Shown: piece after piece, positions 1 to 64,000 of the stretch | Numbering within the stretch: the first letter of the stretch is position 1 | Layout: the number at the start of each line of letters is the position of its first letter | Source of the DNA: Verrucomicrobiota bacterium | Lineage (GTDB): Bacteria; Verrucomicrobiota; Verrucomicrobiia; Limisphaerales; AAA164-E04 | Direction of reading: 5' to 3' | NCBI GenBank assembly: GCA_047947115.1 | Contig: CP170459.1 | Span: 5,504,001 to 5,568,000 of the forward strand | Length of the DNA stretch: 64,000 nt | Translations under genes and position numbers: made by a program | The notes under the pieces: model-generated | What the model was told of the DNA's origin: nothing | The model's database searches: none | What the model saw: only the letters and a program-made list of their open reading frames with translations

Positions 1-10229: not shown

Positions 10230-10940
10230 ATGACCACCCAACCAACAGGTAGCAAAGGGAATTTTGCGACAACAAGCCTCATGGTCCTGCTGGGGCTTAC
10301 AAACGTCCTGGTAGCCGTGATGACGTTTCGCGGTGAATCCCAGGCGCTTCCAAAAAGATCCGACCAGAACCCCAATGTTCAATCAACCACTACAGAAACG
10401 AACCCCCAGCTTTCCAATACGATGACGCAGGCGGAATCGCTGCTTCAAACGGTCAAAGCAGGCCTCCAGCAACCCCGCCAATTCCCCTTTACGCCGGAGT
10501 GGTCTGAGGAAACGTATGATCCGGAAACTACGTTGGACAAGGAGACTTTGATAAAACTGAAGCGACACGTAATGCTCCGGAATTTCTATTCATCCAATGC
10601 CCGATTGACTCCGGCATTCAGACAGCTGATTGGACTGTTGTCGGAATGGGGAATTGAGTCCGACCCAATCCTCGTTCAGCAACTTTTCGGACCTCTTCGC
10701 GGTATGGAAATGCATCGTGAAGGGACAAGGGAAAATCCGGAGCTTGTAGAGCCAAGCATTAAAAAGGAGCTGCAAGAAATGCTTACCACGGACAAAGCAT
10801 ACTTTTCCCAGGTTGTTAAGGAGTTGTTGAACATAGAAGACCCAGCCTTCATCACCGCCCTTCTCAAACTGCGGCCCAAGGAAGGATTCGGGATGCCTGA
10901 CACCCGCATCGAACCCGGCGAACGTTTACTGATACAATGA
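10230..10940 (+). CDS. Membrane-anchored hypothetical protein, paralog family 1 (B2)
   Basis: Close paralog of B1: YDPE..LKRHVMLRNFYSSNAR..ENPELV..PDTRIEPGERLL. Confidence 0.82.
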   Translation: MTTQPTGSKGNFATTSLMVLLGLTNVLVAVMTFRGESQALPKRSDQNPNVQSTTTETNPQLSNTMTQAESLLQTVKAGLQQPRQFPFTPEWSEETYDPETTLDKETLIKLKRHVMLRNFYSSNARLTPAFRQLIGLLSEWGIESDPILVQQLFGPLRGMEMHREGTRENPELVEPSIKKELQEMLTTDKAYFSQVVKELLNIEDPAFITALLKLRPKEGFGMPDTRIEPGERLLIQ

Positions 10941-11677
10941 AAACTCAATCCTGGATCATCGCAGGTCTTTGCATCACATTGGCGTTGCTGGTGTGGAAGA
11001 ATCAGAGCATGGATCAAACGCGTTCCATTTCAGCTGAGAACGAGCAACCAGCCGTGCCACCTGAAAGGGACGCACCCCCAGTATTATCAGAGACAAACCA
11101 ACTGGACGCCTCCCCGCTTTCGGAACCTGGTGACCATGCGCTGGACGCCATTTATGGTCATTGGACTCCTCCCGAGGAGGAAAAGTATGTGGCGAATCCC
11201 GGTGGCCCGTTGGATGAGGGGTTCGAGTGGACGGATGAATACTACGATCCGGAGCGTATCGATGAACCCGGTTACCGGGACATGGTCATATCGGCCATCT
11301 ATGCAAAGCATTATTATGAATCACCCGAAAGAAAGCTGCCTCCCTTTCAGCAATCCGCTGCGTTACTCGAACGATGGAATATCGAACCTACCATGGATCA
11401 TACGGTGCTGATCCATGACGCCGCCCACGAATGGCACATGCATCAGGCATTTGCCGATCAGGATTCCGGACCGGCAGCCGGACCGGACGGCAAGAAAATG
11501 GCCGCCTTCAAAATGTATTTTCACCGCGAAAACATTACAAGCCGATTGAACCACTTCCTGGGCATCAAGGACAAAGCCTTCTTCGAAGAATTGATCGAGA
11601 TCAAGCCGGAGAGCGGCATCCTCAAACCTCTGCTGATCATCAACCCGGGCGACCGACTCATGAGGCAAACGGATTAA
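10937..11677 (+). CDS. Membrane-anchored hypothetical protein, paralog family 1 (B3)
   Basis: ATGA overlap with B2; YYDPE..HYYESPER..LGIKDKAFF..INPGDRLM. Confidence 0.8.
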   Translation: MKTQSWIIAGLCITLALLVWKNQSMDQTRSISAENEQPAVPPERDAPPVLSETNQLDASPLSEPGDHALDAIYGHWTPPEEEKYVANPGGPLDEGFEWTDEYYDPERIDEPGYRDMVISAIYAKHYYESPERKLPPFQQSAALLERWNIEPTMDHTVLIHDAAHEWHMHQAFADQDSGPAAGPDGKKMAAFKMYFHRENITSRLNHFLGIKDKAFFEELIEIKPESGILKPLLIINPGDRLMRQTD

Positions 11678-11913
11678 GCATACGTTCCAGCTGCAGGCTA
11701 TACAGACTGGGCTGCTTTTGTCAGCTCTGAGCGCAAGATGGCACTCATTTCCTGATCTCACATTAAACATCAGTTGCTTTAATTGATATATTTTCCCACT
11801 CTTATGCTCACTACTCCCTGTTACGACCGATATCTTAATGGAGCGGAACTGAGGGTTCTCTTCAACACCATGACACATGTTGTTCAGAAAAAAGTGGGCT
11901 ATGAAAAAACAGT

Positions 11914-12212
11914 GGCTGTTGGCCAAATGGATCAGGTCACGCAGGGAGTGGCGGCCAATGCCGAGCAAAACGCGAGTGTTTCGGTGGAATTGAGCAATCA
12001 ATCAAGTTTGTTGGGGAATACCATCCATGGGCCTCCAGCAGTTGATCAGCAATCATGACTCTTCATCGGCCGCCACAGAAACCATGAATTTAAAAAAGCA
12101 TCATGCTCCCGCTTCATTGCAAAAAAACCACTCCAACAGAGTTGCGGGTTCATCAGGTCCGGATTCGGGGGAACGGATCACATCCAGGAAAAACATGATG
12201 CAGCATTCGTAA
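11914..12212 (+). pseudogene. Methyl-accepting chemotaxis protein C-terminal remnant, frameshifted near 12029
   Basis: AVGQMDQVTQGVAANAEQNASVSVELSNQSSLL continues as GLQQLIS in another frame; no upstream MCP body. Confidence 0.7.
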
Positions 12213-12217
12213 ACTTC

Positions 12218-12336
12218 TATAACGTTTGCCAAAGGTATTTCAGAAAAAACTCTGCGCCACTGCGCCCCTAGCGCAGCGGGCGTGAGAATAAGAAGCAACA
12301 GCGAGCCGTTATGCGCAAATACTTTTGGCAATCTGT
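12218..12336. repeat. Dispersed structured element, copy 1
   Basis: Aligns with 61160-61276; terminal stem TTGCCAAAGGTATTT/AAATACTTTTGGCAA. Confidence 0.85.
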
Positions 12337-12492
12337 ATAAAATCCAGCATCCATTTCCTAAAACCGGAGTGACGACTACCGGGGGCAAATTCTCCATTAA
12401 AGGAGACGGGGTCCAGTGACGTAAAAGGTCGCCCACGCACTTTCCTGGAGACTCGATTCAATGATCAAGTTGTCGGTAAGGCGGCAAGCACT

Positions 12493-12755
12493 CCACGTTC
12501 TTGGGAACGCGGCTACAGGACACGTTCTTGGGAACGCGGCTACAGGACACGTTTTTGGGAAACGCGGCTACGGGCCACGTTCTTGGGAAACGCGGTTACG
12601 GGCCACGTTTTGGGAAACGCGGCTACGGGCCACGTTCTTGGGAACGCGGTTACGGGCCACGTTTTGGGAACGCGGTTACGGGCCACGTTCTTGGGAAACG
12701 CGGTTACGGGCCACGTTCTTGGGAACGCGGCTACAGTTTTTGGGAACAAGGTTAC
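12493..12755 (-). repeat. Tandem array of 26-28 bp GTAG-type REP-like palindromes (9 full units plus 1 partial)
   Basis: Minus-strand unit GTA(G/A)-CCGCGTTC-CCAA-GAACGTGG with 3-nt linkers; no unique spacers. Confidence 0.9.
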
Positions 12756-12760
12756 GGTAG

Positions 12761-13939
12761 CTATTTCAGATTTTGCACTGCGACTCGAAAGCCGAGGTAG
12801 CTGAAGGAATTGCCGGGCCAGGCTCGGAGGCGGCAGGCGGACCGGCAGTCCCTAGCGAAGTCTTCCCAGCCGCCGCCACGGATCACTCGGACGGCTCCGG
12901 TTTCTGGTCCCGGGGGATCAATGACACTGCCTCCAGAGTAGGCGTTGGCATAGAAGTCCAGGCACCATTCCCATACGTTTCCATGCATGTCGTAAAGTCC
13001 CCATGCGTTTGGTTCTTTTTCTCCGACCGGATGGGTTCTGCTTCCGCTGTTGGTCCAATACCAGGCGTATTGTGCGAGGTACCCGTAGTCCGGATCGTCT
13101 CCAAAGTAAAAACGGTTTTGGGTTCCGGCCCGGCAGGCGTATTCCCGCTGGGCTTCGGTTGGCAGCGTGAAGGCATATCCTTCCGGCAAACGTCCCGACT
13201 CACGCTCCCGCTCTGTCAGACGTTCGCAGAATGCAACGGCCAGGTTCCAGGACACGCGTTCAACCGGTAGTTGATCTCCTTTGAATCTGCTCGGATTTGT
13301 TCCCATCACCCATTCCCACTGCGCCTGGGTCACTTCGTATTTCCCCAAAAGGAATCGCTCGGAAATCGTCACTTCCGTCAAAGGCCCTTCATCTGATTCA
13401 CGATGCGTTTCGCTTTGGGGACTCCCCATGATAAAGGTTCCTGAAGGAATACGAACAAATTCCATGGTGATACCATCGCCAAGATCCAGTGTCTGCAAAG
13501 AAGCAAGCGGGTCCGGGATTTTCCGAATCTGGTAAAATGCTGTGGATGGACCGGCCTCCACAGCCAGGTCGTATGTCTGAACCGATTCCATGACTGGATT
13601 AAGATCCACAACCTTGACCCAGCTCCCATGCTCCAATTGTTCCCGGCGAAACAACTCATAACCCAAAGCCCCCTCATTCACCCAGGCCAGTTGAAGCCGT
13701 CCATTTTCCAGGAACTTGATCGGCCTGGACAGGGCCACCGCCTCATCAACAGCCACCGAAACGGACTGGCCAATGGCACCAACAGGAATGGCTGCCAAGG
13801 CCAAGCAAGAAACCACAAACAGCAAAAGCCTTGCAAACGCGCGCCCCATACAAACCCGTTTCCAACCCGGCGTGTTTGAAAACCGGTTACCAGAACCCGG
13901 GTTGGGATGCGGGGACTTGGACTTTGAATCACCGGGCAT
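12761..13939 (-). CDS. FGE-sulfatase-fold (SUMF1/EgtB/PvdO family) exported protein; start uncertain (13849-13996)
   Basis: GTFIMGS, YEVTQAQW, LPTEAQREYACRAG, NAWGLYDMHGNVWEWC, RVIRGG, GFRV. Confidence 0.9.
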   Translation of the reverse strand: MPGDSKSKSPHPNPGSGNRFSNTPGWKRVCMGRAFARLLLFVVSCLALAAIPVGAIGQSVSVAVDEAVALSRPIKFLENGRLQLAWVNEGALGYELFRREQLEHGSWVKVVDLNPVMESVQTYDLAVEAGPSTAFYQIRKIPDPLASLQTLDLGDGITMEFVRIPSGTFIMGSPQSETHRESDEGPLTEVTISERFLLGKYEVTQAQWEWVMGTNPSRFKGDQLPVERVSWNLAVAFCERLTERERESGRLPEGYAFTLPTEAQREYACRAGTQNRFYFGDDPDYGYLAQYAWYWTNSGSRTHPVGEKEPNAWGLYDMHGNVWEWCLDFYANAYSGGSVIDPPGPETGAVRVIRGGGWEDFARDCRSACRLRAWPGNSFSYLGFRVAVQNLK

Positions 13940-14014
13940 GTGGTCAAGCTTAAAAGGGAGAAGCTGCGGATCAATATAAAAGATCGGCAAGATCATGTTC
14001 TGATCCAGCCGACA

Positions 14015-15511
14015 TCACCGGCGCATGCCTCCGAACAGACGCCCGAGAAGATAACCGGACGTCATCGCCCAGCCGATGTGCAATCCATGTCCCCAGAGAA
14101 TTTGTCCCCCCAATCCGTTTTGACCGACGGCGTATAATCCTGGAAGCGCCGCCCCCGAGGCATCGAGCACCTCGAAGCTCTCATTGATCGCGGCGCCTCC
14201 TTCCGTCGTGGTGAACCAAGCTTTGGCAGGCCCCAGCAGCACCCAACGATTTCCGGACAAAGGTTTCAGGGCCGAGGATGCATCCTTTGCCCGATCCAGA
14301 TTGAGTTGTCGAACCGTTTTCTCAAGGTTTTCGGCCGGCAGCCCCCGTTTATCGGCGAGTGCGTGCAATTGATCCGCCTCAAGGGCCAGGTCCGGCCGCA
14401 AGCGCAGGTAGTCCTTCACATAGGCATAAGCGATTTCAGGCGCGGTTGAAATAAAATGAGGCCAGGCGCTGAATCGTTCGATGAGGGATTCGTCCAGCAG
14501 GATATAAGCCTGCTTGTTCGGTTGCCGGGCGATGTCGATTTCTCTTTGGGGCGACCTGCGTTCATCGGTGAATCGTTCACCATTTTGATTCACCAGAATG
14601 GCCCCCGCATCGAACAGAGCATCTTCGGGATGTTGCCATGTGACGACCAGTCGTTTAATGAACGGCTGCATCCAACGTTTGGGAAGTCGATTACTCATCC
14701 ACCCCAACCATTGCGCCATCCAGCCCGTGGTCGGCAGCCGGTCCTGAAACGTGCCATCGGCCGGGGGGACAAATCGAATTTCCGGCCCATAGGTCACTCC
14801 CATATTCAGCAACCTGGCGCCGGCCTTTTCAGCCAGCACATGACCGTCACCGGAAGCGTGAGGATTGATACCCTCAATACACTGAAAATCATTCCCTTTG
14901 AACCGGGCGATCAAATCGGAAGCATTCGCATAATCCCCCGCGGCCAACACCACACCCAAACGCGATTCAGCCCGATGAACGCGTCCTTCGGTATCTTTCC
15001 AGCAAACACCATTCACGTGACCCGATTCCATCAACAATTCTGTGACATCCGCCCCGCAAACGAGACTGCCACCCAGCTCCTGTAATCGACGGACCAGCGT
15101 ATCAATATAGGCTTTGGCACCGGGCACCGCATTGTGCATGCGCGGCTGACGATTGGGGGGCTCCGGGTTGGGCCCCTGAAAGCGAATGCCCACCCCGGCC
15201 AGCCAATGAAGTGCTTCGGCGGAATGATTCAGGAAGAATCGACGGAGGGCGGCGTTGTTGTGTTGTTCGATGTCCGGCGGGGCAAATCGCCCGGCATCAA
15301 TCACGTGATCTTCCAGCTGGTCGGTGATGCCTGCTTCCTTTTGAAAACGCGTGCGATTGGATGTGAACGAACCGACCGCGATGCCTGTGGTGCCGCCGGG
15401 CGCAGCTTGTTTTTCCAGAACACAAACACGAACCCCCTGCTCCGCCGCGCTCACGGCCGTGGCCAAACCACTGCCTCCACCTCCCACCACTATCACGTCA
15501 AAACAACTCAT
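14015..15511 (-). CDS. FAD-binding oxidoreductase (fumarate reductase/3-ketosteroid dehydrogenase flavoprotein family)
   Basis: DVIVVGGGGSG, LEK..GGTT, ILVNQNGERF, PGLYAVG. Confidence 0.85.
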   Translation of the reverse strand: MSCFDVIVVGGGGSGLATAVSAAEQGVRVCVLEKQAAPGGTTGIAVGSFTSNRTRFQKEAGITDQLEDHVIDAGRFAPPDIEQHNNAALRRFFLNHSAEALHWLAGVGIRFQGPNPEPPNRQPRMHNAVPGAKAYIDTLVRRLQELGGSLVCGADVTELLMESGHVNGVCWKDTEGRVHRAESRLGVVLAAGDYANASDLIARFKGNDFQCIEGINPHASGDGHVLAEKAGARLLNMGVTYGPEIRFVPPADGTFQDRLPTTGWMAQWLGWMSNRLPKRWMQPFIKRLVVTWQHPEDALFDAGAILVNQNGERFTDERRSPQREIDIARQPNKQAYILLDESLIERFSAWPHFISTAPEIAYAYVKDYLRLRPDLALEADQLHALADKRGLPAENLEKTVRQLNLDRAKDASSALKPLSGNRWVLLGPAKAWFTTTEGGAAINESFEVLDASGAALPGLYAVGQNGLGGQILWGHGLHIGWAMTSGYLLGRLFGGMRR

Positions 15512-17064
15512 GGAGACTGCTTGATGGCTCCGGTTCGAATGGCCCAGTTGTTCCAGGAAAATGCCATGGCACGCACACGGTCGGGATATTGCTGCGCCAG
15601 ATTGGTCATTTCGGTTCGATCATGAAGGAGGTGGTAAAGCTCCCATTCCCGGAGTTTCTTGTCCCAAACCAATTTCCAATCCCCCTCGCGAACAGCCCGA
15701 TTGCCGGTGAATTCCCACCAGAGCGTCTCATGACCCTGCCGCATCTTTCCCTGGAAAACCGGGATCAGGCTTTTACCTTCCAGCGGACTGATCGGGTGAT
15801 TGTTGAATTCAGTAGGATACTTCCCTCCGGCTGCCTCCAGAAAAGTTGGCATGAAATCGATGATATGTCCCACCTGGCGGGTCAGTGTGTTGGGCTGCAC
15901 CACGGAGGGCCAACGAACGATGAGCGGCGTGGAAATCCCGCCTTCATGCATCCAGGTCTTGAACCGCCGAAAAGGAGTGTTCTGGGCAAAAGCCCAACCG
16001 GGACCGCAGGTGGTATAGTTCTTCTCCACACCAGGTTCGTATTCCGGAGAATCATGACCATATTTCTCACTGCATCCGCCGTTGTCGGAGAGAAACAGCA
16101 CCATGGTGTTTTCACGCACTCCAGCATCATCAATGGCATTAAGAATCCGGCCGATTCCCTGGTCCATTCGGTCGATCATGGCGGCATACACAGCCATCCT
16201 TGAATCCTGCCAATCCTTGTCAACCTGATCATCCCAGACACCCGCCTCCGGGTCGGCCGGAGGAAGTTTCCAACCGGGATCCACCAGCCCCATTCGCACC
16301 TGACGGGCGTGGCGTTCCTTTCGTAACTGTTCCCATCCGGACTTGTATTGCCCCACATACTTTTCAATGTCCTCCCTGGGCGCGTGCAAAGGATAATGAG
16401 GCGCCGTGTAGCAGACATGCAGAAAGAAAGGATCCGGCTGTCTGGACATGCGTTGAATGTTATCCACCGCATGATCCGAAAAAGCATCGGTGGTATAAAA
16501 GCCCTCGGGAAACTCGGTGATGCGTTCCTCATTATGACCAAAAACCCTTACCCGCCCCCCCTTGAACTCGGGATCGGGGATGGATGGATCAAAAAAGTTA
16601 CAGCACCCATCCATCAAGCCGTAGTATTCCTGAAATCCGCGATCGATCGGTCGACGGGGTGCGTTCGCCCCGAGATGCCATTTGCCGGTCAAGGTGGTTT
16701 GGTAACCGGCCAGTCCCAAAGCCTCACCCAAAGTGACCATGGATTCCTTGAGCAACGGTCCTGATTCCTGCCGGGGATATTGTCCGGTCAGGAGCGCTGC
16801 GCGTGTGGTGGTGCATTTGGCGCAGTTGTAGAATTGGGTAAACCGCAGCCCTTCACTGGCAAGCCGGTCGAGGTTGGGTGTGCGGACGTCCCCGCCGTAG
16901 CATCCGATATCAGACCAGCCCATATCGTCACACATGATGAGCACGACATTCGGACGTACCTGAGCCTCTGCGACCGGCCCTGTCCAAAACACCGCTGTAA
17001 AAACCCCCACCAGACAACGCGACTGGAATCCTTTGAAAAAGTTTAATATTCGGGTGACAGACAT
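15508..17064 (-). CDS. Arylsulfatase (S1 family)
   Basis: [39 protein letters not shown]; signal peptide from ATG 17064. Confidence 0.92.
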
Positions 17065-17205
17065 GAGGTCATTGAAGAGTTTGGGCTGCAAAAAACCAAT
17101 CAAATTATAACCAAGTTTTTGACATGGAATAAAAGATGCTTGATTGTAATCGGGAATAAACCACGGAAATGGGTATCCGACAGATGGGTGAAGCGTAACG
17201 CCACC

Positions 17206-18075
17206 ATGACAAACAACAAGCAGCATACAAGATCGGCGGTCGAGGCCAAAGAACCTGGGGCAGGTTTTTTGGGGGCGTTCACGTTGATCGAGCTGCTGGT
17301 GGTCATAGCGATCATTGCCATTCTGGCGAGCATGCTTTTACCGGCCTTGTCCAAGGCCAAAGGAGCCGCACACAAAGCAGCCTGTATCGGCAATCAGCGG
17401 CAATTGAACCTGGCGTGGCTGGTGTATGTTGAGGACCATGGATTTCTTGTTCCCAATGGTTATGTCAATGTGGATGATCTGGGAAACCAACGCCCCTGGG
17501 TATCTGCCGGATCGCACATTGACCGGTTCATGCATACGAATGCCCAACTTCTTTCTGATCCACGCTATTCGGCATTTGCCAAAGGCGGTTACATCACCAC
17601 GGCAAAAACCTACAAGTGTCCGGCCGACCGCAAGAAAACCTTTTTCATGGGTGTCAATCATCTTGGAGTGCGTTCCTACTCGCTGAACAGCTTCATGGGA
17701 TGGCTTTACCCCAACTCCGGAACCTTTTCCTCAGGATATTCGGGTTACGCAAAAGCCAGCCATCTGGCAGGCATGCGTGCCAGTGAAGTGTTCACCTTTC
17801 TGGACGTGAATACTGACAGTATTTGTTTTGCCGGGTTTGTCACCCGCATGGGGAACAGTGACAGCTTCTTTCATATTCCGGGCGCCTATCACAACGGGGC
17901 AGGAGTGGTTGGTTTTGCCGACGGTCACGCGGAGGTGCACAAATGGAAAGATCAACGCACCATCACCAATAAAACCATCATCCACGTTGAAAAATCGGTG
18001 GGCAACAAGGACCTCGCCTGGCTGCAAAACCACGCCGCCGAACGGGACCAGAGCCAACCCGCGCGCGAAGAATGA
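17206..18075 (+). CDS. Prepilin-type N-terminal methylation / H-X9-DG domain protein
   Basis: [25 protein letters not shown] and [13 protein letters not shown]. Confidence 0.92.
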
Positions 18076-18096
18076 TCCCACGGCCACCCGGCATGC

Positions 18097-18612
18097 TCAG
18101 GCGTTCGAGACTTGTCTCAGTTGTTTGGAGGTCCACATCCCTCTGAGCACGCCCCGGCATTCCTTGCCAAACACTCCACAATGCAGGTGGATGACAGCCC
18201 CCTTCTTCATTTGAATACGGGTGTTGATATGTCCGGAGATAAGCAGACTGGCCAATTGACTCAGTATGGGTTCGTGCCCGACCACCATCAATCGCTCGGA
18301 GGATTCCAAGTATGCCGCAAGTTGAATCTTAAAGAAAGGAAGCACGGACCGATCTGCTCCAAGTTCCTCGGCCAACTGGATGGGAGCATCGATTTTCAAT
18401 CCTTCATGAACGATCCGGGCCGTCTCGGCCGCTCTGGGATAGGGGCTTGAGACAATCACATCCGGCACAAAATCAAGTCCCTTCATCGCAGGAATCATGG
18501 CTTGAATGCGCTGCACGCCGACATCGGTCAGCCGACGCGCCCGATCGGACCAACCGGTGGCGGCAGAAGGATCCTCGGCTTGACCGTGGCGCATGATGAA
18601 CAGTTCACTCAT
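18097..18612 (-). CDS. sixA: Phosphohistidine phosphatase SixA
   Basis: MRHGQAE, SSPYPRAAETA, VVGHEP. Confidence 0.88.
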   Translation of the reverse strand: MSELFIMRHGQAEDPSAATGWSDRARRLTDVGVQRIQAMIPAMKGLDFVPDVIVSSPYPRAAETARIVHEGLKIDAPIQLAEELGADRSVLPFFKIQLAAYLESSERLMVVGHEPILSQLASLLISGHINTRIQMKKGAVIHLHCGVFGKECRGVLRGMWTSKQLRQVSNA

Positions 18613-19390
18613 GAAGCGTGATCAAAGGATCCAGCGCATCGTCACGATCGGCCGGTTCACCATCAAACCGGACATCCACAAATTGAATTTCCTCGCTGAG
18701 TTCGGGTCTGAGATCCAGCAGCCAATGTCGTACAAATCGGGCGAGTGATTTGCGGGCCTGATCCCGCACGAGCACCATCAGGGTTTCTTCTTCGGCATAT
18801 TGCACCAATGTCGGGGTCAACTGTTGTTCGAGACTGGCCAACTGTTCATCCACATTGAACCGCGCCCATCCAGTGTCCATGCGCTTCTCCATGCGATGCG
18901 TATGGATAGCGGGTGGAAGCATCGTTCGCAAACGCGGCGCTTTTACCCGGCAAACCGCCCCCTGCGTGTCAATCTCCCATGGATCATCCAGCTTGACATA
19001 ATATCGATAGGTAGCCGGAACGCGAATTTCTGCGGTTGAAGTGCCCAGAGAGATGGTATCCCATAAAAGAGAAAGGGTATCTTCCGATTTCAATGTTTCG
19101 ATACGATCCACCTTGGCCAACTCCAAACGCCCGGTCCCGGCATGGGCTATCACCGGAATTTCCGCCAGGAAGGATTGCTTGAGTGAGACTTGCGCGCTAC
19201 CGGAGAGAGTGTGCTGGATGCGATCGAGAACACCATTGGAAGCCTCAATGCCTTCAGACACCCCCCTGCCAATCAACCATCCACCGAACAGCATCACCAC
19301 GATAACCGAGCCCAGGACCATGGCCGTTAAACCCATTAAGGTCATGGGCCATCGGTAAGCGTGGAGCAATCTGCGTGTTGTAGGATGCAT
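18605..19390 (-). CDS. Membrane-anchored hypothetical protein (DUF4230-like)
   Basis: N-terminal TM; AEIRVPATYRYYVKL; coupled to sixA. Confidence 0.65.
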   Translation of the reverse strand: MHPTTRRLLHAYRWPMTLMGLTAMVLGSVIVVMLFGGWLIGRGVSEGIEASNGVLDRIQHTLSGSAQVSLKQSFLAEIPVIAHAGTGRLELAKVDRIETLKSEDTLSLLWDTISLGTSTAEIRVPATYRYYVKLDDPWEIDTQGAVCRVKAPRLRTMLPPAIHTHRMEKRMDTGWARFNVDEQLASLEQQLTPTLVQYAEEETLMVLVRDQARKSLARFVRHWLLDLRPELSEEIQFVDVRFDGEPADRDDALDPLITLHE

Positions 19391-19454
19391 GAGGCTGATC
19401 AGGGCAAAATCTGTCCGAATAAACTACATGCTTACCTGCACAAATCAAGTGCGC

Positions 19455-20384
19455 TTATGACGGCTCCTGGTCAAAGAGGCCTGGTTCACCTTCAGATTCT
19501 TCCTTGGATGCCCGCTTTTTGGAAATGGCGGGAGTCGGTTCTTCGATCGTTTGATCGGCTTGATCGGCTTGATCGGCAGGGGCGTTGGCAATGGCTGGCA
19601 TGTCTTCCTGCTCAACCAGTCTGACCAAGGGGGGCCTCACCAGTCGCCCCTGAAAGGTAAACCCCGGGGCCAGTGTTTCAGCCACGGAAGGTTGTGTGAG
19701 TTCTTTGTGATCTTCCCCCATCACCTGATGCAATTCCTTATTATAGGAAGTTCCCAGTTCGGCTTCGTGAGGGGTCAACCCCATTCGGCGCATCACATCC
19801 ACCACTGCATGCTGAAAATTGGAAATCTGGCTGATCAGCTTGGGTTGACCGGATTGCAAGGCCGCCTTGTGCAAGGCGAACACGTGATCCAGCACCCGAA
19901 CAGCAGCCTGCAACCATTCCCGCTCGCTGCGACGCAGTTTCTCGGCTTCCACCCGCAGATGCTCCTTCTCGGACACATCCATACTCTGCATGACCTCGAC
20001 GAATCGAGTGGATTCCTGAGCCATGGATTCGGCAATCTTATCGGCATTTTGAACCGCCGAAACGCAATGATCCTGGATCGACTGCCACTGTCCGGTGGCA
20101 TGTCGGATGTGCTCCTCCAACTGAGTCAGGGCCTTCAGTTGCTCGGCAAGGTTCTGGAACTCATTGATCTCGTTACGCTTCAATTCAGCTCGATAGTCCA
20201 GCAGAAACGGAAGTGTGCTGAAAAACATGCCCACAACCAGGCACCCCACCACAATGCCAAGCTGAAATCCATCCGGCAAACCGCCCACATCCCAGGTGAT
20301 CCACCCTGCCATCGCAAGCAACAAAAGGTCGCCTACGATAAAAGGTGTTTTGGCAATGCGATAGGGTTGATTGGAAAAAGACAT
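19455..20384 (-). CDS. GrpE-domain protein with two N-terminal TM helices
   Basis: Coiled coil, then YNKELHQ..VAETLAPGFTFQGRLVRPPLVRL (GrpE head). Confidence 0.75.
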   Translation of the reverse strand: MSFSNQPYRIAKTPFIVGDLLLLAMAGWITWDVGGLPDGFQLGIVVGCLVVGMFFSTLPFLLDYRAELKRNEINEFQNLAEQLKALTQLEEHIRHATGQWQSIQDHCVSAVQNADKIAESMAQESTRFVEVMQSMDVSEKEHLRVEAEKLRRSEREWLQAAVRVLDHVFALHKAALQSGQPKLISQISNFQHAVVDVMRRMGLTPHEAELGTSYNKELHQVMGEDHKELTQPSVAETLAPGFTFQGRLVRPPLVRLVEQEDMPAIANAPADQADQADQTIEEPTPAISKKRASKEESEGEPGLFDQEPS

Positions 20385-20390
20385 GTCAGG

Positions 20391-21803
20391 TCAGGAAATG
20401 GTCGGAGTTTTGCCGATCATCTTGGACGGAACCACCCATTCATCAAATTCGGCGTCGGTTAGCAATTTCAACTCAATGGCGGCCTGCCGCAACGTCGAGT
20501 TTTCGGCATGGGCTTTCTTGGCGATCTTGGCGGCGTTTTCGTAGCCGATCTTCGGGTTCAGGGCCGTCACCAACATGAGAGAGTTTTCCAGATTGTTCTG
20601 AATTTCCACCTTGTTGGGTTCGAGGCCGATGGCGCAATGATCATTGAAGGATTGGCATGCATCACCCAGATTGCGAGCTGCCATCAGGAAGTTGAAAATC
20701 ATCACGGGCTTGAAAACATTCAACTCGAAATGACCGTTCATTCCCCCGATAGTAATGGCCGCATCATTGCCGATCACCTGAGCACACACCATGGTCAAGG
20801 CTTCGCATTGAGTGGGGTTCACTTTACCGGGCATGATGGACGAACCTGGTTCGTTGTCAGGGATGATCACCTCTCCAATACCGCAACGCGGTCCGGATGC
20901 CAGCATGCGGATGTCATTTCCGATCTTCATCAAGCTCACCGCAAGAGTCTTCAAGGCGCCACTGGCTTCAACGATGGCATCGTGGGCTGCCAATGCTTCG
21001 AATTTATTGTCCGCGGTACGGAAGGGCAGTCCGGTCAGGCCGGCAATTTTCTCGGCGACCTTGACATCGAATTCAGGAGGCGTGTTCAAACCGGTTCCAA
21101 CAGCGGTACCGCCCAGAGCCAACTCCGACAAGTGATCCAAGCTTCGCTCCAGCGACTTTAGCCCATGATCCAACTGGCTGACATAACCCGAAAGTTCCTG
21201 CCCCAATGTCAAAGGCGTGGCATCCATGAAATGGGTGCGCCCAATCTTGACCACATCCATGAAGGCACGGGCTTTCTGAGCGAGGGTTTCCCTCAGCACT
21301 TTCACCTTGGGCAAGGTGGTTTCCACCAGCATGGTGTATGCGGCGATGTGCATGGCGGTGGGAAAAGTATCATTGGAGGACTGGGATTTATTGACGTCAT
21401 CGTTTGGATGCAAGGCTTTGGCCGCATCGGTCAAACCGCCTCCCTGAAGCACATGCGCACGGTTGGCCACGACTTCGTTGACGTTCATGTTGCTCTGGGT
21501 GCCGCTGCCGGTCTGCCAGACCACCAACGGGAACTGATCGTCCAAAGCGCCGTCCAGGATTTCGTCACAAGCCTTTGCGATCAACTCCGCCTTTTCGGCC
21601 GGCAACACACCGCAGTCCTGATTGGTCAATGCGGCCGCCTTTTTAAGATAGGCAAATGCACGAATGATTTCTTGGGGCATTTTCTGCTCCCCGATCTTGA
21701 AGTTTTGCAATGATCGCTGTGTTTGAGCCCCCCAGTAGGCGGCTTCGGGGACCTGAACCTCCCCCATGGTATCCTTTTCGATTCGATAACGCTGTTCTGT
21801 CAT
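20391..21803 (-). CDS. fumC: Class II fumarate hydratase
   Basis: [35 protein letters not shown]. Confidence 0.98.
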
Positions 21804-21860
21804 ATATTTAAAAAAATCTTGAAATCAAGCCATTCGCTTATGCCCAGCAGAAGCGGGAAT

Positions 21861-22550
21861 TCAGGGTGCCTCCGTTTCGGATTCCTTTTTCTTCAAGCGT
21901 TTTTTAACTTCCGCCGAAGTGGATACAAGCTCCGGGATATCGGTGGATCGCCATTTGATGAGCCCCAGCAATTGATATTGATTGAATTTGGCCCGACCAT
22001 CTCCTTCCTGAGAGTCCATGAGCTGCAATCCATTGTCCACTTTGTAAACCGCAAGGGCAAAACTCGCGATGGAATCGGCCATCTGAGCTTTGAAGAGAGC
22101 CAGTTCAGGTGATTCCACACGCCCAGCGAGCGGGATGGGAATATCCATGGCGGGAATACCCACGAGAGAAGTTCGGGTATCCAGTCCCAGCCCGCGATTG
22201 CGGGGCTCGACAATATATTGAGCCTTGTCGGCAGATGCCACAAGCACCGCCCCTTCCTCGGCAAGTTTCTCACGAATCGCCCCCATGACATAGGAGGCAT
22301 CAACACTGTCGAAGTAACCGGGATCCACAAAAACCTTTTGCCCCAGCAACAAATCAAACTCCATTTCTTCCAGAGCATGATCGGCTGAATGGCTCAAAAG
22401 CAGCAATTCCGTAGCCGTCCGCTTGGGTTCGGTCAAAGAAGAAGTATGACACCCGGTCGCCAAAAACCCAAACATCCCCAACACCATCCCTTTCACGGCC
22501 CAATCAAACATATCATTTCGTAAAACTCTCATAACTCCAAAAAATTCCAT
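21861..22550 (-). CDS. Conserved hypothetical lipoprotein
   Basis: Lipobox LATG-C, then TEPKRTATELLL. Confidence 0.65.
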   Translation of the reverse strand: MEFFGVMRVLRNDMFDWAVKGMVLGMFGFLATGCHTSSLTEPKRTATELLLLSHSADHALEEMEFDLLLGQKVFVDPGYFDSVDASYVMGAIREKLAEEGAVLVASADKAQYIVEPRNRGLGLDTRTSLVGIPAMDIPIPLAGRVESPELALFKAQMADSIASFALAVYKVDNGLQLMDSQEGDGRAKFNQYQLLGLIKWRSTDIPELVSTSAEVKKRLKKKESETEAP

Positions 22551-22583
22551 TCTTTCACATGGCCACTTTCTTTCGAACGCAGC

Positions 22584-23540
22584 TCAATTGACATCCCCCA
22601 TTTTCTGTTCCAAACTCGCCACTTTTCCGCCACTGACCAGGAAAAGCACCGCCATACGAACAGCCAACCCGTTGGTCACCTGTTCCAGCACCACACTGCG
22701 CTCGCTATCTGCGATTTCACTCTCAATCTCCACGCCACGGTTGATCGGTCCGGGATGCATGATCATGGCATCCGGCTTTAACCAGGCCAAACGTTCCTGA
22801 TTCAACCCGAACAGTTTGGAATACTCGCCAAGGCTGGGAAACATGCTGTGCTGCTGACGTTCGTGCTGGATGCGCAATAAGTTGATAATGTCCGCGTTGG
22901 ACAGGGCCTCTTTGACATCATAAGTCACTTTGCAGCCCATGGATTCCAAAGACTTGGGAACCAGAGTCGGCGGCCCGCACAGAGTCACCCTGGCTCCCAG
23001 CTTCTGCAGTCCCCAGATGTTGCTCCTGGCGACACGACTGAAAAGGATATCTCCCAGAATGGTCACTTCCTTGCCTTGCAAATCCCCCTTCTTCTCACGC
23101 ATGGTGTAAAGATCCAGGAGGGCTTGGGTTGGGTGAGAGTGAGCACCGTCACCGGCATTCACGATGGAAGATTCCACCACACGCGACAGGAAATGGGCCG
23201 CACCGGCGGAACTATGTCGAATGATGACGATATCCGCAGTCAAAGCTTCCAGATTTCGGATGGTGTCCTTGAGTGTTTCCCCTTTTTTGAAAGAAGAGGC
23301 CTCTGCTGTGAAATTGATGATATCCGCGTTCAAACGCTGAGCGGCCAGCTCAAAACTCACTCGTGTGCGCGTGGATGGCTCCACAAACAGATTGACGACC
23401 GTTTTGCCTCGAAGCGCGGGGACTTTCTTGATGGAGCGACGTCCAACCTGCTTGAATCCCTTGGCCGTGTCCAGCACGGTGAGGATTTCTTCTTTCGAAA
23501 GGCTATAGATATCAAGAAGATGCTTCCGGTTCCAACTCAT
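22584..23540 (-). CDS. pyrB: Aspartate carbamoyltransferase catalytic subunit
   Basis: FVEPSTRTRVSF, HPTQALLD, MHPGPINRG. Confidence 0.97.
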   Translation of the reverse strand: MSWNRKHLLDIYSLSKEEILTVLDTAKGFKQVGRRSIKKVPALRGKTVVNLFVEPSTRTRVSFELAAQRLNADIINFTAEASSFKKGETLKDTIRNLEALTADIVIIRHSSAGAAHFLSRVVESSIVNAGDGAHSHPTQALLDLYTMREKKGDLQGKEVTILGDILFSRVARSNIWGLQKLGARVTLCGPPTLVPKSLESMGCKVTYDVKEALSNADIINLLRIQHERQQHSMFPSLGEYSKLFGLNQERLAWLKPDAMIMHPGPINRGVEIESEIADSERSVVLEQVTNGLAVRMAVLFLVSGGKVASLEQKMGDVN

Positions 23541-24088
23541 TTGAGGGTCAAATATACCTGAAGCCCTCCATCCTCTTCCAGAGATTTCACAACAATTAAT
23601 TGATCATCCTCAATATCCAGCTTGCGACCGACATAATCCGGCTGGATAGGCAGTCGACGCTGACCACGATCAAATAAGACGGCCAGCTGTATGGATCGAG
23701 GACGACCAAAATCCCTCAAAGCATCCAATGCCGCCCGAGTAGTACGGCCACTTTGCAAGACGTCATCCACCAGAATGACATCCATGTCGTCCAAATGATC
23801 CGGAATACTTGTTGGCTGGATGTGCGGCACAGGGTTGGCTCCCAGATCATCGCGAAACATCCCGATATCCAGTTCACCGGTTGAAATGTCTTTGGAAGAC
23901 CATGACTGCTTGAGCAATCGAAATATGGCGTCCTTCACGAGAACCCCTTTTTGTTGAATACCAATGATCACCAACGAATCAGGAGTCACATGACAAGCCC
24001 GGATGGCATCCGACATGGAAACCAGCATGGACTGCACCTCGTCGGCATCAAACATCAATCTATCAATGGCAATCTGTTCCGTGTTCAT
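23537..24088 (-). CDS. pyrR: Pyrimidine regulatory protein/UPRTase PyrR (likely start 24088)
   Basis: LDIGMFRDD, LVDDVLQSGRTTRAALD, RRLPIQPDYVG; overlaps pyrB. Confidence 0.93.
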   Translation of the reverse strand: MNTEQIAIDRLMFDADEVQSMLVSMSDAIRACHVTPDSLVIIGIQQKGVLVKDAIFRLLKQSWSSKDISTGELDIGMFRDDLGANPVPHIQPTSIPDHLDDMDVILVDDVLQSGRTTRAALDALRDFGRPRSIQLAVLFDRGQRRLPIQPDYVGRKLDIEDDQLIVVKSLEEDGGLQVYLTLK

Positions 24089-24184
24089 AGAAATAAGAAA
24101 AGCAAATCTTGTTCCGACAATTACATTGTCATCAAAAACCAACCTGAAATGCGGGATGTTGGAAAAATCAGGAAGCAAGGAAGA

Positions 24185-24400
24185 TTAATCGACGATCTGA
24201 CGAGATTTCCTCCAGGAGGGGCGGTAATTCACAATCCAATCCACCAGTGCCTGGTCAAAACCAATATCACGACCGAGTTTCTCTGATTCGATCCACTTGT
24301 GTTTGAGGACTTCTTCGCGCTCGGCCTGAAACTCCTTGTAAAGGGAAAGATTCCTGACCAGCTCGATTTTTCTCGAATCATGCTGAGTTATTTGAGCCAT
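24185..24400 (-). CDS. Small conserved protein (DUF4032-like)
   Basis: EREEVLKHKWIESEKLGRDIGFDQALVDW. Confidence 0.7.
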   Translation of the reverse strand: MAQITQHDSRKIELVRNLSLYKEFQAEREEVLKHKWIESEKLGRDIGFDQALVDWIVNYRPSWRKSRQIVD

Positions 24401-24645
24401 GGCAAACGGGTGATTGAATTGAGGGATAGATCGTATCACCGCGATAAAGGGGATTCAACCAGAATTCTGAAAAAAACATGGGCCCAAGCCTGCAGAAGGA
24501 ATATGTTCGTAATGCTCATGGACATCGAGAAAACCGGCCGCATATGGAGCGTATGGAAATCGACAGGTCTTCCACGCTTATTCTGGTTAAGAAACATCCT
24601 CCCTGAAAGCACGGATTTGGGCATTTCCAACATCGATTGCCATCC

Positions 24646-24673
24646 TTGACATCCTAAGGGCACTTGCTATGCT
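24646..24673 (+). promoter_or_regulatory. Putative sigma70 promoter of the rpmH operon
   Basis: TTGACA-N16-TATGCT with an extended -10 TG. Confidence 0.6.
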
Positions 24674-24767
24674 TCCGCGCTCGATTTTTGGCGAGATGAG
24701 CCATTTTTCGATTGAAACCGAATGAGTTACATTCGGAACGGATCACTTTGACACAAGAAAACTTAGT

Positions 24768-24905
24768 ATGAAAAGAACGTATCAGCCATCCAAAATTCGT
24801 AGAAAACGTCAGCACGGCTTCCTGAGCCGCATGCGCACCAATAGTGGTCGCGGCATTCTGAATGCTCGCCGCCGATCAGGTCGCAAACGCCTGACACCGG
24901 CATAA
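24768..24905 (+). CDS. rpmH: 50S ribosomal protein L34 (too short for the ORF track)
   Basis: Translates [45 protein letters not shown]. Confidence 0.97.
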
Positions 24906-24913
24906 GGATATGC

Positions 24914-25303
24914 ATGAATGGCACTGGGCCAGGCGTTCCAAATCCCGCTGAGAAAAAACGATTTAGGAAGCACCAGCGAATCCGGTACAGCTCCGAATTC
25001 CAGCGTGCCAGGGACAAAGGACGCAGGTGGGTGCATGGTTGCTTGATTGCGAATTGGCAAAGCACGCAGGATAGGACCTTTTCCCGACTGGGAGTCATTA
25101 CCAGTAAAAAAATCGGAAAAGCGCACGTCCGGAATCGGGCCAGGCGTTTGATGCGGGAATCCTATCGGCAAATGCAACACCAGCTCAAAGCCCCCATCGA
25201 CCTGATCCTTGTCGCCCGAAAGTCGATTGCAACCATGAAGCAACAACAGGTGGAAAAGGATCTTCGCAATATTCTGAAGCGTCACCACTTGGTGGAGGAT
25301 TGA
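24914..25303 (+). CDS. rnpA: Ribonuclease P protein component
   Basis: RLGVITSKKIGKAHVRNRARRLMRE; synteny. Confidence 0.95.
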   Translation: MNGTGPGVPNPAEKKRFRKHQRIRYSSEFQRARDKGRRWVHGCLIANWQSTQDRTFSRLGVITSKKIGKAHVRNRARRLMRESYRQMQHQLKAPIDLILVARKSIATMKQQQVEKDLRNILKRHHLVED

Positions 25304-25306
25304 TTG

Positions 25307-25654
25307 ATGAAGTGGCTGCGATCCATTGCCTGCTTACCCATCCGTATCTATCAGTGGACCCTTTCACCCTTGAAACAAGCCCTGCTCGGCCCCGGATCCG
25401 GGTGCCGATACCGGCCGACTTGTTCCAACTATGCGATTGAGGCCATCAAGCGCCATGGGATCTTGAAAGGTGCCTGGCTGGGATCCAAACGCATTCTGCG
25501 GTGCCACCCTTGGGGCGGGCACGGCTTGGACCCTGTACCACCTTGCAACGACCACGAGCACCAAGGCCCCGATCATCAAACAGACATGGATCTTTCATCC
25601 AAAAGGAACAACGACCACCTATCCAACCGTGGATGGGGTCACGTTGTGAACTGA
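25307..25654 (+). CDS. yidD: Membrane protein insertion efficiency factor
   Basis: [28 protein letters not shown]. Confidence 0.93.
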
Positions 25655-25713
25655 TCATTGGACGATCCCGGCTAGAACATTCACTCCACATTTGACCGAA
25701 TCGAAATTATCTC

Positions 25714-27603
25714 ATGGATCGTAAATCCATCTTCATACTCGTCTTATCCATTGCCGGACTCCTTCTCTGGTTCCCACTGGTAAACAAACTATATCCACCA
25801 CAGGAACCCTCGCCGGAACAGTCAGTTGACAGTTCCGGACAAACCGGGACCGAGAACGGAACAGCGGGGGCTTTAGCCAACCTGTCCGAAGCGGCCGCGC
25901 TGGATCAAGAAAACGCCACAGCACCGGCAATCTCAGCTCCCAACCCCGGCTCGCAGGCAACCACCCTCACCCCGACAACGGCGGAAACCGAATTGACGTG
26001 GGCGAATGAAGACATCGAATACCTTTTCACTTCGCAAGGCGGCGGCATCAAAACGGTTACTCTGAAGCAGTTTGATGAGACCACCACATGTGACGACGAG
26101 GAAGCAGGCACTGAAACCGAGAAAGTAAAGTTAAACGCAGGTGTCCTGACTCCGGCGCTCAACATCTACTTCGATCGCCTCGATAATGGTTTTCTGCCTT
26201 TTGTTCTGAGTGAAACCGAAAACAGCGTCGCTGCGGAATATGTGGGCTCCGATGGCATACGCATTCAAAAAACCTTTGAGCCGGGAACAAATTACGTCAT
26301 TCAAGCGACGATTCGCATTGAAAACACCAGCGCAGAACCCCGCAACCTCCCCGAGCGATTTTTGGTCACAGGCACGGCGACCCCCGCCTCCGTGGAAGAT
26401 ACCGGCATGCATATGGGATTGCGATACTACAATGGGGACGATGCAGAAGAGGTCAAGGAAAGTTGGTTTGCCAACCGCACGCTCGGCTGCTTCCCAGGAA
26501 CCCCCCGCACCCTCTACCCGTCCGAACCCGGCGCCGTTCACTGGGCCTCGGTGGAAAATCAATTCTTCGCGATGATCGCGATCCCTGATGAACCCGCCCC
26601 CGGATTGGTGACCGAACAGCTTTTGCTCCCGGTGCCCGGACCCGATGTCATAGCCGAGCACCCCAAGGCCAACAAGGCTCCAAAAGCTTACCAAAATGCC
26701 CTCACCTACCCGGCGCAGACTCTACAGCCCGGCGAGTTCATTGAACAAACTTTCCAACTGTTCACCGGCCCCAAGGAATACAACACCCTGGCAAAATTCA
26801 GCAAGCAAACGGGACATGAAATCGATTCGGTCATGGGGTTTGATGGATTCTTTGGTTTCTTCGCCAAGATCCTGCTGCTGTCCATGAACGGATTGAATGG
26901 CTTTGGTCTGAGCTATGGATTTGCCATTGTCGTCATTACCGTGATCGTCAAACTCCTGTTCTGGCCATTGACCCAGGCCAGCACGCGGTCCATGAAACGG
27001 ATGTCCGCCCTTCAACCGCAAATGAAGGCGCTCCAGGACAAATACAAGGATGATCCCCAGAAAATGAACCGCAAACTCATGGAGTTCATGCGGGAAAACA
27101 AAGTCAGCCCCCTGGGTGGATGCCTGCCGATCCTTCTCCAATTGCCTGTCTTCTTTGGATTCTACGCCATGCTGCAAAGCGCCATCGAACTGCGCGGAGC
27201 CAGCTTTCTATGGACGTGTGATCTTTCCAAGCCGGACACCTTGTTCATCATCCCGGCACTGGGGATACCTTTTAATTTGTGGCCCATTCTGATGGGTGCC
27301 GCCCAGTTGTGGCAAACCAGCATGACCCCTCCCTCACCGGGAATGGACCCGGCACAACAGAAGATCATGAGATACATGCCTCTCATGTTTGTCTTCATCC
27401 TCTATAACTTTTCAGCAGGTCTTGCACTTTATTGGACAGTCCAGAACCTGTTATCCATCATCCAAATGAAACTGATTAAAAATGAACCGACCGGACCAAA
27501 ACCCGGGCCGGGAGCAAAACCGACTCCCCCAGCCCCACGGTCGGGATCAGGTCCGGACTGGAGCCAGTCCTACCGAAAAACCAAGAAGAAAAAACAACCA
27601 TAA
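25714..27603 (+). CDS. yidC: Membrane protein insertase YidC
   Basis: SMKRMSALQPQM, GGCLPILLQLPVF, AGLALYW. Confidence 0.96.
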   Translation: MDRKSIFILVLSIAGLLLWFPLVNKLYPPQEPSPEQSVDSSGQTGTENGTAGALANLSEAAALDQENATAPAISAPNPGSQATTLTPTTAETELTWANEDIEYLFTSQGGGIKTVTLKQFDETTTCDDEEAGTETEKVKLNAGVLTPALNIYFDRLDNGFLPFVLSETENSVAAEYVGSDGIRIQKTFEPGTNYVIQATIRIENTSAEPRNLPERFLVTGTATPASVEDTGMHMGLRYYNGDDAEEVKESWFANRTLGCFPGTPRTLYPSEPGAVHWASVENQFFAMIAIPDEPAPGLVTEQLLLPVPGPDVIAEHPKANKAPKAYQNALTYPAQTLQPGEFIEQTFQLFTGPKEYNTLAKFSKQTGHEIDSVMGFDGFFGFFAKILLLSMNGLNGFGLSYGFAIVVITVIVKLLFWPLTQASTRSMKRMSALQPQMKALQDKYKDDPQKMNRKLMEFMRENKVSPLGGCLPILLQLPVFFGFYAMLQSAIELRGASFLWTCDLSKPDTLFIIPALGIPFNLWPILMGAAQLWQTSMTPPSPGMDPAQQKIMRYMPLMFVFILYNFSAGLALYWTVQNLLSIIQMKLIKNEPTGPKPGPGAKPTPPAPRSGSGPDWSQSYRKTKKKKQP

Positions 27604-27630
27604 ACCGTTCTTTAAACATTCCGAAATAAC

Positions 27631-28080
27631 ATGAACGCCAAACCCAAAGAAACACTGGAAGGCTTGCTGGATTCCCTGGGATTCCCATCCACCGTCGTCG
27701 AAACCCATATGGATGACGCCATCTTCCTGGAAATACAAACCGAGGATTCCGGCCGCCTGATCGGACGCCAAGGCCAAACCCTTAGCCAGTTGCAATACGT
27801 CGTCAACCGTCTCCTATTCAAACAGGACCGCAACGTGCCCAAGGTGACACTCGACGTTGGAAACTATCGTTTGAAATCACGCGACTCTCTGGTTGAAAAA
27901 ACCAAAGCCGCCGCCGATAAGGTGCGTCGCTGGGGAGACGTGGTCGAACTGGAACCCATGAACGCCTACGAACGCCGCATCGTCCATCACACACTCAAAG
28001 ACGATCCATCCATCGAAACCCACAGTGTCGAAGTCGAAGGAACGCGCAAGAAAGCCATTCTCCTGAGACCCAAACACTGA
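27631..28080 (+). CDS. jag: Jag/KhpB-like KH-R3H RNA-binding protein (short form)
   Basis: LIGRQGQTL KH motif; ERRIVH R3H motif; synteny. Confidence 0.85.
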   Translation: MNAKPKETLEGLLDSLGFPSTVVETHMDDAIFLEIQTEDSGRLIGRQGQTLSQLQYVVNRLLFKQDRNVPKVTLDVGNYRLKSRDSLVEKTKAAADKVRRWGDVVELEPMNAYERRIVHHTLKDDPSIETHSVEVEGTRKKAILLRPKH

Positions 28081-28102
28081 TCAACCAATGACTGATTTCA
28101 AC

Positions 28103-28138
28103 AAAAGCCCGTTCTGAACAGAACGGGCTTTTTGTTTT
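28103..28138. terminator. Rho-independent terminator (probably bidirectional)
   Basis: AAAAGCCCGTTCTG-AA-CAGAACGGGCTTTT between convergent genes. Confidence 0.85.
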
Positions 28139-28224
28139 GCAGGATTGAATGAATCCAACATGCGAGACGGAATCCAACGCATGCCAGCCAGTCTTCATGC
28201 TCTTACCCCACCCCATTGATCACC

Positions 28225-31200
28225 TCAAGGTTGCGTATCCTCCGGGAAGTTGATTTTCAATGTAAAGAATCCTGTTTTGGCACCGATCCGAGCTTCTACC
28301 TGAATCCAGGCCTGATTTCCCTCCTGCACACGGACCGAAGGCCATACCTGCCAATCCGTCCCCAACAAGTCGGTCGCATATTCAATGGTCCAAGAACGTG
28401 CGTCCAAATTGGGAGACACAGGAAACCGTAATAAAATAGTTTGTTGAGTCACTCGAATAATCGGCGCCGGGGCTTCATCCGATACCCAGGGGTTGGTCTG
28501 TTGGGCGAATTCTTCAAAATGATTACGCCCGTCCTGATCCGGATCCAGGGAGTATACTGAAGCATCCAGTGGCACCTCCCACTGCTCACTCCATTGCTCA
28601 AACGCGCTCAACACACCTTCAAAATCCTGAATGGAGACGCCCGGATTCGGCCTGGCGGCGAACCATTCGGAAGCGTCGTTTCCATAGGAGTAAATATTCC
28701 GTTTGTGCAGCGAGAACCCACCACCATCTGCGCTGTCAGGCCACAATCCACCATCTCCATAAACGACACGATCGATTCGTATGTATTGGCGCTCGCCTTG
28801 AGCATCCACATCTCCAGGCCGGGACAGTTCCAATTTCTCCCCGCCATTGCTCAGGGCTCCGGCACTCCATGGCAACACACGAGTTCCATCCGGCACTTGA
28901 TAAACAGCGGCGAAAACGTCGGGGTCGAGCGCCAGTATGATGCGTTCGCCGGGACTCATTGTGAGGGGGGCCTCGATCGAAAAGATCATGTCAATCCCAT
29001 CCGTAAACCGCCAAGGCTCGCCAGCATCCTCCTCCCAAAATGTCACGGGCTCGGGCGAAATGTTTGTGAGTTCCAAATATTCCGCTTTAGCATTGCTTTC
29101 AGGATGATACATGATCTCCGAGATCACAATCGGCCCAACGAGAGGGGGACTGTTGATCTTTCCGGGAGTCGGAATGGTCATGGGAACAAAATTAACCAAT
29201 CCGCTGCCGTTTTTTTCATACCTTCCTCTGGAAACACCTGACGCCGAGGGGCCAAAGATTTCCTTTTCCAGATAATCCAGATAAAGTCCATCACCTGGAG
29301 CGAACAATGAAACCGTCTCCCCATTTTCACTCAACGCAAAAGCTATCCTCTTCCCCGGGTGAGATGCGGATACTCCAAAGTGCACATCCTCGTAAAACAC
29401 GGCGAAAGCACCTCCTTCAAGGATCGTTCCGTCGGGAATCTGAAACTTGCGAGGCTGTTCCTCATCGTCACTAAGATACCAACCGCCGATATCCACCGGC
29501 TGTGTTCCCTGATTCAACAGCTCGATCCAGTCGGGTTCTTCGCCATGAGAGTGAGCCATGATTTCGTTGATGACAATCTGGTGAGGTGGGATATAGGGAT
29601 AATCACTTTCCTGAAACTGATAATGCGCGCCAACGTCCGGAAGGGTTCCGTCAAGGTCCCTCCCCAACAGGGGATTGCCCCGATCCAGTGCCAACGAGCC
29701 GGATTTCAACTGAAAATTGTAAGAAGCAGGATCGACGAACCCGGGATCAGCAATGAAGTTTCCTATGCCTTCAAACATCACCGGATCAAACAAGGTATAG
29801 ACCGTATCCGCTGTGGATAAGGAATCCACCGTCACCGGCCTGGTCCCTGATCCGACAATGATGCAACTATCCACCCAAACGCTCCCTCCACCATGCAGAA
29901 GATTCTTTTCGTAAACCGCCACGGCTGTCTCATTGTCAACAAATGTGTTGTGAATCAAATGTGCTTCGGAACCTGTATCTTTGATCCCAACACCCAAAAC
30001 GCATCCGACGATCAGATTCTCCCTGATGTTCACCAGCGAACCTTGCCCGACGGAAATGCCTTTGTCGGAGTTGTTGTAGATCAGGTTCCCTTCAACCAAC
30101 AAATCCACACATTGTTCCCCCACATCGATACCGTCACTATTCGGTCCCCTAAAAGCATAGATGCGATTGCCCCGTATCACACCTCCCACGACGCCATCAA
30201 AATCGATGGCATCCGTATCCGCAGAAGTGTTGCCCAAAAACACACAAACTTCCACGTTACCCCATCCCCGTTTGACATTGATCCCATCACCCGTATGAGG
30301 CGAATGGATGCGGCTATCCATTAAGGTGGTGCGCCCTCCCAAAGCGAAAATGGTGGTTGAAGATTCCAAGTCCAGATGATCAATAACCAACTCGGAATCC
30401 ATATTCGAAATCGCACCTCGATGTCGAACCGGATCCGGTCCCAATCCACCATTGCGCAAGATCAGATGGGAAACATGCTGCACACCCTCGGCCTGCTCAA
30501 ATACTATGCTCCCCCATTGGGTGATGCCATTGCGGGCATGAATCAGGACAGGACGCTCAGCCTCGCCCCGAATATCCAGCTGCCCCCTCACCATCAGATC
30601 CGCCTGCGGTGCCATCCTTATTTCCACACCAGCCTCAACAATCAATTGCCCCCCCCGCTCCACCGCCAAAGATCGTGGTACGATGTAAGGAGAATGCGCG
30701 GCATCCAGAACCAGCAATTCATCCAGCCGCTCGGGCAGCATGGTCTCATCGGATCGTTCAAACAGAGCGGTCCAGTTACGCGCAACGTCCACAACAAATG
30801 ACTGTTCCGCCTCGGAGGACCCGGTTTCTTCCCAGCCTACAAACCGGTAACCTGCCGCACTTTGCGCTTCGAGCTCAGCCGGCACATTTCGAAATAGCTC
30901 GAACGCCATATTGTAATCAGGCAAAGCAGGCACACCGCAGACGGTCACCCTTCCCGCCTCGGGGGGAACGACTTTTATTTGAATGATCGCGGTGTCCCCC
31001 ATCCCCAAATGGTCGCTCATACCACGTCGAGCATGAGGAGCACGATTGCGGGAAAATTCAAGGATTTCATCCAGTTCTGAAGAACGTGTCTCAAGGGATT
31101 GAATCCCCCCATCTTTACGCCACCGGGCAATGTGCTGTTCAATATCGCCTGCAAGTGGAACGTCCAGTTGATGGAGAATATCACGGATCCGGTCCGGATG

Positions 31201-33582
31201 AAAAGTGCTTCCCAGATGTGCGGCATATCGCTGCGCCAACCTGTTGCGAAACGATGCATTATTCAGCAAGGCACCGACCAATGGGTAACCATCATCAATA
31301 TTGTCAATCAAAGACCGATCGACATTTTCCCTCCGAAAACCACGATCCAGATCAGGAATCACCCAATGCCATTTGCCTTCATCCGTACGTTCTCTCCAAA
31401 ATTCCCGGTTATGTCTCCAGCTGGAATTGTATACAAAATCTTCAAAGACAATGTAATCACACAGGCTGTCCAAATCGATTTGAGAAGCCACTGTATGAAA
31501 CGCATCGGGATCCGTCAGGTCGCTGGACACAGCCAATTGTTCCAGTTCCAAATACGCGTCCGTATCGCCTTCGATCGGCAACAAAGCCACAGCGTTTCCA
31601 ATGACATGGGCATACTCCAAGTAATCGTATGCCCCGACATTAAGGTGGTGGTGCGTCTGAAACCACACTTCATCCAGGCGCTCGCGTAGGTTGTAGATCC
31701 CCCAGTATTCGCCGTTGAGATACATCACGCAGGGCCGGTAGTTCTGCACATCGCAGTGACTCTGCCCCTCTAAAATGAATGGCGTCATCGCATCTCGCAG
31801 CATGGCATTGGGCCAATTGTCACCACCGTTGCGAAACACAAACTGCCCGAACAACGCCTGGCGTTCGTTGTCAAACAAGGGGTATTGAACCAAATCATCC
31901 CCATATTTGCCTCGCATCGAAATCGTCAGCGGTTTCTGGGCAAATCGCCAGATGTTTTCACCGGCAATCTTGGCACCCGCGTTCACACTGAAAGCAAGCC
32001 GTCGATCCTCTCCGAAATAATCCAAATGAATGGGTGCTTCCCGCCCCTTGATGATGTTGCGATAAATACCGATGGAACTGTCAAAAAACACATCCGGTTC
32101 CACCACCAGGGAAACAACCGGCAAGGCGTGCTTCGAAACACCAAACAGGTAACTATATGTTTGAACCGCTCCCGACAATTTACCAATTTCCAGACTCCGC
32201 ACACGAAGGATGGTGGTGTCAGTGACTTCAATCGGCCCCTGATACAAGGGCGATTGACTTCCAGGTACTGAACCATCCAAGGTGTAATGGATGTCACCCG
32301 GAACCGCACTGCTCAACACCACCTGAAAAGGAACCTCATAATAGCCGCTCGCATGAGAGACAAGCACCGGTGCGGAAGGTGCGAGGGTCTCCACCTGGTC
32401 TGGACCATTACTCGCACCAGGTGTCGGTTCGGCATAATATCCCCATCGGCCGGGCTGAAGAGGGTCTCGTCCATAAGAAACATCAGGATACTGCTGATCA
32501 AAATAAACTTCATCGACTAACTCAACTTCCCCCAAGGTCAACACTCCTTTCATTTCCAACTGCCAACGAATATCGCTGCTGGTTCCACTGATCTGGTGAA
32601 TTTCCGCAGCCAGCAGGTTGTTACCCTCACGAAGCAGGTGAACCGGAATTTCAAAGGTCAAAAAAGACCGCTCATCCCCCAGCCGGCTGGCTTGGGTTTC
32701 ATATTCCACCGGCCCCGTCGGAAGATTGACCCTGAATACCTCCTCGCCATTGAGATAAACGATGGCACCATCATCCACGACCGCTCGGCAGGTGATGGCA
32801 CTCAAAGAATCAACCCCACGCACATCAAAAAAATGCCGGAAATAATAAGTAGGAATCTTGTTTCTTGACGAAACCCCATAGTCCACGACAGTCGCCTCAT
32901 CGTTATGCCCATATCCCAAGGGCGCTTCGCCGCTTCTCCAATCACGATCATCCCATCCTTCTTCTATCCAACTCACCCCTAAATTCTGACCCAAGTCATG
33001 ATAGCTCCAAATTGCATCCAGTGGAATAAGCGTCGAATCAGAGACTCCACCGGAAACTCGATACAAACCAACGGATTCTGCCTCTGCACTTAATTTGAAA
33101 TTGGTATGCAAATGCTGCACCGTAAAATCGTCCCATGGCGAATATTCCCGCACTGAAACATCACCGGGAACAGCGTCAAAACCATCGGCACGAACGACCA
33201 GATACGATTTGGCTGCGATCACCGCTTCCTCCGGAAAACTCCACTTAACCGGAGCCTCGGGATTGTCAGATAAAAAATACCCTCTCAGTTGGATCGCCTC
33301 ATTGCCTGGATTGTACAACTCGATCCAGTCAGAATAATCATCAAAGTCATGATTATCTGGAAAAACACTGATATTAGATGCCAGCAATTCATTGATGAGA
33401 AGATCAGCAGACTCCTGCGCGGTTGCCAACTGCATCAGGGCCACCAGCCCAGCACATAAAATCAGAACCTTTTTGAAGATTTGAATGGAGACATGATTCG
33501 GCAGGATGGCAAATAAGCAATCCCTGCCACCTTGAATGAATCGTCGGCACGCATTCTTTCCGGTAATCATTATTGATTTCAT
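28225..33582 (-). CDS. Large secreted lamin-tail-domain / CotH-kinase / beta-helix protein
   Basis: Three LTD-like segments (INELLA..DWIELYN, INEIMA..DWIELLN, ISEIMYHP); CotH core YLNGEYWGIYNLRE..DLDRGF; DGID beta-helix repeats. Confidence 0.88.
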   Translation of the reverse strand: MKSIMITGKNACRRFIQGGRDCLFAILPNHVSIQIFKKVLILCAGLVALMQLATAQESADLLINELLASNISVFPDNHDFDDYSDWIELYNPGNEAIQLRGYFLSDNPEAPVKWSFPEEAVIAAKSYLVVRADGFDAVPGDVSVREYSPWDDFTVQHLHTNFKLSAEAESVGLYRVSGGVSDSTLIPLDAIWSYHDLGQNLGVSWIEEGWDDRDWRSGEAPLGYGHNDEATVVDYGVSSRNKIPTYYFRHFFDVRGVDSLSAITCRAVVDDGAIVYLNGEEVFRVNLPTGPVEYETQASRLGDERSFLTFEIPVHLLREGNNLLAAEIHQISGTSSDIRWQLEMKGVLTLGEVELVDEVYFDQQYPDVSYGRDPLQPGRWGYYAEPTPGASNGPDQVETLAPSAPVLVSHASGYYEVPFQVVLSSAVPGDIHYTLDGSVPGSQSPLYQGPIEVTDTTILRVRSLEIGKLSGAVQTYSYLFGVSKHALPVVSLVVEPDVFFDSSIGIYRNIIKGREAPIHLDYFGEDRRLAFSVNAGAKIAGENIWRFAQKPLTISMRGKYGDDLVQYPLFDNERQALFGQFVFRNGGDNWPNAMLRDAMTPFILEGQSHCDVQNYRPCVMYLNGEYWGIYNLRERLDEVWFQTHHHLNVGAYDYLEYAHVIGNAVALLPIEGDTDAYLELEQLAVSSDLTDPDAFHTVASQIDLDSLCDYIVFEDFVYNSSWRHNREFWRERTDEGKWHWVIPDLDRGFRRENVDRSLIDNIDDGYPLVGALLNNASFRNRLAQRYAAHLGSTFHPDRIRDILHQLDVPLAGDIEQHIARWRKDGGIQSLETRSSELDEILEFSRNRAPHARRGMSDHLGMGDTAIIQIKVVPPEAGRVTVCGVPALPDYNMAFELFRNVPAELEAQSAAGYRFVGWEETGSSEAEQSFVVDVARNWTALFERSDETMLPERLDELLVLDAAHSPYIVPRSLAVERGGQLIVEAGVEIRMAPQADLMVRGQLDIRGEAERPVLIHARNGITQWGSIVFEQAEGVQHVSHLILRNGGLGPDPVRHRGAISNMDSELVIDHLDLESSTTIFALGGRTTLMDSRIHSPHTGDGINVKRGWGNVEVCVFLGNTSADTDAIDFDGVVGGVIRGNRIYAFRGPNSDGIDVGEQCVDLLVEGNLIYNNSDKGISVGQGSLVNIRENLIVGCVLGVGIKDTGSEAHLIHNTFVDNETAVAVYEKNLLHGGGSVWVDSCIIVGSGTRPVTVDSLSTADTVYTLFDPVMFEGIGNFIADPGFVDPASYNFQLKSGSLALDRGNPLLGRDLDGTLPDVGAHYQFQESDYPYIPPHQIVINEIMAHSHGEEPDWIELLNQGTQPVDIGGWYLSDDEEQPRKFQIPDGTILEGGAFAVFYEDVHFGVSASHPGKRIAFALSENGETVSLFAPGDGLYLDYLEKEIFGPSASGVSRGRYEKNGSGLVNFVPMTIPTPGKINSPPLVGPIVISEIMYHPESNAKAEYLELTNISPEPVTFWEEDAGEPWRFTDGIDMIFSIEAPLTMSPGERIILALDPDVFAAVYQVPDGTRVLPWSAGALSNGGEKLELSRPGDVDAQGERQYIRIDRVVYGDGGLWPDSADGGGFSLHKRNIYSYGNDASEWFAARPNPGVSIQDFEGVLSAFEQWSEQWEVPLDASVYSLDPDQDGRNHFEEFAQQTNPWVSDEAPAPIIRVTQQTILLRFPVSPNLDARSWTIEYATDLLGTDWQVWPSVRVQEGNQAWIQVEARIGAKTGFFTLKINFPEDTQP

Positions 33583-33831
33583 TTATAAAGGACGCACTAC
33601 CGCCCCACCGGAAAGTCAGCATTGAATATGCCAATATTAAAAAACATCGATGAAAACTTCTCATGATACAGACCTCATTCTCATGAAATAAATGCGCTGA
33701 GATGGCAAGTATTTCCCCAACACAAAGGGCGAAGCCATGGTGAATATCAATCGACACCCATCCCAGTGACTGATTAATCAACCAGAGCGTACAGGCTGTT
33801 TGACAGCCTCATTTACTCCAGAGAGATTCAA

Positions 33832-35148
33832 ATGCAGAATCAGCAGTTGAACACTCGTGCAACCGGCGGTAGGTTTAACGGCGTGAAAGGACTTCAATCA
33901 AGTTTCATACTTGCCCTAAGCATCGCTGCCTCAGTGTCCATTACACTCCATGCATCAGACCCTGAGATGAAAACAAGCGACAAACCACCCGCCAAAAGTA
34001 TTGAAAAAGCCATCCAGGCGAAAGAAGCACTTTTTGCGACTCTCTCCGGCAGACTCAAAGAGGTCATGGCAGCGGATGGCCCGGTGGCTGCCATTGATGT
34101 CTGCAGTAACGAAGCGGCCAGCATAACCCAATCCGTTGGCAACTCGATGGGATTAAAAATTGGACGCACCGCACTAAGACAAAGAAACCCAAAGAATCAA
34201 GCTCCTGAATGGGCCAAACCATTTCTCGAACAAACAACTCAGAAACCCGTGTTTACGAGATTGCCTGACGATCGAACAGGAGCACTGTTCCCAATCAAAC
34301 TCAAAGCGCAATGCCTCATTTGCCATGGAGAATCCATGTTCATTCCCCAAAACGTCCAACAAGCTCTCAAACAAAATTATCCGCAAGACAGGGCAATCGG
34401 TTTCAAGGTAGATGATCTGCGGGGATGGTTCTGGGTAGAAGTTAATGATGAAGACTCACGCCAAACAAAGGACCAAAGCAACACCTGGTTTCAATACGGG
34501 GAGATGCACCGCGTTATCGGACAAAAGGATCACAAAGGCCGCGTGCGTCTTGGAGATTTAACCAAACAGGCCAACATTTATGCTGTCGGAGCGATGGAAG
34601 GATTGCACGGAGAAGTCACCATTCTCGACTCTGTCCCCTATGTAACCACTCGTCATTCAGACAATAACTTGAGTACAAATCCAATCACCACAGATTCAGA
34701 AGCAACGTTGCTGATGGGGGCATCTGTGAGTGCCTGGGAAGACACCCCTTTTGAATCAACTCTTGGGCCGGACAAATGGGAATCCCATCTGGAACAAACC
34801 GCTCGAGCCAATCATCTCGATACCGACTCCCCTATCCTATTTCGGATGAGTGGACATTTCAGGGACACCGCCGTCCATGTCATCAATGGAGCTTGCCCCA
34901 TCCACGCCCAACTCCACGCCGAAGAACTTGCCCCCGATGAAAAACCGCACCAGCAAACCTTCGACACCATTCAGGGCACCATCGTAGGAGTCTTCGCCAA
35001 GGCTTCCAGTGGACGTTTGACTCATCCGGGAACTTCGGTTCATGCCCACCTGATCTACCAGTCGCCTGAAACAGGAGAATGGCTAACGGGACACATCGAG
35101 CAGACGTCTATCATGAAAGGTAGTACTCTGAGTTTGCCGAAACTGTAA
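33832..35148 (+). CDS. DUF3365 c-type cytochrome fused to an acetolactate-decarboxylase-like domain
   Basis: RNPKN..CLICHG..YPQDRAIGF..LRG (DUF3365); GLHGEVTILD, GTIVG, HAH, GH in the C-terminal half. Confidence 0.75.
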   Translation: MQNQQLNTRATGGRFNGVKGLQSSFILALSIAASVSITLHASDPEMKTSDKPPAKSIEKAIQAKEALFATLSGRLKEVMAADGPVAAIDVCSNEAASITQSVGNSMGLKIGRTALRQRNPKNQAPEWAKPFLEQTTQKPVFTRLPDDRTGALFPIKLKAQCLICHGESMFIPQNVQQALKQNYPQDRAIGFKVDDLRGWFWVEVNDEDSRQTKDQSNTWFQYGEMHRVIGQKDHKGRVRLGDLTKQANIYAVGAMEGLHGEVTILDSVPYVTTRHSDNNLSTNPITTDSEATLLMGASVSAWEDTPFESTLGPDKWESHLEQTARANHLDTDSPILFRMSGHFRDTAVHVINGACPIHAQLHAEELAPDEKPHQQTFDTIQGTIVGVFAKASSGRLTHPGTSVHAHLIYQSPETGEWLTGHIEQTSIMKGSTLSLPKL

Positions 35149-35171
35149 TCATTCAGTTGAGAATCGGCAGA

Positions 35172-35897
35172 TCAAAATTCCCCAACCTGCAACTGCATCA
35201 GATCAACTGCCTGCAATTCCTGAAAAAGTGAATGCTCGGAATACATTTCCATGAGCGCTCCCTTCCTTAAACTTTGCATGGTCTGATCACGCCACTCTCG
35301 CTCAGCGGGTGAAAGACGTTTTCCACCTTCGGCTAACACTTCCAAAACCGCGATTTCTTCAGGCAGGGGTTGGTCGGCTATCTGGAGAGTCAACTGATCG
35401 ATTTGCAACTGCAAGCGACGATCCAACTCCTCACGATCAGCATCCGTCAAAGATGCTTCAAACCTATCCAACCGTTCACGCATCAAGTCAATTTTCATCG
35501 ACACTAGATCCCCTTCGCTTACATCATCAAACCCGGATGAAGCGATCGGGGCAGAGTCCTCGGTCATTTCCCAATCAGGCGATTGAGTTTGCGTTGGTAG
35601 TTCCTCCTGTTGTGGGGCTGCTTCGATCAAATGATCCTCCCCGGAGATAACTCCAGGATCCATCGATTGTAACATGTGGATCACTTGACGGTTTATTCTT
35701 GCCTGTTCCACCAGCACATCCTTCACCCTGTTACCAAAAGCCTCCTGCTGCTCGGAGGGCATTTGGAGTGAATAATCGGGAGAGCCAGTCTGAATGGCTC
35801 GCAAATCATTCACCAATCGAAATTGAGAAAAAGCCACAGCAAACAGCGCAGAAAAGGTCATCCAGTGGAAAAAAGTATCAAAAGGTCGATTCTTCAT
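35172..35897 (-). CDS. Membrane-anchored hypothetical protein, paralog family 2 (C3)
   Basis: RFEASLT..ELDRR..QL..LSP..R..ALMEMY. Confidence 0.78.
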   Translation of the reverse strand: MKNRPFDTFFHWMTFSALFAVAFSQFRLVNDLRAIQTGSPDYSLQMPSEQQEAFGNRVKDVLVEQARINRQVIHMLQSMDPGVISGEDHLIEAAPQQEELPTQTQSPDWEMTEDSAPIASSGFDDVSEGDLVSMKIDLMRERLDRFEASLTDADREELDRRLQLQIDQLTLQIADQPLPEEIAVLEVLAEGGKRLSPAEREWRDQTMQSLRKGALMEMYSEHSLFQELQAVDLMQLQVGEF

Positions 35898-35918
35898 TAT
35901 TGTCTTAGATCAGTTTGT

Positions 35919-36566
35919 TCATGGGGTCACAAGACCGGTAAAAGCTTCGTGCATTTCGATCAATGAAATGCGTTTAAAATTCTCAAAAATTCCATTTCTC
36001 AGTTTTTGCTGCCTGGGCGTTAGAGTAGACTCCTGAGCCGAAAGAAAAGCCACATCCTCAGGTTGGGGCATCCCAAGTCCTTCAAAGCCAGGAATCGTTC
36101 CGGTTGCAAGTTGTTGAATCCGGGTCTCTACCCGGTATTGCAGCTCTTCCCTGCCTTTTTCGGTCAATGAAGCCTCGAACCGCTTCAATTGTTCATCGAA
36201 TAATAAATCTTCATCAAGTCTGCCTACGTCATTGAAAGGAACAATCCAGGCATCCTCTGCTCTAGCCGGATAACTCTCACGATTATTTGAATCATTACCG
36301 GCTTCGCCTGTTCCATGTTGATGGTAACCATTTCCAGTCTCCTGACCTTGAAATCTACCCCGCACTGCGCCAAGGGTGGAATCAAGCTGACGCTGTTCTG
36401 TCACTAGCGATTCCAACATCGAAAGAACATCTCCTTCCCCGCTCTTCGGTATGGGCCACTCACTGTGATTGCCTCGGAACGACATCTCCTTAAACGAAGA
36501 TGCAGTAAGGTATTGGAACAGAACCAACAGCATAACAAAACCAGTCAAAGTAATTTTATCGTACAT
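35919..36566 (-). CDS. Membrane-anchored hypothetical protein, paralog family 2 (C2)
   Basis: EQLKRFEASLT..GTIPGFEGLG..LTPR..SLIEMH. Confidence 0.8.
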   Translation of the reverse strand: MYDKITLTGFVMLLVLFQYLTASSFKEMSFRGNHSEWPIPKSGEGDVLSMLESLVTEQRQLDSTLGAVRGRFQGQETGNGYHQHGTGEAGNDSNNRESYPARAEDAWIVPFNDVGRLDEDLLFDEQLKRFEASLTEKGREELQYRVETRIQQLATGTIPGFEGLGMPQPEDVAFLSAQESTLTPRQQKLRNGIFENFKRISLIEMHEAFTGLVTP

Positions 36567-36568
36567 TT

Positions 36569-37270
36569 TTATTTCCAGTATGAAAAACGATCTTCAAACA
36601 AGCCGATGTATTCGGCATGCATCTCCATGAGAGATAATTGTTTCGTTCTCCTAAGAATTCGTTCTCTGATCTCTCTTTTCCTTGGAGAAAGTGTTTTCGA
36701 ATCTGCTGTTAACAAGACGCTCCCTTTCCGCTTGCGCTGCCCTATCCCTTCAAAACCAGGAACTGTGCCGTTTTCCAGTTGTTTAAGTTTAAAAGCGATT
36801 CTACTTTCCAATTCGACATGTCCCATATCCGTCAAAGAGGTTTCAAATCGTTTCAGTTGCTCCCGAAAAATCTCCTCATTATTGTAGTCCAGATTCTCAC
36901 TGGTATAATCAGCCCAAAGTCGCTGGTATCGAATAGGAGGCTGAGGGTTGTCGTTCAACACTTTTTCTTTTTGCCAACTATCAGATTGAACCTCAACCTG
37001 TTCATTAGCTCGTTCCACTTTCTCTTGATGGTGGTTAGTATCTGAAAAACAACATTCCAGTGATTCCTGGTGATTGGTGTTTGCCCTTGTGTGTGAGTTC
37101 ATGTCGTCAGAACCAACCAAAAATTCGTTTTCAGCAAGAAAGGTGTTCACACGTGTCGATATGATTGGCAGTCTTGAAATCTGGGAATCAATAAAGCCAA
37201 CAAAAGACAGTGAGAACACCAGAATATACCATATTCCTTTTACGTTCATTGAAAACCTATCTATTCGCAA
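36569..37270 (-). CDS. Membrane-anchored hypothetical protein, paralog family 2 (C1)
   Basis: EQLKRFETSLT..GTVPGFEGIG..LSPR..SLMEMH. Confidence 0.8.
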   Translation of the reverse strand: MRIDRFSMNVKGIWYILVFSLSFVGFIDSQISRLPIISTRVNTFLAENEFLVGSDDMNSHTRANTNHQESLECCFSDTNHHQEKVERANEQVEVQSDSWQKEKVLNDNPQPPIRYQRLWADYTSENLDYNNEEIFREQLKRFETSLTDMGHVELESRIAFKLKQLENGTVPGFEGIGQRKRKGSVLLTADSKTLSPRKREIRERILRRTKQLSLMEMHAEYIGLFEDRFSYWK

Positions 37271-37797
37271 CCTCCATAAAGCATTAGGTAAAACCGTATA
37301 AGAGCATCCGCTTCTTCCCTTGCCTTTCTCATACTGTTCTCACGACGATTGTGGCAATCTTGGATGTCAAGCTCCCAATCAGCTCGACACCACGCTCCAC
37401 AATCCGCGGGATCAAAATCAACCACACACGGTAGCAGGCACCAGGCCAGTGACGAATTGGCGGAAGCAACGCAGGTAGCTTGAAAGGCATAAGCGCTGAC
37501 CAATTTGAGTCTCAAAGCAATGCAGAGTTGGGAGTATTCGGATTGGAATCGATTGTAATCCGTGTTGGCGTTGCTGGGTTCGACCAAATTGGAGGCATAC
37601 CAAAAATCATCGGACCACCCGCCAGCACCCGAACTGAAATATCGCCCACTGATGGTTTGACACGCGTAATAAGGAACTTCGCCCGCCCCTGGCGCCGGCG
37701 CGGGGGGAGGAGGATTATCTGCCGATTGGGAACCTGCGGAATGGGTAATCAGCATGGCTGACAGAATGGTGCAGCATTTCTTAACAAGATGATTCAT
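37261..37797 (-). CDS. Secreted Cys-rich hypothetical protein (cassette C lead)
   Basis: Signal-like N-terminus from ATG 37797, PPPPAPAP linker, symmetric Cys pattern. Confidence 0.72.
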   Translation of the reverse strand: MNHLVKKCCTILSAMLITHSAGSQSADNPPPPAPAPGAGEVPYYACQTISGRYFSSGAGGWSDDFWYASNLVEPSNANTDYNRFQSEYSQLCIALRLKLVSAYAFQATCVASANSSLAWCLLPCVVDFDPADCGAWCRADWELDIQDCHNRRENSMRKAREEADALIRFYLMLYGGCE

Positions 37798-38227
37798 CGT
37801 ATTCGTACAAATAAGATTTAGATTTGTGATTTTATTAAGCACAGTCCGCTCTTATGAATAAGGCGCACTGGAAACTCATCCGAAGAGATGACACTGATGG
37901 AGGAACAGACACTTGCCACCACCTCTTTCGAGTGAGTTGAAAGACAAACGAAACCAGCCTTTCAAATGAAGCGGACACACAATTCGTTCAACTTTATGGA
38001 AAAGTCAACTCAAAAAAGGATATTTAATTAACTTTTTATTTTACACATCTACCTCCTATCCAACATAAAGCGTAATATGTCGCATTTTAATACCTAATGT
38101 CGTTTTTCAAGATAACATATCGCACTTTAAGCCAGGAAAAGGCTTCATTAAAAAAACCAACAAAGAGTTTCCCGCCACACCTCCGCCACGCAGGTAGGCG
38201 ATCCAATCAACCTGACGATCTACCATC

Positions 38228-38410
38228 AGGCAGGACGTACCGTCCCCGACGCGTCACCTTGTGGCACATGATATCTCGAAGATCTCCGTTTCGGGAAAAC
38301 ATCAGCATTCGAAAGCCTCTACTCCGAACCGCAGGCCTTTGAGTTCAAATCAAGATCCTGATTAAACCCACGGCGCCAAACAGGTAGCATGTCCGTCCCC
38401 GACGCGCCCT
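38228..38410 (+). repeat. Two direct copies of a REP-like motif
   Basis: CAGGCAGGACGTACCGTCCCCGACGCGTC (about 38228) and CAGGTAGCATGTCCGTCCCCGACGCGCC (38381). Confidence 0.55.
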
Positions 38411-38594
38411 TATGGCATCCAAACTGGCCATTGTTTTAAAAGGGAAAAACCAACTGCATCCAACACCCAACAATCGCATCGTTGAAGCTCCCGTATGAGT
38501 CTGGATCCACTCACCCGCAAACACTCTACCAGCGATGCAATAAGCCTCATTCAATAGCTTGTCAGGGGTTTCTTATTCGTACATATTCGTAAGC

Positions 38595-41120
38595 ATGGTT
38601 CACCGCATTAATATCAACTACTTTGCCGCATGCTCACGCATGTTTGCGGTGTTCGGCGTTTTGACTGGCCTGTGTGCTCACTCCTGGCCAGTCTTTGGAG
38701 ATCAAGCAAAGGAAGAGAACGTTTCGGATCACTCCAATGCATTGGTACCCATTCCTCAAACTCTGCAATTGAAAGTTGGGGACACTTGGAGACGATTTCT
38801 TGTTACCGACCAAACGGAGGACGGATTTCATCTGGACCTTTCCGATCAATATGGTCTGACCAGTCAGCAACCGGATATCTTTCATTTCGAAAACGGGAAA
38901 TGGATCGCCAAACATCCCGGTACAGCCTCGCTCACCTTACAGGACGACCGTGGAAATTTACTTGGTGAGATTCATGTGGAAGTATCAGAAGGAACCGAAA
39001 TGCCGTCGCCCCCAAACTTCGTCGACCACATTCAGCCCATCCTCACCAAAGTCGGTTGCAACAATGGAGCATGTCATGCAAAACCTGGCGGCCGCAACGG
39101 CTTCGAATTGTCCGTTTTCGGCTACGCCCCGGAAATCGATCATCGGGAAATCGTACAGGACAACCTTGGCCGACGCATCTTCCCGGCCAGCCCAGAAAAC
39201 AGTCTGCTGCTGCTAAAAGCAACGGGTGCAGTCAAACATGAAGGAGGCTCGCCGCTGGTCAAAGATTCTGAATTCTATCAAACCCTTGTCACCTGGATTG
39301 AATCGGGCATGCCCTACGAAAACAAAGATGCCCCCAAACTGAACCACATCGAAGTGGCTCCGGCAGGAGGGAGGCTGCAAAAAGGCAGCTCATTCATCCA
39401 TGCCGTCTGGGCGCATTATGATGATGGCTCCATCCGGGATGTCACCCACTTGGCTGAATATCAAAGCACGGACAAGGAACTACTCGAGATCGACCACCAC
39501 GGGCAGGCCACCACCCATCATCGCGACGGCCAAGTCGTCGTCGTAACGCGATTTTCCGGATTGATCGCAGAAAGCCGATGGATGATCCCGCGCGACGACA
39601 ACAGCTCCGTTTCCGATCCAAATGACGCAAACATCCAGCCAAACAATTTCATCGACACACACGCCTTCGCTTATTTAAAGGAATTGGGGTATCGTCCATC
39701 CGGATTGTGTTCTGACAGCGAATTCATTCGACGATCCTCACTCGACGCAACAGGCGTGCTGCCCACTCCCGAAGAAGCAAGAACCTTTCTGGAGGATCCT
39801 TCACCTGACAAACGGCAAAAGTGGATTCAACAACTGATGAAGCATCGCTGGATCGGAGATTACTGGGCCAACCAATGGACCGATCTTCTCCGCCCCAACC
39901 CTGATCGTGCAGGCATCAAGAGCGTTTATATGTTTGACCAATGGGTCAGAGAGTGTTTTCGGTCCAACATGCCATACGACCAGTTCGTAAGATCCATCCT
40001 CACGCTAGAAGGCAGCAATCACCAGGCAGGACCAGCATCGATCTATCGCGACAAACGCACCCCCGAAGACCTCACGGTATTATTCAGCCAACTGTTCCTC
40101 GGCGTGCGGCTCGAATGCGCCAAGTGTCACCACCATCCGTTCGAAAAATGGGGACAGGAAGACTTTTACCAGACAGCGGCCTTTTTTGGTTCGATAAAGC
40201 AAAAAGGAGCCGGAGTGTCCCCTCCCATCTCCGCTGGAACCGAAACATTTTATTTCCGAAAAGGTGGCAGCGTCCAGCACCCGCGCACCGAAGAAGTCAT
40301 GCATCCGGCTCCCCCCGGAGGCAACCATTCAACGATCGAAGAAGGCATCGACCCCAGAGGTTCCTGGATGGATTGGATGTTGGATCCGGAGAATCCATAT
40401 TTTGCCCAATCCATCGTGAATCGTGTATGGAACGTTTTCTTTGGAAAAGGATTCGTCAATCCAGTCGACGATTTTCGCACCAGCAATCCTCCGGTGCATG
40501 AACCACTCATGCAGGCCTTGGCCAGGGATTTCGTGGACCATGGTTACGACCTGCGCCACCTCATGTCCACGATCATGGCCTCAAGACTCTACCAGTCCAG
40601 CTCCAACCCGAACGAGACGAACCTCACGGACACACGTTATTTTTCACGTTACTATCGCAAGCGCCTGCCAGCCGAATTACTGCAGGACGCAGTCACCGAC
40701 GTGACGGAAATCGAAGCATCCTTTGATGGGCTTCCACCGGGATCCAGGGCGATCGAAACCTGGAATTTCAAAATAGAATCACAGTTCATGGACGCCTTCG
40801 ACCGACCAAACTCCAGCAGCGACCCTCCCTGCGAGCGCATCAACAAACCCAGCGTCGTGCAATCGCTCCACATGATGCACTCAGAAGGACTGCAATCGAA
40901 ACTCCAATCCGACAAAGGCTGGCTGGAAGCGCTGGTGCGCAGTGGACTGAAGCATTCGGACATGATTGACGCTGTATACTTGAAGATTTTCAGTCGCTAT
41001 CCAGATGCAGACGAAAGAGACATTGCAGAAAAGACCATTTCGGGAGAGAATCAACGCCAAGGACTGGAAGATTTGGTTTGGGCACTATTGAATTCGGCGG
41101 AATTCATTTTCAACCATTGA
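38595..41120 (+). CDS. DUF1549/DUF1553 (PVC cytochrome-like) protein with Ig-like domains
   Basis: GCNNGACH, FIRRSSLDATG, LECAKCHHHP, NPYFA..VNRVW, DLVWALLNSAEFIFNH. Confidence 0.92.
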   Translation: MVHRININYFAACSRMFAVFGVLTGLCAHSWPVFGDQAKEENVSDHSNALVPIPQTLQLKVGDTWRRFLVTDQTEDGFHLDLSDQYGLTSQQPDIFHFENGKWIAKHPGTASLTLQDDRGNLLGEIHVEVSEGTEMPSPPNFVDHIQPILTKVGCNNGACHAKPGGRNGFELSVFGYAPEIDHREIVQDNLGRRIFPASPENSLLLLKATGAVKHEGGSPLVKDSEFYQTLVTWIESGMPYENKDAPKLNHIEVAPAGGRLQKGSSFIHAVWAHYDDGSIRDVTHLAEYQSTDKELLEIDHHGQATTHHRDGQVVVVTRFSGLIAESRWMIPRDDNSSVSDPNDANIQPNNFIDTHAFAYLKELGYRPSGLCSDSEFIRRSSLDATGVLPTPEEARTFLEDPSPDKRQKWIQQLMKHRWIGDYWANQWTDLLRPNPDRAGIKSVYMFDQWVRECFRSNMPYDQFVRSILTLEGSNHQAGPASIYRDKRTPEDLTVLFSQLFLGVRLECAKCHHHPFEKWGQEDFYQTAAFFGSIKQKGAGVSPPISAGTETFYFRKGGSVQHPRTEEVMHPAPPGGNHSTIEEGIDPRGSWMDWMLDPENPYFAQSIVNRVWNVFFGKGFVNPVDDFRTSNPPVHEPLMQALARDFVDHGYDLRHLMSTIMASRLYQSSSNPNETNLTDTRYFSRYYRKRLPAELLQDAVTDVTEIEASFDGLPPGSRAIETWNFKIESQFMDAFDRPNSSSDPPCERINKPSVVQSLHMMHSEGLQSKLQSDKGWLEALVRSGLKHSDMIDAVYLKIFSRYPDADERDIAEKTISGENQRQGLEDLVWALLNSAEFIFNH

Positions 41121-41133
41121 GATCAATAACAAC

Positions 41134-42465
41134 ATGAGTCGAACAACCATCAATTGCGAAGGCATGACCCGCAGAGACTTCCTTCAAGTCGGACTGGGCG
41201 GAACCCTGGGGCTGGGGATGTGTGACCTGCTGAGAATGCAAGCGGACGCCAAGGCAAACGGAAAGCCCGGATCAGACATACGTTGCATCTTGGTCTGGCT
41301 GGATGGAGGCCCTTCGCACTATGAAACTTTCGATCCCAAACCGGATGCACCTGAGGACATTCGTGGAGAATTCAAAACCATCCCCACCTCAACCCCCGGA
41401 GTTCATTTCAGTGAAGTGGTGCCCAATCTGGCCAAAGTGATGGATAAATCCACCGTCATCCGATCCATTTGTCACAAGGATCCAAACCACGGCGGTGGCA
41501 ATCATTACATGATGACCGGAGCACCTACCCCGGTGCCGGTGGCGTGCGGCGCTTTTGTCACGTTTCATCCGAGCTTCGGTTCAATGGTTTCCTATGACCG
41601 CGGTATTCGAGGAGGATTACCCGCCTACATGAGTCTTCCGCGTGTTTCACGATCGGGCGGCCCGAACTTTTTGGGGGGCCAACACGCCCCGTTTGTCATC
41701 GACGGCGATCCGAACAACAAAAATTTTCGGGTCCGCGATGTCGTGCTGCCAAAGTCCATCAGTGAAGAACGCGCCGAAAACAGACGCGCACTCCGCAAAG
41801 CGCTGGACCGTCTGCAACGCATGCAGGACCCCCTGGCCAACGACCCGACGGTCACTTTCGATCAATTTTACGAACAAGGCGTGGATCTGGTTACCTCCCC
41901 GCAGGCACAAAAGGCTTTCGACATCCACCAGGAACCCGAAGCAGTCAGGGAGAAATACGGCCAGAATGATTTGGGACAACGCCTGCTGATGGCACGACGA
42001 TTGACCGAGGTCGGCGTGTCCTTTGTCACGGTTTATTACGGGGGATGGGACAATCACACCAATTTATTCGAACGATTCAAAGGCTCGTTCATGGGGAAAC
42101 TGGACCAAGGTTTGGCAGCTTTAATCGCCGACCTGCACGAACGTGGATCAGCCGAAAACACCATGGTCATTTGCCTGGGTGAATTTGGTCGCACACCGAA
42201 AGTGAACAAGGACGCAGGTCGTGACCACTGGCCGCACGCCATGTCGGTGATCATGTCCGGAGCGGGCATCCCGGGAGGCCAAATCGTGGGAGCCACCGAT
42301 GCCAAAGGGTTTTATGCCTCGGACAATGTGCATAGCCCGGAAGACTTCGCGGCATCGCTTTACACAAAAATGGGCATCGATCCGCACCAAACTCTCTACC
42401 AAGCCACCGGCCGACCTGTTCGCCTGGTCAACGGTGGAGAACCCATCAAAGAACTATTTGCCTGA
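41134..42465 (+). CDS. DUF1501 family protein (Tat-like leader)
   Basis: TRRDFL, GGPSHYETFDPKP, GEFGRTP, GRDHWP. Confidence 0.93.
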   Translation: MSRTTINCEGMTRRDFLQVGLGGTLGLGMCDLLRMQADAKANGKPGSDIRCILVWLDGGPSHYETFDPKPDAPEDIRGEFKTIPTSTPGVHFSEVVPNLAKVMDKSTVIRSICHKDPNHGGGNHYMMTGAPTPVPVACGAFVTFHPSFGSMVSYDRGIRGGLPAYMSLPRVSRSGGPNFLGGQHAPFVIDGDPNNKNFRVRDVVLPKSISEERAENRRALRKALDRLQRMQDPLANDPTVTFDQFYEQGVDLVTSPQAQKAFDIHQEPEAVREKYGQNDLGQRLLMARRLTEVGVSFVTVYYGGWDNHTNLFERFKGSFMGKLDQGLAALIADLHERGSAENTMVICLGEFGRTPKVNKDAGRDHWPHAMSVIMSGAGIPGGQIVGATDAKGFYASDNVHSPEDFAASLYTKMGIDPHQTLYQATGRPVRLVNGGEPIKELFA

Positions 42466-42580
42466 GTAGCCGCAGCCGCCAGAAGGTGGTTTCTCGAATG
42501 CCCGAGATGATGTAGGAACACTGTCGCAAGGGTACGGCAGGGTATCACATGTTTGCAAATGCGGCTGCCTGGGGTATTGT

Positions 42581-43072
42581 TCAGTCACTCAGAAAGAAAC
42601 CATCGGACGAACTCTTTCTAGCCCGGTAACGCTGCAGGAAGGAGGAGTTTTTGCCGGAAGGGTTCGTGCTGGAAGAACGCAAGTCGCGCCTCAGTTGACG
42701 TTGATTCTTTTTATTCTCGGCCAAAATGTTGCGTTGATGCTTTTCGATCGCCTTCTGGGACTCCTTGGTTTGGCGCAATAATTCTTCGCGCTTTTCCTCG
42801 GCCTCCTTCAGATTTTTTTTCTGCTGCTTTCGAAGCTCGCGCTCGGCATCACGACGTTCCTTTTCCACTTCCTTCAAGGTTTTCCCGGCAGGCTTTTCAG
42901 ATTGCTGCACGGATTGCGAAGCCTCCTTGACCACCGTTTCCTCCTTACCACGCTTTTTCCAAAACTTCCACCACTGAGCCTCGGCCTGTGGGCAACCCAT
43001 CGCAGTGCCTACCAGAAGGCAGGCGGTCAGCAGTAGGAATCTGCATCGAAAATAGGTAGATTTTGAAAACAT
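42581..43072 (-). CDS. Secreted basic coiled-coil hypothetical protein
   Basis: Signal peptide ending AEA-Q, WWKFWKK, K/E/R-rich helix. Confidence 0.6.
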   Translation of the reverse strand: MFSKSTYFRCRFLLLTACLLVGTAMGCPQAEAQWWKFWKKRGKEETVVKEASQSVQQSEKPAGKTLKEVEKERRDAERELRKQQKKNLKEAEEKREELLRQTKESQKAIEKHQRNILAENKKNQRQLRRDLRSSSTNPSGKNSSFLQRYRARKSSSDGFFLSD

Positions 43073-43085
43073 AGGCAGTAAAAAA

Positions 43086-43162
43086 TGGTGGGCCCAGAGG
43101 GACTTGAACCCCCGACCCAGCGATTATGAGTCGCTTGCTCTAACCAACTGAGCTATGGGCCC
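43086..43162 (-). tRNA. tRNA with CAT anticodon, probably Ile2 (lysidine type)
   Basis: Reverse complement GGGCCCATAGCTCAGTTGGTTAGAGC..GCGA-CTCATAA-TCGC..GGTTCAAGTCC..GGGCCCACCA; paired G1-C72, no initiator features. Confidence 0.93.
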
Positions 43163-43548
43163 TAACTGTTGAGTATATTAATGTTACAACCAAGAGAACG
43201 CAGTACAAACCATCCCTTATCACCCTAAATCTGATATGGGTTATTTGCTTCAACCCACCAGAAGCATTTAGGATCGCTCAATCAGTATCCTCTCAACTTC
43301 CGAGGTGAGGTGACAACCGTTGCAACACCCGCATCATATTCATGTGACTGATTGCGGCAAGCATTAATCCTTGCCGTCACCATTTTGAGGAGACCTTTCC
43401 GTAGTAATAGTTCAATATATTCTCAAGACAGCCTCCAAGGGCCTCTTGATCTTCCGGATTCTGGTTTTCAAATTCGGGCTGGATGATTTTGTTGGGGAGC
43501 ACTTGGAGTGAACGCTCCTGGTCATAATACAGTTTCAATTTATACCAA

Positions 43549-46424
43549 TCATTGCGGACGAAACGGAGCTTCATTTGTAGGTTCTTCCTTCGCTGTCTTA
43601 GCGCGTCGTTCGGCGTCCTCTTTCATCCAGCGAAGCATGAGTTCGGGGGCATCCATACGCGGGTAATCGTGGAGTGCTTGCCAGTTGAATTCCTTGTCTA
43701 AAGGATCATAAGCCTTTAAGGGATCAAATATTTGTGGATGAACGTCAACAGCTTCATAAGCACTGAAATCTGGATCAGCTGTGAACATGTCCGACAGGTC
43801 GCTTGCCATCGCATCATACATGTTTATGGCCGGCATGCCGTGAATCAGATTGATGGTTTTAATAATAGACGGGATGGAGGTGTGGATATGTGAAACATGT
43901 CCGCGTCGTGCATATGGGCTGATGACCAGGCAAAGGCTGCGATGATGATCCACGTGATCTCTGCCATTTTGCGCGTCGTCTTCGGTAACGAAAATAGCCA
44001 TTTCCTTCCAGTAAGGTGTATGGCTGAGCAACTCAACCACCCGTCCCAGTGCAAGATCATTATCTGCCATATAAGATGCAAAGTAGGGATAGCCTTCCTC
44101 CGGACGTTCGGTAGCACCGTGGTCGTTTGGCAATGACATGGTAATGATACTGGGAAAAGGCTCCGCGCCGGACAGCCACTTTTCCTTTAAATCCAATTCA
44201 AACATATCAACGCGAAACTGATCGGGTATGTTTGTGTTGTAGGTCGCAAATCGTCGCGATGTATGTTCGAAGAGAGGGGCGGGAATCGGATAGTTCACAC
44301 CGATCTTCACGCCCGTCAGCGCAAATTCCTCTCCCCCTCTTCCGCCACTCCGGGCATCTCAAATCCGAGTCCAAAATTAAAGAAAGGAATTTCGTGACGT
44401 GCGAAATGATCCCAGAGGCTCCCCACCTGCATGTAGTCCTCCGGCAGTAACCCGGCTGAGGCCCCGGTCACCGCCAGTCTGCCGGGTGCGGACGAATCAT
44501 ACATGTAGCGTCTACGATTTCCATAAGATGCCGAGGTGCTTGTCTCACAGAACACCCCGGGATAGACCCCTTGCAACCAACGATGTCCATCAGCTGAATG
44601 ATCCGAATCACAATAAAAATTGTCCGAACTGGCAAATCGGCGCGCCAGTATCTGGTGGTTGGGCATGACGTTGACATTCTCAAGCACATCGTCAGGGCGC
44701 AGATTGGAGCGAACCGTCGCATTTACCCCGAAATCAGCCAAACTAGTTTCCGCCCGGGCATTTGGTAGTTCACCATAAATCTGGTCAAAGGTTCGATTCT
44801 CCTTAGCGATGAATACCGTGTATTTGATGGGAGAAGGATAAGCGCCTCGATAAGGTGGCACCGGATTGCGTTCTTTTGTTTCCCATGGTCTGCGAACACC
44901 CAGGTGCACGTTGTTTTCAATGACTTGCGCTGTCTCAGCTGGTAGCTGGGAATCCGTGGGGATGGGGAGGATGGATATCGTTCCCCGCATCAAGTTTCCC
45001 ATTCCGGAGCGTCCATCGAGGTCAACACCCGGCCCGCCATTTGGACCGGCCCCAAAACCCTTGGCATTGGCGACAATGAGCTGCTGTCCGTCTGGTGAAA
45101 CCGCCACTTTGCTGGGAAACCAACCAACGGGAATGTGACCAACCACCTCGAGGCTTTGGGTATCAATCACTCCGACGGCGTTGATGCCTGACTCCGCCAC
45201 GTATAATCTGTCCTTGTCTGGAGCCAGAGCCAAGCCAAATGGAATCACCCCTCGATAAACGTCCAACGGTTCGGGTAATCTCAAAGTGATTTCTTTCACT
45301 ACTTGATTCAGTGTGGTATCAATCACTGAAATGGAATCATTGTTTCCATTGGATACAAAAACGTGTCGACCGTCGCAGATTGTGGAATTAGGCGCCGCAC
45401 CGCCTATCGCAGGAATCCCTTCCACCATTTCACCAACTTGGATGCCGGTCTTAATTCGTGCAGTGATGCTTGCGTCATGTGGATCGGTAATGTCAATCGC
45501 ATAAACGGAAACCGATTCCTCCACGTTAGGATCCCCCAAGCCAGGCACGACCTTTCCTTCCGCCGTGGTTCCTTCTCTCATCTCTGGTGAATCATAGCCA
45601 AATGGAGGAAAACTGAGACCGGTCGTCATGAATTGCTTGGGATCAAATCCTTCAACTGTGCTGTATTCAAACATGCCGATGTTTGCGACATACAGTCTTG
45701 AACCATCCGGTGTGCAGGAGATCCCAAACGGGTATCGGCCGACTGAAATGACATCGATCACCTCCATGCTCGACGTGTCCAGACATATCACACGAAAATT
45801 CATTTGATCCACCACGTAAAGATGTTTTCCGTCGGGCGTCAGGGTCATGTCCCCCAAGTAGCTGTCCCGCCATTTTCGGCCTTCGAAATCGATATTCAAA
45901 TCAATCGTGCGTAAACGTTCTCGCCTTTCGTAATCCCAGACCATGACCGTACCGTCATCCCCTCCGGATGCGAAAAAAATCCTGGATGATGGGGCCTGTG
46001 GAATGGCCACCCCCATAAAGCAGGCATTTAGAACACCCTCATCTGTTTTCACGCCTTCAGGAATGGATGTGAACGAACGATCCTTCTGAAGTGGATTGGT
46101 GAGAATGGAAAAGGAAAACGGTTCAGTTCCACTGTTGACGGTAATGAGCACCCGAGCATCCGCTGCGAGCGCCAATCCGTAAGGATGTGGTTCGACCAGC
46201 ACCTGTGAACCGCGTGGGGTCAGAACACGTCCGTTTGGAATGACGGTCGTTCCTGTCGGAAAGATTTCACAATACCGCGTGCCTGCGGGAGCGGTCATGA
46301 CAAGTTTTGAGGCATTTTCTGTGTATGTCGCACCTCGGATGTGGCATAGACCCATTTTTACAAGGGCAATCAACGCGATAAATCGCAACCAAGGTGCGGG
46401 CCAATTATTCAAATATCTAAACAT
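43549..46424 (-). CDS. YVTN/YncE beta-propeller plus phosphoesterase protein, frameshifted at a G5 run (44333-44337)
   Basis: IPVGWFP, KENRTFDQ and SADGHRW in the 5' ORF; LPNDHG, ADNDLALG and EDDAQNGRDHVD in the 3' ORF; adding one G joins them. Confidence 0.82.
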
Positions 46425-46468
46425 AAGATTCTATCAGGTTTCCATCACTCAACGACGTGCCTGAATGG

Positions 46469-47332
46469 TCAATCGTTGGAAATTGATGATATGGGTTTCA
46501 GCCCCGATTCATAACAAGCATCCAATTGGATCCCATCGACGCCATAGGCCAGCATGGATTTGATATCTTGCAGGCCTCTTGAAACAGGATCTCCTTCTCT
46601 GTAATGACCTGTGTTGATGCTGACAATGACTGACAATCCCATCTTCTGAAAACCTTTGACTTCCTGATCATCAAAATCTGCTCCATGATTGAAGACATAA
46701 TAATCCAAGGCCAGGTCCGAAGGAACCTTCTGCTCAGCCCAGGTTTGTTCCAAAGATTTTCGCCATGATATTTTTGCTTTGTGCAAGAATCGCCTGGCTA
46801 TCTTCTCCTGATTGTTAACAGGGGTTTTGTTGATCAGAATGAGACTGTTTTTTAATAGATGATATTTTTTCAAAGTACTTTCGATTTCGGACGCATAGGC
46901 ATCAATCTGTGCATCAGCACAACCTTTGAGATCTACCATCAGATCGATTCTCCCTTCGCATTTGCTGCAGAATTCCTCGAAAGTAGGTATGTGTTCCCCT
47001 GTATGCAATAGTTTTACTTTTTGAATCTGGTCCAGATTCATTTCTGAAATCCTTCCCATTACACCCGTTTGTTCAAACAGTTCGTCGTGATGAAAACAAA
47101 CAACACGGGAGTCCTTAGTGATTCTGGCATCGATTTCGACGTGGGAATACCCACGTCGAATAGCTTCTTCCAATGCCGAAAAACTGTTTTCAGGCAAGGT
47201 TTCGGTCACAAATCCTCCTCGATGGGCAATCTTCATGAGCGAAGGCGCTTCCGCTCCTTTTACGTGAATTGAACCGCCTGTCAGGATGCAGAGACAAATG
47301 AATATTGTATGTAGGATTTTAAATGAATTCAT
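46469..47332 (-). CDS. Glycerophosphodiester phosphodiesterase family protein
   Basis: IAHRGG..PENS, VEID, HHD, GVDGIQLD. Confidence 0.9.
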   Translation of the reverse strand: MNSFKILHTIFICLCILTGGSIHVKGAEAPSLMKIAHRGGFVTETLPENSFSALEEAIRRGYSHVEIDARITKDSRVVCFHHDELFEQTGVMGRISEMNLDQIQKVKLLHTGEHIPTFEEFCSKCEGRIDLMVDLKGCADAQIDAYASEIESTLKKYHLLKNSLILINKTPVNNQEKIARRFLHKAKISWRKSLEQTWAEQKVPSDLALDYYVFNHGADFDDQEVKGFQKMGLSVIVSINTGHYREGDPVSRGLQDIKSMLAYGVDGIQLDACYESGLKPISSISND

Positions 47333-47623
47333 ACAGGTGCCAACCGATCAAATGCCATTTGTCCTTTGATTGTCCAGAAACAATTGCGGCTGTCCTGTTA
47401 CGATTTAACGACTTAATTGAAGATCCAAATTAAGATCCTTGTGGAGGATTTCTTAAAAGGTGCCGCATATGCCTTTGGACATACATCCGGTCATCCCTAT
47501 TTGAATATGGCATGGAATTCCGGATGGTTGCAAAAACTCCACCAAACTGTATTGGACATGTTTCCGAATGATACCAACAACTGTTACTTTGGACCTATTG
47601 CATTCCAGGCGTTGATCTGAACT

Positions 47624-49680
47624 ATGAAACTGATAAAACAAATGACTCTTGGTATGTCGCTTTTGCTGGCGCTCAGCGCCAATGCGGCAACGAACAATTC
47701 CGGGAATGCCCCAGCCTTTATCACCATTGACATCTGTTCCAATGGGATCGGTGATGGCGATGGAAATTTTGACGCACCGCGTATGGAACCGGAGGTGTTC
47801 GATATCGGATTGGATTTTGGAGCGGATGGAAGTGTGGACCGTTGGTTGTCCAATGAATCCGCCACCTACATGGGCCGAGGAAACAGTGATGTCATCCAAC
47901 CAGGTTCCTGGATTCGTCTGTATTTTTTTCAACTCGATGAGTTTACCGGGCAAAATGTGCAGGTCCATCTTGTTGATCGAAGTCAGGATTACTACATGGC
48001 CATCAATTCCATTCGTGTGAGCGGCGCCGATGGAAAGGTCATCTCCAATCCTCTCAAAAATGGATTCTTTGAAGATGGATTGACTGGCTGGAACGTCGTT
48101 GAATCATCGATTCAAAACCATGATACGCTGATTCATAAAGATACTGACGCGACATTCGTAAACTATAGTGGATCCTTTCTGTCCACGATGAGCAATCCTG
48201 ATTCCGGCGATTTCAGTGAAACAGCAGTCTTGGTTTCGGAGCCATTTCAACTTGCGCCAGTGACCAGTTTTATCTACGGCATGGTATCCGGTGGAGGCTC
48301 TGAGTTTGTCAACCTGCCGGGCGCCTTGGGCTCTGATAACAAATCAGGAGTCTATATTGATCTGGGCAGCGAAACTGAAGATCCGAATGGGCAGTATGAT
48401 GAAGGCGTCGATATTCCCCTGGTAGGTTTTTGGGGGGAGCCGCAGGAGGCGGTCGAAATGATTTTGCTTCCGTGTTCTTCAACACTTCGGGTAAAGAAGG
48501 ACTCAGGGCACAGGTGGTTGGGTTTGATGATTCCCTGGAATACCACATTTCCCTCGACGCATTCCGGATGAATTGGGACTGGGAAGAATCCATTATTGTC
48601 AATGGCGGATTCGATCAGGGCATTCCTACGCCAGAGAGTGATCCTTCCGCATTTGATTGGTTTGATGAAGTTGGGGATTTTCTCATGCCGAGTGATCACC
48701 CATCCGGATCCGTTCCCGGTTGGCAGATTAAAGGAGACACTTTCTTCTTTGATGCAAACGCCCGTAAAGATCACATGAGCGGGCGCACGTTTCTCGGAAC
48801 TGGTGGATTCGATTTGTTCAATACAGGTGCAGAAATTCGTTCTGATGTTTTCGTCATTCAAAACATCCCCGATGCGGCGACCAATGTGTTTGTTCAATTT
48901 GCTTCTGCTCAGGGAACAGACCGAATTCGTTACTCAAGTGAAGGAGCAGTGGCGTTTGCTCGCGTGGAACTTATCGTTGATGTGGATGGAAATGGCGAAT
49001 TTGGAGATGCTGCCGATTTCCGATATCTTCAAAGAAATCAAGGCATGGCTCCCAGCCAAAGCAATAGTGGTCGTGATCTATGGCATCACCCGGAATACCG
49101 TTGGTACATCAAAGAGGAGCACCAGGGAATGAGTGCCATATTCAGAGCCGAAGACAATTTTGGTCCCTTCAAAGCAAGCTGGGGATGGATGTGCATCGAT
49201 GATTTGTTTGTTTGGAATGGTCAATCGGCTGAATTGGCATTCCCGAACAGCGATTTCGAACAAGGGACATTGGACAACTGGAATGCTCAAATTTCCGGAG
49301 GTACCGGATTTGAAAGTTGGTTGTCAGGTTCGAAAAAATCCATTGAGGCCGGATTGGTGACACATAGCGTCATGAACAATCGAGTGGTGGAGATTGATGG
49401 TGATTTCGCCGCCGATACCGCTGCTCGCGAAACCGGAGGTGGAGATAGCGGCTTGGGAGTTTTAAGTTCCATACCATTTTCACTGCCCTCTCTTGCTCAA
49501 GGTGGTGGAGCTGCTTCCATCAAACTGACCGGCAACAATCAGGAAGTGGTCTTGGAATGGGAATCCGGGACATTGCACAGCGCTGAATCCGTTTCTGGCC
49601 CGTACAATGAAGTGACCGGCGCAACCAGTCCTCACCAAATAAGCCCATCGGGTACTGAGAAGTTTTTTATTGTCCGTTAG
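47624..49680 (+). CDS. Secreted beta-sandwich protein with shared C-terminal domain, frameshifted at a G6 run (48432-48437)
   Basis: Signal peptide ending ANA-A; NGFFEDGL, NGGFDQG and NSDFEQG modules; adding one G joins the two ORFs. Confidence 0.75.
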
Positions 49681-50456
49681 GACGGTTCTCTTTCGTTCGC
49701 ACAAGAATGATAATGGAACGTGCAGACGCCGCAGTAGCAGAAAATTACCGTGTGGCACTGAGGCGTCTGCACACTTTATTTATCCCAGCACAAAAAATGT
49801 AATTCGCGAGAATGTCCGTCGACGGGGCAAAATTCAGGATCTTTTCAATAATGTTGCCGGAATTACCAAGGATAAATGCGGCGGACACGGCTACGAATCT
49901 TTTGGAATATTCCAACTTGGAAACCGGGCGGGGCAAGGTAAAAACCCGCTGACCACTGCCGGCATGTAATCACAGGAGCTTCTCGTCCTTGATGAGGACG
50001 ATTCTGGCAAAAAAAATTGCCCTGACGGGACCAACAACCACGGTTCAGCAGGGTGGAATCGGGGCTATGCGGATATGCACGCTGAATGGATTACATGTCG
50101 TCAAACCGCTCATGCAATTACGAACGCTTGGATGCCTACCGGCAGGGACTGTGACTGCGATGAAAAAGCTTATACCAGCATTTGTGGGCCAGCTGTTCAT
50201 CCCACCCGTTTGTGTCATGTCCGTTGGCCGCATTCACCTTGAATTTAGGGAGAAGTAGTTTGGCGGCAGCCCGTTTTGTAATTCACAAGTGATCTATTTT
50301 CCTTTTATGGACTTCTCGAGATCCTTGATTCGTCCAGAAAGGGTCTGCAATTTACGCTTCATCAAAAGTCCGTCGGCAAACATGCCGCAAATAAGAATGA
50401 TGGCTATAAGGCCTGTGTTTTCCATTTTGCTCGTTTAAAAGGTTGTGCAATATTTC

Positions 50457-50738
50457 TCACTTCCCAGTTTCATCTTTGCTGTTGTTCACCCAAGCTATCG
50501 AACTGGTGAGAATGAGTCCCAGACCTACCCATGAAAGCCTGTCCCTCAGGAACTTTATTAGGTCCTGGCGATCTCCGTCAATTTGTGAGTATGATCCATG
50601 CATGTCGCGGGTCAGATAGACTCTGGACATGGGTGTCGCTGCCCAGTATAGGGCAATGCCTCCCAGCAGAAGGGCCACCCCCGTCCATGCGAGAATTCGA
50701 ATCCTTTTTGAATGATACGTCGAATAATATGAGCTCAT
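50457..50738 (-). CDS. Small two-TM hypothetical protein
   Basis: Two hydrophobic helices; no recognisable motif. Confidence 0.45.
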   Translation of the reverse strand: MSSYYSTYHSKRIRILAWTGVALLLGGIALYWAATPMSRVYLTRDMHGSYSQIDGDRQDLIKFLRDRLSWVGLGLILTSSIAWVNNSKDETGK

Positions 50739-51011
50739 GATTGCGGATGAAGAACTGGTCAACCAGTTCCAATGACAATTGGCACACATCTTAATGTAGG
50801 TCCATTCACAGCATGCTAAAGTTTGTAATCGTCACAAATTTTTGGATTGTATCAGGGAGCCAACAAGACCGCTTCGAATAAGTGACGAGGACGTAACAAT
50901 TCCCGATCTAGTCGATTCATCATTGCGCCTTTGCTTACCCTCATGCGAACTTGCCACTCGTTGCTACTCCTGGCGACTTTCCAACTCTAATCCTGAAAAT
51001 AAATTGTACGA

Positions 51012-53669
51012 ATGAAACAATCCAAATTCTGGTTTCTATCGGTAATTGCAGCTGGTTCTCTGGCCATTCAGCCTGAGGTTTCAGCCCAATTGACCATATC
51101 GCCCGAAGCGGGAAAAAGCGCGGTGGTGGATGTTATCTGCCCTGATTGTGTGACGGCCGACTTGTTTCCAAGTCCCTATGTTGAACAAACGCTGCCTGGC
51201 ATCCGTGAAGCCTTGTCCTATATCGGCTTTGATCTGAAGGCAACCTTGCCTCAAGGATCCTCCATTACCAGCGCCGTTTTGGACGTCTTCGACCTCAACA
51301 CGGAAGTCGACGATCAATTTGTCAACGTTGTACTCCTGGATGTTCCATCCGATTGGGATCCCGAAACGTTGGATTTCAATCTTGCCAAGTCCACTTACGG
51401 TGCGACTTCTCAGGATTCCCCTTCCGCCACTGTGGGAGTTGATCCGGCCAAAGCATTGTGGCAGGGGCGAGTTGCCATGAATCTGGAATTCCAGCCAGGA
51501 CGAGCCACGGTTGGATCACGTGCCATTTTTGAAAGTCAGTCTCCTTCAACCGACGCCCAACTTGTCGCCGCATTGAATGCTGCATTGGCAAATGGCGACG
51601 GATACGTCACCTTTGTGCTATACGGAGAAACACTCGATGACAACAACATGGTGGGTATAGAATACGGGGACGGTGAGCCTGGCCCTACACTTACCCTTCA
51701 AATTGAAAGTGGAGCCACTTCGGGCGAAACAGTGGTGTTCGATTTTGACGGCAACGATCCGGCCGCCTGGACTTCCGTTCAATCATCGGCAAAGGAGAAT
51801 GGCCCTACGGATCTGGGCATTATCAGCACCGAGGATCCTACTGTTGGCAACTCTGTTCCTCCCACACCATTGACTGGAACCGGATTCATCGGTCCTGTTC
51901 CATTCGAGGCAGAAGACGGAACCAACACCCGTGACAATGCGCATGAAACGCTTGTCTACCGTTCACCTGAGTTCGAAATCTCTCCAAACGGAGAAATCTC
52001 ATTCGCCTTGATCGGTGGCGCCAAACCTGGTTTTGACCTGGATGCGATCAATCAGGACGGATTGCCTGCCGAATCGGATGGAAACGGTTCGATCGGTGTA
52101 GCATTGAGAAATGCTACGACTGGGGAGTACCTGACATTCAACACGCGTACAGAAAACGGTGGTCAAGCTTGGGAAACGATCATTCTCGATGAAGAGATCC
52201 TTGGTAATGTGATTGAAGTTGGCGAGTCCTACACGCTTGATTTCATCGACTACCACAGTGGTGGCTGGGGCTGGGCAGGCCTCGACAATGTCATTATCAA
52301 GCAAGGCACACCGATCACTAAATACGACTTTGACGATGAAACACTTCAAGGTTGGACCGTTGTTGCGGGCTCGAGTGTTGAAAATGGTCCGACACAATTG
52401 GGTGTGATCAGCGAGAACCACCCCACCGTGGGCAATTCGGTCCCCCCCGCACCTTTGAATGCACCCGCGTTCATAGGGCCCGTGCCTTTTGAGGCAGAAG
52501 ACGGAACCAACACGCGTGATAACGCGCACAGCACTCTTGTCGTGAGATCTCCGGAATTCAAAATTTATCAGGATGGTTTGATTTCGTTCGCACTGATCGG
52601 CGGTTCCAAACCCGGATTCAATATTGATAAAATCAACGCCAACGGCCTGCCGGAATCTTCCGACGGAAACGGCTCCATTGGCGTAGCGCTTCGCAAAGCC
52701 AGCACGGGTGAATACCTGAACTTCTATACCCGTGCCGAAAACGGCGGCCAAGCCTGGGAGACCATTATTTTGGGTGAAAACGAACTCCGTGGCATGATTG
52801 AGTTTGATGAATCATATACACTGGACTTCATCGATTACCACAGTGGAGGCTGGGGTTGGGCAGGCCTCGATGACGTCACCATTCAGGAAGGGACTCCCGT
52901 CATTCGTTACGATTTTGATGACGAAACACTGCAAGGATGGACGGTTGTTGGCGATTCGAGTGTTGAGAATGGTCCGACACGATTGGGTGTGATCAGCGAA
53001 AACGACCCGAACGTCGGCGATTCGGTTCCACCCACACCATTGAACTCACCCGCGTTTATCGGTCCTGTTCCGTTTGAAGCAGAAAATGGAAGCAATACCC
53101 GCGACGGTTCGCATAGCACCTTGGTGCTGCGTTCTCCTGAGTTCCCGCTCCATGCCGATGGTGAAATTTCTTTCGCACTCATCGGTGGCGCGAAGCCCGG
53201 ATTCGACATAGAGGCAGTCAACACCAACGGACTCCCAACCGATTCCGCCGGAGACGGCTCGATCGGTGTTGCACTCCGCAAAGCAAGCACGGGTGAATAC
53301 CTGACCTTCAACACCCGCTCCGAAAATGGCGGCCAAGCCTGGGAAACCATCATCCTCAACGGAGATGATTTCGGTGACATGATTGAGGAAGGAGAGCACT
53401 ACACTCTCGACTTCATCGACTATCACAGTGGTGGTTGGGGCTGGGCAGGAATGGATGATGTGATCATTCGCCCCGGAACACCCGCACCCGCTCAGGCTGG
53501 GGGTATTACGGGTGTCTCCATTCAGGACGGGTCCATCGTCATTGAATACTCCGGCCAATTGGAAGCATCTCAATCCGTAACAGGTGAGTGGACTCCAGTA
53601 AATGGCGCGACCAGTCCATACTCCGAGGCCATTACGGAAGATTCCAAATACTTCCGAATAGTTGAATAA
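51012..53669 (+). CDS. Secreted protein: DNRLRE-like N-domain, three 195-aa repeats, shared C-terminal domain
   Basis: YIGFDL..ITSAVLDVF; repeats with 585-nt period; each ends DYHSGGWGWAG. Confidence 0.85.
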   Translation: MKQSKFWFLSVIAAGSLAIQPEVSAQLTISPEAGKSAVVDVICPDCVTADLFPSPYVEQTLPGIREALSYIGFDLKATLPQGSSITSAVLDVFDLNTEVDDQFVNVVLLDVPSDWDPETLDFNLAKSTYGATSQDSPSATVGVDPAKALWQGRVAMNLEFQPGRATVGSRAIFESQSPSTDAQLVAALNAALANGDGYVTFVLYGETLDDNNMVGIEYGDGEPGPTLTLQIESGATSGETVVFDFDGNDPAAWTSVQSSAKENGPTDLGIISTEDPTVGNSVPPTPLTGTGFIGPVPFEAEDGTNTRDNAHETLVYRSPEFEISPNGEISFALIGGAKPGFDLDAINQDGLPAESDGNGSIGVALRNATTGEYLTFNTRTENGGQAWETIILDEEILGNVIEVGESYTLDFIDYHSGGWGWAGLDNVIIKQGTPITKYDFDDETLQGWTVVAGSSVENGPTQLGVISENHPTVGNSVPPAPLNAPAFIGPVPFEAEDGTNTRDNAHSTLVVRSPEFKIYQDGLISFALIGGSKPGFNIDKINANGLPESSDGNGSIGVALRKASTGEYLNFYTRAENGGQAWETIILGENELRGMIEFDESYTLDFIDYHSGGWGWAGLDDVTIQEGTPVIRYDFDDETLQGWTVVGDSSVENGPTRLGVISENDPNVGDSVPPTPLNSPAFIGPVPFEAENGSNTRDGSHSTLVLRSPEFPLHADGEISFALIGGAKPGFDIEAVNTNGLPTDSAGDGSIGVALRKASTGEYLTFNTRSENGGQAWETIILNGDDFGDMIEEGEHYTLDFIDYHSGGWGWAGMDDVIIRPGTPAPAQAGGITGVSIQDGSIVIEYSGQLEASQSVTGEWTPVNGATSPYSEAITEDSKYFRIVE
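51738..53483 (+). repeat. Three tandem 585-bp intragenic repeats
   Basis: FDFD/YDFD starts at 51738, 52323 and 52908. Confidence 0.92.
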
Positions 53670-53692
53670 ATCTTTTCTATATCAGTTGTCAA

Positions 53693-53737
53693 ACCGGCCT
53701 CCGATGAGGTTGTCCCCATCAGAGGCCGGTCTTTTTT
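53693..53737 (+). terminator. Rho-independent terminator
   Basis: ACCGGCCTC..GAGGCCGGT followed by CTTTTTT. Confidence 0.75.
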
Positions 53738-53779
53738 GATAGGGACACTGTTTCAGATCTTTTGAACAATCGAGTTGGA

Positions 53780-56700
53780 ATGCGATTTTCTGCAGAAACA
53801 CTTCATACCGGATTAAAAAAAGCCCTTGTCCTATTGTTGTGGATGGGCTCACTGGTTGTAGCATGCTCAGACGAGGACGCTGCCAGAGGTGAGGCGAAAA
53901 CCATTCAACCTGGCATCGCCACCGCGCCCGGTTTGAAAGAAGCCAGCGGTCGTTATGTAGCGCCGCTTGCCGATGCCATGCATCGTGTTGATCCGGAGCA
54001 AGACGGATGGGAGTCGGAGGTCTTCAGCGAAAACGCAAGTGGAAAACTCAAAAAATGGGCCAAAGCGCTGACACAACCTCCACAAACATCTTCCTACCCC
54101 AAAACGCACCTCTTCGCCAGCCCGGTGAATCTTGGATTGAAACCAAAGGATCTTGGTCTGGTATTTAAGAACGCATCGTTTGAAGTAAAACGCGCCCATC
54201 ATTTCCAAACGCTTGGGCAAGGACATCCTAACGAACTGACAGAATCGTTCATGAAAAGCCTGTTCGACGGACTCCCAAAACATGTCGAACTCAAACTATT
54301 CAAAGTGGCAATCGACACATCGAGTGTGTTCACACGTGTCTATTTCCATGCCAACGGATTTCAATCCGGCGCCCGAAACCAGGTGAATGCTGAATGGAAG
54401 GTAGAATGGACACGGAATACGCAAGAGCCATTGTTAAAGTCCATTGAAGCCATTTCGCATGAAGAAATAGTAGCCATCACGACCGGGGAAGCACCACTTT
54501 ATGAAGACTGCACCGAGGCGGTCCTTGGGCAGAATACAAGTTATCGAGAACAAATACTCCACGGAACGGATCATTGGAGGACCCGGCTTAGTCGTGACAT
54601 GGGTCTTGATGTGATCGCTCACCATGGAATGGCTTTGGGGGATTTGAACGGAGACGATCTGGAAGACCTTTACCTTTGCCAGCAGGGAGGCCTCCCAAAT
54701 CGACTCTTCCTACGAAGCGCCGACGGCACCCTGAGGGATGTGACAGAGTCGAGCCGAACCGGTTGGTTGGATTACTCCACCAGTGCCCTGCTCGTTGATT
54801 TTGACAATGATGGCTACCGAGATCTCGTGGTTTGCCTGGAAGATCAAATCGTTTTCATGAGCAACGACGGGTTAGCACGGTTTACGGTAAGGAATCAAAA
54901 GCGCACTGCGGCGCAAACGTTTTCCATGACGGCGGCGGACTATGATTTGGACGGAGACCTCGATTTGTTTGTTTGTGGCTACAACCCCTCCCACGATTTC
55001 GCACAAGCCTCAGTCATGGGAGAACCCGTTCCTTACCATGATGCAGAAAATGGTGGTCGCAATTTGTTGTTTCGAAATGAAGGGAACTGGAAGTTTAACG
55101 ATGTCACGAATGCAACCGGTTTGAATGTTCAAAACAATCGTTTCAGTTTTGCGGCGACCTGGATGGATTTTGATCGGGATGGAGACCCAGACCTGTATGT
55201 GGCCAATGACTACGGGCGAAACAATTTCTATCGAAACAACGCCGGCATCTTCACCGAAATTTCTGCTGCTTTGGGGGTGGAAGATATGTCTGCCGGAATG
55301 TCCGCAACATGGACAGATGTAAACAGGGATGGCAATTTGGATATTTATGTCAGCAACATGTTTTCCGCTGCAGGAAACCGTATTGCGTTTCATGATCAAT
55401 TCAAACCAGGAGTCGATCCATCAACACTGCAAGGATTTCGTCGTCATGCTCGCGGCAACACCTTGTACTTGGGTTCGGACAATGCTGGCCCCTTTCAGGA
55501 TGCGAGTGAAGACATGGGTGTGTTCATGGGACGTTGGGCTTGGGGATCAAGATTTGTCGACTTCGACCAGGATGGCTGGGAGGACCTGGTGGTTGCGAAC
55601 GGTTTCATCACCACCGAGGATACTGGCGATTTGTGAAGTGTCTATTGGCGGCAGGTCGTGTCGCAATCACCGGTTGAATCTACAAGCAATGATCAGGCTT
55701 CCAGCTATCGCCAGGGCTGGGCTGCTCTGAATCAAATGCTGCACGAAGGAAAATCTTTCAGCGGCCATGAACGAAACTGTGCTTTTCTGAACTTGGGAGG
55801 AAATTCCTTTGCGGATGTATCTGGTCTCATCGGGTTTAATTTTGACGAGGATGGAAGAACAGTTGTATCGAGCGATTGGGACTTCGATGGAGATCTGGAT
55901 TTGTGGACGACCGCGCGCACCGCACCTAGGTTGAGGTTCTTAAAAAACAACAGTGCCGCAGAGCAAAAAAACTTCTTGAGTGTTCGATTGGTCGGCAATG
56001 GCGTGGAGAGCAATCGTGATGCAGTCGGAGCCATCGTGGAACTCTATCTGAAGAATGAAAAAACACCGCTCATTCGCACGGTGACTGCCGGGGATGCTTT
56101 CATCTCCCAGAACTCCCAATGGCTCACCTTTCACTACAGTCCAGACCAATCGATTCGAAACCTTTTCGTTCATTGGCCGGGAGGACAAAAACAGGTGGTG
56201 GATGAACTGATCTCAAAATCGTTTTACAAGATCCAACAAGGGAAAAAGGTAGAAATGTGGCGCCCGCCTTTCAGACCCATCGATATGAAAAGCGGCTTAA
56301 GCAAAGCAAATGCGTCCTCTGAACAGGCACGAATTGTCCTCACGGGGCGGCTACCCATCGTTCCGATCCATATCCGGGATGAACATTCAGAATCCGAGTT
56401 GCCGCAACAATGGTTAAAGGGTCCCTTGCTACTGAATCTTTGGGCTCCCTGGTGCCAGCCTTGTGTCGAGGAACTTTCGTCGTGGACCCAATCGGAGGAG
56501 ATCTTGCAGAACGCAGGCCTGCGTATAGTGGCCTTGAATGCCGATGGATCGGCTATCGATTCAGCCGAAAGATTGCTCCGGCGATTGCGTTTTCCATTTC
56601 ATTCTGCCCACGCAAAGCAGCAGACTGTTCTCAATCTGGATTGGTTCCAACGTTCATTTTTGGACCATTGGGCGCCACTCCCCATTCCATCCAGTTTCCT

Positions 56701-57625
56701 GATCGACCGGCAAGGCGACGTGGCCGTTATATATAAGGGACCTGTATCTCCTGAGCAGATATTGAAGGATATGAAGCTTCTTGATTTGAACATGAGTGAG
56801 CGTCGCGATGCGGCAATCCCTTTTGCTGGCAAATGGCTCAAACCGACGAGGTTTCCCAATCCCCTCCTGGTTAACGGTCAGTTTGTGGCCCACGACGCCA
56901 TCAGTGAAGGAACCACATATCTCCGGCGCTACCTCGAATCGGTGGATGACAAAAGTGTAGCATCTCCGGAACACATTGCGAAAATTGCGCATACGATTGG
57001 AACCTTGTTGGCAAAGTCCGAGGATCCATCAGCAGCCAAGTCTTACCTTGCCAAGGCGCTGCGGTTCGCACCCGATCATACGGGCTTGCGCATTGAACTT
57101 GCAGAACTGCTGCTCAGTAGTGCTTCTATTGACCATATCCAAGAGGCGATTGCCATTTTGAAGCCTGATCCAAAAGTTCAAGTGACCGATCCTGCGTCTC
57201 GTCGATTATTGAGTCAGGCATTTTTTTTGTGGGGTGAGTCACTCAAAAGCAGTCGTCAATATCCAGAAGCAGAACAGGCCTTTCGTCAATCGATTCAACT
57301 CGATCCAACTCAGGTAAAGGCTGCAGAAAAATTGGCATGGTTATTTGTCTCTCAAAACCCGGACCAAGGCCAACGGAAATCAAACGCCCTTGCCATTGCC
57401 GAACGTCTATGCGCGATCACCCATCGTAAACATGCCGGCTATCTGGATTTGCTGGCTTTCATTCAAGCCTTACATGGCAAACTCGAACAAGCTATCCGCA
57501 CCGCGGAAGAGGCTCAAACGCTTCGAGCGGATGCGCCGGATTCCAAGGCTTTCAAGGAGGGCAAAAATCGGATGGATCATTACCACAAGCGTCTCATTCC
57601 AGATCTGCGATCCGAATCGGATTAA
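53780..57625 (+). CDS. FG-GAP / ASPIC-UnbV / TlpA-like redoxin / TPR protein read through an in-frame TGA (55634-55636); candidate selenoprotein
   Basis: Both ORFs share a frame; DxDxDGxxDL repeats occur on both sides of the TGA; NRDAVGA (UnbV), LWAPWCQPC, TPR-like helices; possible lipobox VVA-C. Confidence 0.8.
55638..55670 (+). promoter_or_regulatory. Putative bacterial SECIS hairpin
   Basis: GTG(tct)ATT(g)GCGGCA-GGTCG-TGTCGC-AAT-CAC; G-led loop with 17 nt between the UGA and the loop. Confidence 0.62.
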
Positions 57626-58111
57626 GTAACCACACAATCAGAATCCAATTCGATATGATCCAACCTAATGTTCTTGGATCCAGCTGATTTTCAGGAGTTT
57701 TTTCTGAAAAATAATAAAGAGTTTCGTGAATTTGCCGGTTAACTGCAAAGCCAGAGACGGAATGTATCCACCAAAGTGCATGGACTTTGTGAAAAAGGAT
57801 CGGAAATCGAAAATCGTTCAAATTAAAAAGGGATACAATTTTTGAATATTACAACGGTGATTTCTTTGATCGAAAAATAAAGAATAACGGACTGTTGGCA
57901 TGATTGTAACGACTTTACGGCAATTCGTGAGCAGCATCATGTCGATTCTGTTGGGCTAAGGTTAAAACTTGCTCCAATCCGACTTTGTCCTTCTTTTCAT
58001 AATTAAATATCCCCTAATTGTTGGGATGTCATATCCAATCCATGCATTTTGTCTGGCATGCTGGGTTCATAGAGTTAAACACACTACTAACCATAATAAC
58101 GAACACGAAAC

Positions 58112-61057
58112 ATGATCGCAAAGATATCACGCTTCGCCATGGCATTGCCCATCGCGTCAATAGCGCTCTTGGCAAACTTGAATGCACAGGTCCTCTTTCA
58201 AGAGGATTTTGAATCACTGCCCCTGGGCACGAATGTTGAAGAAGGCTTCGGCTTGGAAGTCTTCCAGGAAATTCCACCCAAAGGTTGGGACATCGTCAAT
58301 GAAGGCGTTCTTGCAGTCACCGAAGACGCCGATGGAAACCCCGTTTCCCGCATGGACAATGGTGTCTATGAATGGGTGGGTTGGAGTTTCGCTGACAAAC
58401 AATGGTGGGTCAATGTGGCCGGTGACCAACGTCGCTCCGAATTCGTCAATGGACAAGGCACCGTCATGATTGCTGATCCGGATGAATGGGACGATCAATC
58501 ACACCCAGATTCGGCCTCCAACGGATGGTATCGCACATTTATCACCACCCCAAGCATCGACCTTTCCGGTCAGGACGCAAACAGCACGGTCCTAGTTTTT
58601 GATTCCAGCTGGCGTGATGAATTCGATGGCAACTATCATCAAACCGTCAATATCACCGCCAGTTATGACGGTGGAGCCGCATCTGAAATTCTTCTCTGGG
58701 AATCCGACCCTGACAGCGACAACTTCAAGGATGACACACCGAACGAAACTGTCATTCTGGGACTCAACAATCCCGGAGGAGCTTCCAATCTGAAACTTAC
58801 CTTTGGTATGTTCGAGGCTGGTAACGACTGGTGGTGGGCAGTGGACAACATCAAAGTTGCCGTACCCCCAGTAGCGACCGGTGTTTCCGCGACAGCTTCC
58901 AGCTTCGACCTTTTACTTCTCGAAGGTCTTGGCAAGACGATTGACGAAAGTACTCTAACCATCCAAGTGGACGGCGCAGACGTAACCGGTTCGACCGTTC
59001 GTAATGATCTGAGTGGTGATTTCACTCAGCTTGTCTTCAGTTACGCGCATGATTCCCTCTGGGTTTCAGAATCCTTGCACACGATTAACTACTCCTTCAC
59101 GACTGGTGACGGAGTCCAAATCAGCAGCACCATCGATTTCACCGTGCCTCGCTTTGTGACCATTCCCGCAGGGCTAAAATTGGCGGATGTGGACACCAGC
59201 AACGAAGGATTCATCATGCGTGTCATTCAGGCTGACCAAGGCTTGGCCACCAGTATCGCTGTTCGTGAAGATCATTTGGCTGGCAGACTTCTGGACGCCA
59301 ACGGAGATCCTCTTGAAAATTATGCATTCACCCCGGACACACTCTATCCTCAGGTTGACGGAGAAGAATCTACCTGGTTTGTTCCTCTGATCAATTTGGA
59401 ACAAGATGGAAATGATCAAGGTGAATTCAATGGGGGTGCGACAGCTCCTATGGATGTGTTGGACAACATTATTCCAGGAATCCCTGGTGACGCCACTGCC
59501 GACACAGACAACATCACCGCTGAGATCTTCACTGTTGTTCGCATCCCTGAACCAGGAATGTACACCTTCGGATTCAACAGTGATGACGGTTTCCAAGTGA
59601 CAGCCGGCAACTTGCTCGATATCGAAGAACGTTTGGTTCTGGGTGAATTCGACGGAAGTCGTGGTTCTTCAACCACATCTTTTCCAGTTGCTTTTGAAGA
59701 AGCTGGCGATTATCAGATGCGCGCACTTTGGTTCGAAGGAACAGGTGGAGCCAACCTGGAATGGTTCACCATCACTCCGAACAAAGCCCTGTTGAATGAC
59801 ACAGACAATGGCGGATTGAAGACCTTTGCCTTCCGCTCCGGAAATCCTCTGGCTTTAACTTCTGTTTCCCCAGCCAATGGCACAGGTGGAGCGCCTTTGG
59901 CTCCAACCGTATCTTTCACCTTGGTGGACGGTTCCACAACTTTGGACGCAGCATCCATCGCGATGACCTTCGGCGGCGCCGATGTGACTCCTGAAGTGAA
60001 TACCACCGATGGCACACACGTCATCACCTACACATCCAGTAAGACTTACGGAAATGCCGAAGAGGTCAATGCTACTCTGACTTTCAGCGATTCCACCGGT
60101 CGATCCCGCACGGCCAGTACAACCTTCCGCACCTTGCGTGATGATTTGTTGGCTTATTGGGACTTCAACGATGATTCAGACGCTTCCAGCTCGGAAGACT
60201 TGAATCCCAACATTGATCTGCCTGCTTCATTGGTAGGTAACGCTGCATTCAGTGCTGATGCCGCTGGTGTTTCCGGGGCAGCTGGTGACCGTTCCATGTC
60301 CTTTGGTGACCCTCAGGACGGATCCAGCCTCTTGGTCCAAAGCGATTTCTTCAATGAAGCCGCTTACCAGGACACCGTCACGATTGCCTTGTGGCAGAAA
60401 TGGAATACCGATGTCACCGACAGTTCTGCCTTCTGGGTTGTATCGCCTACCACAGGTGGCAGCGCCCGCAGTGCTCAAGCCCATATTCCATGGAGCAATG
60501 GAAACGTCTATTTCGATACTTCCGGTTGCTGTGATGCTGCTACACAGCGTCTGAACCAGGCCATTACCGATTTCGATCCAAACTTTGATTGGACCGAATG
60601 GCATCACTTCACTTTCGTGAAAAACAAGGAAGTGAAGCAGATCTATGTTGATGGTCAGCCTTGGTTGGAAACCATCAATACCGGCGCCTTGCCAACCGAC
60701 AACGTTCAGCTCTGGATCGGGGCAGCCCCTCAGAGTGGCAATAGCATTGGTGGTTGGATCGATAACTTTGCCGTTTTCTCCAGCGCATTGACCGCGGATG
60801 AGATCTCTCAGTTGTTCGCTGGTGCGGCACCCCAAGACATCAAACCATGGGCAGAGTTCGCCGCATCATCTCCAGCCCCAACCTCAGGCATCAGTGGTAT
60901 TGCTGTTGTTGACGGTGGAGTTACCATCTCCTTCGAAGGTGTGCTTAAAAGCTCAACAACCGTCAACGGCTCCTACGCTCCCGTTGCGGGCGCCAGAGCT
61001 CCGTCCTATACAGTGAATCCGGACGTTGCCGAAACCATGTTCTTTATCGCTGAATAA
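58112..61057 (+). CDS. Secreted PA14-like / LamG (ConA-like) domain protein with shared C-terminal domain
   Basis: FGFNSDDGF..WFEGTGGANLEW (PA14-like); LAYWDFND..WHHFTFV..IYVDG..GWIDNFAVFSSALT (LamG). Confidence 0.85.
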   Translation: MIAKISRFAMALPIASIALLANLNAQVLFQEDFESLPLGTNVEEGFGLEVFQEIPPKGWDIVNEGVLAVTEDADGNPVSRMDNGVYEWVGWSFADKQWWVNVAGDQRRSEFVNGQGTVMIADPDEWDDQSHPDSASNGWYRTFITTPSIDLSGQDANSTVLVFDSSWRDEFDGNYHQTVNITASYDGGAASEILLWESDPDSDNFKDDTPNETVILGLNNPGGASNLKLTFGMFEAGNDWWWAVDNIKVAVPPVATGVSATASSFDLLLLEGLGKTIDESTLTIQVDGADVTGSTVRNDLSGDFTQLVFSYAHDSLWVSESLHTINYSFTTGDGVQISSTIDFTVPRFVTIPAGLKLADVDTSNEGFIMRVIQADQGLATSIAVREDHLAGRLLDANGDPLENYAFTPDTLYPQVDGEESTWFVPLINLEQDGNDQGEFNGGATAPMDVLDNIIPGIPGDATADTDNITAEIFTVVRIPEPGMYTFGFNSDDGFQVTAGNLLDIEERLVLGEFDGSRGSSTTSFPVAFEEAGDYQMRALWFEGTGGANLEWFTITPNKALLNDTDNGGLKTFAFRSGNPLALTSVSPANGTGGAPLAPTVSFTLVDGSTTLDAASIAMTFGGADVTPEVNTTDGTHVITYTSSKTYGNAEEVNATLTFSDSTGRSRTASTTFRTLRDDLLAYWDFNDDSDASSSEDLNPNIDLPASLVGNAAFSADAAGVSGAAGDRSMSFGDPQDGSSLLVQSDFFNEAAYQDTVTIALWQKWNTDVTDSSAFWVVSPTTGGSARSAQAHIPWSNGNVYFDTSGCCDAATQRLNQAITDFDPNFDWTEWHHFTFVKNKEVKQIYVDGQPWLETINTGALPTDNVQLWIGAAPQSGNSIGGWIDNFAVFSSALTADEISQLFAGAAPQDIKPWAEFAASSPAPTSGISGIAVVDGGVTISFEGVLKSSTTVNGSYAPVAGARAPSYTVNPDVAETMFFIAE

Positions 61058-61087
61058 TCGCTGTCATTCAGCATCGAATCTATCTCA

Positions 61088-61118
61088 AGGCGCAGCTAAG
61101 GCTGCGCCTCTTTTGTTT
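61088..61118 (+). terminator. Rho-independent terminator
   Basis: AGGCGCAGC-TAAG-GCTGCGCCT followed by CTTTTGTTT. Confidence 0.8.
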
Positions 61119-61159
61119 GTTCGGCGAAGTTGGTAAACTCTGCCGATTAATGACAGTTT

Positions 61160-61276
61160 TATAACGTCTGCCAAAAGTAAATTCAGAAAAAACTCTGCTT
61201 CACTGCGTCCAGCGTAGCGGACTTGAGAATAAGAAGCATCAGCGAGCCCTTGTGCGCAAATACTTTTGGAATCAGT
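61160..61276. repeat. Dispersed structured element, copy 2
   Basis: Aligns with 12218-12336 over its whole length. Confidence 0.85.
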
Positions 61277-61680
61277 TTCCCTGCGCTTCATTTACAAAGA
61301 TCGCGTACAGGTTCGGATTCGCTCAAGAAATTCTACCGTAAAACAGCTACTCCGCACTGATGGATGCCATTCACAGGGGCTAGACACACGACGTAACCGA
61401 CGGCCCAAATGACCTGTGACTCACATCTTGTCGTTTACACCATCATGAACTGATGGAAGGCTGGTGTTAATGGAGGAATCCCACAAAGACCGGGTTGTGT
61501 TCGAGAACCATTGTCAAACACTCCGGCAGGTAGTTGGGTTTCCTCATCATAAAAGAACCAACGCATAAGTTTGGATTGGAAACAGGCCTCCTATTGCCCC
61601 ACCCTGCAAGGCCTGGTTGTCTTAGTCCCGGACTTTTTCGCCCGGTATGGACTTGAGAGGTTTTCATCGTGTCTGTGGAG

Positions 61681-62199
61681 TTAATGTGAGAGCCGATTGG
61701 CGGAGAAAAGGACGCCCAAAAAAAGTGTAAAGGCTCCAATGGGTAACAGAAAAATACCCAGCCCAGGATCGCCTCCATAAGTGATCGCTCCCCCCAGGAA
61801 GAAGCCTACCGGTATTAAAATACCCGCTGCGATAAAACATCTGGAGATTGTTTGAAGTTTCTGGTGCGATGTGGCTGGCAAATGCGGGGTGGTGACCGCA
61901 AAAGCGATATGTACCAATGCCAGCAGGGTGCCATGGGCATGAGACAAAGTCCACATCAGGCGCCTTGTAGTGTTGGAGACATCGAGATAGGCCCCGACTT
62001 TGAATCCGTGCAGGATTTCAATTACGAAACCCATTGTAAGAAACACCAGAAGACTCCACCACCCCCATTTCAGATGTTTGTGAAGGAAGGGTGAGGAAGG
62101 AAGCTTCGTTGCCTGAGGTGGCGAAGGCGGGTCTGGGGCCGGGTGCCCCCCTTTGGCTTTGGGATTGGATTTCATGGATTTTAGATGATCAACTTGCAT
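61681..62199 (-). CDS. Multi-TM hypothetical membrane protein
   Basis: Four hydrophobic segments; LHGFK..RRLMWTLSHAHGTLL. Confidence 0.7.
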   Translation of the reverse strand: MQVDHLKSMKSNPKAKGGHPAPDPPSPPQATKLPSSPFLHKHLKWGWWSLLVFLTMGFVIEILHGFKVGAYLDVSNTTRRLMWTLSHAHGTLLALVHIAFAVTTPHLPATSHQKLQTISRCFIAAGILIPVGFFLGGAITYGGDPGLGIFLLPIGAFTLFLGVLFSANRLSH

Positions 62200-62223
62200 T
62201 CAGTGCACGGCGACAATTGTCTT

Positions 62224-64000
62224 TCACTCCTTGATGCTCACAGAACGATTGTCACGTTGGCGCAACAACCGCCGCAACGGTTCCTCGCTTAATTTCCCTG
62301 AATCATCCATTAGAAGTGCCGCATTCTTTGTGAAGAAAAGATTCTTCTGTTTCCACATTTCCATCGTATTCCTGTAGCTTTCCAGTCGAACCGGGTATTC
62401 ATCCATAAAATCAAAGGGCGGCAAATCATTAGGCCAGGCGGATTCCAGACTCCTGCGCCCAATATATCGAACCACCGGATAGGGATCCATCAACAACTGG
62501 GAAAGAAACGGCGGCATCCATTGCACGCCCGAAATCTCCTGCGCCGGTTTCCATCCCATGTGCCAGGCCACAATGGCACGTTGCGCTGCATGTCCTTTTA
62601 ACATCCACAAAAGCGCCGCTGAAACGCTTTTCTGCTCATCGGTCAGGGACAGGCTTGGAGCATTGTAACGATCCATCATGTGGGTTTGAGTCCACTCCAG
62701 AGTCTTGTCCAGATGACATAAATTACAGGCATTGGGCACGCCAAATACGGCGCTTCCCTGCAGTTTTGGTGATTTCATCTCGTGACTGCGAATGGCTCCA
62801 AACAGGGCATAAGTTGTGTGAGGCATATGGCAGTTCAAGCAATCGCTTCCAGAGGAGTCAGGCGCATGAAACGTGTGTTCGCTGATCCGGTCGTTGTATT
62901 TTGCCTCCTGATGACATTGTACACAGGCCTGGTTGGAATCCATTCCCGATTTCAATTGATCTTTCGGAGGAGATTGATGCATGGAATGACAAGAAAGGCA
63001 GGACATTTTTCCCGATAAATAGCATTCGGACGATGACATGGCTGTGAACTCGCGCCCGCCCGCAAGAATGGTTCCGTCCTCCCACCAACGTTCCTGAAAG
63101 AACTGAGGATTCTTCTCAAGTTCATCCCATCGCTCGGGAGGATCTCCTTCTTTCGGGTAGTGGATGTAATAACGCGTATCGAACAGGTTGTCACCCGGTT
63201 TGAATTGGACGCCTTCGTGGGCAATTTTCATTCCGACCCTGTTGTTGGGTATGAATACCCCATGGCACTGACCACACACATGACTGGAACGTTCATGGTT
63301 TAACTTGGCTGGGTTCACGATGGTAGTGTCATCCTTCGATCCCAGGTGGGTTTGATATCGGTGGATCGGATTCTGATGGAATGCAATATGCTCTTTGCCT
63401 GGTCCGTGACAGGCCTCACAGCTGATGCCCAATTCCGCCACTTTCGTTTCCAACATCCCCGTTTTATCATTCAATCCGGGATTCCAACCAGTACCGTGGC
63501 ATCGAATACAATGATGATTCCATTGTGTCACCATGCGCTCCTGGTCATCCGGCCCCCTCATAAATGCCGCTTCCCGGGGAATCCAACGCTGGTCTTTGAT
63601 CAGATAAACTAGTGGAAGTGTCTGCAAAATATTGTCCATACGAGGACTTTCCACCCAATAGGTCTGATAATGATGTGATCCGGTCGTCAGCACCACTTGG
63701 CGATTCACATGAGGAATCCTGGTCAAGTCTCCCCCCTTGCCGCCTTGTACGGCCTGCATCAGCAGATCCGGATCCGGCATGTTGGCCCAATAGGTCTGGT
63801 TGGTTTGCGTCACTGTGTAATCAAGCCCCTCTGATGAGATGGTTTGCCCACTAAAGTCTCCAAGAACATTACCTTCTACAGGTAACATGGTCATGGAACG
63901 ATGGAATGTCCGCATCCAGGAGGCATGTTCGTCTGGATGACAAGTTTTGCAAGTATCGGACGAGGAATAATTCCCAAAACCACCCAATTCCGGGAGTTGA
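62224..64000 (-). CDS. Multiheme c-type cytochrome (5' end outside the window)
   Basis: Eight CxxCH motifs: CKTCH, CIRCH, CEACH, CGQCH, CLSCH, CVQCH, CLNCH, CNLCH. Confidence 0.9.
   Translation of the reverse strand, partial: QLPELGGFGNYSSSDTCKTCHPDEHASWMRTFHRSMTMLPVEGNVLGDFSGQTISSEGLDYTVTQTNQTYWANMPDPDLLMQAVQGGKGGDLTRIPHVNRQVVLTTGSHHYQTYWVESPRMDNILQTLPLVYLIKDQRWIPREAAFMRGPDDQERMVTQWNHHCIRCHGTGWNPGLNDKTGMLETKVAELGISCEACHGPGKEHIAFHQNPIHRYQTHLGSKDDTTIVNPAKLNHERSSHVCGQCHGVFIPNNRVGMKIAHEGVQFKPGDNLFDTRYYIHYPKEGDPPERWDELEKNPQFFQERWWEDGTILAGGREFTAMSSSECYLSGKMSCLSCHSMHQSPPKDQLKSGMDSNQACVQCHQEAKYNDRISEHTFHAPDSSGSDCLNCHMPHTTYALFGAIRSHEMKSPKLQGSAVFGVPNACNLCHLDKTLEWTQTHMMDRYNAPSLSLTDEQKSVSAALLWMLKGHAAQRAIVAWHMGWKPAQEISGVQWMPPFLSQLLMDPYPVVRYIGRRSLESAWPNDLPPFDFMDEYPVRLESYRNTMEMWKQKNLFFTKNAALLMDDSGKLSEEPLRRLLRQRDNRSVSIKE

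Follow-up and report, generated by a model that had tools for sequence, protein, structure and literature searches.

Two adjacent open reading frames on the forward strand of a 64,000-nucleotide stretch of a Verrucomicrobiota genome (hereafter, the window) make up a real gene that very probably encodes selenocysteine (Sec) and that belongs to a large uncatalogued family, in which ordinary recoding machinery is combined with a fold and a pattern of substitution that are both unusual. From sequence comparisons, we consider it highly likely that Sec is inserted at the in-frame TGA and that a single polypeptide results. The initial annotation had proposed that Sec insertion yields an exported protein of ~1280 amino acids, and this proposal is supported by a conserved TGA codon, a covarying hairpin, and sel genes in the same genome, with the protein predicted to be exported.

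Gene layout and domain architecture

The initial annotation described the two frames as sharing one reading frame, with the TGA falling inside an FG-GAP propeller and with a GTG as the only start of the second frame. Translation and Pfam matches bore this out: Both frames (53762/53780-55636 and 55658-57625) are in register, and the sole start of the second is the GTG at 55658. With the TGA read as Sec, 53780..57625 (+ strand, as are all features below) encodes 1,281 residues, similar in length to its paralog and homologs, and contains a single internal TGA at codon 619 (55634-55636) in the context ITTEDTGDL-TGA-SVYWRQVVSQSP. This codon sits between FG-GAP repeats, so that each half is left without a complete propeller.

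The read-through protein begins with a signal peptide (53780..53866) ending in a lipobox-like VVAC (Cys29), a sequence that would provide for export and a lipid anchor; a hydrophobic N-terminal stretch is present in 32 of the 37 full-length TGA homologs, and the lipobox pattern in 10/56 homologs. It is followed by an alpha/beta domain (residues ~60-235; 53957..54484) that belongs to no named family: Pfam gave no match, the Atlas look-alikes of one homolog's domain were unnamed clusters, and the structure model, confident in this region, displays a long antiparallel sheet. The CRTAC1-like FG-GAP beta-propeller (residues ~240-723; 54497..55948), identified by PF13517, PF01839, and a structural match to CRTAC1, is split by the TGA. 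Downstream lie an ASPIC/UnbV domain (residues 748-812; 56021..56215; PF07593, E 2.5e-7), a ResA/TlpA-like thioredoxin domain (residues 877-991; 56408..56752; Pfam, ResA structure matches, and CxxC) with the motif CQPC (Cys892 and Cys895; 56453-56464), and TPR repeats found by domain profile search (residues ~1068-1253; 56981..57538). A promoter and terminator scan around the gene gave hits at chance level, and no conserved gene neighbourhood that would hint at a substrate was found around the loci. The commonest neighbour group occurred at 17 loci and includes a CotH kinase/lamin-tail protein, the single member that was tested.

The TGA is genuine rather than a sequencing error. It is spanned by contigs from three studies (runs X4 and X8, DNA; run X15, an RNA library), whose differing letters all lie elsewhere, and a contig of run X16 has three differing letters without listed positions. 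The initial annotation had allowed for a sense codon in the reads; the X4, X8, and X15 assemblies all retain TGA. The RNA-library contigs, which cover parts of the gene including codon 619, cannot demonstrate transcription.

The TGA codon, its hairpin, and the selenocysteine machinery

A full-length paralog in the same genome, 34.5% identical, carries TGA at the same column, and, among the 30 tblastn rows, the remaining family matches in this genome are free of a stop there. Scanning genome contigs with patterns taken from the query's own flanks, we obtained 70 loci, 54 of which were strong (44-94% identity) and carried TGA in 54/54 cases; by record title these comprise 38 Verrucomicrobiota, 13 Planctomycetota, 1 Acidobacteriota, and 2 unlabelled. 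One further locus fell short of the column, and the 15 weak loci consist of L086, with TGA, and others that did not align reliably. A scan of 7/64 parts of a metagenome collection, queried with 16 aligned sense-codon proteins and with patterns located away from the site, gave TGA in 76/79 loci and a sense codon in 3. TAA or TAG occurred at the Sec column in neither set. These sets include near-copies, the 130 TGA loci reducing to 126 distinct 120-nt contexts. The terminal stops of 102 of these genes were mixed (TGA 40, TAA 35, and TAG 27), and an ordinary stop at codon 619 would thus not always be TGA. Among 150 same-order genomes, every match below E 1e-30 contained one TGA. The family appears patchy, since a 300-genome sample of the phylum gave no match at E 1e-20 apart from the source genome; a viral collection yielded no relative.

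A SECIS-type hairpin (GCGGCA/GGTCG/TGTCGC; 55648..55664) lies directly downstream, with a 6-bp stem and a GGUCG loop starting 17 nt past the UGA; according to the initial annotation, it would share the string GCAGGUC with the E. coli fdhF SECIS. Folding of the 39 nt downstream of the UGA gives -9.2 kcal/mol. In this single sequence, the hairpin is no more stable than in shuffled versions (z of -0.28 to +0.57 in four windows), and its support therefore comes from the comparison of homologs. The initial annotation had drawn a longer stem: The 6-bp stem, its position, and the 17-nt spacing held up, but conservation does not reach the outer ATT/AAT extension (columns 14 and 32 are G and A in 96/126 distinct contexts), so that only the upper stem is shared. 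The bacterial SECIS consensus, as worded in the available text of PMC13188914, comprises a loop of 3-9 nt, a stem of 4-16 bp, a G in the first two loop positions, a distance of 16-37 nt from the UGA, and an energy of <= -7.5 kcal/mol, and the hairpin (5-nt GGUCG loop, 6 bp, 17 nt, and -9.2 kcal/mol) falls within each of these ranges. The selD gene of the source genome has the same 17-nt spacing between UGA and loop and likewise a GG-led loop.

The covariation sought in this hairpin was found in two separate sets of homologs. Positions +15-20 pair with +26-31 in 97.7% of cells in set 1 (50 distinct rows; 9 compensatory cells at 2 pairs) and in 96.5% in set 2 (71 rows; 17 compensatory cells at 3 pairs), counts of compensatory changes that kinship among rows can inflate. 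In both sets, 0/500 shuffles reached either the observed pairing or the observed number of compensatory cells, and slid controls scored much lower; counting further pair types gave no significance in set 2 (57/500 shuffles). One stem pair occurs as G-U, A-U, C-G, G-C, U-G, and U-A, with the encoded residue shifting along. The synonymous positions in the stem and the loop are near-fixed, with CAG in 114/117, GTC in 115/125, GTG in 109/111, and TCG in 96/103, as compared to 60, 40, 34, and 22%, respectively, over these genes. (In alignment A1, locus L093 is off by one base, which leaves the stem columns unaffected.) A simple hairpin rule with a minimum stem of 4 picked out 50/54 and 74/76 of the TGA loci and 1/3 sense loci; with a minimum stem of 5, the same rule found hairpins in the source genome after 27/1,939 TGA, 13/1,265 TAA, and 7/640 TAG stops.

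The initial annotation had pointed to the genome at large for the sel genes, and all four were found there: selA, selB, tRNA-Sec (selC), and a selD that contains a TGA of its own. Carrier genomes were tested for 50 of the 55 TGA loci, leaving out three same-genome duplicates and two near-copies, and at least one Sec gene was present in 50/50: selA is present in 45; of the remaining five, four contain an above-cut-off selB, and one contains tRNA-Sec together with selD. The background in the phylum is selA in 16/300 genomes. In the order sample of 150 genomes, a selA match occurred in 20/22 TGA-bearing genomes (one of them a sub-cut-off fragment) versus 36/128 others; kin genomes are not independent, and we give these co-occurrences without a statistic. 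Of the two TGA-bearing genomes without a selA match in this sample, G351 carries a selA fragment together with selC and selD directly behind the gene. The exception, outside the set of 50, is G437, which carries the TGA gene and in which no selA, selB, selC, or selD was found; its contig ends ~125-140 nt ahead of the place of selC in two congeners. The TGA gene adjoins a sel operon in G351, G492, G387, and G368. ARAGORN found no tRNA-Sec in the 55 loci with 4-kb flanks, which indicates that such linkage is occasional and not the rule.

Three other accounts of the codon can be set against Sec insertion. The halves might be products of two genes, with a stop at the UGA, a restart at the GTG 21 nt downstream, and assembly into a split propeller. 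This would fit with the GTG found at codon +8 in 109/126 distinct contexts and with the halves standing as separate proteins in databases, and a share of translation is expected to end early at any Sec codon. Yet 14/126 contexts have no start codon there, the seven codons from UGA to GTG keep their amino acids while varying synonymously and match intact sense homologs, and the GTG is itself part of the covarying stem. Together with the lack of TAA or TAG at the column and the confinement of carriers to Sec-encoding genomes (50/50, against selA in 16/300 of the phylum), these data render a split gene highly improbable. Reading of the UGA as another residue, such as Trp or Cys via a near-cognate or suppressor tRNA or through an altered code, we likewise hold to be very unlikely. 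An A directly follows the UGA in 124/126 contexts, which makes for a leaky stop, but TGA ends 1,939/3,844 long frames in the source genome and is thus a normal stop, Trp is absent from the column in all sense homologs examined, the only tRNA found with a UCA anticodon is Sec-shaped, and the gene co-occurs and is linked with sel genes. The chance of a pseudogene or a sequencing error we regard as negligible. The source is a single-contig environmental genome in which other genes of the window look frameshifted, but the TGA is retained in independent assemblies and at 130 homologous loci, and synonymous changes relative to L022 exceed replacements on both sides of it (131 versus 61 upstream and 130 versus 103 downstream), which together rule this account out.

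Sense-codon homologs, predicted structure, and proposed mechanism

The residues that replace Sec in sense-codon homologs are mostly not Cys. Among full-length database proteins with E < 1e-25 (40 in all), this position is occupied by Ser (8), Glu (6), Gly (6), Cys (5), Asp (4), His (3), Asn (3), Ala (3), Arg (1), and Gln (1), the best full-length match being a Cys form. In 150 cluster representatives, 127 of which cover the column, we counted Glu (40), Asp (26), Ser (20), Ala (14), Asn (11), Gln (5), Met (4), Cys (3), and four others; about a dozen proteins are common to both sets. Cys is thus a minority (5/40 and 3/127, where Glu and Asp together make up 66/127), and a database Cys may mask an annotated U, TGC being confirmed in the DNA for L140 and L141. 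Alignment of Sec with Cys in sense homologs is customary, in "nearly all" cases according to the text available from PMC13188914. The rarity of Cys appears to count against a textbook Sec/Cys pair and to set this family apart from typical redox selenoproteins. Of the two patterns that the initial annotation named as signs of Sec, TGA proved conserved (54/54 and 76/79), but a clean Sec/Cys pair did not emerge, sense forms being mostly Glu, Asp, and Ser.

The TGA codon is closely tracked by the CxxC of the thioredoxin domain. CxxC is present in 53/53 TGA forms that reach this domain and, by pattern, in 61/63 in the metagenome set, compared with 11/39 sense forms and, again by pattern, 9/100 sense forms among the cluster representatives. 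Several Ser, His, Arg, and Glu forms retain CxxC as exceptions, and 2/4 Cys forms reaching the domain are without it. Lys172 in the N-terminal domain (100% of the TGA group versus 6% of the sense group), Asn533, Ser661, and Glu898 track with TGA as well, and D421, N476, D477, R534, W623, R624, and E664 are polar residues invariant in both groups. In a tree of the propeller core, from which the columns of the Sec site itself were removed, a minimum of 4 changes of the Sec state and 6 of CxxC are required; well-supported branches provide 1 independent pair, and a sign test is not significant. The correlation is strong, albeit not phylogenetically independent, and it suggests a redox relay. The intramolecular relay from Sec to CQPC that the initial annotation had raised hence gained the association (53/53 versus 11/39) but not its phylogenetic independence.

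Weaker matches in the order sample led to a second subfamily (subfamily B) of ~820-980 residues, which has neither thioredoxin nor TPR domains. All 15/15 loci fetched show the motif PDG-U-[TPS]-C-LW, with TGA at the same column and hence a U-x-C. Its hairpin differs, with 7 bp, the loop CGUGUC, and a compensatory variant in L134. A third type is represented by L086, where the TGA at the column is followed by yet another hairpin with the loop GGUC.

A structure model of residues 60-1030 with Cys in place of Sec (pLDDT 94.3, pTM 0.94) predicts that the four domains form a single packed unit spanning codon 619. The model places Sec as the first residue of a helix, within an insertion that follows a strand of a propeller blade (55634..55636). 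Further conserved insertions (PYHD, ANDxGRN, NMFS..RHARGN, and ERN) occur after the matching strands of other blades and, going by the repeat layout, likely meet on one face. Foldseek returned murine CRTAC1 (9ETN) as the best match (E 2.3e-23; TM 0.70 by target; 15% identity), followed by ResA for the thioredoxin domain, and a sequence search of solved structures matched the thioredoxin domain only.

These features can be joined into a candidate mechanism. SelB bound to the downstream hairpin would have the UGA decoded as Sec, giving a single 1,281-residue, likely exported protein, in which Sec619 is the predicted redox-active nucleophile on a CRTAC1-like propeller. The selenolate at the helix N-terminus would attack an oxidised group of a substrate (a peroxide, sulfoxide, or disulfide) that the propeller insertions and the N-terminal domain would hold; Sec619 would then be re-reduced by Cys892/Cys895 of the protein's own thioredoxin domain. 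In subfamily B, which lacks this domain, the neighbouring Cys of U-x-C would take the first step, and homologs without Sec, mostly also without CxxC, would be non-redox binders. An extracytoplasmic thiol/selenol oxidoreductase reset by its own thiols is the reading that we favour with some reserve; the tracking of CxxC and the U-x-C of subfamily B make a selenol oxidoreductase the most likely one.

The main rival reading, in which an inserted Sec acts as an anionic metal ligand or a non-redox nucleophile of the propeller pocket, with the thioredoxin domain keeping Sec reduced or serving another client, strikes us as rather unlikely while retaining some weight. The acidic residues at the column (Glu/Asp in 66/127 sense homologs, with His in 3/40 and Cys in 3/127), the in-genome paralogs with Glu at or near it, and the invariant polar residues common to both groups all speak for such a role. 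Against it stand the same CxxC tracking and U-x-C that favour redox chemistry, and Ser, Ala, Gly, and Asn are frequent too, as would be expected of a relaxed site rather than of a conserved ligand.

Novelty, meaning, and relation to known systems

The initial annotation had not recognised the family among the classical selenoproteins, and we found it absent from the 119-family catalogue, as tabulated, and from the NCBIfam models checked. Table 1 of that catalogue (PMC13188914; 2026) lists no FG-GAP, CRTAC1, or ASPIC/UnbV protein, and NCBIfam 20.0 contains no model above cut-off for the protein, including the ResA/TlpA models. Mentions of FG-GAP, ASPIC, CRTAC1, or VCBS were found neither in PMC13188914 nor in the available portion of the deep-Sep paper (PMC12013277), nor in the main text and supplement of BSepDB (PMC13326102), and the accessible part of PMC4807772 mentions neither FG-GAP nor ASPIC. 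Literature searches, at the level of listings and the starts of abstracts, linked neither Sec nor an enzyme activity to the CRTAC1/ASPIC-UnbV family, and prior print is possible. CRTAC1-family genes do occur beside hydrazine-synthase homologs in a context unrelated to Sec, according to the available text of PMC12758564.

Tentatively, and at somewhat less than even chance, we propose that CRTAC1-like propellers of Verrucomicrobiota, Planctomycetota, and Acidobacteriota constitute a large unrecognised class of exported selenoenzymes, in which Sec lies in a propeller pocket, three or more subfamilies use different SECIS elements at one column, and Sec is traded with Glu, Asp, or Ser rather than with Cys. 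If true, this would break the Sec/Cys rule that underlies selenoprotein discovery and would point to a superfamily without an assigned enzyme activity as the bearer of a catalytic site to which a dedicated reductase is fused. As Cys homologs are rare, pipelines built on Sec/Cys pairs would tend to miss the family, and similar families may be hidden. Gene callers split these genes, leaving database halves that end in ..DL or begin near MSQSP. Under this proposal, the selenoproteins would gain a widespread family of very large exported members, which is often multi-copy and has a fold not listed for Sec, and the family would offer a reason for the retention of Sec machinery in aquatic Verrucomicrobiota and Planctomycetota. 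The Sec column also singles out a likely active-site position for the ASPIC/UnbV-CRTAC1 superfamily, the function of which is testable via a single-codon change.

With bacterial genes decoded by SelB and SECIS, as described in the text available from PMC13188914 and as exemplified by selD of the source genome, the gene shares the in-frame UGA, the hairpin within the open reading frame, the sel genes of the host, a G-led 5-nt loop 17 nt downstream, and an energy below -7.5 kcal/mol. It differs from known bacterial selenoproteins in that Sec would reside in a propeller insertion and that the sense homologs are mostly non-Cys. Pfam matches over cut-off (PF13517 and PF07593) and the best Foldseek match (9ETN) place the protein in the CRTAC1/ASPIC-UnbV superfamily, with which it has in common an FG-GAP propeller followed by ASPIC/UnbV and a probable extracytoplasmic location, whereas the extra N-terminal domain, the Sec-bearing helical insertions, and the fused thioredoxin and TPR domains are particular to it. 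With the ResA/TlpA/DsbE oxidoreductases, it shares, for the one domain that matches ResA structures, the thioredoxin fold with WxxWCxxC. In contrast to these proteins and their Sec forms (UxxC, and WAxxUGC in NF041054), however, its CxxC is all-Cys, and the predicted Sec lies in another fold, 273 residues upstream of the CxxC.

Codons flanking the UGA

Comparison of codons across the homologs revealed that constraint is not confined to the UGA itself, but also extends to the codons on either side of it (window 55631-55639). The Leu codon preceding the UGA is TTG in 110 of 123 cases, as compared to 16% TTG in the same genes, and the Ser codon following it is AGY in 124 of the 126 distinct homolog contexts. 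This constraint on the flanking Leu and Ser codons is not explained by the upper stem of the SECIS-type hairpin.

Paralogs, shorter relatives and linkage to sel genes

The host genome carries a full-length TGA paralog (L021; G000:C1:3505079-3508825, minus strand) with a CxxC and its own variant of the hairpin, in which the loop-closing pair is G-C in place of A-U, as well as ~20 more ASPIC/UnbV paralogs that have no stop at the UGA column. Subfamily B (loci L123-L137, e.g., L123:2269-4749, plus strand for L123) consists of shorter propeller proteins with U-x-C, whose hairpin differs from that of the main family; 6 of 13 aligned members have an extra Cys 17 residues downstream. In four genomes, family genes directly adjoin selC-selD-selA-selB genes (L143:4270-9838, L146:1162-6734, L145:2209-10518, and L132:23-4411).

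N-terminal domain and surrounding genes

The N-terminal domain (window 53957-54484) had no counterpart among the Pfam families. In the Atlas, the look-alikes of the corresponding domain from a homolog were clusters of unnamed proteins of 175-233 aa, which may be stand-alone forms of this domain or fragments. The neighboring genes, encoding a secreted protein that carries three internal repeats and gives weak carbohydrate-binding matches (51012-53669, plus strand), a PA14/LamG protein (58112-61057, plus strand), and a multiheme cytochrome c (62224-63999, minus strand), showed no sign of traveling with the family. Between the upstream gene and the selenoprotein candidate, a long inverted repeat with a T run after it (53692-53740) appears terminator-like by eye; it was not among the elements listed by the promoter/terminator scan. 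Two overlapping or abutting ORF pairs (47624-49680, plus strand; 43549-46424, minus strand) each look like one exported protein split by a frameshift or an assembly error.

Further candidate Sec codons in the host genome

Other TGA codons with hairpins occur in the genome at positions 3463806 (plus strand), 1612214, 3793083, 953557, and 3993863 (all minus strand) of the host contig G000:C1. One of these five sites is selD. The motifs at the other four resemble that of a formate dehydrogenase, the UxxC of a reductase subunit, a UxxC of the peroxiredoxin-like type, and a GP-U-C motif.
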